DNA from: Oikopleura dioica
Lineage: Eukaryota > Animalia > Chordata
Assembly (NCBI GenBank): GCA_907165135.1
Contig: OU015566.1
Location: 1,054,001-1,118,000 of the forward strand
DNA length: 64,000 nucleotides
Direction: 5' to 3'
Every line of letters starts with the position of its first letter. Positions within the stretch are counted from its first letter, which is position 1. The notes beneath the pieces were generated by a model. That model did no database searches, was not told the origin of the DNA, and worked only from the letters and a program-made list of their open reading frames with translations. A program made the translations under genes and the position numbers. This document shows positions 1-64,000 of the stretch, piece after piece.

Positions 1-272
1 TTAAATTTTGTCTACGTTGTCACACAAAGTGTTTGGACAATCGAGACATCCAAGGGGACAGTTTTCTCCGCATGGGCATTCATCCAAACAACCTTAAAAT
101 CAAAAGTTTTATCTTGACTGTCTAACTTGAACATCGTTGATGGCAAGAGGTCCACAGAAATTTTATTCTTACTATGATATTCTGAAACACATAATGATGA
201 GATATTCTCTGTCTCGCATATAGCCAAAAACTGACAGTGCAGTAGGTCAGCTCTACAATAAACCTCGCAGAC

Positions 273-666
273 TGTAGTGGTTTTCCTACTGTTTTCGCTT
301 CGAAATATGGGATTCTAGCGCGCGTGGTCGACGTAATTATGCTCAGTGAGCCGTGACGCGCCCAACGCCAAGGCTTTCACTCCATCATACCTTGACAGCT
401 CGCCCCTCTCTATTCCAGCGTTGGCGATATGGCCAACGCCGAGTTCATACGACCAAGTCTAAGTCCGTGCCACCGATGGGTGGTGTCCTACACTATAAAA
501 ACGACTGTACCTCTATAATTTTATCATTCTTTTCCCTGACTTCACAGGTATAACATAAAATATAATATATATATTTTATTATTTTCTGCTCACACCTATC
601 AGGGTTAATAAACTTATTCGAGATTGATTCCCGTGTTCCAATTATATTCAGTATAAAACCACCATA
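273..666 (+). repeat. 5' LTR
   Basis: Starts TGTAGTGGTTTT and ends AAAACCACCATA (imperfect terminal inverted repeat, 10/12 match). Contains TATAAA and AATAAA. Confidence 0.95.
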
Positions 667-2532
667 TATTTTGGTGACTGAATTAATCGGTACGCCCAAC
701 AAGAGAGATATAAGAGAGATACTAGAGATAAATTACCTGAGAATTTATCAATGACGATCCGCGAATATATACTTATTTATCTTTATTTATTCGATAAAAC
801 GGGCATTGTTTTGAATCTTTAGGCAATTTTACCCGATTTTCTCGATAAATATGATAAGAAGTTTTACTTCCGGAATATAGTTGATATTTTTCAATATGAT
901 CCTGATTTTGCTGAAAAGGCTATTCATAAAAACAATCAGGTCCGATCGCAAAACGGACTTTGAACGGAAAACCGGAATCTCATCGCTCTCAAAAACAAAA
1001 TCTAAAAAAAAATCACCTCGACCGGAAATGAAACTGATGATCAAATCCATGAAAGCGACAACTCAAAATTAATGTGTAATTCATGAGAATTACCAATCAA
1101 ATGATCGCTCATCTCAGAAGAAATCATCAAAGTCGTCATTTTTCAAATCCTGAAAGAAGAAAATCAAAGTTCCCTGATTTTAATTATCATTCCGGGAAGA
1201 CTTAAGATTTGAATTTACATAGAAACTCATTCCAAAGAGGTGCCGAAATTCGTGTACGTTTCTGTCATGCAAATGAATGTCGGCACATGGGACAGCTCAA
1301 ACGGGAAAAATTACTGCTCAATCTTCGTAATATTGCTCAGCGTGCTACAGAATGATCTATCCTGAAAAACAAGATATAATCGCCGCTGATGATCAATCAA
1401 TTGTTCAAAGCTCAGAACATTCACAGCTCTGCTCGAAGCTCAAAAAATCGTCTTAATTGCATCAAATGATATGAAAAAAGATATCAAAAATTATGAGACG
1501 AAAAATTAACCAAGAAATGATGAAGAAAAATGACGGATTTCATCACCAGCGCAATACAAATTCGCTCCGATATGCTGCTCATCAATTTTGTTTGCAGTAG
1601 AACAAGCATCCGCTCTGATGTTCCCGCTCTTCTACTTGCACCTTTTATCAAAGACCGTCAAATGTGCCACAAAAGTGCGCAAATTTTTAATTGTGAGGAC
1701 TCTCGACTCACTCATTGAGGCCACACTTCAATCTTCATCACCAAAGTAAAACTGAACCTGCTCGTCGTTCAGAACCTCACATTACCAATAATGTTAACGA
1801 TCCCTGCTCATCAGATGTAATCAGAACGGAAAAATTGACACTCTGGTAGAAATTATTATCTTACGTATTAACGGAAAGATGATCTATGCTCCAAAAAAAA
1901 TGCCTTTCCAAATCTAAGATCTTTAGCTCTTTAAATAGGCAAATTAATAAGAGTTGATTTATAAGTGGATCAGAAAGAAGGCTATCTCAGCTCTAAGAAG
2001 CTCTTAGATAGAAACTGGACATACAAATTATGGCTACTGCTCGCAATGCCTGTCTACTCACGAGAAGTTTTAAACTCAAATATCACAAGCTATCTTTTCT
2101 CGTGATCAACTTGTTCTCCAATAATTGCACGTTGACGATTGAAAACGATACTTGCACATTGCTCACGCTAGAAATCATTAGCCAGTGCAACTGCTCAGAA
2201 GGTTTTTCGTCAATCATGGAAAGAGTCAGAACAATCACCTGCTCGTGTGATATACGCGTCTGATTACACCGCTCAAAGAACTTCGTCGCTCGCTCATAAG
2301 GACAGAATATTCGCTCAATTACCCTTAGAAAAAGTCTTCATATATCAAGTCGATTATGCACAAACTGATTGCAATTAAATATCCATTCACGAAGAAAAAT
2401 ATCGGCGTCATATCAGTCTGATTCGACCGCTCAAACGAAAGACTGCCTTAAGAACAGAATTTATCAAGGAAGATGACGTGGCCGAATCACAAGGGAAAGT
2501 CCTAAAAGACGAAGTTAAGAACAAGTCTAAAG

Positions 2533-2920
2533 TTAACTCTCATAAAGATCAACCGCTCCTTGTTGATAGAGATGAGATCATTCCTGCTCAGAAGAATATA
2601 AAGTCAAAAATTAGCTCTCATAAAGATCAACCGCTCCTTGTTGATAGAGATGAGATCATTCCTGCTCAGAAGAATGAAAAGTCAAAAATTAGCTCTCATA
2701 AAGATCAACTGCTCCTTGTTGATAGAGATGAGATCATTCCTGCTCAGAAGAATGAAAAGTCAAAAATTAGATCTCATAAAGATCAACCGCTCCTTTTTGA
2801 TAGAGATGAGATCATTCCTGCTAAGAAGAAAAAAATTCAAAAATTAGCTCTCATAAAGATCAATCGCTCCTTGTTGATAGAGATAAGATCATTCCTGCTC
2901 AGAAGAATGAAAAGATGTTA
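2533..2920 (+). repeat. 78-bp tandem repeat, about 5 copies, inside the LTR element
   Basis: CTCATAAAGATCAA recurs at 2539, 2617, 2695, 2773 and 2850. One frame gives a 26-aa repeat SHKDQPLLVDRDEIIPAQKNEKSKIS. Confidence 0.95.
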
Positions 2921-4967
2921 ACGAGTCATAAAAATCATAAAGAGCCAAGTGATAGAGATGACTCAGCTCACGACAACAATTGGAAAGATCGTCTCCGCTC
3001 ATGACGATAGTGTTGTCCTGTGATTAGCTGCTCGACTAATCCTTATAATGGTCTAGAAGTTTCGCTCATAACTCGACCTGTTCACAGATAGCTGCTCGAC
3101 TATCTCGCTCTCAAATCGTCACATTTTCACGACGTGGTGGTGCTCAGATATGCGTTCCCATTATCTAGCCACCGTTCACTCATATTTGGATTGCTCGCTC
3201 ACTCTGTAGTCTAAAGACCTGCTCTCACGACATGCATGTCAAAGGTTTAATTGGTTCCTCACAACTTCGGCGGTTCAATGCACAACTGGAAATTGGCTCA
3301 CTAGAATATTAACTCCCCCGATCAAGCTCAAATGGGAATCCAGCTTACTGGTAATGCTCAACTAGACCGTTATTACAAAGTTTACATGCAGGCCTCTGTG
3401 GATTTTTGTTCTCATGACCCAGCTAATGTACTTATTAATTGGCCACACGATAAGTACCTCTTTTCTGAACTTTGGTCCAGCCTTCTGCAGATGTTTGGCA
3501 ATGGGTGCAGTTGCCAAAATCACACACAGAAAGTCCATTTATGAATAATTAGGCATCTAACTCACAGGTTCCGCTCAAAGCTTTGCTCAATAGCTTTACA
3601 TATTCTTAAGAATAGGGTTATTACTCTTTATCAATTCTAATTCACGCCCTGCTCGTAGGCCATATAAATCCCTATTACAATACTTTCACGAAGTTAACCT
3701 TGCTCAAGTAACCTATCGTTCTGTTCGCAGCAATTTTGCTCTATTGCTCTACTATTTTAATCACATGCCTAAAAGTTTATTGGAAGCAATATCGCTCACT
3801 TGCTTCAAAGTTTATCACAAGAGAGTATTTGTTATTCACATTTGCTTAAATATTCTAATCACAAGCAAATTATTCACGATCTCACAGCTCTGTTCACAGC
3901 TTTATATCACTCATAATGTAACACTCTCTTCTTGTTGGAACTCGCTCTTAGTTCTATATATAGTCTGTTAAGTTCTACTAGATTACTGGTCCGATAACAG
4001 GTACAAATTAACGATCACCTGCTCGTGATGATCAAATGCTCAATAATTGGCGCTCATTAACGATCTCCTGCTCGTGAAGATCATCCGCTCAAAAATAAAA
4101 AGGGGAAAGAAGTAAACAGAAAAATACCCATCACAATAGGCCCGATTCACGACTTTGACTACTTATCACTGGTCACAAATGTTCACAAGAAAAGACATCG
4201 GAATGACCTCACAACGTCCGGAAGAAACACTCGATGGCGCATTCTAGCCTTAAAAAAAAATGGTTCTGAACGGAGTACTGGTTGGTCCAATACTCATTTT
4301 TAAAAGAGAAAAAAATCGAAAATGACCTCTCTCCAAAATGATTTCTTCGTGCTCAACGACGCTCCTCCAAAGCGGCTCATTCAACGCTTTATCATTCCTG
4401 CTCTCTTTGATGTCACCATTCCAATCCACTTCTTACCGAACTCAATTTCAAAAGAAAACTTGCAATCGCTGCTCGACTTTTTGCAAGAATTGAAAACGAA
4501 GCTAAGTCCCTTAAAGATCACTTTCACTTTGATATCAACCACCTCCAGGAATTGCTTTTTGAAAATCATGACAGTTTGCTCAACTGGATAAGTGAGACAG
4601 CAATTCTCTATCAGCTTTTGGTCGATAAAAACACTCGCATCGAATTGATGAGACAATTTCAAACAATCTAATAAAAACGATATTACACCTCAAGGATCAC
4701 TTTCAAATTTCTAGAAGCCGATTCAAAATCGTTTTCCGACCAGCTCGAATACGCGAGAACTCACATCAAAATTTTCACAAATGATCTTGCTCACAAATAC
4801 TCGACTTACCGAATCAATCATGCAGAAACTTCACATTCGGAATCTCTACAAGTCGTAAACTCCATCCAGCACGACTCTCTACCAGAAAATGTTTTCGACT
4901 TCATCGAAAATCACTAAATTTCTACGCTCAACGGACGCTTCGCTTCAAAAATAAAAAGGGGAAAATA

Positions 4968-5361
4968 TGTAGTGGTTTTCCTACTGTTTTCGCTTCGAAA
5001 TATGGGATTCTAGCGCGCGTGGTCGACGTAATTATGCTCAGTGAGCCGTGACGCGCCCAACGCCAAGGCTTTCACTCCATCATACCTTGACAGCTCGCCC
5101 CTCTCTATTCCAGCGTTGGCGATATGGCCAACGCCGAGTTCATACGACCAAGTCTAAGTCCGTGCCACCGATGGGTGGTGTCCTACACTATAAAAACGAC
5201 TGTACCTCTATAATTTTATCATTCTTTTCCCTGACTTCACAGGTATAACATAAAATATAATATATATATTTTATTATTTTCTGCTCACACCTATCAGGGT
5301 TAATAAACTTATTCGAGATTGATTCCCGTGTTCCAATTATATTCAGTATAAAACCACCATA
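4968..5361 (+). repeat. 3' LTR
   Basis: Matches 273-666 at an offset of 4695. Preceded by the PPT AAAAATAAAAAGGGGAAA. Confidence 0.95.
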
Positions 5362-6454
5362 AGACGTCTTTCAGTCCTTCGTCTCTTGAAAAAAGAAAAT
5401 TAACTGATGAGAATAAAATTTTCAACATACGGACATGCACCGAAAACGAAAGTCTTTATAAAGACATGATGCAAAAGAAGAGATTTCGAAAACTGCATCC
5501 TGAAAATTTGCCCAACTTGTTGGGATGTTCTATCTCTTTATAGGAATCTAATGGTTTTAACATTTATCTGGAAGATGATTTTTATTGCGCCTCGAAAGAA
5601 GAATTCAATGCAATACTTATGAAATCAATGTCATTGTACCATGAAGAAAACAGATTCAAGGTGATTTTTGAATCTTATTCATCAAAATTTGAGCACAAAT
5701 TGACCTTTTCTAAATAGAAGATGTGAGGGAGAGTGCAAAATTATTCACTAGAACACGTGGACTCTTGAATTCATTTATTTGCATCAGTAATTTCTAAGCT
5801 CGTCATTTCTAAAGAAAACAGATTTGCGAAATCGAAGATTATTTCTTGATGAAGCAAAGTCAGATCAGTAATGGAGTGGTTTATATTGAAAATGAAGCTG
5901 AGAGAGCAATTCATGGAGAAAATTTAAAGGAAGTTATCAACTTAAATTTTTTTTTGCTGCCTTTCCATGGTTAGTGTTTCTTCAATACCTGAGCGAAGAT
6001 CATTAAATAATATACCTAGATTGTGGCTTGTGTTAAGGCAGTACCATCCCAGGTACTGTTTAGGCTATAATTTTCTATATCGAGGTCCGCCTTTTTGATA
6101 ACTAGAAAGACCATTACTGTGATTCGAAATATCGCCGGCGCTGAAGGTATCTTTCTTAGAATAATCAAAATCCATTTCGCATTTCGAGTTATAATTGACT
6201 GAAATTGACGCACAGAGTTAGCATTATTCAAGATTAAAATTAAAAATTCATTCAGCAAAGAAAATCATATCCTCAGGAAAAAGCTTCTCGAATTTACAAG
6301 ACTTCAAAAAAGTAGTTTTCGAATAATTATTTATTAAGAAAATCGACTTTTGATATTTAAAAAATAGGAGAAAGAAAGTAGAAGCAGGCCGATATTAAAT
6401 TATTCAAGCGCTTGAATTTTCCAATTTGATTCAAAGCCCACTTGTTCAAAAAAG

Positions 6455-7314
6455 ATGATGAAAGAAGAAACGGTTCTTTCGAAAGCTTTAGTAGAGAAAA
6501 ATCCATTGAGCATACGAGCGAAGATAAAGGTCTTGGAATTCTGCCTGGCTTGTTTACCAGGTATTTGTTCTTTCATTTCTCCAAAAAAACGATTCAGATT
6601 GGCTTCATTTTTCCCTGGAAAGTGGGAAAGGAGCATTTCAAGCGGCGGTTTTGCTGATTGTTATAAGCACTCTTGCTCTTGGTGGATTTCATTTTGTCGA
6701 CGGGTAATTTCGTGATTAGAAAATTTCTTGTACCTTTTTAAGCCATCAAAGGGAATTTATGATGAAACTACAAATGCCAATTATGATTTCTACCATTGGA
6801 TGCGCGATTTTCAAAAGGGATCTCAAAAATTAAGAATTTTTTCCCCGTTGATTGACCTTTTTTCGGCTCGAATCGACAATTATAATCCGATAATTTTGAC
6901 CAAAATTTTTGCCATATTTTCGAATAATCTAAAAATATCCCCTATTATTAACAAATTTCGGTTTTTTGAGCCAAAAACCAAATCTCTTAAAATTTATGTT
7001 GGTCAAAAAACTCCTTCATTTTGACTCAAAAATTTAAATTTTTGAGATCTCAAAAGTCCTCATTTTCCTCCTTGTTTTCATGATCATCACTTTCCGCAGA
7101 ATACGAATCTACAATCGGTGATTTTCTCCCCCCATCTCGTCCCCTTTTCAAACCCTTTTCTAGACATCACCAAAAAGGCGTCTGCCTGCACCAACCTTCC
7201 GACAGACGCACGACCCGAGTAAGAGTGGTAAATCACAAAGTGATCCTTCTCCAAAAAACCGACCACGACGACTATTACTGCAAAGATCCTCAAGAGGCCC
7301 TTCCATGAATCATT
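6455..7314 (+). CDS. Hypothetical membrane protein (multi-exon, tentative)
   Basis: GT-AG introns at about 6561-6597 and 6705-6739 join ...FCLACLP|DWLHFSLESGKGAFQAAVLLIVISTLALGGFHFVDG|HQREFMMKLQMPIMISTIGCAIF in frame. No family recognised; ends uncertain. Confidence 0.35.
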
Positions 7315-7539
7315 CAACGCGAGCTTCAAGTGTACAGACTCTTTCAACACTGAAATATTAATAAAAATACAAATTTAAAAACCCCAAAGGGTTGAATCAA
7401 AAACCAATAAAACTGAAAATTTTATCGAGCAAAAATATGAGGGCTTGGAAGATACTGGGAAAAACATCTGTTTTTTTTTTGTCAGGGGCTGACTCAGGTT
7501 TTCATCACATAGGGGTCTATTGATTTTCTTTTGAAAATT

Positions 7540-7750
7540 TGGGCCACATTGGGCGACATTTATCGATATTCGGCGAAAAACGGCGACATTCAGCAATATT
7601 TGGCGACGTTCAGCGACAATTGGCGATTTTCGGCGACATTCAGCGGCATTTAGCGGTATTCGACGACATTCGGCGACATTCGGCGACATTCGGTGACATT
7701 CGACGACATTTAGCGACATTTAGCGACATTCAGCGAAATTCGGCGATTTT
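7540..7750. repeat. 10-bp minisatellite (CGGCGACATT)n
   Basis: About 20 degenerate copies of CGACATT-containing units. Confidence 0.9.
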
Positions 7751-7761
7751 CCCAGGGCGCG

Positions 7762-8297
7762 CCTTAACCTTAGCCCGCCAAAAGTGGATTTTCTGGGGTA
7801 CCCGCCAAGAATATATATGGTGCATCCTCCATTGTAGCTCGACACCGTATTTGGTTTCTCATGATTTTATTAGAAGTCTTTGTTAAAAAATAATTTTTTT
7901 GATGTAGTGAGGTGTCTTCATGATGATTCTAGAGTTCATTCATTCAAAAACCCACTTACTGGAATTTTTAAATTGAGGATCAGAGAAGCTGACCAGGGTA
8001 AACTTTCGGTTAAATCGCTGGGAAAAAGCTGGGGTACCCGCCAAAAACACCATATATGGTGCACCAACAATTGTAGCTCGACACCATAAATGGTGCATGG
8101 ACTTTTTGCAAAAATAAGGGTCTCCCGACGCTAAGGTCTTTCAGAAACTGGTCCAAAATCCCTACATCGATAGATAATCGATCGAGCCGTCTCAGCGTAT
8201 CCTCAGTTTTCCAAAAAATTTTCAATGTTCATCACAGTGAGCAAAAACATGAACGATTCACGAAATGTGGTGTACCTTGGCGGGCTAAGGGTAAAGG
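7762..8297. mobile_element. MITE-like element with terminal inverted repeats and an internal direct repeat
   Basis: CCTTAACCTTAGCCCGCCAA at 7762 pairs with TTGGCGGGCTAAGGGTAAAGG ending at 8297. An internal ~55-bp direct repeat lies at about 7793-7846 and 8030-8086. Confidence 0.7.
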
Positions 8298-8478
8298 GTA
8301 AAAAAGTTTCCAACGTCGGAAAATAAAATAAAGCGTTTTAGGTTTGTTGGAAAATGATCACGAGTCCCAGCTCGAATTGCACGTGATTGAAGGCTATTGC
8401 GATCAGTTTATTGAAACGAAAATGAGAATCGATAATTTTTTCTAACTAAAAAATTCTAAAAACAAGAAAACAAAGCTT

Positions 8479-8999
8479 TCAAGAAGTATTTTTTCTCCGC
8501 AAATAAGCGCGCCAAGCATGTTGAATTTTAAACGCAGCAGCCTTTCTTCGCTTTTCCGCATTTTTGAAAAAGAAATCTTTTAATTATGGTTCGAGATGAA
8601 AATAAAAAATAATTCTTAAAATTATGAACCTTTCCTAAATCCTCTAATTCGGCCAAATAAGCTTCCATTTCCATTTCAAATTTCATCGTCTCAAGCTGAA
8701 GTTCCATTTTCTCAACTCGAAGCTTTTCTTCGTTGAAAAACTCCTCATTTATTTCTTTTAAAAATTTTTTCTTTTGGCTAAAAACTCGCCACTGTCGCTG
8801 AATTATTCTTGCCGCCTCTTCTTTACAGATATCATTCTTTCTTTTTGAACCTTTTTCTGCGAATTTCGTGAGAGTATTAGACGCTAAAAATTCTTATTCA
8901 AAAAATAGTGCGTAAAAACAGACCTGTTGAAAATCTTTGAGAAGCTCGATGTTTAATTCTGAGATTAAAGTGATTCTTTTTTAGTCCATTCTCTTCCAT
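8479..8999 (-). CDS. Small IQ-motif (calmodulin-binding) coiled-coil protein, copy 1
   Basis: MEENGLKKNHFNLR...ARIIQRQWR...KAAAFKIQHAWRAYLRRK*. Two IQ motifs and two short introns. Paralog of 13247-13769. Confidence 0.75.
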
Positions 9000-9133
9000 G
9001 AATTCGCAGTTTTACAAAAAAAAGAAGAAAAATGAGTCAACATTCAAATAGAGACTTTCTGTTTGAGAAGAAAAGGACAATTGTTCTTCAAATAATTAAC
9101 TCAATCGAAAATTTTTGTATCAGGAAAAATCGT

Positions 9134-10444
9134 TTATTCGGAATCAAAATTTTTGTTTTTCAAAGCAGATCTCCAAGTCGTCAAAGTAGTCTTCTCTTTT
9201 CCACCCTGGATATGCCCCTTTGACATGTGCCACATCGCAAGTTTCCACCAGAGCAGATTCGAGTTGGTCGATCCTTGATGAACAGTGATTGGTGCAAAGA
9301 TCATCATTTCCACGAAAACGGCAAAGACTGCTCCGGCGATTTCTGACAGCCACCAGAGCCAGTGGTAGTTCCAATCAGAATGCATTATTGCTGGGCCGAA
9401 AACGCGGGCTTTCTCTGATTTAAAACATTTTTTCTTCTCTTTAAAAAAGGGGTTTTCAGTTCTCAAATCAATTTCCTGGATTCATGCAACCAGCGCCAAT
9501 GTACCATCCACCAAAGACACCCTGAGTCACTGTCAGGCCGATTACTAGTGGAGTAAGGGAGTGCTATGGAAATGGTTCATTTTGGAACTTTTCCTGTCGA
9601 AAAAATATTTTGAGAACCAAAACTGATATTCAGGGTCCAGAACAGCTGCAAGAGCGACGAATGCCATCATGAAAGTGAAGAAAAACTCGGCCCAGAAGAT
9701 TGCATTTAGATCAGACGATTCTAGAGCCAGCTCAACCTTCATCAATGGCGATTGCTTTACCTGTAATCGAAATAGCGCCAACAGGAATGCCCCTGATCAG
9801 TGCAGCAAACCAAGCAGCAAGAGCAGAGCCAACAAGTTGCGCGCCGATATTTGGCACTAAAAGTCTCCAAGGAACAACTCCAGCGACGCAGAAAGCGACA
9901 GTCATGGAAGGGTTGAATTGGATGATGCAGATGTCCCAGAACATGGTGATGATGATGGTCAGGTTGATTCCGGCGGCGAGGGCGAAAACGAGAGGAGATG
10001 CTAGTCCTTCGGGGTGGTCGGGGCCGGGTTGAAGCATGCAAGCCCAGAAAACTGAGCATAGAATGGATTAAGTTCTAGTTTTAATTCTTGTTAACCCAGC
10101 ATGAAAGTAGCAATACACTCGGCCAAGATCGGCTTCACCCATTTTTGAAAAAACTGCGCGTACTTGAAGATGCCCTCGTATTTGAGCTGAAATGCGATCG
10201 GCATCTTTTCCAGGTGAGGAAGACCATTGTGTCTGTTGAAATGACCATCGTTGTCAGTCCAGTCGATGGTTTTGTAATTGTCCTCGAAATCGCCAGTCAG
10301 GACGTTCATTGTTGAAAAGAGCATTTTCGCGAGGACGCCGTTTTGAAGATTCTTTTGTTTTTTGTGATGATCAGTTGTGATTTTGATCGCATGTTCGTGC
10401 TCTTTCTCTTTTTTGGAATTCAAATTATTTTCTTCGTTTTTCAT
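9134..10444 (-). CDS. Aquaporin, AQP8-like
   Basis: VKPILAECIATFMLVFWAC, QFNPSMTVAF, GAGCMNP|ARVFGPA and NYHWLWW, with six hydrophobic helices. Exons joined manually. Confidence 0.93.
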
Positions 10445-11559
10445 CCTTCTAATTTTACTTATTCGTTGTTCAAACTTGATTTTACGGTATTGCGATGATA
10501 AAAGAGTTTATGTAGAAATACGGAATTCATGCCACCAACAGATATCAAATAATTTTTATCAATAATGATATCAAAATGTTGTCTAAGGCTTGTAAGAAAG
10601 GGATAAAAGAAGAATTTTTACCCAAGAATTCCTGTTTTGGTTGTAGGAATATCAATGCTCACTCCTCTCTTCTCCAGCCTGTTTTTCGCATCGAGATAGC
10701 TTTTCGGATAGTCAACCATCGCGTCTTCTCTCGATGACCTCGGCTCGATTCCAGGTTGAAATTTTTAGTTTTAATAAATAAGAATAATTTTCTTGATATT
10801 TTAACCTGCTATCCTCGTTGTCTGACAGCATAAGAGCCTTCTGGCAGAGCATCAACTCTGACGAGGGGTGTGTTCATTGATCAGAATTCGATCGTAAAAG
10901 TCGCTTTCTAAGTCTTTTTTGCTAATCGTGGCCGGATAACCTTTTTTTATTTATAGTGATTAATGATTTGTTTCACTTTGAAGGTTCTTTATTAAAAAAA
11001 TTCGCAGCTAAATTTGTGCAAGCTCGGTATAATTCGACGGCGGAGGACATTTGATGATCATCCTCGATCTCTGCGGCTGATTGAAATCCTCATTTCCATT
11101 GTCAGAGTGTCGCAAGTGGCGATAGTCGACTTTTCGATTCGGACTTTTTCGACAGGAGCGGCAGTAGCTGATGAAGTAGTCGCGAGGGCAGCAGCTGCAG
11201 ATCCAGCTCATCCAGCGGAAACAATTCAGCTAAGGTGAGCATTAAAAATAGTGAGGAGGAAAAGAACTTACATCCGTGTGGCAGAAGAATTTTTCGATAG
11301 CGATTGGGCAGTGCATCAGGAGGCAGGCGATGGCGAAAAATAATAAACTTGCTTTTCCGGGTAAATAAGATGAAAAAAAATTTTTGGCGAAAAATAAACC
11401 CGATCCTGTGATAATAAAAGCGGTGACATAGACATCAAAGTCGAGCTGAATGTCGAGATAGTTTTCAGTCGCATGTTTTGAAAGATAGAGAATTCGATTC
11501 TCCTCGTCATAGGCTAAAATATACTTACGGAGCCATTTATCTTTTGAAAATTTTTACCA

Positions 11560-11830
11560 TAAGTCATGTTGAGTCCTTTATGTCTCCCAAACAAGTAGCA
11601 GTCTGAAAGATTGCCCCGCGGAATCGCACTCGTCAAATCCACCAATGTCCCCTTTTCTGGATTGAAGGTTTTCCGACAGGTGGCGCAAGTTTCAAAGTCC
11701 GAGGCTCGGACTCCGAGCCAATCATTTGCTGCCCTTCATCGGAAGAAATGTAGCTGGCGCAAGAGAGGCTCTTGTTGAACTTGTCATCATCGGAGAAAGA
11801 GCAATAAGAAGTGTAGCACACAACGCACTT
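11560..11830 (-). pseudogene. Possible degenerate RING-finger exon
   Basis: KCVVCYTSYC...SLSC in one frame and NDWLGVRASDFETCATCRK in another. A frameshift is needed and the central C/H ligands are not evident. Confidence 0.3.
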
Positions 11831-12369
11831 GATTTACTTGATTAGATTGAAAACTAAAGAGTCCTTTACCTGAGTAATAAAATATCTCTCAAAAGGAGTA
11901 GCGTCAAGACAGGAACTTCGTGGGGCGAGCCAGTAAACACCGTCGTTTTGCCGGGTTCCGAACCGATTTACTTTTTCGTTGATTTTGGTGTAATCGGAAC
12001 AGATCTTTGCTTTCTCACTGCAATCTTAAATTTACTTGCTTTCATCTTTTTTTCGAAAACGCAAGCCTATTCAGCTTCTCTACCTTGCCATTTATAATTC
12101 CGCAAATCAAAAAAACTTCCAAAACAAAATCGAAAAAGAAAGACAAAATTTGAAAGCTTCATTTTCAGCTGACTAAAATCTCTAAAAGAAAGAGACGAGA
12201 GCTCAAAATCTAGAGATCGCATCTTTCATTTCTCCGAAATCTTACCGTTCTTGGCCGTGGAAAATTTTAATCTTGAAAGAAAAAAGAGACACGCAAGCAA
12301 AAAATTCATGATTATCGAAAAACCATGCGAGTTCTATTACGCGTTGAGCGCAAATAAAAATTCTGAATG

Positions 12370-12745
12370 TTTGCCTATCGTCGAATTTAGTCGAAAAGTC
12401 GAAAAACTAGAAAACTGTATGAATTTAGTCGAAAAAGTCGAAAATAAGTCGAAAAGTCGAAATTTAGTCGAAAGTCGAAAGAGAAGTCGAAAAGTCGAAA
12501 GCAAGATAGTGATTCTTTCGACTAGATTTTCGACTTTTTCGACTAAATTTTCGACTTGTTCGACTAGATTTTTCGACTTTGTCAGCAATATTGCTTTCGA
12601 CTTTTTCGACTAGTCGGCAATGTCGCTGACTCATAGGGTCAAGTCGAGTTGAGTCGAGTCGACTTATTTCCACAATCAGTTTTCGACTAAGACTCGACTC
12701 GACTTCGACTTTAGTCGAAACTCGACTAATCGATTTAGAACCCTG
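12370..12745. repeat. Foldback array of AGTCGAAA/TTTCGACT motifs (MITE-like)
   Basis: AGTCGAAAA repeats at 12380-12500, then inverted TTTTCGACT repeats at 12515-12612. A second GTCGA/TCGAC block ends in ACCCTG at 12745. Confidence 0.8.
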
Positions 12746-13246
12746 AGTATAAATAATTAAATGAAAACATAAGAAATGAATTAATTACAAATAAGGGAAA
12801 GTAAACCAAGTGTAGAACTCATTTAATATTCGGTTTACGGCTTCTTTCTCATTCTGATACTTGAATTCTGCCTTGAAACTTGAAACTCCTCATCTTTCGC
12901 GCCAACATCTATAGAATTGTTTTTGATGCCCTTGCTGCCCTTGTTGCCCTTGTTGATATTTTCAGGTTTTTCGCTTTTCAGACAGGAGCGGCAAAGCTGA
13001 TGAAGTAGTCTCTTTTTACCAAATTACAGATCAGCAGTTTAATCTCGCTTGAAAAAACAGACATTTTGATTCTGAATAAACGATTTTTCCAAATACAAAA
13101 AACACAATTATCATGATTATTATATTCATTTGTTTTCAATATTTTCTATTGAGTCTGTTATTTAAAGAACAATTGACCTGTTCTTCTCAAACAGGGGTAT
13201 TTGAATGTTGACTCATTTTTTTCTCATTTTGTAAAACTGCGAGTTC

Positions 13247-13769
13247 ATGGAAGAGAATGGACTGAAAGAGGATCACTTCAATCTCAGAATAAAATATCGA
13301 GCTTCTCAAAGATTTTCAACAGGTCCGTTTTTATCGCTCTTGATTGTTTTAAAAAAAATTTTAGCGTCAAATACGCTAACGAAATTCACAGAAAAAGCTT
13401 CAAAAAGAAAGAATGATCTCAGTAAAGAAGATGCGGCGAAAGTCATTCAGCGACAATGGCGAGTTTTTAGCCAGAAGAAGAAATTTTTAAAAGAAATAAA
13501 TGACGAGTTTTTTAACGAAGAAAAAGTTCGAGTTCAGAAAATGGAACTTCAGCTTGAGACGATGAAATTTGAAATGAAAATGGAAGCTTATTTGACCGAA
13601 TTAGAGGATTTAGGAAAGGTTCATAATTTTAAGAATTATTTTTTATTTTCATCTCGAACCATAATTAAAAGATTTCTTTTTCAAAAATGCGGAAAAGCGA
13701 AGAAATGCTGCTGCTTTTAAAATTCAACATGCTTGGCGCTCGTATTTACGAAGAAAGACTGCTTCATGA
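13247..13769 (+). CDS. Small IQ-motif coiled-coil protein, copy 2
   Basis: MEENGLKEDHFNLR...AAKVIQRQWR...NAAAFKIQHAWRSYLRRKTAS*. Same intron positions as the minus-strand copy. Confidence 0.75.
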
Positions 13770-14479
13770 ATTTTTTTTTTTGTTGTTTTAGTTATTGAAA
13801 AAATTATCGATTCTCATTTTTGTTTCAATAAACTGATCGCAGTAGCCTTCAATCACATGCAATTCGAGCTGAGATTCGTGATCATTTTCCAACAAACCTA
13901 AAACGCTCTACTTTATTTCCGACTTTGGACATTTTTCTTACCCTTTACGCAAGCATTTCGCATGCCATAAAAAGACCAGGCAACTGCAGCTTTCGAAAAA
14001 AAGATAAGTCTCAAAAAATTCATTGTCTCGCAGAAATAATTTCAGAAAAGGAAAGCAACACAGTTTTTATACAAAAAAGCTGATCAATATCAATTCTATC
14101 AGGGATCAGAAAGTTAATTTCGAAGTGACTCTTATAGATGCCCGTGGGCACGAGTTCGAAATTGTAATTAGAAAAATGGAAGCGAGGAGAATCGTACCAG
14201 TAGTTGCATGAACAAGAAGATGAGCGATGAACTACTCTTCATATTTTATTCAAATCAGCGCCTGACGTCAGGTCCTCTGAAACTCACCCGCCAGTCGTAC
14301 TTTATTTTTTGCAACTAACAAACGACTTTGACACGGCTTAGAAATTAAAATTATTAAAAGAATCAAAGTTAGTTTTCTGACTTTAGAGACAACTAGAAAA
14401 AATGTTCGCGATGCTGTTATTGTAAGTAAATAAATTTCAAGAAAAAATTCGAGGCAATATTTCATGTTGATAATAGCCA

Positions 14480-14672
14480 TTAAGGAGGTGGTATGCGGTC
14501 TCGTGGGATTTTAATCCTGCGAACACTGAAGTGCCTGTCGTGGGATTTTTAATCCCATGAAATGAAATATACTGTCGTGGGTTTTTAAAAATCCCACGAC
14601 AGGCACTTCTGTTGTCGTGGGATTTTCAATCCCAACAAACCACATTTCGGGCCATTATTTTCGTGGGATTAA
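14480..14672. repeat. TTAA-bounded element built of TCGTGGGATTTT...AATCCC motifs
   Basis: At least five CGTGGG(A/T)TTT copies between TTAA at 14480 and TTAA at 14669. Confidence 0.6.
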
Positions 14673-15319
14673 GGACCCCCGTCAACAATTTTCCTCAAAA
14701 AATCGAAAATTTCAAAGCAGCTTCTTAGTGTCCCTGGAAGCTTAATTCATCAAGAAAACTTGTTCGGAGCAATTTTTGTCAAATATAAAAATCTAAAATT
14801 GCGATTTTGAGAGTGTTGGAGTCGAGATAGAGCCCCAAAAAATAAACCCTTAAGGGGGTAGAAACAGATTTCTCGATTTTGGACTGCTGCTACATAAAAG
14901 AAAACATAAGATTTATTTATGTAAACGGTTATTCCTCATAAATGTTCCTAGAAAAGGGGTTGAGGTTCACAAAACTGTGGATGAAATTTGTTTAACTATC
15001 AGGTGACTCGAGATATTCGTGTTTGAAAAGTGGCGAAAATCGAGAATTTCGGAGAGATGAGTTGCTTCTGAGCCCGCTTACTCAAAAATTGATGACTAAA
15101 ACAAATTTTGAAGGAGATGCTCCTAGATCTTACATGTTTCTATCTAGACCTGAAGAGAATATTTGAAGATAAAAGATTCTCTTGTCTGTAGCGCCGGTCA
15201 AAAATCGCCTTTTTCTGAAAAAAGCTGTTTCTACCCCCTTAAAATCGTTTTTTGAGCCGTAGAATCCATTTCCGGGAAAATTGATTTTTCGAAAATTGTT
15301 GATGGGGGGAGGTCCTTAA
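14669..15319. mobile_element. TTAA-flanked MITE (outer element)
   Basis: TTAAGGACCCCCGTCAACAATTTTC pairs with the reverse complement of ...GAAAATTGTTGATGGGGGGAGGTCCTTAA. Confidence 0.7.
14850..15242. mobile_element. TTAA-flanked MITE nested inside the previous one
   Basis: Perfect ends TTAAGGGGGTAGAAACAG ... CTGTTTCTACCCCCTTAA. Confidence 0.88.
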
Positions 15320-15758
15320 AGGCAAGTTAAAGTCGGACAGAACCAAGAATAAGAGGTGATTTTTTGAGACTTGGTTTTGATTGGCCGGTAGGCCAAATCC
15401 AGCAAGTCTATTGGCCACCAAAAATGAATATTCTTTCTTTTGACAACTATCAGAAGTTTTCATTTTTGAGCATATTGTCAGAAACAGCTTTTTGTCAAAA
15501 TCAGAAAATGCAGAATTCGAGGAAGTCCGCCAAGGAAAACACATGAGTCGCTCGATTTGTGCGCTTGTCGAACAAAGTCACATGATGAATCTTTGATTCT
15601 CTGGATGCGCTAATGACGGGCCGACTCTGAATGAGGACGATCAACGTGGCCGTCCACTTAAAACCAACTCTGTTTTTTTCTTCTTGCAAAAGAGGAAAAC
15701 AAAGTGGTTTTCGTTTAAAAACTTAAAGTAAACAATAATTGATATTTAAAATATTCAA

Positions 15759-16034
15759 TTAACGCCGGAACGCATAAAATTTTTTCAACGTCGAACGCAG
15801 ATCGTACCAATTAATTGGTATGCCCCTTTCACCCCTTTTTGGCAATGAAAATGATAAGTTAACTGTATAAGTGATATAGATAAATAATTCTCAGACGCTT
15901 AACTTCAATTTTATCACCATATAATACCCCTATCATAACATAAATATGAATAAATATGCAAATTTCCAAATGTGTTGAAATGGCATTAAAGGGCGTTGTA
16001 CCAATTAATTGGTCGCCATGCGTTTCGGCGTTAA
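15759..16034. mobile_element. TTAA-flanked MITE
   Basis: TTAACGCCGGAACGCAT ... ATGCGTTTCGGCGTTAA. Internal GTACCAATTAATTGGT occurs twice. Confidence 0.8.
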
Positions 16035-17552
16035 TATTCTTTTGCTTCAAATCCCAAAATTTTGGTCACTTGCCAAAAACGGGTTAACAAAAAAGCAACC
16101 GTTTTCTCCAAAAATATGCTCCAAATTGCATTACAAGACCTCTGGGACAATTTTCAAAAAGCGCCACTAATTTAGTTAAAATCGGGCCAAACTGCTCTAG
16201 GTCGTTACGTTTCCTTCTCTTCTCGGATAAATTCGATATTCAATCAGCCAACTAGTCCGATAATACGCATTTTAGGGAAGACTGAAAGTTGACAAAAGAA
16301 GAGCAACGAATGATTAAGCCTGAAAAGCGAATATCACCGAGTTATAGAAAAGTCGACTTGTCGGCTGAGCAAGAAAGCGCCGTTCAGTTTTTGTTGAAGC
16401 AAAATGAAATCAGGTAATTTTCAATGATAATGATGATTTTATACAAAAGAATAAAGTCAACAAAATAATTTTTATTGATCCTGATTTAACTAAAAATTGA
16501 ACTAAACCATTTTATCGAAGTGCATTTTTGGATAACCAATAAGATTGTTGTATCTGGCCATCCAGCCAATCAAAACCCTGATCGACAAAAATTACATTTC
16601 CATTAATTGATTTCTCCGTAAGAAATTGATCAGGGTTTTGATTGGCCGGTAGGCCAAATACAGCAATCTTATTGGTTATCCAAAAATGCATTTCCATAAA
16701 CTGGTTTAGTCGAAAAATTGGGGAGGTGTCTGGAACCGACAAAAAATTTCGACGAATTTTCCGTGGAAATTTTCAACCAATTAGAAGCCTGGATTCGGCA
16801 AACTGGCCAATCAGCAGCCGAGTAGCTGCCTACACAAAATTTGTCGAAATTTTTTTGTCGGTTCCAGACACCATCCCCAAAAATCGACACTTATTTCGAT
16901 ATTTATTCCTCTTGTCCTGTCAAAAAAGCGTCTAACCTTCGATTTAAATCAACTACAACCCTTTTGTCTGAACTCATTTGTTCCTTTGAAAATATTCTCG
17001 TACTTGACGGAACTTTGACTTGGAATTGGTTTTCCCGATTTTAAAAATGCATTCGAATGCGCTCCAAAATTAATCATTTTCCAAGGAGCGCTCCAAGAAT
17101 TCCGCAGACAACGACGATCGTCCTCGACGGGCGCAACAGCTCAGTTGTTCTCAACAGTTCGCCACTCAGCCGCCCAATGTCTGTTCGCTCGAGCAAGGGC
17201 GCGCAGAGTCCGTACGGATTCTCTTACGGGTAAACTCTTGCCAGTTTGAGGTTATTACTTTTGATTCAGACAGTTCACGAAGACGCAGGCGGAGAATGTT
17301 ATTGTCAATCAACCGCTGTAAGTCTAATTATTAACCTTCTTTGTTAATTTTTGATGAAATAATGGGGATTACTCGAGTTAAAAACAAAAAAACAGCCATC
17401 CCCTGGGCTAAGCATTCTGTGTAGAGAACCTACGTCAGGATCTAAAAATCATATACGAAAAGCCTCGGAGCGGCTTTTTTCATAAGAAGCCGCAAAGATT
17501 GGGAAGTCGATGTCGCCTCGAAATCTTTGCGAAGCCGCTACGCGGCTTTTGA

Positions 17553-18240
17553 TTTAAGGGGGTGGTGGTCGAGAATTTTTTTATGATTCTTGATTTTCGG
17601 CATATATTTTGATTCTAATAAAGAACAAACATTAGATATTTGTTTCTTGATTTTTTTTCTAGCTTCGAAATCATGGATCAGGCACGTTTGTCGCACAGAA
17701 TAGCCGAAAATGACCAAAAATCGGAAGATGATTACTCAAAAATACCAAAAAACGTGATTCAGCTCCACTTTTACACTAAATAACAGCAATTTTTCCACAA
17801 AATATTTTTTTCAGACTAAGTCGCCAACATAATTTCAACCCTTTTAAATTCATTTTCGGTTAGAAAAAATAAGATTTTTCGGTAAAATTTTGCGCTCATT
17901 TGTCAACAGAAGTCTGATTCTCGACCACTGATTCTAGACACTGACTCAGGTTTTCACCTGCACAGGTTCTAGGACCTACTGATGGGGTGTTGGATAGCGG
18001 AAAAAATCTCATCGAAGCCTGGGTTGGGCTTGTAAGGCTAGTAACCAGACATCCCACTGACAGGCGCTCTGATTCGTCCGTTTAATTTTTCTCGAATTTT
18101 CCATAAGATTCACGTAACCCGTTTTTCCAACATATGACGAATCAGAGCGCCGACCAAGAAAATGTGTGGTAACTGGCCTCACTAGCCTAACTCAGGCCCG
18201 CTTGAGATAGGCACTCTGATTCGCCACAGCGCTCTGATGG
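17553..18240. repeat. Cluster of small foldback elements
   Basis: GTGGTCGAGAAT (~17563) pairs with ATTCTCGACCAC (~17917). GGCGCTCTGATTCGTC (~18063) pairs with GACGAATCAGAGCGCC (~18136). Confidence 0.6.
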
Positions 18241-18796
18241 AAATTCCGCTATCAAACACCCCATCAGTAGAATCCAGGTCGTTTCTGATGATTTTAATTG
18301 ATAATAAAGTCGAAATTAAAAATTTAGGACGCGAAAAAATTGCCGAAAAATTGAAAGCCGCTGTGTTTGCTGCTGGAATTGTTGCTACTGCTTTTGCTGT
18401 TGGAAGAAAGAAACGACGGTCAAGTTTTGTACATTTTGCTGAAAAGGATTTTTTCTGCTCATTTGCTACCTCAAATATATTTTTATAAGAAAATGAAAAA
18501 TTATCGCAAAAACTTTGCTACTGTTTAATCTAAATCCTGCATTTTTTGACAGAGAGAAGCAGTTTAAACTCTGCTGATAAGAAAATTTAATAGACGGCAG
18601 TTTTTTAAAAGGTGAATTACTGTCGCGAACAAGCTTTTCATCCGTCTAGCCATTTTTTATCAGAGATAACAACAAAAAATTTTGTCTAACATTTTGTAAT
18701 CAGATAAGCAGCACTTTATCACCACCGCGAAGGTTATAAAAGCAGTCAAAAAGAAAAATCTTCACTTTGTCTTTTTCTTTGAGAAAAAAAGAAGAG

Positions 18797-20047
18797 ATGA
18801 AGATTTCTTCAGCGCTTTTTGTTCTTCTAGAGAACGCTTCTGGCCAAACTGTTGGAAGGACACATTATGGTACAGCCTACGGTGACATGGTCTTTTCCGG
18901 CTGTCAGTATGAACGGATGAAAGTAATTAGGAGCTTTGGTTTCGTCCAGTTTTGAAATAATTTATAGAATGATCCCCGACTTCAAGCTGGTGTCCACTTC
19001 AACTACGACGGATCCAGCTGCTCCTCCCCAATCCCGCGACATTTTCCGACTTGGCGCGGTTACCAAGACGACTCCGATGGCAAGTTCATCGTCCCCTTCT
19101 TCTTTGACTCCGAGTACAAAAACGCCGAGTACGATGGTTATACTGGTGAACGATCCGTTCGAGACTCAGCGAGATAAACGACCTCCTGAACGTCAAGTTC
19201 GTCGAAATTTTTCAAGACGAAGTTGACTTGTACCCAGACCACATCGAAATCGTCAGCGAGGAGAATGATGACTTCCTGAGCGCTTGTGCTTCTTACATCG
19301 GCAAAATCGGCGGAAAGCAAAAATGGTTCATGCGACCGGATTGCGCTTTCCACGACGATTCCCAAGTGAACCACTTTGCCGTGTACATCCTTGGATTCGG
19401 ACCTACATTTACGAGGAACAGCCGCCATGGCCAAGGCAATGGCTACCACAGTCTTTTCAATTAAAAAAGAGAGAATAAGTCTTTTTAGCGAAGAGGAATG
19501 CGATACGTTTTCAAGTCCGACGCGGGCTCGCTCTTTGCCATGAAACTCCGAAACAACGGCAAATTGGACATTCGAGAAAATCTCTACTCCGGCCTCTTCG
19601 TCTGGACCAAAGATGTCTGCGGAATGGACTTCATGCGAGCAATGGAAGATGGTCGTCTGACCATCACTTTGATTGACAGCACCGATATCTACGATTTGAA
19701 ACATGTTCACTACAAATCCTTTGCAGTAAGTTAAGAAAGGTGATTCCCTTATTGATTCTTTCCAGAAATACTCCTCGATCGGCATCAGCTTCGACTTGAC
19801 CGAGGTAGTCACCAAGGACACTCCATGGAAATTCATCAAGGGCGTGCCGACCAAAAACCTCGCTTCCGACGACGTTCAAATCATGATATCCGGCCTGGAC
19901 AAAGTCTCCTTCCTCACGACTGAAGAAAACTGCTTGCTCACCGGCGCCGCTGCCTACCTTGAAGCTCGCGAGTACACAGATCTTGAGCGCGCTTGCTTGA
20001 TCGAAGGAAAGACTTTCTGGTCCAAACCTGTTCTTCCCGCTGCTTGA
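18797..20047 (+). CDS. Secreted astacin (M12A)-like protein lacking the catalytic motif
   Basis: Signal-like MKISSALFVLL, then KFIVPFFFDSEY, EINDLLNVKFVE, CASYIGKIGGKQ, VNHFAVYILGFGPTFTR, YDLKHVHY and LASDDVQIM. These follow the order of astacin-domain landmarks. Some exon junctions are uncertain. Confidence 0.75.
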
Positions 20048-20164
20048 AAAACTGATTTTTGGTGAAATAAATCTTTCTCTTTGGTCGCAAAATGCTTTTA
20101 TTTGTCTTTTTAAAAGCGTGTAATAAGAACTATCTTCTTTCGTTTTAACGTTGGAATGAGTGAT

Positions 20165-21820
20165 TTATTCGTAAAATGCTCGAATGGCAGTCGAGAATTC
20201 ATCAGTTTTGATTGTTTTTCTCCAGGATCGCGGAATTCCGTAGCAGCCAGATAATGTCAGCGAATTCAGAAGAGGCTTTCTCTCAAGCAGCAGGCGAGCT
20301 TCTTCTTTTTCGATATTCGTTCTAAGGAAAAGATAAAAGTGAATCGACCGCGATAACTTACCGACTAACGTCCAGGTTTTTTAAATTTCGAGCATGGAGT
20401 GCATAATTCTGAATGAAATTCAAGAAGAACTCTTCCGCATTCGCTCTTGTCTTCAACCCCGAAAGATTCAAATCCTCGATGGCGCCGCCAAGCTGAGCCA
20501 CGAAAAAGCTGTAGAAATCATCCTCGTTTCTTGCATCCGCTCCAGAAAGATCGAGTGTTTTCAGCATCGGGCGATTGGCAAATGAGCCGATTCCAGCGGA
20601 CAAACCCCCGAATGTAAAACAAGAACAGCCTTGAAGATCGATAGTTTGAATCTTCGCCGCATTTTTCAAGAAGAAACAAAGCACATCAGCACTTGTTCTT
20701 TGAGGAACAAAGCTCCGTCGAAGACTGAAGAATTCTAGTTCCGGAAAACCGTCGAAAGACTTCGAGTTTTGTAGAAAGTTGAAAAGATCGCGTTCGCTCA
20801 AGAGCACGTTCGCCAGCTGGAGAAAGCGTAGTTTTTGAAGTTTTAGGGAAGTAACTAGCACTTCTGCTCCGGCCATCGTCGATTGCATCGCCGAGTAGTA
20901 AATATCTGAAGAAAAGGGTCAATTTGACGGGAGAAACGGGAAAGAAAACCTAGATGCTCGAGTTGCGGACACATTGATCCCCAGTCAAGGCCGTGCTTGA
21001 TTGGGCCAGAATCGTGAATGACGATTTTTCGAATAGACTGCAGCTTTAAAACAGGGACAAGAGCTTTATAAGAAGTCACCAACGCATTCGTCCTGAGAAA
21101 AAAAGACGATAATTCAATGAGAAATTTTTCAAATAAGGATAAATACCTGAGTTCAACAAGATTTCGACAGTGCTTCTCGATAAACTCTCCCCAAGTCTGC
21201 ATGTTTCCCAACTGCGAAGTTAACAGCACCAGAGTCTCAATCTTCTCAAACTCATATTCGTTCAAGAGGGCGAGAGTTTTCGTCAAATGATTTTGAAAAT
21301 TCGCGAATTGAAGCTGTTCCAAGTGCTGAAATTCGTCCTCGGGAAGTTTGATGATGCGCTCGCGGAAATTTTGAAAATGGTTTCGTGTTTTCCCCTAAAC
21401 GAATTTTCAGATAAGAGTGGTCTGATAAAATATCACCTTGGTGTACATAAAAAGCTTCAATTTCTTGCGTAAGCTGGGCCTGCTCGCTGCACTCCACCAG
21501 TGATAATTAACTGTAGCATTTTTTACCACGACTCTGTAATCCTCTTCTTTTTGGACCAAATGCTCAAAGATCTTATCCAACACCGTAATCGGTAATGCTC
21601 CCCAATCTTTTGCCTCCCCAGGAGCTGAATTCGAGTTCGAAGTGTCTTCCTGTCGCGCTCTTTTTCGAGGTCGTTTCGGTGTTTTTGATTTTGAACATTC
21701 TTTTCGAAGATTGACTTCGTCAAGCTCCTTTGTTGTCGGTTCAAAGTCAGAGTCTTCAGAATCGTCTGACTTTTCAGGATCATTTTGGCTCAACCAAACC
21801 CCGCGCTTTATTCCGAACAT
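20165..21820 (-). CDS. F-box/leucine-rich-repeat protein, FBXL6-like
   Basis: F-box DWGALPITVLDKIFEHL...WWSAASRPSL followed by LRRs (IQTIDLQGC, LKTLDLSG, IEDLNLSG, LKNLDVSR, LNSLTLSGC). Confidence 0.85.
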
Positions 21821-21912
21821 TCTTGTTTTCAAATTTATGAGAATCAAATGTGATCAGTTGAAAAATATTTATTTACTTTCAATTTCATTAAATAAATAAC
21901 AGGCAAAGTACG

Positions 21913-24758
21913 CTACACACTTGAACTTTTGAGAATTTCAATGATTTTCGGATGCAACTCTTCTCTCGCCGTCTTTCCCCAGATGAAGTCCAGATGGTCG
22001 AAATCGTCAATGATCGTCAGGGTCGAGTTGCGAAGGTTTGGGCGCATGAGGCGGACATCGTCAGGAGTGGCGATCCAATCGGATGTTCCAACAAACAGGT
22101 GAATGGGCAGGTCGATTTTTGTCCAGTCGTAGAAGGGGGGACTCTCGCTGTTATACACCTAGAAAGATTGATTCGTGATCAAATAGACATCGTTGGTAAC
22201 TTACAATTAGATTTGCTTTTGCTCCGTAGTCGAATTTCGCCATTCTTGTGTGTCCAATATTCTGCCCAAAGTGAACCACATTTCTGAAACTCGTCCCACT
22301 AGGCGTGTGCGAGACGAACACTTGCAATCTCTCCTGCACATATCGCTTGTGGTTGAAATTTACCGAGTGGAATGCAAAATCTTGGGCGATGCTGGTACCC
22401 CACGCTTTCAGCAGTTCGGGCGAATCCTTCACAAGTTTTGCCAAATATCGCGTCGCTTTCGTTCGTTTGAGGAATTCGCTGTCGAGGTATCTTTGAACCA
22501 TATCATTGCTCGAAAAAGACTTGAACGGGCCGACAAGAGATCTCCACGCGCCCTTGACATTTTTCAGCGACAAAATCGGCGCCAAAGCGATCATTCCATG
22601 AAGCCGCTTCTTCGTTTCTTCGTCACCGCCTTCTTGATTCACGAACATCAGAAGAGTTCCTTGGCTGTGCGCAATGTACCAAATCTTTTCCTGCTTCGCG
22701 ATTTTGCAGATTTTGTGGACGATCGCGGGGATTTCGTATTTGGCGATTTCGTGAAAGGTCCAGCGCCAGAATTTTGGATCGTCGTCGGGGGAGAGTTCTG
22801 TATGGCGACGACTGTAGGGGTTGCCACGCGTATTGGCAAGGAAAACGTCAAAGCCTTCGTCCCATAGGCGATACGCTAGAATTAAGGTTAGAGATCAATT
22901 GATTTGGGAGGAGTCCTCCCCAGGGTCTCGAAAAATTGGATGTGGGGCGGTTGTTAGGGCGCCCCCTCACGCTCTCAACATCGGCGCGCTCGTTGTTCAC
23001 TTTCAAAAACAATTTGGGCTGGATGTTTGAAATATAGGCTCGCGCCAAAGGGAAAGTAACGCTGTAAAAATATGCAACAATGTTCAAATTCAGTGAAACT
23101 TAGACTCCTGATACAACTTTTTCCGCTGATTGCGAATATGTAAAAATTATTTTGAGATTCGCGGCATTTAGCTATATATGATTGACAGATCACAAAATAC
23201 ACACTTTCAAGTAACTAGCACATTTCGGACGTAATAGTTGCCCATGAATTCGATATTTTTGCAAACAGGTAGCTTACCACTTCCGAGAACTGCTTTGTTT
23301 AGATCACCCGGTGATTTTTGTTACAGTAGGTCAGAGTGTACACCCACTGAGATTATGGCCCTTTCGGGCGCCCCGGGGAGCGCGCAAAGCACTAGCGCAC
23401 TGCCACTTACACTTACACTCAGTCATCTAAACACCGCGTCTACCTGATAAAACCCCTAACTAGGCAGCTGGGGTAATCTTAAATATTTTCTTCCGAGTTT
23501 TTCTTGGATTTTTCATGAAAAATACCGATTAAAACTAAGATTATAGAGATATCTCAAAATTATTTGGATAAAAACTTCTATTTTCTTAAATAACATATGA
23601 TATTTTAATCATTTACTTAGAATGGTGACGTAGGGTACTAATTTGTTTATTTCTATGAGGCGAGGACCGCGTACTTGTTGGTGAACAACCGAGCGCCCGT
23701 TGTTAACAATCGGCTCCCGTTGCGCACAACTGTCCGCGGAGGGTGGCGCAACATCCAGCCCACCGTTGTTTTCTCGCGCAAACATCTAGGGCGCGGGGGT
23801 TGAAAGCGAGAGGGGGCGCCAAAACAACCGCCGCGCATCCAATTTTTCGAGACCCTGGTCCTCCCCATTTACCGAGTCCATGATCCGGGCCAGCAGCTAG
23901 CCAGTGACTCGAATCGCCAAGAATTCCATGTTGCATAAGAACCGCCGGTTTTCCCTCGTTTCTTAGTCGATGAATTTCGATCAGGAAGCCGTCTTCCGTT
24001 TCCACAGTGAAAACATCGCAAGGATAGTCATTTCGGCGAATGCAATCGTCCATCGACAGAAAACACTCCGGATGAATCCCATCGTCTTTGTAGCGTAATT
24101 TCGCGGATGATCTGTTGAAATCCCACGAGCTGCAGTCGTAATAGGACGATTCCGTCAGCGTTGCCTCGTTTTCTTCGCTTTCAGTTCGATCCCGCGAAAG
24201 AAGATTGGCGCGCGAAGGCAAAACGATCGAGTTCTTAGCCGAGTGTTTTATTCGAACGGCAGAGTAGCGCGCTCGTTCTAGTTGTTCAACAATACGGCGG
24301 AGAGTTTCGTCTTTTAACGCGATCGCAGTGGAGTAGAAATCCCTGAACTTCATCGTCAATTTAAAAATGGGAGCATTGAACTGCTTGAGTTTTCAGAATT
24401 GAAAACTTCGAGGAAGAAAACATAGGTGGTTTTCTAGAAAAGAAAGCTTTGATAAAAAAGAAGAAGAAGAACAACGTTGATCATCCTCTATTCTTCCGAA
24501 AATGCACCCTTGTTCATCCTCTGGGCCACGTAGCTTTAAGTGTAACCCTTACTAAGGTAATGCGGTTCCAAGGATGAACAAGGGCGCTTTCTATTTTATG
24601 TTGAAAATATTCTTGAAAAACGAGCAATATATTTATTTTTACCCTTCATCTGAGTCTTCTCCATCGCGATTTTTCCACTCCCAAAATTTCGCAGCAATGC
24701 AGAACGCCACGACACTCCCAAAGAAGAGTCCTTCGAAATTGTCTTTGATAAATCGCAT
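21913..24758 (-). CDS. Acid lipase family (LIPA/gastric-lipase type alpha/beta hydrolase) with N-terminal hydrophobic anchor
   Basis: VETEDGFLIEIHRL, PAVLMQHG, GFDVFLANTRGN.YSRRH, AHSQG (Ser), SDWIA (Asp), DHLDFIWG (His). A probable first exon MRFIKDNFEGLFFGSVVAFCIAAKFW lies at 24758-24644. Confidence 0.92.
22921..23857. mobile_element. Non-autonomous hAT-type element in the lipase intron
   Basis: TIR CAGGGTCTCGAAAAATTGGATG at both ends. Perfect 8-bp TSD GTCCTCCC at 22913-22920 and 23858-23865. Confidence 0.93.
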
Positions 24759-24808
24759 AAATATTTATGCGATTATATCTGAAAAGAAAAAGTAAAACGA
24801 AAAAGGTT

Positions 24809-25617
24809 TCAAGAGAGGGAAAGTTCCGCTTCGTCCCAAATCCCGTAAACATTATTTTTGCACAGAAGAGCTTTTTTCGAACTGATCAAAATCGGCCCAA
24901 GAATACAAATCATAAATTGAAGGAAACAGCTGATAAAAAGAAGAGTTTTTTGTTGAAGCAAAATGACTTGAAAAAGTTGAAGAAGAAAGAGCAGCTTGTG
25001 ATTTGAAAGATCGCAGCTATTTGAGAAAAGCAGGAGGGCAGTGCCGACCATAATGACGGAATCGAGCGCGTTTTCAAGGCGACTAGAAAGGACGATCGCA
25101 CCGAAAAGGGCGGAATTGCGAGAAACAGCGCCGGGCTCGTTCGTTGAAAAATCAAAGGCCAAGTAGCGAAGGGTGAAAGAAAACATCGCAAGGTTCAGAA
25201 TCGTGTCTAAAATTCTGGGGTTGCTCCAATTGAGACAAAATAAAGTATAAAAGTACAGTATTCTTTACCTGTACTAATAGACGTAGTAAGATTAGCGTAG
25301 ATCGGGCTGAGAACCAAAATCAGAGCAAAATAAAAGACAGCGCTGGGAATTCTAGAGCGGTTTGAATAAATCGTCGAGAGGATGAAAGGAAAAAGCGCCA
25401 AGTTGTTAAAAATCAAAGAAGAGAAGGAAAGTTCTTCTGAAGAAGGGCGGTCCATGAGCTTTCGCCAAAGAGATAGAAAGAGAAAGGTTTTTGTCAATTC
25501 CAAGGAAAGAATTTTCGTTGTTTCGCGAAGGGATGAGGCTTTGTAAGAATAGGACTTGTGAGATGTTACTTTCTTTTTGATGGTTTTTGAGCTTGATTTT
25601 TGTTGAGAAATATTCAT
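24809..25617 (-). CDS. PIGC: GPI-GlcNAc transferase subunit C (GPI2)
   Basis: LSPIYANLTTSIST|DTI, PGAVSRNSALFGAIVLSSRL and KNNVYGIWDEAEL match recalled PIGC motifs (SPVLKTLTESVSTDTI; NxAIFASVCLASRL; KENIHGPWDEA). The start is uncertain. Confidence 0.85.
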
Positions 25618-26099
25618 AGCGCCGAAAATTTATTTATTCAATTCTAGAGTTAAAACCATTCCTGGATCCATTCGTTTGAAATATTCTTCTCGTACTGATC
25701 CTGATTCCAGAGAAGGCCATAAGTATCCGTCTTCTTAATTTTCTTCATTTTCAAATTTCCAAATCTCTATTTTACATTTTTTTTCCTTTTTCTCGATAAA
25801 AACTGGCTCGTTCCGAATCCGAACTGCGCGCCCTGACCTTGCCCAAAGCGCGCGTCTCCTATTGGCTCTTGCGCAATCGGCGTGGGCAGCAGCGCCAACT
25901 CCTAAAAAAATCCGGCCATTTTCGCTCACTTTTTCTGCCTTTTTTAGATTCCCAAAAGTCAAACACAAATCGGCCAAAGAGAGAAATCCGAAAATGGCCA
26001 ATGACCGAACTCAGCGAAAACTAAAGAATCAAAATCCGAAAATGTGTATTTTTTTGTTGATGGCTTTTTTTGTAGATTTTTTCGATCGGACGGACGAAA

Positions 26100-27009
26100 A
26101 TGAGCGACCAGTATTCTGATTGGACTCAGCCAGTCGGCCAGGTAAATGAGAATTTCGATTTTTTTTCACGATTTTTTTGTTCGAAAAGCTTTTTGGCAAT
26201 TTTTATTAGAAAAATCAATTGATTTTCAATTTGTTTTCCTTTAAAAATTAGAAAAATATTCAGGGAATCGACCAATATGACAGCTATGACATGTACGGTT
26301 ACCGTACGATCGACAACTATATGCCTCGTGACACATCCGACTGCGTCTACATCACTGGACTGCCATCGACCGTGACGAAATCCCAGATTTCCGACTTTTT
26401 CTGCCGCGCCGGGACCATTCTCGTCACCAAAAGTAACTTTCTTTCTTGATTTATATATTCATTTGATTTTTCAAGGCGTCCAAAGAATATTCATCTTCAT
26501 GAAGGACAAGACTCCTACAGGCGCAGCGACTGTAACCTATGAAAATCCAGATTCGGCGAAACGAGCCATCGATTTTTTCGACGAAAAGGACTTCAAAGGA
26601 GAGGTAAATATTGATTTCAACAAATTTTGCCAAAAACAGTCCTTTTTTTATTCGATCAGAAAGCTCTTAGAAATTCTAGCAAAAACTAAATCCATTTTTC
26701 AGGGAAAAGTTCGAGTTCGATACGCCTCGCCCGACGAAAAACAACCTTTCGCCAATAAACTGGTAAATCCCCCCTCCTTTTTTATCAATTTTCTATAAAA
26801 AAATCAAGCTCCGCGACGCGCAGAAAAAAGGCGGAATGGCTCCACCTCCTCCTCACTACGGTTCTTCTGGCGGAAGACGCAGGGGAGGCCACAACCACCC
26901 TCGAGGAGATGGAAGAAGGCCGCCGAGGAATAGTAATTACGGCGATCGAGACAATAACTACGGCGGCAAATATCGTGAGGAAAGGGGATCGAGGCATGCT
27001 CCTTACTAA
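26100..27009 (+). CDS. FET-family-like RRM protein (short paralog)
   Basis: MSDQYSDWTQPVGQ|...DCVYITGLPSTV...PTGAATVTYENPDSAKRAIDFFDEKDF, then an Arg/Gly tail ending HAPY*. Confidence 0.85.
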
Positions 27010-28453
27010 CCAAAAAAGTAAGTAACGGAGTTGTAGAAAGAGAGATTTTCAATTTCAACTTTCAAGGATAAAGATGTTTTAAATTTTTCGACAGGCGGCT
27101 TTTTAGTTTTGATTTTTTCAATAAAAATTAATTTTTGGATTAAAAAAAAACTTGAATTGAAAATTCCCATTTTATATAAAAAAAACTGTCGCCTGTCAAA
27201 ATTTTTCACATTTTGGTTTCCAGTTCCATTTTACGAAGAACAAAAAAATGAGAGATTTTGCTCAGCCGCCATTTCGTCTTTCGGTATAAGTTTTGTGGTG
27301 CGCTAACAGCGATTTTTTAGGAGTCGAAACTACAAAAATATTTTGTACAAAAAACGTCAGAGACTAGACCCTCTGACCTCGTCGTCCTTTCAAATATCCT
27401 GGCAAAAGAAAAACTTTTCGTCTATTTTCAAGCAACTCGGATTTTTTTTAATTATTCGCGAGCTCGGGTGAAAATGCAATTTTCATGTTTTTATATTTTA
27501 AAAATTTGAATCGTTTTCTTTATTTTACCAATTTTTGGCGTAGCTACAAGCCTATCTTTATCTGACCAATAAGAAAGCTTAATGGCCATCTTTTCATAGG
27601 CCCCTATTTTTGGCCAATAAAGTTGAAGGCTGTTAAAATATTGAAAACGATTTTTAGACTTTCATCGCCTATCTACAGTATCTGTTCACTTTTCCGCTAC
27701 ATATCCTTAAAACGTCTCATGTTTTTTTCAAAACAACGAGCATTTTTTCCTTAACTTTTTTGACCTATCTTTTTTCGTATCCGTATTTTCTCTATGTTCT
27801 TTTTCAACTTTAATACTAGCCCAATTACAATTAGTTCATTACTCCCGTATTCATCATCATTTTTTATCATTATTTTCATTAGTTAAATAACACTACCAAA
27901 ACCACCAACTCCCTGTCCGTTTGTCGCATTTTGTCCCTGTTCATTTTGTTACTACCACTTTTTATTATTTCTTTCACGAAGATAGAAAAAACTGCCATTT
28001 GATCCAAGCCAACTTTTGCCAGACGAAAGATTTTTCCAAGAAACACAAATCGATGCTGATTTTCAAGAAGACCTGGTTCCAAGAGTTTTTGACAATTTTC
28101 TAACAAACAGCTGTCCCCAAGATTGTCAAGTTCGAATCAACAGGGTCGGTCCAAGATTGTTTGAAATCTTGGACCGCCCTTGTTGATTCTAACTATACAA
28201 TCTTGGTGTCAAAACGTCCCATAACACCAAATTTTCCATTTTAAATTTTCTTCCATGACTTCAATTTTCATATTTTCGCGCTTTTCTTTGACAAATTTTT
28301 TCTATCAACAGACTCAACCAGCCAAGAAAAAGACTCTAAGAATGTTTATTTTTTTGTGTTTTCGGTTTTTCGTTGTTTTTATGGCATATTTTGTTCGCTT
28401 TCTAACTTTGCTTGCTTTTTCAGGTTTGACTGAGAAACGCATAAACGTCCAAA

Positions 28454-29714
28454 ATGAGTTACGGCGGACGAGGCGGATATGGTGGTCAACAAGGCGGCGG
28501 TGGCGGCTATGGCGGCGGTGCTAATGGCGGTTATGGTGGTGGCAACCAGGGATACGGTAAGCCCATTTTCTTGAACTAGTCCTCGATCTTTTAGGTGGCT
28601 ATGGCGGAGACCAAGGCTACGGGCAAGACCAGGGCTACGGAAACGGCGGCCAGGGCGGCTACGGCGGCGGTGCTGCTGGCGGCTATGGCCAACAAGGTAA
28701 TGTTAATAGCAATCATCCCTTTTCCTTATTCCTTCTCTAAGGTGGTCAGGGCGGCTTTGGCAAGTGGGACGGCTCAGGCGGCTTCCAAGATAACAATTTC
28801 GCCAACAACGGGTACAGCGGCGGCTACGGAAACGGCGGTGGTGGCTACGGAGGCGACGATGGCGGATACGGTCAACAAAGCTTTGGTGGCCGTGGAGGTG
28901 GCCGAGGAAGAGGCCGTGGTCGCGGTGGATTCGGAGGCGGCTACGATCAATTCGTAAGTGATGTTTTGAATTAGCCCTCTCTGAATCTCGATTTTAGGGC
29001 GGCTCAAAATCGATCAATGACTTCATGCCAACAGACTGTAGTGATTGCGTCTTCGTCAGCGGTCTACCAAACACAGTTCAAAAACAAGACATTTCCATGT
29101 TCTTCGCTGCTGCTGGTCAAATTATGATCGACAAGAAAACACGTAAGAAAACCCCTCGAAATTGGCTTGAACTCACTTCTTTCAGAAAACGAGCGTATCT
29201 TCCTTTTCCTCAACAAAGAGACGAAACAGCCGATCGGTGACGCCACTGTCACTTATCAAGACCCCAGCCACGCTGCAGCAGCGATCGACATGCTAAACGG
29301 AACCGACTTCAATGGAAACGGCCCAATTTCAGTCCAACAGGCGACTCCCGAGCAGAAACAACCCTTCGCACAGAAACTGGTAAATTATAAAAGCGTCAAT
29401 CATCAACTTACCATTATTAAGGCAAAACAGTTCCAGAAAGGCGGCGACGGCGGCTACGGAGGTGGCCGCGGAGGCGGTTACGGCGGCCGTGGTGGCGGCG
29501 GAGGATACGGCGGCGGCCGAGGCGGTGGCGGATTTGGAGGTAAAGCCTTATGAAAATATTGAAGACGCTCATTTTCATTTTAGGTCAACGAGGCGGCGGC
29601 GGAGGATTCCGAGGCGGCCGAGGAGGTGGTGCTCCAGGCGGCAGAGGCGGTCGAGGAGGACCAATGCGCGGTGGCGGTATGGGCCGAGGCCGTGGTCGAC
29701 CCCAACCTTATTGA
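28454..29714 (+). CDS. FUS/EWS/TAF15 (cabeza)-like RNA-binding protein
   Basis: G/Y/Q-rich low-complexity N-terminus, RGG boxes, RRM DCVFVSGLPNTV...PIGDATVTYQDP, further RGG, and C-terminal RGRGRPQPY*. Confidence 0.92.
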
Positions 29715-29901
29715 AAGAAACAGCTCGTTTCGTTTCGTTAGATCTAATTCAACCCTGCATTTATCTCCTTCCCAAACTTCCCAATTTTAAACAAAAGAAG
29801 CTCCCGCGTTTTCCGAGCCATGCACACTGTACTCGAAGTGTACAGGTACTCTCGTGTGTTTATAAAACTTAAAATTCATATTTCATATTCATCCGCCCGG
29901 T

Positions 29902-30619
29902 CAGAGTTTGAAATGCTCGCAAATGCTCGCGAGCGAAAAGAGCGAGAGCAAAAATTTGTCATTGCTCTGAGAGCAGGGGAGCTGGAGCATGAAAATGAGT
30001 TGGCTCGAGAGCCAAAAGAGCACGAGCCCAAATTTGAACCCGCTCGCGAGCGCAGAGAGCACGAGCGCATATGTCAGAAATGCTCGGGAGCTAGACGAGC
30101 GGGAGCGGCTGCTCTCGTGCTCGCCATGGAATTGACTCACGAGCGGCTCGCGAGCAAAATTAAAAGAATAATTTTTTCGCATAATTATTCAGTTTCATAA
30201 ATAAATTTCTTTGAGGATCTATTTTTGGTGTTTTTGGTTTTATGTAAGCTTCATTAGGTCCGTAATCTCGGCAGCAGAATGCGAAAAGCCGATAGTAAAC
30301 AGATAAAACATGCCCACCGCGAAGTGCTAACTCCTGTGACAGGGACTCATGTGGAATTAGTCACGGGGCCACCGAATCATTTGAGGCCCTTGAAAGCTGC
30401 TCGCGAGTCAGTTTTTTCAGCTCGAGAGCCGATCGAGCGAGAGCACAATTCGACCAGTGCTCGAGAGCCAAGAGAGCGAGAGCGCGAAATGAAATGCGCT
30501 CGCGAGCGCAAAGAGCGCGAACTCTGAAATAAATGTGCTCGGGAGCACAAAGAGCATCATGCTCGTGCTCGCTCGCTCTCAAGTGAGCCGCTCGCGAGTC
30601 ACGAAAATTTCAAACTCTG
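29902..30619. mobile_element. Non-autonomous hAT-type element with GAGC/GCTCGCGAGC subterminal arrays
   Basis: TIR CAGAGTTTGAAAT / ATTTCAAACTCTG. Perfect 8-bp TSD CGCCCGGT at 29894-29901 and 30620-30627. Confidence 0.93.
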
Positions 30620-31044
30620 CGCCCGGTCTTTTTTCAACCCCATAAATATCCAACTTCCGCGCTGAAGATATCTTTTAGTTGCGTTTCTCAGTTTTATTTA
30701 ACTCGTCATTCTACTTTTTTTCTCTTTTAATTATCTAGTTCCGTGGAAGATTTCAGTACCTGCTCGTATTTATTCTGTTATTCAAGTTCTAATAACGAAA
30801 AAACCATCAATTTTAACTCATCAACAACACGGTACTTTATTTTAATGCGATACTACTTGTACAGCTCTGAATTTTAGTCATTTTTTTCTCCAAAGACTGC
30901 CAAGCAAATGGTGAATAAAAAACCAATCCAATAAAAAATTAAAAACTCTTTATTTGCAATCTTACGATTTCAGGTTGATTTCATCGTTTTAAATTTCTAA
31001 AAAAATCGAATTTTGGTCGAGTTTCGCATAATTCATTTCTCATA

Positions 31045-31210
31045 CCTTGAAGCAGTAGACCCCTAAAACGCCGATTCCAAGGCAAAGAATAGGTCGGCTC
31101 ATGAAAGCCTGCACCACTAGAATCGCCAAAAACCCAACGATGAAAATCGCCAACGCGGGCAAAAGACGCTCGATGAAATTCACATTGTTCTCTTTTTCAT
31201 TGGAACTTTG
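31045..31210 (-). CDS. Exon of a hypothetical membrane protein
   Basis: Open frame NVNFIERLLPALAIFIVGFLAILVVQAFMSRPILCLGIGVLGVYCFK ending at a GT donor. The rest of the gene was not resolved. Confidence 0.45.
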
Positions 31211-32266
31211 ATAAATAAATCGCCTTTGCGGTCGAGCGCTGGGGAATTGATTTACTTTGAAGATTGAGTAAATAGCAAGGCAGCAGCAGAGGAGTGAGTC
31301 ACTGTTTTAGAACGACAGTGTCCTGGAGAAAATTATTAATCATTCAAAATATTGATGGGTTAGCAAAGTGATTTTAAGCCTCACTGGATCTTGGATAACA
31401 GCTGTTTCAAATCTCACTAAATCGTTCTGGTCGTTTGAGGAGCGGATTTTATTTTTGCCATGATTTTTATAAAAAAATATTGAGTTGAGCATTGGTTATG
31501 TCACAGAAGAAAATAATAAAATGTATTGAGGATCGAGCGGAAGATGAAAATCCTTTTTTCCTGTAATTCATTCAGAGAAACATCTGATCGTAGTTGAAAC
31601 CAGATCGTTTCTTGAAGTAGTTTCCACGGACAAGCATTGAATAAGGCGAAAACCCTCGACGGGCTGAAAGAATGAAATATTATAACAGCTCGAAACCATG
31701 GTCTGTGATTTTGTCTATTACTTACTGGCATCAGATAAAGGGCCATACTTATCACCAGCCCTTTGTCTTTGGTTAAAAAGTCCAAATGCAGAGGCATTTA
31801 CAAAAAGAAAAATTTGCAAGAGCATAATCCTTTGTCTCTCTTTTGTTATGAAAAGTATGCATTTCCGTTTGTGTATATATACTGTCAGAGAATTAAGAAT
31901 TGAAAAGAGAAGATGGATCCGTGTCTAATGAGTTGAATAATGCATGCGATCTTTTTGGTACTCCAGTGAGAAAGGAAGCAGAAAGGAGTGTTCTCGTTTT
32001 CGTCATTTATGGGCCCTTGATGCGTCGTCATTGCTCGTTATACTGGGTGAAATAAATATAAATTTCACGAAATTACAAAATCTTTTCTCCGTGAACATTT
32101 TCAAAATCTGACTGGATGAGCTGATAGAGTAGGTCCAGCTCTATATTTTCCGAGAAAAAGATCAAAAATCGAAAAGTTTTTTTGCCGTCTAGAAGCAATT
32201 GAAGTAAATTTCTGCTGACAGCGATTGTGCAAAAAGTACCCATTAGGGACTCCAATTTTTTGGCGG

Positions 32267-32642
32267 AAATATATTCTCGAGACTCTGAACTAGGGCGCCA
32301 GCTTATTTTTTGTCCATTCTAATCAGTTTATCACCGGTTTATCAGCAATCTAAGTTAGGTGAAAAATTCGCTGTGGCGATGAGCGCGGCGGTGACTAGAC
32401 AGCGTGGCGGCGCTGTTGCCCACCCTAACCTGACGCTTGAAAGGAAAATGCTTGAACGAGATTTCATTCGTGCTTGGCTAGGGTGCGCCACAGCGTCACC
32501 ATGACGCATTGTCACTGCCGCGCTCCCCGTCTCATCAAAATTTTCGTCTGACTTTGATCGCTGATAAGAGCAGAATCGCGTTATCAAAACGAAATAAAAA
32601 ATAGCTGGCGTCTTACTTCAGATGCTCAAGAATATATTTCCG
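32267..32642. repeat. Degenerate ~375-bp foldback element
   Basis: GGAAATATATTCTCGAG...GGCGCCAGCTTATTTTTT mirrors AAAAAATAGCTGGCGTC...CTCAAGAATATATTTCC. Confidence 0.7.
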
Positions 32643-32925
32643 TCAAAAATTATGCTGTTACAATGAATATTTTTTACGCTAGAGCCGTCAGTAGAAATGT
32701 ACTTCAATTGCCGTTAGACAGCTCTAGAACTTTTAAATTTCAATTTTTTTCCTCGGAGAATATGAAGCTTGGCCTGTTTTTTCAAGACCTCTATTCAAAG
32801 TTTGAAAATATTTAGAGAGAAAAGATTTTGTAATTTCGTTAAATTTATATTTTTTCCACCCACTGTAAAATGCGCTTTTAAGAATGCATGAATGGGAAAT
32901 TTTGTTGTCGAAAAAGCTGTATTAT

Positions 32926-33594
32926 TCAGAAAAGTTCGAAGTCTTTGACAGTCAAGATGAACTTATCATCGAAATTCTTGTCGTAAATGAAGAAGCCTTC
33001 CTCATTGATGCCATCAAGAAAGTCCGTCAACTGATACTTGTTGCTTGGTTGTGCCATCCAGGTGTAGGTAAACTCGTCAAAATTGAAATTGAAAGATTGC
33101 CATTCTCGAGTTGGATTGAATTCGACCATGAATGTCTTTGTCAAAAGCCAGTTCCAGCTGCTTTTGACAGCGACGTTTACTCGGAACGTTCTTGGGCCGT
33201 TTGAGCCTGGCTCGCCTTTGGCAATAAATCGAAGTCCATTTTTCCCCTCGTAGGATTCGTGGGTCGAGTCCGGAAGACCAACAGATCTTCGGCAGGAAGC
33301 AAACCCACCGCGGTTTTCAGGGCTGAAATTTTTCGTAAAAGTTTGTTGTTTCAAAACGAACCTGAGCTTTCCCCAGAAATAGAGGGCATCATTGTATGGC
33401 ATGACGTAGCCCTCGGATTTGCCTCCCATGACATTGTCATTCACAGTAGTCCATTCGGCTATTTTGAGTCAAAAGCGAGGCCCTTTTTAATTTTAGTCTA
33501 AGAAAACTTTCTATTTGTTATTTTCACTCTTTCCTGGGTTGTTTCTCCAGAGCGCAGCCTGAGCAGCAAAAGGAATAAAAACCGAAAGTTTCAT
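32926..33594 (-). CDS. CIA30-domain protein with a predicted signal peptide
   Basis: MKLSVFIPFAAQA...|EWTTVNDNVMGGKSEG...LYFWGKL...ENRGGFASCRR...WQSFNFNFDEF; contains introns. Confidence 0.85.
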
Positions 33595-33964
33595 TATTTT
33601 TTTCTCAATTTGTGATTCGCACCTCGTGAAAACCTGTTTTAAATACCCTCCAAATCTATCCGCAGGGTAAGAATAGTCCGTAACATTGCGCAAGATCCCC
33701 GTCACTAAGTCTTCCCAGGTTAAAATTTTAAGCGCTGCGATTATGTACAAATTGTCTTCAAAGGGCGGCGAATTAGTGGAACTTCGCTTGTGCTTTTCTT
33801 TATTTACAAAACATGCTCGTGATTTTCTTGGCGCCTGACTGGGCTTGAAAACAAAATTTTAAGGAATTATTCGTTTAAAAACAATGTAAAGAAAAGTCGA
33901 AATTGGAAAGAAATCGGAATTTTTAATAATAATTTCAATTTATTTCTTGTAAATAAAACAGTAT

Positions 33965-36900
33965 TTAGACACATTCAAGGTTGCTAGCAATAGCTCTGAA
34001 CTCTTGAAGCTCTGCGTTTCCTCTGTATCTGTACTCGCCGGCATGGTTGTTCATGATTTCTGTGTTGCCAGTGAGTCGGAGTCGCTGGAGGATGTTCAAG
34101 TCGATGAGAGTATCAAGCGCTCCGTTGAGGCAGAGGAAGTTGTTGTTGTGCAGCGAGATGGACTTGAGCTTGGTGTGGACGTTGAAAGTATCAGCGTTCA
34201 ATTGCCTTGAAAATATGGTTTTGGAATCTCTCAGAAATAAGCTGATTGAAAGAAAAGGGAGAAAAAACATACCACATGTTGTTGGAATTGAGCGAAAGTC
34301 GCTCGAGATTGACGAGAAGAGCCATGATTCCGACAAGATCGTCCTCGTTGATTCCGTCGTTTTGGTTGATCACGAGCCATTTGATCTCTCCAAGCTCAGT
34401 TGAAGTCATGTTCTGGAGCGTTTCAAGGAGGATGGTCGTGGAAGTTCCAAAGTTGGTGTCAATGCACTCGATCCTTAAACTCGTTAGATGAAAGGAAAAA
34501 AGGGGCTAATTTACTTTTCTGGAGAGAAGTTGCATGCTTGCTCAGTGCAAGAAGCATTCTGACAGATCTGGCCGGATTTGGCCTCGATTGTAACAACTGG
34601 AGCGGTGTAGCTGGCAAGACCGGAAGAAGATGGCTCGATAAGGCTGAAAGTAGTGTGTTAGAAAATTCTTCCTACGGCAGAAGTTTTTACCTGAATTCAA
34701 GCTCGACATCTCCATCAGCATCAAAGTGAAGTTCGTCGAAGACAAACTGGTTGTTTTCATTCGATTCCACGACGGTAACCGATCCTGTTCCGAAAGCCTG
34801 AGCTGGGTTCGAGGATGACTTGATGCTAACTTGGGCGAGGTACTGAATTGTCTCGCAGACTTCGTTGACAGCATCGAGAAGTTCGAAAGTTGGTGGGGGA
34901 GCGAGAATTTCATTGACAGTTCCAGAAGCGACAAAGAGTCTCTGGCTCCACTGAGTAGGTGGTCGGTAAGCGGTTTCGGACTCTCCTTCTTCGAGAGCGA
35001 GAATTTCGTCTTCCTGGCTTTCCTCATAAGTCTGGAGCTTAGAAACGTCGATAACAGTTTCCAGCTGATCTGGTTCAACATCAAGCTGGGCGGCGAGAGA
35101 GCAAGTATCTCCAGCAACGAAGAGAGGATCGTCGAAGTTGGACAAGTCGTCAGCGCCGTCAAAGCAAGCTGGTTTGCTTGGCTCGACGATTTCAGTAGTG
35201 GCGACGTATTGCTGGAGTTGGAGTGATGGGTCGACTTCATTGTTGATGACAGTCTTGACAATCGTCGAAGCCATCTCTTCAATGACTTCAATTTTCTTCT
35301 CACCTGTTGCTGTTTCGTAAGATTGCTCATTGTAATCAGTGGTGAGATCGGCTTGTTCGGGCAAGATTTCCAGAACAAGGGTGACTCCACTCGCCTGTCG
35401 TCTGTAACGAGCACCAGTGAATTCTCGGTTGTCTTCGGATCTTCGTCTTCGACCGCCCTCTCGAACAACATCGACGACCTTGATCTGGCTCTGATCGATG
35501 CCGAGGAGAGCAGCAAGGTAGTTGATCAAGTTTGGTGAATCGTAAAGCTCGTCGTTGGTGAGCTCAACTGCAGTTGACTGGAACTCGACAATGAGTGATT
35601 TTGCAACAACGACGTCAATGACGGAAGAACCACCATGGACAATGTAGAGGATTTGAGAAGATCGGTCAAAGAAATTGGTTCCAACTGGATCGTCGATAGT
35701 TGGAATGTGATCAGCAGTGGCGACATTGTATCCAACACTTCCGTCAGCTTCGAAGAAACCGTTGGTGGGGAGGACAAGGTTGCCATCAAGAAGGACATCC
35801 TTAATTTTTTGTCAAACCGTTATCTTATAAAAAACAATTCACCTGTCGGTTCTGTCGCATAGTGTAGATCTTCAAAAGAGTCTTGCAACTAGCCTCTTCT
35901 CGGTTAGAATGAAGTCTGAAATGCTTGGCAAGAGTTCCGGCGGAGCCAACTTCGTAGGTCTTTCCACAGGACATGATCATAGGATGAGTAGAGATTCGCA
36001 ACTGGCAAACGTATCCAGCGCAGCAAGAAACGTCCAAAACACCGTTGACGATATCGACGTGAGCATTCGGGGTTCCTGGCTCATTGACGTAGGTGATTGG
36101 GCCAAGTCGCCGAGTTTCAGTGTCAACATCCATTGATTCGAAGACAACTTGCATGTAGCTGTCGCCACTTCCACACTGATAGTAGTTATTATCAGCATTC
36201 AAGGAGCAGTCGGAGCCTCGGAAGACACCATGATTTGGAGCGTAAGTCTCTGGCGCAATATTTGAACCATCGAGATTTGTCAACATTGGAGCGGGCATTC
36301 GGAAATAACCGAGACCTCGAGGACCATTGTCGCCAAAGCCAAGCTCGGCAACACCCATCAATGTAGATCGCTCGCCAGTTCCTGTGAAAGAACCGTCAAG
36401 ATCGGTGATCATCGCCTTCTTTGGTCCATCACAGTCCATGTCAACACATCCGCTAGGTGTGATCCATTTTAGTCTTGGCAAGTGAAGGAAGAGTTTGCTT
36501 TCGGCTGTGGTTCCAGACCATTTGATGTCAGAAGCCATGATTTGATGCTGATGATCGTGGGCTTGCAACAAGTTGGTGATGGCAACGTGGCTCTTTCCGC
36601 AGACGTCATTTTTCTGGAAATTGACGAATCGGACATTGTGGACGTAGTTGGTTCCATAAATCGCAAGATTATCAGTTTGAATATTAAGACCCTTGTGTGG
36701 GAACTTGTGTTTCTGTCCCTGGAAGACGGAGAAAACGAATCCCTTGTTACCCTTGATGCCCGAGCTTTCGCCGAAAGTTTCACGAGTGTATACCATGTTG
36801 CTCATGTGGTTATCACCTGTTCGCACCCACTGCAGAATACCATCAGTGCTTGACCAATCTTTGCAGTTGCCCTTGTCAGCGTCAGAGAAACCAGCAGTGA

Positions 36901-39900
36901 CAGCGTTGACGATCGAGTTCTTGAATGTCACAGTGTCGTCAGAGGCGACGTGGCTGATGGCCATGGGCAAGTAGGAGAAAATGTGGACACCAACGACAGC
37001 GTCTTGAATGTCAACATTGTCGACGACGATGTGCTCAGCTTCCATGATGGCAGAAATACCATGAGACATGATTCGAGACATTCGGAAGCCAGCAAACTTG
37101 GTGCAGACGAGATCAACTGGGGCAAAGAGATTTCGGATACCATAAATAGAACCGTGAGCATAGTTATTTTCAGCAATTGAAGCAGCTGATGCAGTAGCGC
37201 CAGTTTCAGCAGCAGTGCAAGGCTCACCAGCATATGCGTAGGCGGGACCTTGAACACCATAAACAGCGTTTTTCTTGAAGCTGGTGAATGTCACTGCTTC
37301 CCAGGCGTCGATACCAGCTGGCATGTATTTTCCGTCAATGTCGAAATTGTGCATGTTCAAATACTGATCTTTGTAGAACCAGTTCTCAACAACAGATGAA
37401 ACGAGGTTATTATTGATTGTGACGTCGAGTGAGTTGGCAACAGCAATACCGTTGTCGACGGCCATAAAGACGTTGTTGGCGCTGAGCTCGACATTTGGAG
37501 CGTAATTGGCAGAGAGAGCCACACCATAGTTGTGGTGGAAAGAGCAGCCTCGAACGTAGGTTGCGCCGATTTCGTAACCAGCTGGCTGATACTCGTTGCC
37601 AGTTTCAGCGTGAACGGATTCGTCACGCGCTTGTCCCTGGCCATTGACTCCGTAAAGTGCCAAACCGTGTCGAGGATCCCACATGGAAGGCATTGCATAC
37701 TGTCCCATGCCGACAAATTCGACGTTTGCAATAGTCGCGTGTCCCTGTCGATAAATTTCACCGAATGGAGCGCCAGTTACAAGAACTCGGCCACCGTATT
37801 TCTCGCCTTCTGAACCGTTGGTTCCGTCGATCTTGATGTTTTTAGTCAAAAGACCGACTTCGGCAGCTTGTTTGAATCCAAAACCTTCATCGGTATCAGC
37901 AGTACCAAGATGTTGGAAGGCAAATGTCTCGGCGACAGTGATGACAGTGCCAGTAATGTCAGTGATTGTTAGATACTCAGCTTCGACATCAGACCAGGAT
38001 GTTCCAGTGACGAAGATTGAATCACCAACCTTCCATCCAGTTGGCTCAGTGCCGATAGTGATGGTGTTTCCGCCGATTTGAGAAGTAGCCTGAAGTCGGT
38101 AGTAGTTCTTTGGAACTTCGCATCCGACGAGAGACAATCGACCGAGAGAGGCAATAGTCTTGTTTCCGAGAGGAACAGAGTCAGGAGCTGCGCCGTAGCC
38201 ATGTCGATCTTCAGATCCAACGGCACCAGCAAATGTGAAGGTAAAGGATTTGTCGCATGGGAAAGGAGAATCTTCAGTTCCAACAATAAGTCGACCGAAT
38301 TGCCATTCTGGTTTCATATCCCAATTGACAGTTCTTGCCTGGCCTTCGATAACGGCAATTTCTTGCTCGACGCTGAAGGGGTTGATTCCACCGTGAGCGG
38401 AGTTGATCAGCATGTTGTGGAATTCAATGTTAAAGTCAGTGGCAGAAGCTGGATCGACTTCGAGAGTACCTTCAATGTAAAGCTCGTCGACGTAGATATT
38501 TGCAACATCAAGGATGACATGACGATCGTGAACAATCGTGACGTTTTCTTTATTTGAAGCGTCGAGGCCGGGAACGTACCCCTTAGGCCAACAATCTGGG
38601 CTCGACCAGAGACAAGTCTTAACTTCGGCTGGTGGAGTTGGGTTGTCGAAATTAGGAACTTCGCAGTTTGGCCAGTAGCATTTGTACATCTCGAATCGCT
38701 GGTTTTCATGCCAGCCGAATGTAGAATAGTCAGCGCCAGCATGCTGGACCAAGTTGATATAGAGATCACTCTGATCATCAATAAACCAGCCATAGTTTTG
38801 GGTCTGATTTGCAACACCTGGAACAGGGACAGTCTGAAGAGCGATTCCAGCACCATCCGCGAAATCAGCGTAGTCGGGCTGGTTTCGGAGATCCATCTTC
38901 AAAATGGTGTTCACATCGTACTTATCGTAGTGAGTTCGGAGATTGAAGGATACATTCGGCATTTGGTATTGGCCTTCCCACCAGATTTCGTTGACAACTT
39001 CGGATGGAGCAAGGAACATCCATGCTCGGCCCTTCTGTCCTCGCTTTTCTCTCCATGGAACCTGAGCAGTGATGTCGTCAGGCGAGTTCTCGTTCTTGTT
39101 GTTAACATTGAGGGTGATTGAGTTCAGAGATTCAGGAAGAATATCTTCGATAGATACTCGGAGGAAGTCCTGATCAGGAGTACAAACAGAAGCATCAAAT
39201 CCGAGATTCCAGCCAGCTTCGTTAATTGGAGAACAGTTGTCGTAAAGGGCACTTGTCGGAGTGACCTTAGAGTTGGGAATTCCTGTGCCGGAAAGAGTTC
39301 CATCCAAATCCCAGAGAACCGTTTCGAATTCCCACTCAAATTTACCCTTTCTGTCGGAATTATCCCAATCAACACCGGACCAGAGGGAGATTCGTCCGCA
39401 ATCGAATGGATACGAACTGTAGCAGAAGTCAATACCGTAGCAATTTTCACTGGCCTTTGAAGCTTCATTGAAATTGACGAATTTGATGTCGTGGACCTGG
39501 AAGCTTCCAAATTTCCATGGTGTTTCCATACCGAAAGAAGTGCATCCAGGAAGTGAAGGATGAGCATTAGTGGTTCCGATGACAACAGAGTTGTAATAAC
39601 CAGTTGAATCGGTCTCAAAGTTATCATTTGCATGGTTTTCTTTGAGAGAAAGTTCAGCCTTGAAGTTGTTAGCTGAAACGAAGTCGTTCATATGCACACC
39701 ATCTCCCATGGACATTTCGCATCCTCGATGGTTATTCCAGGCGTGGAAGTTAACCATTGGGTGATCAGCACCAGCCGGGCCATTTGAAGACTTGCACTCA
39801 GCAGCCCAATTGTTCTTTCGTGGAGTGTAGTCTTCAAAGATCCACATTCCATAAACACCGCAAGAATGAGCGACGTTATCTTTGAACTCGAGGACTGGAA

Positions 39901-42900
39901 CTTCTCTTGGACAGTAGTCGTTGTTGACGTTGGAACCGGTTGATCTCTTTGGAGGATTGACCCAGAAACCGAATGCGGATGAGCCGGCAGCGTGGTTTCC
40001 TCGAACGACGTTGTTGGTATTGACGATCCAGAAACTGGTTGGAGTCTGATCGACAGAGAGAAGGGAGGAAGAAGGTTTGGTCTTGATAGCAAGATTGTAT
40101 TGAATGTAGTTTCCGGTTTCAACAGCATCTTCAGTGAAGAAAGCATGGCCCATGTTATTGTAGGCGACGTTGTACTCGAAGGTAGCATCATTGACGGCGT
40201 GCATGGTCATGGCACGATTGAATGTCTGCCAAATACCGAGACCTCGGAAATAAGAGTTTGGCTGAGAGTAAGAATTGTGGAAGTGAACTGGGTATCGGCC
40301 AAGGTCAAATGCTTGTCCGGCGTGATGGACTTCCATGTATTCAATCTTTCCATGAGTAACAGAGTGAAGAAGCATATGAGCACCGAATTTATCAGAGCCT
40401 TCTTCGTCACCGAACCGATCGACGAAGCAATTCTGCTCGGCGTGGAGACCAAGATTGAGCTGATCAAAGTTCTCACATTGTGGAATTTCATCGTACCATG
40501 GAGATGGGTTTTTAGATCCTTCAAATTTGACATTTCTAGAAAGAAGACCGACTTCAGCTCTTTGGTGAAGGGTAACAGGTGTTCCATCTGGTCGAGTAGT
40601 AGTGAACTCGACACCCAAGTGAAGGTAGGCAAGTGGATCTTGAAGACCCAAAGTGGTGGTTCCGTCGCCATTGTCAGTGATAGAGGTGATTATATGGTCT
40701 TCGGATTCAATGATACTGTTTTTGTCACCAGTTGGGGCGATGGCGATTCGATTTCCAACATTCCAGCCGACAAGGCCGGATGGAGTCTGAATTGTGATAG
40801 AGGTATCACCAGCATTGGCGGAAGTATCGAGCATAGTCCAGGTTGGGCTGACTGGAGCACCGTGAATGTCAACAGTACCGGATCGAGCAGCGAAACACTT
40901 GGCACCATAAATTGGAAGTCTGATTGATCGCTGATGACCGTACATGGTGATTTTAGCGTTTTTGAGCATAGGTTCGTCTTCAGTTCCGAGCTGGAAGGCA
41001 CCATCAATGATAATGATGTACTCGGCGTTTAGTTCAATTCCGTCGACTTCAGTGTCCCAAATTAGGCTCCCTCGAATGAGGAGAACTGAGAGATAGGCGG
41101 TAGAAGTATCAAGAAGAATTTCGACTCCAGAAGGAATTTCGACGAGGTCACGAGTATTCTTTGGGGCGCCTTCGCAGTCCTCGAATGTACCAGTGGAGCA
41201 TCCCCAGGTAGCTGGGCTTGACCAAGCGTTGACATAGTAGAACTGGAAATCGCTGTTTGTGTATTGTCCGACGCCGAGGACATCAACCAAAACGTCGAAT
41301 GAGCCGGTACCAGAACTAGCACCAGTTTCACAAATGATTTCTGAGTTAGTCGCGGAAGTGACAACACATTCAGCGCCATTAATCGTTACGATGTTTGTGG
41401 CAATATCGGCATTGAAACCAGATCCAGCAATGGTAAGTGGAGTTCCACCAGCAGTACCACCTCTGAGCTTGGTCTTTGGAGATCCATCGGGGTTGGAAGC
41501 AGTGATTCCTGTCACAGCGGCAACAAGGGTGGCATCATAGGTGAATTGGGAGGCGAAAGTATGGGTGTTTGCACCATCAGTGAGAATGACAGTGCATGAG
41601 CCAGCAGAAGAGGCAGGGATAGTGCACTTGATCATATTTGATGTTGACTCTCCAATTGCACAGCTGTTACCGCAAATAGTGACAACAGCGTTTTGGTGAT
41701 CGAAACCAGTTCCAGTGATTGTCAGTGGAGCACCACCAGCAGTTCCGGACGAGGATGGAGAGAAGCCAGCGACGGTCAGAGCGTGGCTGTAGGTATGAGT
41801 TCCATCAGAGTTTCCTCCGTCCATGTTAGTCACAACAACGTTGTAATCACCAGCAACAAGATCAGGCATGTCGACGGTGACAAATTGACCAGTTGCTTTT
41901 GTACTAGAGCAACCGATGACAGGAAGCTCAACGCCGCCGATTGTGACGTAGTTTCGGTCACAAACAGCGTTGACTCCCTTCTCCATATCAATAGTCAAAG
42001 TAGTTGCAGCTGGTTCAAAAGGAGAAGCAGCCAGCTTAGGTGTAAGGGCACCGAGATAGCTGAATGTCATTCCGCTGCTAGCGGCACCAGAGTTGGCAAC
42101 AGTGATATCAGCAGTGATAGGACCGACGTCTTCACCAGAGTCAGGAGAAGTAAAGATGATATCTCCGTTGTCATCGAAAGAAACAGCGCATCCACCAGCG
42201 CAAAGATCGACACCGCCACTGACAAAGCTGACGACGGATCCTGCATCGAAGCCATCACCAGAAATCGTCACTGCAACACCTCCGTAAAGACCACCCTGAT
42301 TAGGGGTGACACTTGAAAGAATTGGAGAAACGCCAAATGTAATGGAATCGGAGAAACCAGTGTCGGAAACACCAAATGAACCGTCGACATCACCGCTGAG
42401 AGCGCCAAAGGTGCATGAAACGGAACCAGAACCTGAGACAACTGTGACATCGGCACAAACTCCTTCTTCTCCTCCGATCGAACCAATGCCAGAATAAGTA
42501 CCAGGAGCGAGTGAAAGACCAGAAAGTGTACCAGTTACAGTTCCGTCAGCAGAAGCAGAGAGGACAGTAAAAGTTGGTGCATCAGCAGTTGTCGTATCGA
42601 AAGTCGTGGCAATGTCAGATCCATCAAGAGAGAATGTGATATCAGTAGTGTCAGCTTTGGTTTCACATGTTGTAAAGATGAGCTCAGTTCCAGTATTGCT
42701 TTCGATATTGTCAACGCAGCTAGATGCTTCTCGAAGGCTGACAGTTGGTAATCCAAGAGTAGTGACGTCAGAGAGCAAGTTGAAACCAACGATGGTTACT
42801 CGAGTGCCACCGAACTTTGAACCAGAAGCAGGAGTAACACCAGTGACAGTAGCGGCAAATGAAGATGTAACGACATCATCACTTGTCTGAGCAGCAAGAT

Positions 42901-45900
42901 TCGAAGCGGTAATGACGTATTCACCGGCCTTGACGTTGACTGGGCAGCTTCCGGCAGTAGGATTGCAAGAAGCGCCATCAACGACGATATCTCCGCATGT
43001 TGGAGCTGGTGAAACAGTAACAACATTACCGAAAACGGAAACGTCCGTAAAGAAGCTTCCAAGAGGAGAGCTGAGAAGATATTTTCCATTATTAACAGTT
43101 TCGCTTCCGCAATCGAAAGAAGCAACAGCAGCTGTAAGATCAAGAGATGCATCACCAACTGTAACAGCAATGTCAACTTCGCCAGAGTCGTCGGTGACAA
43201 CAACTGTTCCGACAATTGTGTTCAAACCATCGTAAGGACCGCTTGAAATTGTGTATGTACCAGGTTCTGTGAGAACAAAGAAAACTTCGCCTTGGTTAGC
43301 TTCAATGGCATTGAGAGAAAGACTGACAGAATCACTGACGGCAGAAAACTGCATTGTTGGAATGATAGCGGCGCCATTTTCGGCGGGAAGAATGATATTC
43401 CAGCTGATGACGACCTTTGTGCCGGCAGAAACAGAAGCTGACGCTGGCTCGAATCCACCAGTTCGAGTGCTTGAACCCGAAGCGTGGAAAGAAACGGCAG
43501 CAGATGCAGCGGCTCGACAGGTGATTTCCGTGTTTGAAATCGAAGTAACATCACAGGCATTTGGTCCAAGACTGACTGAAACAGCGGAGGCATCGGAACC
43601 AAAACCGGATCCCTGGAAGACAACAGTGTTTCCACCAAATGGCGAGCCAGCAGGATTGACTACTTGAGAAACAGAAGCGTCGTAGACAAGACTTCCTTCC
43701 CAGTTTCCGGTTGTACAGATAGCTGAAGCAGAAACGCTACCGATATAATTGGCAGCTGGTGTGAAAGTAACTGTAGACGCTGGGGTAATGGCAATGTTGA
43801 CTCCATCAACAACGAGCACAAAAATGTCACCGTCGCAGGTCAAGTCAACAGATTCAGTTCCAGCGGGTGAAGCAGAGCTTGAGAAAGAGCAAGAAGCAGC
43901 TGGTCGAGCAGCGATCTCGAATGCGGCAGAAGCTCCAGAAACATCGACAGTGGTAGATCCAACAGCAACGCTGGTAACAGTACAAGTAGCCTGAGTATCA
44001 GTTACTGAGGAACATGAAGCATCGACACCGCCGATAACGACGGGTTCAGCGAGACCAACACCGTTGATGACGACTTGAGCGCCGGATGAGGCTAAAGAGG
44101 GCGAAACAGATGTAATCTGTCCGGTAACAGTAAGAGTGACTGTGTTAGAAGAGCCAGAAGCTCCAAGAACAGCGATACTGTAGGTACCAGCGGCAGCAGG
44201 AGCAGTGAAAGTAACTTGAAAAGCACTATCGAAAGTTGTCGCGACAGAAACTCCATCTACTGTAACAACATCAGCACTGACAAAGTTAGAACCAGCAAGA
44301 GCGACTGAGGAGCCAACAATGACGGATGATGCTGGAGCCGTAACAACTGGAAGGGAAGAGTCGTCAAAGGTGAACTGGCAGTCTCCAGTGCAAGCAGCTT
44401 GGATCTTTGAGGCCCAAAGCTGAACCTGTGGGGTAGAAGAAGCTCGAGCCCAGTTCGCAGCGTTGATGATAGTGTAAACTGGACCACCATGCTGGGAAGT
44501 TTCAGCAAAGGCAATGTCGGAATTGACATTAGCGCCGTTGATGGAGATGTCTGAATAGTCACCAGAATTTGCAAAACTGATTGTCATTTCGTATCCCTCA
44601 AGGCATTCACCCTCAAGACTGACGGTGGATCCAACGAAGTCTGAGCCGAATTGTTGCTGAATTTGATTTTCGATGTTTGCTGTGTTGCCTTCTACGAGCC
44701 AGGAAGCTTGGATGTTAGCAGTCATTCCTTCGTAGGAGAGATCAAAATCGCCTCCAAGGCCGCTTCCCATTTTTGAAACAATTGTTAAGTCAACCGCAGT
44801 TTCAGCAGAGTTACCAATCTTCAAAGTGTTGAAGGATTCGCCACAAGCATCAGCAGCGCCACTGAGAGTCAGCTGAAGGACGTCGTTGTTCCAGTTGGCG
44901 CCGACGGAAACAAGAATCGTTCCCGGAATAGCAGCTCGTTGAGATTGAACGACTGCAAATCCAGCAGTAGCGTCAGCGACGTAGACTTCATCGATGAAAA
45001 GATCTCCTCGTGACTGTGTGTCTTCGATGATGATCTTTGTGATGAACACTTTCTCTCCAGCGTCAAACTCAGCTTGAGCATTGGCATTGTTGGCAAGGAA
45101 ATCATCAGCCAAAGAATCTGTCTTCACGCACGCAAAAGACCATGCGTTTGGAGAGGTCTCGAGCCATGAGATCGATTCTGATCCAGTTTTGCCATTGATA
45201 TCGAACTTGACAGTGATGGTATCCGCGTAACCCTTGGAGGCGAAGCAAACTTCAGGATTTTTCTTTGATTTGACAGAGCCTTCAAAGAGAGTTCCCTTTC
45301 CAGACGAGAGTTTGTTTGTCTTGACACCACAGTAGGGCTCGACGTCCTCAACAAGAGTAAATCCATCAAGAGCCTCATCTCCAGAGCTGTATGATCCGTC
45401 CTCGATATCAGCGAACCCGTCAACAGAGCAAATAGCCTCGCGGATCGCCTCGACTGCAGCAGCAGATGCATCATTGTCGCCATAGACGAGTTCATCAGAA
45501 GCGGTACAGCCTTGGTTATTACAGGAGTAGACAAAGATGGGAGCGTTTGTATCGACAGTGCTGTTAGCATCAAGGAAATCGTACTCTTGTACTTCTCGCT
45601 GAGCTTCAGTAAATTTTACGAAAACGCTCTGAACTTCTTTGGCATAATAATCGCCAAGATGCTTTTCGGTGTCCGCATTTCGACCGGTGTTTCCGTGAAC
45701 AAGGTTTTTGTCAGCGTCCGGTCCGTGGAAAACATATCCGAACTTGAAATTGTCTCCTCCTCCCCAGTCATTGAAGGAAATTTTGACAAAATACTGTGTA
45801 TCAGCATCGAGAAGGAATTTCTGCCCAGGGGTACCCCATCGCTTCCATTCATCATTATCGTGCCATTTTCGGGTGACGACTGTTCGTAGATCACTTGCGC

Positions 45901-47889
45901 ATCCGATGTTTTGTTCAATAAGAGAAACCTTAGCAGTCAAAGTATCATCAGCTTCCGTTGAGATGAATGAGTAGTAGCCAGTCTGATATGGTCGGAAGAA
46001 ACCTTCGGAGACGCCGACGTAATTGTCTTCTCCATTGTTATGAACCGCGGTATAAGCTGACATGTGGAAGTTCGATGTTTCAGACTCTTCACTTCTTCGC
46101 AGAGTAAGATGAGAACTGTCTCCTTGAACAGGAGAAGTCAAAAAGGAAATCCAATTGGATCCTTGATTCCCGGCTTCTTGATAGTAGTTGACTTCGAATC
46201 CAGTTGAACCAGGGTACTTTTGAGCCATGTCTTCACATGAAGGAACAAAGCATTCCTCAGTCACGCCAGTTGGTCCGTCGCACATGGCATTTCGTCCATT
46301 CCATGGAGACACGCAATCGCTTTGACATTCTCGACCACTTCCTGTGAATCGAGGGGTTCCGTCTCCAACGAAATTATTCAAAATCTCCCAAGGCTTCGCG
46401 GCATTAACGAGAGTTACACAGTTGACAGTATCTACTGGAGCACCAGCAGCGCATTGGCCAAGAGACGGAGCAGTTTCGCAAGTGGCCTCGGTTCCATCAG
46501 CATTGACCTGGACATTGTTGCAAACAACACCACCAACTCGAATCTCAACGTCTCCTTCGAGATTCTGACCAGTGACGGTGATTTTGGTTCCTCCAAGACT
46601 TCCTCCGACGGAAGGAGATACGGATGAGATGACAGGTCGAACTTGCAAATTGAAGGCATTGCCGTTTTCGCACATGAAGTAATCTCGTGTGTACGAGAAA
46701 CCACGCTTGCTGGTGTATCGCAAGTTGTAGTTTCCGATTCGCGGTGCACCCGACCACTCTAATTGGCAGCGCACATAAGTATTGCTCCAGACTTGATGCC
46801 CGACAATAGCTCGATTTGATCCGCCGTCGTCCCAGTATGTCTTGCATTCGGCCATTCTGAAGCCGTACTGATCGTAAAGACCTGGTTGAAGGACGAATTC
46901 TTCGTTTGGATCGACATCTCTTTCAGAAATTGAGTTGGGATAGCGAGAGAATGCAAAGTCATAATCGTCGATTCTGAATTGAAGAACATTCGATCCGCAG
47001 AGGAATCGAACTTCGTTATTATCCACGCATCCTTCAGCATTATCCCCTGCAGATTGACAGAGAACACCGTAAATAGCGTTACCCTTGCAGACACAATCCT
47101 TTGGACCAGTGACGAAGCCGTTGATAAGATCATCTTGATCCCAAACTTGACCAGTTACAGTATTTCGGACTTGAACCGTCAAAGGAACACAGTTTTGAGA
47201 GGTTAAATCATCACGGATTTTGTTAACTCGCATGTCTTCATTTCCTCGAGGATTGTTCACAGTCTCGCCATCAATCCAGGTACTCCAGAACGTCGTTGGA
47301 GCCCCAGGAAGAATGAGACCATTCGAGTAGAGATTCCTGATAGTTGGGGTGTGGCGAAGAGCGACCGCTCGCTTGTTGGAGATCTCGCCCTCGACAGACA
47401 CTCGCATCCTGTAAAGATCGCCATCAGCGCAGTAGCCGGGAAGGTTGACTTCATCCAGGACGCAAACAGCGCTGGTATCACTTGTGTAGTGCATGATCAC
47501 GCGGCAGGGAACATCTGGACAGCCGGATTTATCGCCGGTATATGTGATGTAAGCCTTGGTCTCAGAGTCGGAGTTGTCTTTATCGTAGTTGGCTGGGAGA
47601 AAACCGGAACCGCTGAGAGTGATCCGGGTGCCACCACGAAGGGAGAGGCGATCCGAACTGAGGTCCTCTACTTCGATGCTGTCGAGATTCGGGGCGGCAC
47701 TGAGGCCATCGAGCCTGAGCTCCGCTTTCGCGAGCCCGAGTAGAAGTGTATAGAGACCAAGGCTCTGAAGATAAAATAAGTTTATGCGTAGATATTATTG
47801 TTATAAAAGAATAATTGAAATCATAATTAAAAATAAGTTTAAAAATCTTCTCAAAATAAATTATTCCTCTATCTCTCACTCACCTTCAT
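33965..47889 (-). CDS. Giant fibrocystin-L (PKHD1L1)-like secreted protein, about 4,536 aa
   Basis: Exons 47889-47884, 47764-35843, 35799-34691, 34643-34515, 34479-34276 and 34205-33965 join in frame through GT-AG introns. Signal peptide, many IPT/TIG repeats (SxxGGTxITxxGxxF), PA14-like region, two G8 domains, beta-helix repeats, and RRRRS/RYRR furin-type sites. Confidence 0.92.
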
Positions 47890-48270
47890 CTTCTAATGAA
47901 CCAAAAAAGCGGTCGAAAAGACTTATCAATAATGTCATATGCAGCAGAATTTCTACTTATTCATAATTCGACATTTCCCCGCTGGTGCATCAAATTGAAT
48001 TCGAGACCAATTTGAAGGAAATCAGCCGATTTTTTATTGTTTAGAAACTTCCGGAAACCACGCGGGAGGAATCCCGTAATATAATAAGGACTAACATAAT
48101 TACTTATTCATTTAAAAATTCAAGGGAAATCTCGAACTGGCGTAAACAAAATAGGGCGGGGTCTTTCGTCAGATGCAGAATGTCTCAGTATTCCGTGGGA
48201 AGAACTCAAGATGCGAAACTAACGCCGGATAGGTAAGTTTATTTCTCGCATTATCATTTTTGAGAAGAAA

Positions 48271-49143
48271 ATGAAGGTAACATTTTCGAAAAAATCAATA
48301 TACTTGCTTGCAAAAGGCAACTTATAAAGTTCAATAATTGACCTAAATTCTATAGTTCGCTTTTGGTCTCGTCGCTGCCGCCAGTGCCCTCCAGCCAGTG
48401 CCGGTCATCATCGGTGGCTCGACTGCTTCTCCCCACTCTCAGCCCTACATTCTCTCCCTCCAGCGAAGCGGCAGCCACTTCTGCGGCGGTTCCCTCGGTG
48501 GCACCCTTTCCAAGGGTATCACAGCTGCCCACTGCTACCAGACCAGCGTCACCGCCGTCGCTGGAGCTCACAACATCAAGCAGAATGAGAGCACTCAGCA
48601 GAAGAAATCCGTCTCCAGCTTCGTCCGACATCCAAACTACAACAGCCGAAACCAGCAAAATGACATTGCAGTTCTCAAATGGTCTGGATCCTTCTCTTCT
48701 ACTTCTGCTGTCAAGTACATGAGTCTCCCAGGTACGCCATTTTTTCCACTTCTGAATTGAAAATCTCCTCTTTGTTAGCTGCCCAGAACCGAGAATGGAT
48801 GCCCCACGGCGCCAACGTCCGCGTCTGCGGCTGGGGCAACACCTCCACCGGCATCATCGCCAACTACCCCTCTGAGCTCAAGTGCGTCAACGTCAACATC
48901 ATCCGCAACTCGATCTGCAACGACCGAAGCCACTACAACGGCTCCATCCTCAGCGGTATGTTCTGCGCTGGTATCCTCGACGTCGGCGGCAAAGACGCTT
49001 GCCAGGGTGACTCCGGCGGACCAGTTGTCTACAACAACCAGATGGTCGGCGCCACTTCTTGGGGAATCGGATGTGCGGAGGCCAAGTACCCCGGTGTCTA
49101 CACTGACGTCGCCATTTACAAGAACTGGATCAACGCTCAGTAA
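48271..49143 (+). CDS. Trypsin-like serine protease (S1A)
   Basis: MK|[11 protein letters not shown]...[27 protein letters not shown]. The catalytic triad and the S1 Asp are intact. Confidence 0.97.
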
Positions 49144-49589
49144 AGGATTTGTACTGCGAGAAAGCATGTAATAAATAAACTACATTCACGAACTCGTTCC
49201 AACTCTCTTTCTTTCTGCAAACTCACGTCATCCTGCAGACAAAAGCGTTTTCGCTTGATAAAAATAGCAAGATAAACTGACAAAGAGAGGGCTGAGTTCT
49301 ACCTGACGGGGATTCTAATGACAGCTTAATAAACATGCTTAGCGGCCTTTTATATAGCCGGCTGTTGGAGAAGCTCATAATACAATTTCGCAATTCTTAT
49401 GCATGATTCGGTAAGAGCATATTTATTTCGGGAAAAGAAAACTATGATTTCAATCTCATTTGAGCAGCTTCAAGTTCAGCCAGTTCCTGTGCTTTCCTCT
49501 CTTCTTCAGCTCGTTTTGCCTCGGCTTTTCGTTGCTTTACGTCATTCTACAAAAGAAAACTCAACTGACTTGTCTCTAGCGAAAGCCAA

Positions 49590-50118
49590 GACAACCTCTA
49601 GTTCGCTAGATCCCTAGATCAACCTCTTTACCTGAATTTCATCCATGTATCGAAGCGATGAAGACCACTTTTGGCACTGACTCGCGTCGGAAAAGTCGGC
49701 ATTAAGCTGATCGATGTCTGGACGATTTAACATATCAGCAAGCCATCTTATTCGAAAAGTTTAGAATAATTTAATAACTCGTTCATCACGAGGCGTTCAA
49801 ATTTATCAGAAACAAGAAAGTAATTGTTGAAGAAATAACCTGTCAAGACTTCGAATCTCATTTCGCCGGTCATTGATGATCTCGTCGACAGCGAATACTT
49901 CCCTGCCCCAAAGACCTGTCTGCCGCTGAAGGCCCTTGATTCGTTTCTCGCATCTTCGAAGCTGATCTGTTTGCTCCAGATTGTCTAGTGGACAGAAAAT
50001 TATTTCCGAAAATCTCAATTATTTCTGGTCTCTTGAGGCAATTACCGAATAACAGCGCGATTTGTCTTTTGGAAACGTCCTCCACAGCGTTATTTTTATT
50101 GAAACTCGTTCTTGACAT
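49590..50118 (-). CDS. Hypothetical small coiled-coil protein (tentative)
   Basis: Open exon-like stretches MSRTSFNKNNAVEDV... and LEQTDQLRRCEKRIKGLQRQTG...EIRSLDRLF. No family recognised. Confidence 0.3.
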
Positions 50119-50279
50119 ATCTGCCTCAATCTCTTTACAAAACCTCGTCAAGAGAAAGAAAATGATGAAAATTAAGACAGATGTGTATTTCAAGCTTTTC
50201 ACCTGTCAAGAAGCGGTCATCACGCCTCAGACGACACGCTCTAGTTTCTGATGCTTTCTCAAGGACAATTTATAAGTTC

Positions 50280-50480
50280 ATAAATAAAATATTTTTTTGA
50301 GAAAAAATAATAGTTTATGAAATAATAATATATAATGAATAGAATATTATTTTGAGAAAATTAAATTATTTTTTGAGAAAAAAAATTTCTTTTGAGAAAT
50401 AAAAAATTATTTTTTGTAAAAAAGATTTTTTTTTCTGAGAAAAATAAAATATATTTTTTGAAGAAAACCTTTTTCTTTTT
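50280..50480. repeat. AT-rich degenerate repeat (TTTTTGAGAAAAAA units)
   Basis: About six TTTGAGAAAA copies in near-pure A/T sequence. Confidence 0.6.
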
Positions 50481-51389
50481 CCAAATTTGGTGATAAATAA
50501 TCAAAACAAATCATTAATTTTTGATAAGATAAAATTCTTAAAAGCTCTGCCAAAACATCAATTACACGCAATTAGCTGCCGAGAATATTATTGATGGATT
50601 CCCTTTTTTTTGATAATGTTATTTCGTTAATTGAGGGCGCTGAACGACGAAAAACGAACTGAAACGAGTTGATGCGAAAAAGTATGGAAGCTATGCGCCA
50701 TCCCGTTCGGCATTACTTCTGAATAGCATATTTTTCAAAAACAACTGAAGCATTTTTTGCAAGATGAGAAGGCTGAATATCTGATGATAGGAAAGAAAAC
50801 TACTTTACTGATAGAGATATAGCTAGGAATTAGCGAAAAATGTTCCCTACTGATGCAGATATGAAGATAGTCGAAATTGTTACAGGTTAGGGTTAGGGTT
50901 TTTGAAGGATAGAAATTCTTCTACATGAAAATTATATTTGAACTTCGGTTGGCCTTAGGGTAAGGGTTAGGGTTAAAAAAAATATTGTGATATCAAGAAT
51001 TGCCGCATGGCGAATTTAGCGTAGAAATTTTCAACCAAAAAGAAGTCTGGATTCGACAAACCGGCCAATAAGTATCCGAAAAGCCGCCACTGCAAAATTT
51101 GTACAAATTTTTGTTTGTACCTTCAAGTCAGGAGGTCAACCCTTTTTTCTTGTAAATTTAACATAATGACACCCTTATTTTATTTCGGAAACTCAAAATT
51201 CACATGTCATCTATTTTCATGGAAGCTAACATTAAAATTTTCGAAATTTTTTAACGGAATTTTTGATCGAAGGCCACTAACTAATCGGTATGTTATTAGA
51301 ATTTGCTTAAGATTTAGGGTCGGGAGATAATTTAACTTTTATCTGCGATAAACTGACCCTGATTAAACTATGATTGCTTTAAGAAAGGG

Positions 51390-54332
51390 TTACTAACAAG
51401 TGGAGAATCTACAGAAATACTTTCGGGTGACTGATGAACTCGCGGATTTTTTTCAGATTAAAAAGCTGCTCCGTCCGAAAATCCATTTAGTCTTTCTGTT
51501 AAATTACGTTTTCAGCATGTCTTGTTGGCGTTCTTTCAATCGTGGCCGTGGTCCTGCACTTTATCTTCCTCCAAGTTCTGTTCAAAATGGGACGCCAGGT
51601 AACTCAATTACGCATTTCCAGATGAATGTCAAGCGGTTCATTTATACCATTTGTCAGTATCTGGCATACTCGGTTTCGATAGAACGTATTACATAATAAG
51701 GACAAGAGGAAAAGTTTCATGAACAAAGTTTTAGGGCTTTTCCCGGCTTTCTTTGAAAGAGGTAAATTTTAATTGAAAATCTTGGAAAACCTATTTTTCC
51801 CAATAATTTCATCAACTTTTTTAACACTGTTTCCCACAGCTCAGCAATCACATAACCCATATTCAACTTTTGTAATTCAATTCTAACTCGTGCATGCGCG
51901 AAACATAGTAATAATCTCGGAAAGCGTTATCGGATTATTTTCAGAAAACATTTCAAAGGAAGAAAGAATGGAGCATTACTGGAATATTCTTACTGACAAG
52001 CTGTATTGCGCAGATCTTCTATATCATTCTTGTAGGGACGGGCTTCATTATGATGTCAGAAGGGGTCTATGACAGTACATGAACCCGTCTTTCTCGGCTG
52101 AAAAGATACTGTAATGTACTGTTCTGAAATGACTTCTGGCATATTCAAGAAACATTTTCTAATGAGTATTTTTCTGAGTCCCAATCTGGAATTACAGTCC
52201 GCCTAATACAGAAGATATTGATGGGTTGGTGCCATGAATCGACAGAAAAATGTCGACAAATATTGCGTGGGCGGCTTTTCAGCTGCTGATTGGCCGGTTT
52301 GACGAATCCAGGCTTCTGATTGGTTAAAAATTTCCACGTAAAATTTGTCGGAATTTTTTGTCGGTCCCTGAGGAGGATGAAATCCATCCCCTCTCAGTAA
52401 AAATTTGAAAGCCCAAAAAAGCACCTGGTGAAATAACGTTTTTGATAACTCAAGAATGGAAATTTGGCCTTGTGACCTGCAAGCTCTTCAAGTCGATGAA
52501 AGACGTCACAGCAGGAAAGTGACCAATCTGACAAAATCTCAGGCAAAAAGGAACATTGTTAAATCACGTTGTCATTTGGGATCAAAGCTACTGCAATTAT
52601 GGCGATGTTGTTGATGACCGCTGATCGTCTCTTTGGCATGACAAATCCCCTCAAGCGCAATACCTACAACAAATCGAGAAAATACAGGCTTGGATTTGAA
52701 ATGTAACGAATGGTTACATAACTCCTAATGTTCTGCATCTGGTAACTAGGTCAGAGTTTCACAGACAAAGACAAGAAAAGATGGATCATCACTCAAAAAC
52801 CGCAACTAAAAAAGAAAGAAAGCAGATCAATCTTCAATTTGAACTTGCAAGATTTATCTTTCAAACTCTGAATTGATTTTCGATGCTAGTTATTAAAAAT
52901 CAAATCAGATGGAATATTATTCAGTCCAAAAAACAGACGATTTATGATTGCACTTATGCTTGTGACACCTTTCGCTTTTGGGTTGCCTAGGTTTATGTCA
53001 GGAAACAGTTGATCTTAGTTGGACGGTTGTTATGTCCCCAACTGTCCTCAAATGTCGTCAAATGTCCCCGAATATCCCCAAATGTCCCCAAATGTCCCCG
53101 AATGTCCTCGAATGTCCTCGAATGTCCTCAAACGTCCCCAAATGTCCTCAAATTTCCTCAAATGTCCCCGAATGTCCCCAAATGTCCCGAAATGTCCCGA
53201 AATGTCCCAAATGTCCAGAGTGTCCCCGGGGGCATTCCTGCTTTTATCCTCGAATTTAAGTGTTTTTATTAGTCATCAAATCATGCAAATAAAACTGTGA
53301 TAAGCAAAACTGATAAAACACGAAGATCATTTCGGTGCGCGAGCTTGGTGTGTTTCCCAATCAATGATTCCAGGCTGGAAGCTACTGAACTATCAATTTC
53401 TCATCGCACTTGCCCTCTGCATGTATATTCTTCCAGGTTAATTTTCCTATAAATTAAGACCTTTCCACCCCTTCATAAGTCGCTGCAGAATTGTTCCTTT
53501 GCGCCTGTCTGTGGATTACGTCAAGACGTCAGCAAAGCAAGTGCAAAATAAGGGGACAAAGAAGTGTGAGATCGCGAGATTGGATGTCACCGGCGGGTTA
53601 TGGAAATGTCAACTCGAGCATTTTTGGAACTCCCCACGGACCAGTTGATAACGAAGATGCTTCCAGAACAAGTTCAAAAAAGCCCAAGCATCTGAAACTT
53701 CAAGAAACGATTGTTAAGGAATGTATTCATTGATTTTTTCATAATATAATATAAATTATATTGTATAATATGAGGGAATGACCAAGAACACCCTTCAGTA
53801 CGCCTACCTTGATACAATCATCTACAGTTTTCTCTGGGGTCCATGGTACCTAACAATGCTATTTGTTATCAGAATCGAAAGCTCAAAATCTGTCCTTTAC
53901 GTCGGTCAAAATCTCCAGCATCAAGGAAGAATTATGCACTTCATCATTTATATCGCCCTCATTTTTGTCTATATCTACTTTGTTATTTGGGTAAAAAATG
54001 AAAAGCTGAATCCTTGTTGAACCATTTTCAGCCTCTGCGATGCGTGAGAATGGCCGATCCGGATAGCCGAAAACCTCAGCAAAGAGACTATTCGAAAATT
54101 TTGAGGAGCGATCGGACTGAAGAACTTCCTCGAAGAGAAAGGTTCATTCCGGGAATTCGATGCGTACTAATTCATTTATTTTAGGAGGAATGCATTTATA
54201 GATGCCGCGATCAGCCGGTCAAATCAAATTACAAATCTAACGAGCGCGCTTTCTGATGAAACTCTTTGCGCGAATGAAGAACAAGAAGACAATGTAAAAA
54301 CTTATATAAATATCAACACGCTTGCAGTTTGA
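51390..54332 (+). CDS. Divergent rhodopsin-like (class A) GPCR
   Basis: Exons give TM1 ACLVGVLSIVAVVLHFIFL, TM2 SITGIFLLTSCIAQIFYII, ECL1 QEWKFGLVTCKLF, TM3 AMLLMTADRLFGMTNPL, TM5 NYQFLIALALCMYILP, TM6 SFLWGPWYL and TM7 HFIIYIALIFVYIYFVIW. The ends are approximate. Confidence 0.75.
53030..53230. repeat. 10-bp minisatellite (AAATGTCCYC)n in a GPCR intron
   Basis: About 18 AATGTCC-containing units. Confidence 0.9.
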
Positions 54333-54369
54333 AAGATAAATAAAGCATTCCACTGATAGTGGAAAGAGC

Positions 54370-55062
54370 CTATAATTCGTCTTTATTTTGAGCAACAGAA
54401 GAGACAGGATATCTCATGCAGTCCGCTTTTTCGTCTTGATAACAGATTTTGTAAATCAGCCCTGATGGATTCTGACGAACATATTTGTAGATTTCCCATT
54501 CATCTTCAAAGTTTTCTTCGACCATTTGATTGCACTTGATTTTGAAGCGATGGGGCCACATCATTCCACCTTGCGTTACTCCGGGAACTTGCACTGTTTC
54601 GTACCCTGGCGCGCTTATTCTCTTTTCAAGGGCTTCTGATTCAATACTAAACAGAAGAAAGAATGAGGATGAGAAGCCGTTCCTGAACTCCATCAATAAC
54701 TTTGAGTCCTGCGTCTTTGAAAGTTTTTGGATCATCGCAAATTTCTTCTATGATTTCAAGAACTCGATCTTCGGATAGCTCCTTTTTACCGCTTTTGACT
54801 GATGGAAACTGAAACATTTTTTTGAAGAACTTCTTTTGAACTGTTAAATTTCAAAATTTACCTTGTTGATTTCACTAGTGATTCTCTTATTAATCTCCAT
54901 TGAAATAATCCGACAAGCATCGCAAAGTAAATGCGGCGCAATATGCCAATTTCCCCCCTCCTCAGAATCTAGCGCTGGAGCTTCGAGTCTGACAGACCCA
55001 GAAAAATCTTCATCGAATTCTTGAGACGCTGCTAAAAATGGCAAAAGGCAGTGAATCTTCAT
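54370..55062 (-). CDS. MZB1: MZB1/pERp1-like ER protein (saposin/canopy fold)
   Basis: Signal peptide; EAPALDSEE...HIAPHLLCDACRII; KRISAPG...GGMMWPHRF...C; ends in KDEL. These match recalled MZB1 motifs APQLDDEE...HMPAHLRCDACRAV and GGPWPTRL. Confidence 0.8.
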
Positions 55063-55534
55063 TTTTTAGTATTTTTTCCTGAGTTTTGTTATTTTGAAAA
55101 AATGGCTGGAAAAGCCTCAGGGCAAAATAAAGTGAGTTTTATCCAGTAAGTCCCAAAAAAGGGATGATGGATGAAAAATTCTTGAAAAAAAAAGGATTTT
55201 TCGGGAATATCTTTGTTTTATTGTTTGGTTAAATGTCTATTACTGTTCTTTTTAGACAGTATAAATGACGAAATTTCTTTTTATCCGCGTTTTATCCGTA
55301 AGAAAGTCCCATAAAAGTTCTTTTCTAAGAAAGCCATTCCGCCGTCTTTGCAGTGCAAATTGCCCTTTTTACAATCTCCGCTTGCCGAACTCTTTGAACA
55401 GTAACAGCCAGTCAAATATTACAGCATCGGCTAACTTTCCCCTCGTGATGCTTAAAGATTAACCAGAAAAGTTTGCCGATAAAAGGAACTCGCTCGGGGG
55501 ATTTCGAGGTCAAATAGACTCAAAGAGAGAGAAA

Positions 55535-58500
55535 ATGAAGCTGTCCGCAGCTTTTCTTTCTTGCGTTCTAGCGCAAGACGGTCCTTTTATCGATTGTGCT
55601 CCAGAAGGCTCTCTGGACAAACTCGGTCTTACTGCCAAAGATCACGAAAACCTCTGCAGAGAGCGAAAATGCACATGGACCGCGAATCCGGCAGAAACGA
55701 AGTTTCCAAAATGCACCTACCCTGCTGACTACAAGCATTACACAATGGGCAAGCAAATGACTTCAAATGGCTCAAATGACAAGTCGGAAAGATACAGTCT
55801 TTCTCTTCATAAAGACGCCCAGAAAAATCGATTTGAGGGTAAAGAATTTGCTGAACCGGCCATTGAAAAGCTTCAGGAAAATTTTTGAAAAAATTTATGA
55901 TAATGGAAAAATCGAAAATTTCGAAGTTCGCGAAAATTTCGAAGTTCGCGAAAATTTTCGCGAATTTCGAAAATTCTCTTTTTCAAAAATTAGAATAGCT
56001 TATCATCGAAAAATACGAAACTTATGTCCGAATCCGCATCACTGACGAAAACGACACCCGTTTCGAGCCCCCAGCTGTTCTTGATTCCCCCGAAGAAATG
56101 GTCGATTCTAGCGAAAACTACGACGTCACTGTTTCGAAGGAAAACGAGCCATTTTCCATTTCCGTGACTCGAAAGGACGGAACGGATCTCTTCAACACCG
56201 CCGATGGCCCGTTGATCTACTACGATCAGTTCCTCCAGATCACCACTCGCCGGGCAAACAACATTTACGGCTTTGGCGAAACTATGCACAGCAAGATCCA
56301 GAATGATATCGATTACGTAACCCAAGGAGTTTGGGCGCGAGATGAAAGCGTCGAGTTCGACAGAAATCTCTACGGGCATCAACCTTATTCTCTCGCTCTC
56401 GAGGACACCGGACTCGCCAGCGGCTTGCTGTTCTTCAACGCTCATCCGATGGACGTCGCCAAGACCCCAGAAGCCACTCTGACCTTCCGAGCTATCGGTG
56501 GGCAATTGGACTTTTTCGTCTTTTCCGGCCCTAGCCCCGAAGATGTCACGAGGCAATACACAAGTGTCATCGGACGATCCTACCTCTTCCCTTACTGGTC
56601 GCTCGGATTCCAACTTTGCCGATGGGGATACCAGAACACTCAGGAAGTCATCGATCTCGTTGAGCGAAATCAACAGCTCGGAATTCCTCAGGATATTCAA
56701 TACGTCGACATTGACTACATGGATCGCCAGCTGGATTTTACCCTCGACATGACAAATTATCCCGATCTTCCGGATTTCATGACCAAAACTCAGACCGAAA
56801 GCAACATGCGATGGATCCTCATCATCGATCCAGCCATCTCGGCTGAAGAAAAAGGCGAACTTGCGTGGCAAGACGAGGGCAAAGACTATCCAACCTACAC
56901 AAGAGGAGTTGAACAAAACGCTTTCATCAAGTATGGAAAGGAAGATGGCCACAATGAAGAAATTCTCCTCGGCAAGGTTTGGCCATTTTTGCCAGGACAG
57001 TACCCCGATCGATCGAACGTCGTTGAAGGAGACGGTGAAGGAATTCATCCCTTAAAAATCTAAAAAATAATTTAAGATTGGATTTTCGAACTTCAGTACA
57101 ACCATTCTGCCACAGCTTTTCCCGACTTTTTCCGAGAATCCGCCCAAAAGTGGTGGTCGGATGAAATCGTCCGATTCCGGGAAGGATTCGAGGGCGCTCC
57201 AAACGGCCTTTCTTTCGATGGAATCTGGATCGACATGAATGAACCAACCAATTTCGACGCTGGAGAGCCGGGACCAGATGGCGAGAACCAGTGGGAAGAA
57301 GGCTGCGCAAAGAACAAATGGAATTTCCCACCCTACGTGCCGGTTTCTATCGAAGAAGCTCGAAACGACAAAGATGCCAACATTCTATTCCAGAAAACCA
57401 TCTGCATGGATGGCCTTCAAACCAATCCAAAAACTGGCAACGACAAGGAGTTGCACTTCAATTTGCACAGTCTTTATGGGCAAGGGGTTGCAGAAACCAC
57501 TTATAAATGTCAAGTAGAATAATTATTATTTGAGCGGTCTTGCCCAGATCGCGTGATAGGAAAGTAGCGAGATTTGACAAAGGAAATCCCTTGGCAAATA
57601 AAAATGTAGTCGGCCAACTATCGGAAAATTTTCAAATAGGGGCTGTTTTTATTACGTAATGATACTTGAGTCCTATAATAAAAAAACACTGTTAAACTCA
57701 ATAACTTATTGACAATAAGGTCTTTTTCTTTCTCATTTTCACAACAGTGCTGAAAATGTCACGAATGTCACGAATGTCACGAATGTCACGAGTGTCAGGA
57801 ATGTCACGAGTGTCAGGAATGTCACGAGTGTCACGAATGTCACGAAAATATGTTTCTTTTTCGTGACATTTTTCGTGACAGTCGTGACTTTCGTGACATT
57901 CGTGACATTTTCAGTACTGACCCATTTTCATTTTTGATTTCATCATCCCGACCCCCCAAAAAGCTATTCCGAAGGACAACCAACCCTTGACGCGTGCGAA
58001 CTCGCCACAGGAGAGCGATGCATGGTCGTTTCTCGATCCACCTTCCCAGGAGCCCAGCGAACAGTCGGCCACTGGCTTGGCGACAATAAATCTCAATGGG
58101 ATCATATCAAGGGTCAAATGATCGGCTCGATGGACTTTTCACTTTACGGCTTTTCCTACACGGGACCTGACATTTGCGGCTTCTTCAATAATGCGACTGA
58201 GCAACTTTGCTCAAGATGGACTCAATTGGGCGCGTTTTTCCCATACTCAAGGTAAGTTAACAAAATATAAAAATTCGACTTTATAAATTTTTTAGAAATC
58301 ACAATGGTAATTACAACCGACAACAAGACCCGGCCGTTTGGGGCGAGGAATTCGCCGCAATGACCCGAGACATCCTTCAGCATCGATACCGCCTGCTTCC
58401 TTATTTGTATACTCTTATGTACCGAGCTTCCGTCTTCGGCGATACTGTCATCCGGCCCCTGTTTGCGAACTGGCCAGAGGACAAGACAACGCATACTATC

Positions 58501-59716
58501 GATGAACAGATGATGTGGGCCGATGGAATTTTGATCTCGCCCGTTTTGACTGAAGGAAATTGTGAGGAAAAAACATCTTAATTTCGGGTTGGCGTCAGGA
58601 GCCGACAAAAAATTTCGACAAAATTTGCGTGGGCGGCTGATTGGCTGATGATTGGCCGATGTGCCAAATCCGGGCTTCTGATTGGTTAAAATTTCGACAA
58701 ATTTTGCGTGGAAATTTTCAACCAATCAGAAGCCTAGATTCGGAAAACCGGCCAATCACCAGCCGAGTAGCCGCCCACGCAAATTTTGTCGAAATTTGTT
58801 TGTCGGTTCCAGACACCATCCCTTTCTTTCATGTATTCAATATTATTATCCGCCTACAAATTTTTCCTTACGCCCAAAAGATACAACCACTGTGGATGCT
58901 TATTTCCCCGAAGACCGCTGGTTCGACTACTACACTGGAAACGAGGTCGAAACCGGCAACCAAAAACTCGACGCCCCACTCGACTTCATCCCCATTCATC
59001 TCCGAGGAGGCAAGATCATCCCCACTCAGCATCCACTCGATGCGCTCACGACGATGGATTCGCGAATGAACCCGCTTGGCCTGATCGTTTCTTTGGACAA
59101 GGAGTTCTCTGCTTCGGGCGAGCTTTACTGGGACCAGGGAACAAATATTGACCCGATCGGAACGGAGCAGTACAGGAAAAGTGCGAACTTAACTTCGAAT
59201 CATTTTTGCGTAATCTTATGTAAGAATTCTAGCGCCAAAAATATGAAGCGAGAAACTAAAAGCTAGCACAAGAAAAGTCTCATTACCTTCTCCTTCGCTG
59301 ACAACACCCTGACATCCACTGTTGAAAAATCTGCAATCAAGGAAGAAACCCACAAAAACTCTGGCGAAACCATCACGCTCCAGTTTGAGTCGCTCGAAAT
59401 CAACGGCCTTGAAGAAAGCATCAGTGGAATCTCGATCGACTACAATGGTGCCATTGCTGGCATTGACTCCATGTCCTGGAGACAAGAAACCAACGGACGA
59501 TTGATTGTTTCCGCCGAACTGGAACTTCCAATGACTGAAGAGTTCAAAATTATCTTCACTCCCGGAGAGAATCCAGAATGGCCAGACTCGACTGAATCCC
59601 CAGTAACGACCGGATCGCCAGAACCGACTGAATCACCAGAAGTGACCACTACTTCTAGCGCTGCTGCTATTTCTGCTTGTTTCTTGACTTTTGTACTCGC
59701 CCTTTTCAATCACTGA
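55535..59716 (+). CDS. GH31 alpha-glucosidase (GAA/maltase-type) with a trefoil-like domain and a probable GPI signal
   Basis: Signal peptide; PYWSLGFQLCRWGY; DIQYVDIDYMD; catalytic GIWIDMNEP; HWLGDN; GPDICGF; IHLRGG; Ser/Thr stalk then a hydrophobic C-terminus AAAISACFLTFVLALFNH*. Confidence 0.96.
57745..57919. mobile_element. Foldback MITE of GAATGTCAC/GTGACATTC repeats in a GH31 intron
   Basis: Ends CAGTGCTGAAAATGTCACGAA ... TTCGTGACATTTTCAGTACTG. No TSD recognised. Confidence 0.85.
58590..58820. mobile_element. Palindromic CCAAT-rich MITE; family members at about 16720-16870, 51020-51115, 52245-52360 and 61330-61450
   Basis: Shared core AAATTTTCAACCAATCAGAAGCCTGGATTCGGC..ACCGGCCAATCA..AGCCG..GCCGCCCACGCAAA, here present as two inverted arms. 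Confidence 0.85.
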
Positions 59717-59807
59717 CCAATGAAGATAAAATAAATAGCTCTGCGCGTTTTCATTTTTTGAACAATCAAGCATATACAAAGTCTATACAGTATTTATTCA
59801 CGATTTT

Positions 59808-62279
59808 TCATACGAAAAATTCTGGTCGATAAATGACTCCTTCATCAAAAACGCAAGACCCGGCGACTTGTAAATTTTCAAACTCGCAGCAAAATCTATT
59901 CGCGTTGTACATCTGAAAAGCTCCATCTCTTTTCTTGCAGCAAAATTCCTCCTTGTCTCCGTCGCCTCCATCGCCATCTCCGGGGCCTCTGAAGCATTGT
60001 GAAAGATCGAAATTGTTGTTTGGAGCTTGGAGTTCCCCATTTGAATCTTGAAATTCAAGGAGCGCCGTAGCGACCTGTTTGTCGCATTCACAAATTTCCT
60101 CCTCCAAGCCGCCCATTTCTAGAAATTTCATTTAAAAAAGATACGCACATTGAGCCTACCGCAGATTTCATTCGCCGGCCAAATGTAATCCGGAACTTGT
60201 GTCCTTCCATCAAACTCCACGCTCATCGCACATCTGATGCATTTCTTCCATCTGAGCAAGACCTTGTCCACTCCATCAACTGGTCTTCCCGATCCGAGGC
60301 CAAAAGGATCATTCGGGAATCCGCGACTGGCGCAACCATATGCTCCGAGAAGATCATTTACGACATCTGGCTGAAAATTCGCTCCAAGTCGCCAGGCGAT
60401 CCAGTCGAAAAGTGGTGGAATTCCGGAAGCAGGAGGAGCTGTAGAAATCGAGCTTGTCGTTGAAGATATTGAGTTTGAGGTTGAAGATATTGTATTGGAT
60501 GTCGAGGAGATAATTCCTGTTGTAGATAAAAAAGGATATTGAAAATTAAAACTAGAATTTTTATCCGAAACAAGAATTTTTGTGGAAATGAAATATCCTC
60601 TCATGAAATTGCTGGAATCGTTGTTGACGATGCACCTCCTGTTGTTGACGAAGCACTGCCAGTAGTGGAGGAGACAACCGCCGAAGTCGAAGAAACAGCT
60701 CCCGGTGACGTTGTAGAAGCTATTCCAGGAGAAGTTGTTGACCCCATTTCTGGCGGAGCTGCTGTCGTTGAAGGGGCTGGTTGAGAGCTTGAAGACATCG
60801 ATATCGTTGTTGTTGTCACGACTTCATCACAGTTCGCTCCTGTAAAACCATCGGGACAGACGCAATTGAAATTCGGCCCATCGAGCGAACAGACAAACGG
60901 ATCGGCGCATGGATTCGACGAGCAGGGCGTTATTTCGCAATCTTCTCCAGAATAACCGTCTTGACAGGAACATTCGTAATCCGTCGTTCTAGGCGGAGTT
61001 GTACATGTTCCATTATGTTGGCAAGGCTCATCTGTTGTACAAGGCGTTATTTCACAGTGAACACCTTCCAAGCCCCAGCAAAGGCAAAAATAACCCGCTG
61101 GCGGATCGTTGACGCAAATGCCCCCGTGCAGACAAGGACCAGCGATTGCTTTATTACCAAGAATAAACTCTTCTTGAAATCTCTCGTCGAGCATCATTGT
61201 TTCTGATCGGTAGCGATTTGTAGAGTCTGGGATTTCCATTCCTCCGGCAATGTGGCAAGGTGTGATTTCGCATCGATCTTTATGAGGATTCTTAATCGAC
61301 TAATTCGGTCTTATTTTAGCCCCTGTTTCAGGAACGGACAGAAAAATCCCGACAAATTTGCGTTGAAATTTTCAACCAATCAGAAGCCTGAATTCGGCTT
61401 ACCGACCAATCAGAAGCCGTAAAGCCGCCCACGCAATATTTGGTCGGTTCCTGATGCCACCCCTAATTTTTGCCCCTTTTTCTATCTTAGTTAAGAATCC
61501 CTGCCTCCATAATATCCTTCAGTACAGGCGCAATCAAAAGTCACGTTATTCACCGTACAAATTCCATCGTTTCTACACGGAACCCAAGAACACGGATCTT
61601 CGTCGCAAAGTTCTCCCGTCCAATCTCCAAAGCAGTCGCATTCAAAATTCTCATTGCAAGTTCCATTTTTGCAGTCAGGACAAACTTCGAAGCCTTCCAC
61701 TCCGAAAATCAACGTCCCAGAAGTCGAGTACCGTGGTTTTCCATCTTAAGAGCGCCCAACTTAAGAGCGTTTTTGCCAATATTTTTCATATTTTGTCATC
61801 TGCAAAAAATCCAACTTTAGAGCGTTTTTGTTCATTTTTAATTTATAATCATAATAATGTTTATTTAAACCTTAAAAATTCATTTAAAAAGATGTTTTTT
61901 CCGCTTCTTTTTAGGTATAATCATTGACCCTGATTAAAGAATCGTAAAAATTTTACCATAAATGGGCAAAAATGACCTCGGATACATTGTAAGAGTTTTG
62001 AAAAGAGCTCATTTTATGCATTATTAGCGTCATTTTTTCCCACTGTTATCCTAGTTTGATCATAAATTTTCCAACTTAAGAGCGTTTTGGTCAACCCTTG
62101 TCATCCGAAAAACGCTCTAAAGATGGAAAACGACTGTAATACGACGTTGTTGTGCTGGTCTCTTCTGTTGAGTAATAACTCGTCATATAGTTCTCTTCAT
62201 CGTTGCCGTATCCGTAAGGGTATTGGTAAGGATTTGCTCTGACAAGAAGTGGAAAGAGTAGTAAAAAGAAATAAATCAT
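59808..62279 (-). CDS. Secreted EGF-repeat / Ser-Thr mucin-stalk / PLA2-like-domain protein
   Basis: Signal MIYFFLLLFPLLVRA; about five EGF modules (e.g. PCRNDGICTVNNVTFDCACTEGYYG); S/T-rich linker; YGCASRG...GSGRPVDGVDKVLLRWKKCIRC; EICECDK; C-terminal CC. Confidence 0.88.
61736..62131. mobile_element. Inverted-repeat element occupying intron 1 of the EGF/PLA2 gene
   Basis: TIR GTTTTCCATCTT(A/T)AGAGCG at both ends. Subterminal CCAACTTAAGAGCGTTTT copies at 61757, 61811 and 62071. Confidence 0.8.
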
Positions 62280-62477
62280 TGACTTGAACTTTTATTTGCA
62301 AGTTTTTGATTTTCTAAGTGATAATTTCGCCGCGCAAAAGAGCATATTCTGGTTTTGATATTTGAAAAGAATTTTTGATTTTCTTTTGCTGAAGTTGACA
62401 AAAAATGAACTTTGCCAAAATTAAAAAGGAAAAAAAAATAAAATGAAAAAAAAACAAATTTTTTTGCAGAAATTTTT

Positions 62478-62811
62478 TTATTTCTCAAAAATGTGCAAAA
62501 TATTACAAACATTAGTAATTACAGCAACAAACAAAAATACAGTAAGTAAATCAGTAACGATAGTCGTAAAATTCCGGCGATCTTCGTTCCATAAGATGCA
62601 TTTGTCGCCGGAAAGATCGGACATTTCCGAGTCTTCGTTGATGAATCTCATCCATGACAACTCGGCGGAGACCAGGTTCTTGAAATTTTTCGCGGAGAAA
62701 TTGCATGTTTCGCGAGTTTAAACTTGTGTTTCTCATTTCATTCCAGTTTCGGCTCAGCGATCTGGCTGCGGTTAGATTGAAGACAACGAAGAGAATTCTC
62801 AAAAAAATCAT
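62478..62811 (-). CDS. Hypothetical small single-pass membrane protein (tentative)
   Basis: Signal-like MIFLRILFVVFNLTAARS and a downstream exon ending in the hydrophobic IVTDLLTVFLFVAVIT. Confidence 0.4.
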
Positions 62812-63335
62812 TTTCGCTTTTTCTATTTTCTTTTGCTTTATTTTATTTTGTGCTTGTTTTGAGCTTTTGGCCAGCGGAAAGTTGTATTTATTCAAAAACC
62901 CGTTTAATTATGCATTTTACAGCGATCCCAAAGAATTAACGAAAAGCTACGTCGGATTCAGGTGCGAAAGTTTTCCATTGTTTCGGTTGTACGGTTCGTG
63001 ACGTTTCGACGTTTCAGGAAATGAAAAAAAAAACTCAACCAGATGTTTCTTTAGCTTTTTCCTGAAGGATTTCCTATGCGGAGAGCTACGTTTTGAAAAC
63101 GTCGAATTTTTTAATGACGACGTAAAAAGTCAATTTGGAACAAACTTGCTACAAACCAAAATTAAAAAAATATTGCATCAATGATGACAAACTCGCCCTT
63201 TTTCAGTCAAAAAAAAAGTTTGCTGTGTAAATTTCTTCATCGAAGTCAAAATAAATTCAGTACTGATTAGTTGCTCAGTCAGGATTATCGCTTTCGGCCT
63301 AATGGCTGCTCGTTGGTCAGGCTCAGAGAGAGATA

Positions 63336-64000
63336 ATGGCGTGGGAATTTAGCTTGATCAAGGTATTTTTCAACTTTTTCAGCCAAAATTTATCTGAAAA
63401 TTCAAGTCGACGAAAAATGTCGCATTTGAGCAACGCTGCGAAAGAGTCCAGAAATGCTCTCCTTCTTCGATTCAGACTGGATCGCAGCTTACCTACTTGC
63501 CGAAAAGTATTCAAGAGGTGATTCAAGATGCTATGGAAGTAACGATGCAGTGGTACGTCGTCGACTGCCCGAAAAGCAAAAGAGAAGCGCTTGATGACCG
63601 CTGGGAGAAACTAATCGGCATTCTTGTCAGCTCAAACAACGAAATCGGGCAAAAAATATCCGGCCTGTGCGTAAAGGTCTCAGAAGGATTCGACCGCCTG
63701 GCGATTTTGATGGACAAAGTCAGCAAAGAACAACGAGCAGAGAGGTTCAACGAGTTGAGCAAAATGCTCGATCTTTCGAAGGAGGAAAATTTCACGATGA
63801 AGACTTTTGCGAATTTCATGAAAATTCACGGCTGGGAAATTGTTGACAACGCGACCCAAAAAGCGCAAGTGAAGAAAGACCCGAAACAATGGAGAATTCT
63901 AGCGCTGGAAAGAAATGAATCCTGGAGTCAAAAACTCAAGTCGTATAAAAATTCTGACATCAAGGAACACATCGTTTCCGCGGATTTATCACTTGGGGTT
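63336..64000 (+). CDS. Protein with apparently tandem divergent eIF4E-like domains (runs off the window)
   Basis: ATG at 63336, a 44-nt GT-AG intron at 63363-63406, then an open frame to 64000. LDDRWEKLIGILV...ISGLCVKVSEGFDRLAIL aligns by eye to eIF4E LDRFWLETLLCLI...VCGAVVNVRAKGDKIAIW. Confidence 0.7.

Follow-up and report, generated by a model that had tools for sequence, protein, structure and literature searches.

A conserved Oikopleura dioica gene with two eIF4E-fold domains predicted in a single chain

Does the gene that begins at the very end of this stretch of Oikopleura dioica DNA join two eIF4E folds in one protein, and would such a protein still hold the mRNA cap? Few translation factors have been studied as much as eIF4E. 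Its fold is a curved eight-stranded antiparallel sheet that is backed by three long helices. The cap is sandwiched between W56 and W102 and is also contacted by Glu103, by R157, K159 and K162, which hold the cap phosphates, and by W166. The dorsal site for eIF4G and 4E-BP involves Trp73 in helix alpha1. To our knowledge, the eIF4E fold nearly always occurs as one domain per protein. In the window, which is the whole stretch of 64,000 nucleotides that was analyzed, the original prediction described a tandem of two such domains with remodelled binding surfaces. Here, the gene structure, the relatives, the selection and the predicted folds of this protein are presented and its possible functions are discussed.

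The end of the window (63270-64000) is the start of a genuine, conserved protein-coding gene of Oikopleura dioica, and all of its parts lie on the + strand. A conserved leader block (63270..63335) is located directly 5' of the start codon and is nearly invariant in the window and in the related loci L001 and L011. Exon 1 (63336..63362) consists of the ATG and 8 codons (MAWEFSLIK; 27 nt) and encodes the N-terminal strand of unit 1. It is followed by an intron of 44 nt with GT..AG borders (63363..63406), of which the donor and acceptor positions are kept in the sister lineages. Exon 2 starts with the remaining part of unit 1 (63407..63838), a divergent, N-terminally short eIF4E-like domain with the terminal signature FMKIHGWE. 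A linker (IVDNATQKAQVKKDP; 63839..63883) separates the two units and is variable in length and sequence, as seen from alignment indels. The start of unit 2 (KQWRILALERNESWSQKLKSYKNSDIKEHIVSADLSLGV; 63884..64000) is cut by the window end and, according to the model of an orthologue, would comprise beta1, beta2 and alpha1 of a second eIF4E fold. The frame of exon 2 is open from 63407 to the window end (198 codons), and the translation of 63407-64000 is letter-for-letter identical to the peptide that had been quoted for this locus. The ATG at 63336 and the 44-nt intron were also correctly called, and the start of unit 2, which had been placed at about 63885, is found at 63884 (codon K160 of exon 2). 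The window part of unit 2 amounts to the first 39 residues only, and the remainder was read from the sister lineages, which are about 70% identical to the window at the DNA level.

An in-frame TAA is present 12 codons 5' of the ATG at 63336. In the window lineage only, an upstream ATG at 63303 opens a uORF of 16 codons that extends over the main ATG; this upstream ATG is absent from L001 and L002. The leader block of about 65 nt is almost invariant across three lineages with saturated synonymous sites. Folding of 63270-63335 gave weak structure only (-8.8 kcal/mol) and no convincing RNA structure. The block is possibly a promoter/initiator or a translational control element. No same-strand gene was found upstream of 63336, and the eIF4E-like gene thus opens a transcription unit of its own. 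On the - strand at 62551-62812 lies a small ORF whose start (MIFLRILFVVFNLTAARS..) resembles a signal peptide, divergent from the eIF4E-like gene and about 520 nt 5' of its ATG, and an EGF-type gene and a GH31 glucosidase gene are located further upstream. A few partly fitting RNA reads were seen near 62403-62469 and 62805-62871. On the other side of the gene, a long coiled-coil protein gene with a C-terminal RING finger is found on the same strand, about 30-150 nt past the stop codon, in L011 (1542-3100) and L002 (1483-3055). From this spacing in L011 and L002, the RING-finger gene is a possible operon partner; the window stops before it.

A protein search with the window fragment identified two relatives in metagenome assemblies. 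Further loci were obtained from JGI metagenomes and Logan assemblies, and an exhaustive HMMER search together with a profile search yielded the distant ones. Two sister lineages could be distinguished, one consisting of L001 and L010 and the other of L002, L003, L011, L016 and L017, each with about 70% DNA identity to the window. The start MAWEFCVIK is common to L001, L010, L011 and L002. The introns of the sister lineages are 52, 61 or 64 nt long and have the donor and acceptor positions of the window intron; such a change of length between fixed borders is what an intron would show, unlike coding sequence. A single ORF of exon 2 spans both units, with 282 codons in L001 and L010 and 392 codons in L011, L016 and L017. 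The product of the gene has about 290-400 residues in the sister lineages, and in at least one lineage unit 2 is followed by a 92-residue low-complexity tail that is rich in Ser, Pro, Lys and Asn. The continuous ORFs in these five loci, together with the fold matches for both units described below, bear out that one polypeptide carries two eIF4E-fold units.

The distant relatives (P0003-P0008, P0010-P0023 and the loci L004-L009, L012, L013 and L015) all come from marine or TARA samples. Their genes contain more introns, and the order unit 1, linker, unit 2 is kept. The proteins start with MWEL.. in L012 and with MSNWEF.. in L015, and in L004, L008, L012, L013 and L015 the frame runs through both units in single exons. 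No named family was found in the sources searched, and there was no match among NCBI or UniRef entries of 82-686 residues. The exclusively marine or TARA origin of the relatives, the very small introns and three lineages at roughly 70% identity are consistent with, although no proof of, Oikopleura as the source, and a nematode origin was rejected. Two candidates from the representative search, P0007 and P0009, are repeat proteins that match a short stretch and were treated as spurious. The P0024 Logan contigs were considered as cDNA; they retain the intron and are genomic.

Several loci show irregularities. In L002 and L003, an A-run at about position 849 is 1 base shorter than in L011, L016 and L017, which gives a frameshift exactly between the units. 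The cause is either an assembly error common to both loci or a true allele from which only unit 1 is made. In L001 (2090-2110) and L010 (4826-4846), unit 2 ends early (..FTKQIIELLDSNR, then stop), before alpha3 and beta7. In L011 (1160-1513), unit 2 runs through alpha3 and beta7 and continues into the 92-residue tail. L014 (255-707), with 92% identity to L001 in the aligned part, also has the long form. L014 (1-905) is a gene copy with two internal deletions, in which the upstream gene passes at its end directly into the middle of unit 1, and unit 1 into the middle of unit 2; the candidate explanations are a chimeric assembly, a rearranged allele and a pseudogene. In the distant relatives L015 (2800-2880) and L005 (1110-1180), introns apparently lack the initial GT, one example being ..CTAAAG|GAATTT.. 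in L015, and in L005 a short duplicated peptide (LIYLSC / LIYTC) flanks the putative intron.

Selection on the gene was estimated as dN/dS by the Nei-Gojobori method. Between L001 and L011, unit 1 has a dN/dS of 0.105, unit 2 one of 0.184 and the linker one of 0.42. In comparisons with the window, the synonymous sites are saturated (pS about 0.77), pN of unit 1 is 0.12-0.15, and dN/dS is 0.17-0.21 for the first 40 codons of unit 2 and about 1 for the linker. Two constrained domains under purifying selection are joined by a free, fast-evolving, near-neutral linker. RNA reads of four runs labelled with the same species were compared with 62001-64000 and gave 8 matching reads, all partly fitting and none on the gene; the neighboring gene was also without coverage. 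Since nothing mapped even on the neighboring gene, these runs, which may come from a divergent lineage, are no test of expression.

The kinship of unit 1 with eIF4E was seen by several methods. The window fragment matches Drosophila eIF4E in a phmmer search of PDB sequences (E 0.016), and the fragment alone gave no match to Pfam IF4E. With orthologues, the unit 1 of 3 of the 15 members matches Pfam IF4E (PF01652) at profile positions 76-156 of 158, with 23.5-25.1 bits and E-values of 1.2e-6 to 5e-5, every score being below the gathering cut-off of 28.7 bits. When the family profile was compared with PDB sequences, 16 of the 18 matches were eIF4E, all in one register (best E 0.0019). An AlphaFold model of both units (L011:338-1270) was made from a shallow alignment with exon 1, the first 9 residues, left out; it has a pLDDT of 57.7 overall and of 67-87 for residues 30-140. 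The top 50 Foldseek matches of the unit 1 model are all eIF4E or 4EHP, and VIA-align superposes the model on eIF4E with Z 9-10.3 over 120-129 residues, from human residue 75 to about 206. Sequence similarity of unit 1 to eIF4E can be detected in the C-terminal two thirds of the factor and takes in helix alpha2 with its LD.RW motif, the strands G..V.V and D+I.I, and W113. The invariant residues of the family itself are concentrated in SEGFDR.., in the helix that follows it, and in the FMK[LI]HGWE motif with which unit 1 closes. The homology of unit 1 to eIF4E is weak but consistent, and its descent from eIF4E is recognizable.

The original prediction described unit 1 as a full eIF4E fold. This does not hold, as the matches cover the later part only (profile 76-156 of 158; human about 75-206) and the protein starts too late for beta1. 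An ungapped count back from the beta3 match places the initiator Met at about eIF4E residue 55, which would leave no room for beta1. Unit 1 probably lacks at least strand beta1, and its predicted fold is N-terminally incomplete. The Phe that had been proposed for the W56 position of unit 1 is putative, as by the same ungapped extension Trp3 (MAWEF) would lie within one residue of this position. The claim of a remodelled cap-binding surface was borne out for this unit, in which W102, E103, R157, K159 and W166 are replaced. In the HMMER alignments, the positions W102, E103, R157, K159, K162 and W166 are occupied by Ile, Gln, Ser, Gly, Arg and Leu, respectively. The Ile at the Trp102 position, already named in the prediction and recovered in the alignments to Drosophila and human eIF4E, is encoded by 63521..63523 on the + strand (exon 2 residue 39), and the next codon encodes Gln at the Glu103 position.

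For unit 2, sequence methods and structure prediction gave different pictures. Unit 2 profiles found no eIF4E among PDB sequences, Pfam gave no match on 19 unit 2 members, neither hhalign nor BLASTP found anything between unit 1 and unit 2, and ESM Atlas features returned only unnamed bacterial clusters (at most 0.88). The unit 2 model was made with AlphaFold on L011:824-1270 from a shallow alignment of fragments and without templates (pLDDT 66.8, pTM 0.64). Two AlphaFold runs with different alignments and no templates gave one order of elements, namely beta1 beta2 alpha1 beta3 beta4 alpha2 beta5 beta6 alpha3 beta7. In the full-length model, the unit 2 part has a pLDDT of 33-60 and the linker is below 50. 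All of the top 50 Foldseek matches to the unit 2 model are eIF4E, and VIA-align places 134-140 of its 149 residues on human residues 39-200 (Z 11-12, rmsd about 3.4 A). In a Foldseek-independent comparison with 48,161 PDB representatives, all 10 chains with Z of at least 8 belong to the eIF4E family (Z 8.8-11.7 over 128-143 residues) and include eIF4E, 4EHP, eIF4E3 and trypanosomatid and giant-virus forms; the next fold has Z 7.1 over 77 residues. The best structural match in the ESM Atlas is an IF4E cluster (TM 0.67). Unit 2 is therefore predicted from these models to be a complete eIF4E fold (beta1-beta7) whose sequence has drifted past profile detection. A profile or fold match for each half had been proposed as a check; it was obtained for unit 1 as a profile match below the cut-off and for both units as predicted folds, but not for unit 2 as a profile match.

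The residue mapping in unit 2 and at the N-terminus of unit 1 was done by eye or from alignment ranges and is approximate. In the window clade, unit 2 has Trp at the W43 and, by eye, the W56 places (KQW..ESW). The distant relatives have, by eye, W-x-x-W and then W at the start of unit 2, as in KKWNIWRREGDEW, which mirrors W43, W46 and W56, and they have ..FEFGIW.. (or FALW) where eIF4E has ..KIAIW166. The statement that unit 2 keeps the first cap Trp (ESW) thus holds, by eye, in this clade, but the distant relatives have Leu or Phe at this place. The beta3-beta4 loop of unit 2, which contains the W102 site, is short and by eye carries no aromatic residue. The helix alpha1, which binds eIF4G and 4E-BP, had been described as apparently missing from both units. 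In the unit 2 model, residues 24-33 form a helix at the alpha1 place, and a short helix remnant is seen in the unit 1 model. What remains of the proposed loss of the eIF4G-site signature is the Trp73-type residue itself: by eye, no Trp is found at the W73 place in either unit.

From these data, the preferred reading, with a probability of roughly 0.6, is that the conserved gene encodes one chain with two eIF4E-fold domains, for which canonical m7G cap binding is unlikely and a role as a pseudo-eIF4E adaptor is likelier. The single chain would consist of unit 1, a short fast-evolving linker, unit 2 and, in at least one lineage, a low-complexity tail. Unit 1 would be derived from eIF4E, would begin at about beta2 or alpha1 and would have most of its cap-holding residues replaced. 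Because the cap residues of unit 1 are mostly lost and unit 2 gives no sign of a second stacking Trp, m7G cap binding would be non-canonical or absent. A cap-independent 'pseudo-eIF4E' adaptor would then be the most likely role, in which both domains may hold protein partners or RNA with their concave sheet or with their helical back.

Some of the same observations also fit a working non-canonical cap-binding protein, which is considered unlikely. Such a protein might act as a sensor or repressor that distinguishes the trimethyl-G spliced-leader cap from the m7G cap, or it might divide the cap and the leader nucleotides or a second RNA between its two units. The predicted eIF4E fold of both units under purifying selection is consistent with this, as are the Trp residues at the W43 and, by eye, W56 places in the window clade, the W43, W46 and W166-like Trp (FEFGIW, FALW) that the unit 2 of distant relatives keeps, and the conservation of K162 as Arg in unit 1. 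In addition, the host lineage trans-splices mRNAs (PMC6883708), and eIF4E3 offers a precedent, as the title of PDB 4b6v describes cap binding without the W56-type Trp and so without the full Trp sandwich. Since eIF4E3 lacks one stacking Trp and yet acts on caps, a lost Trp is no proof of lost cap binding. However, in this gene the losses in unit 1 extend to W102, E103, R157, K159 and W166, the short beta3-beta4 loop of unit 2 has by eye no aromatic residue at the W102 place, and the W56-like Trp of unit 2 is replaced by Leu or Phe in distant relatives. A more specific form, a new 5'-end reader in which one unit binds the trimethyl-G spliced-leader cap in a non-canonical pocket and the other binds the first nucleotides of the leader or a partner, is rather improbable. 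If true, it would allow the sorting of trans-spliced and non-trans-spliced mRNAs for translation or repression.

It is quite unlikely that only unit 1 is derived from eIF4E and that unit 2 is an unrelated small alpha/beta domain drawn eIF4E-like by AlphaFold, so that the protein would be one divergent eIF4E extended at its C-terminus. No sequence method ties unit 2 to eIF4E or to unit 1, and the model confidence is middling (pLDDT 66.8, and 33-60 in the full-length run), both of which fit this view. It is opposed by the identical order of elements in two template-free runs with different alignments, by a match that spans 134-143 of the 149 residues and, among the 48,161 representatives, reaches a Z of at least 8 with the eIF4E family only, and by the W-x-x-W and following W of the relatives that mirror W43, W46 and W56. 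Least probable is a decaying or unexpressed gene or the production of the units as separate products, despite the lack of reads on the gene in the four RNA runs, the one-base frameshift exactly between the units in L002 and L003, the early end of unit 2 in L001 and L010 and the internal deletions in the L014 copy. The dN/dS values of 0.1-0.2 in both units, in lineages with saturated synonymous sites, argue against decay, as do the intact frame across both units in L001, L010, L011, L016 and L017 and in the window to its end, and the unit order that is kept in distant relatives. The RNA result is not informative here, as the neighboring gene was also unmapped.

In the full-text literature, no tandem or double eIF4E protein was found to be described, and nothing beyond general remarks was found on Oikopleura cap-binding factors. 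Two eIF4E folds in one selected, conserved chain, with the cap contacts of the first unit replaced, would represent an architecture that is new for this fold. The host, a chordate relative, trans-splices a large share of its mRNAs, and the gene offers a candidate for 5'-end control of mRNAs that is specific to this lineage. If the protein does not bind caps, it would be the second natural example, after SHLD3, of an eIF4E fold that has been recruited to another binding job.

Compared with the eIF4E family, both units of the Oikopleura protein have the predicted alpha/beta fold (Z about 9-12), and unit 1 also has sequence kinship. It differs from this family in that the protein has two units per chain, its unit 1 is without the N-terminal strand or strands and has replaced cap residues, its Pfam scores are below the cut-off, and unit 1 ends with the family-specific FMK[LI]HGWE. 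The shieldin subunit SHLD3 contains an eIF4E-like domain that does not serve for cap binding and of which the beta-sheet face binds the HEAT repeats of RIF1 (PMC10398656). As an eIF4E-shaped domain without a cap role, it may provide a working model for the candidate adaptor. However, SHLD3, to which no sequence relation is expected, has one such domain and is a nuclear protein of DNA repair, whereas nothing in the Oikopleura gene points to DNA repair. A second comparison is eIF4E3, which is a member of the fold without one stacking Trp and still acts on caps. It differs from the Oikopleura protein in being a single domain and a clear Pfam IF4E member in which the other cap contacts are kept.
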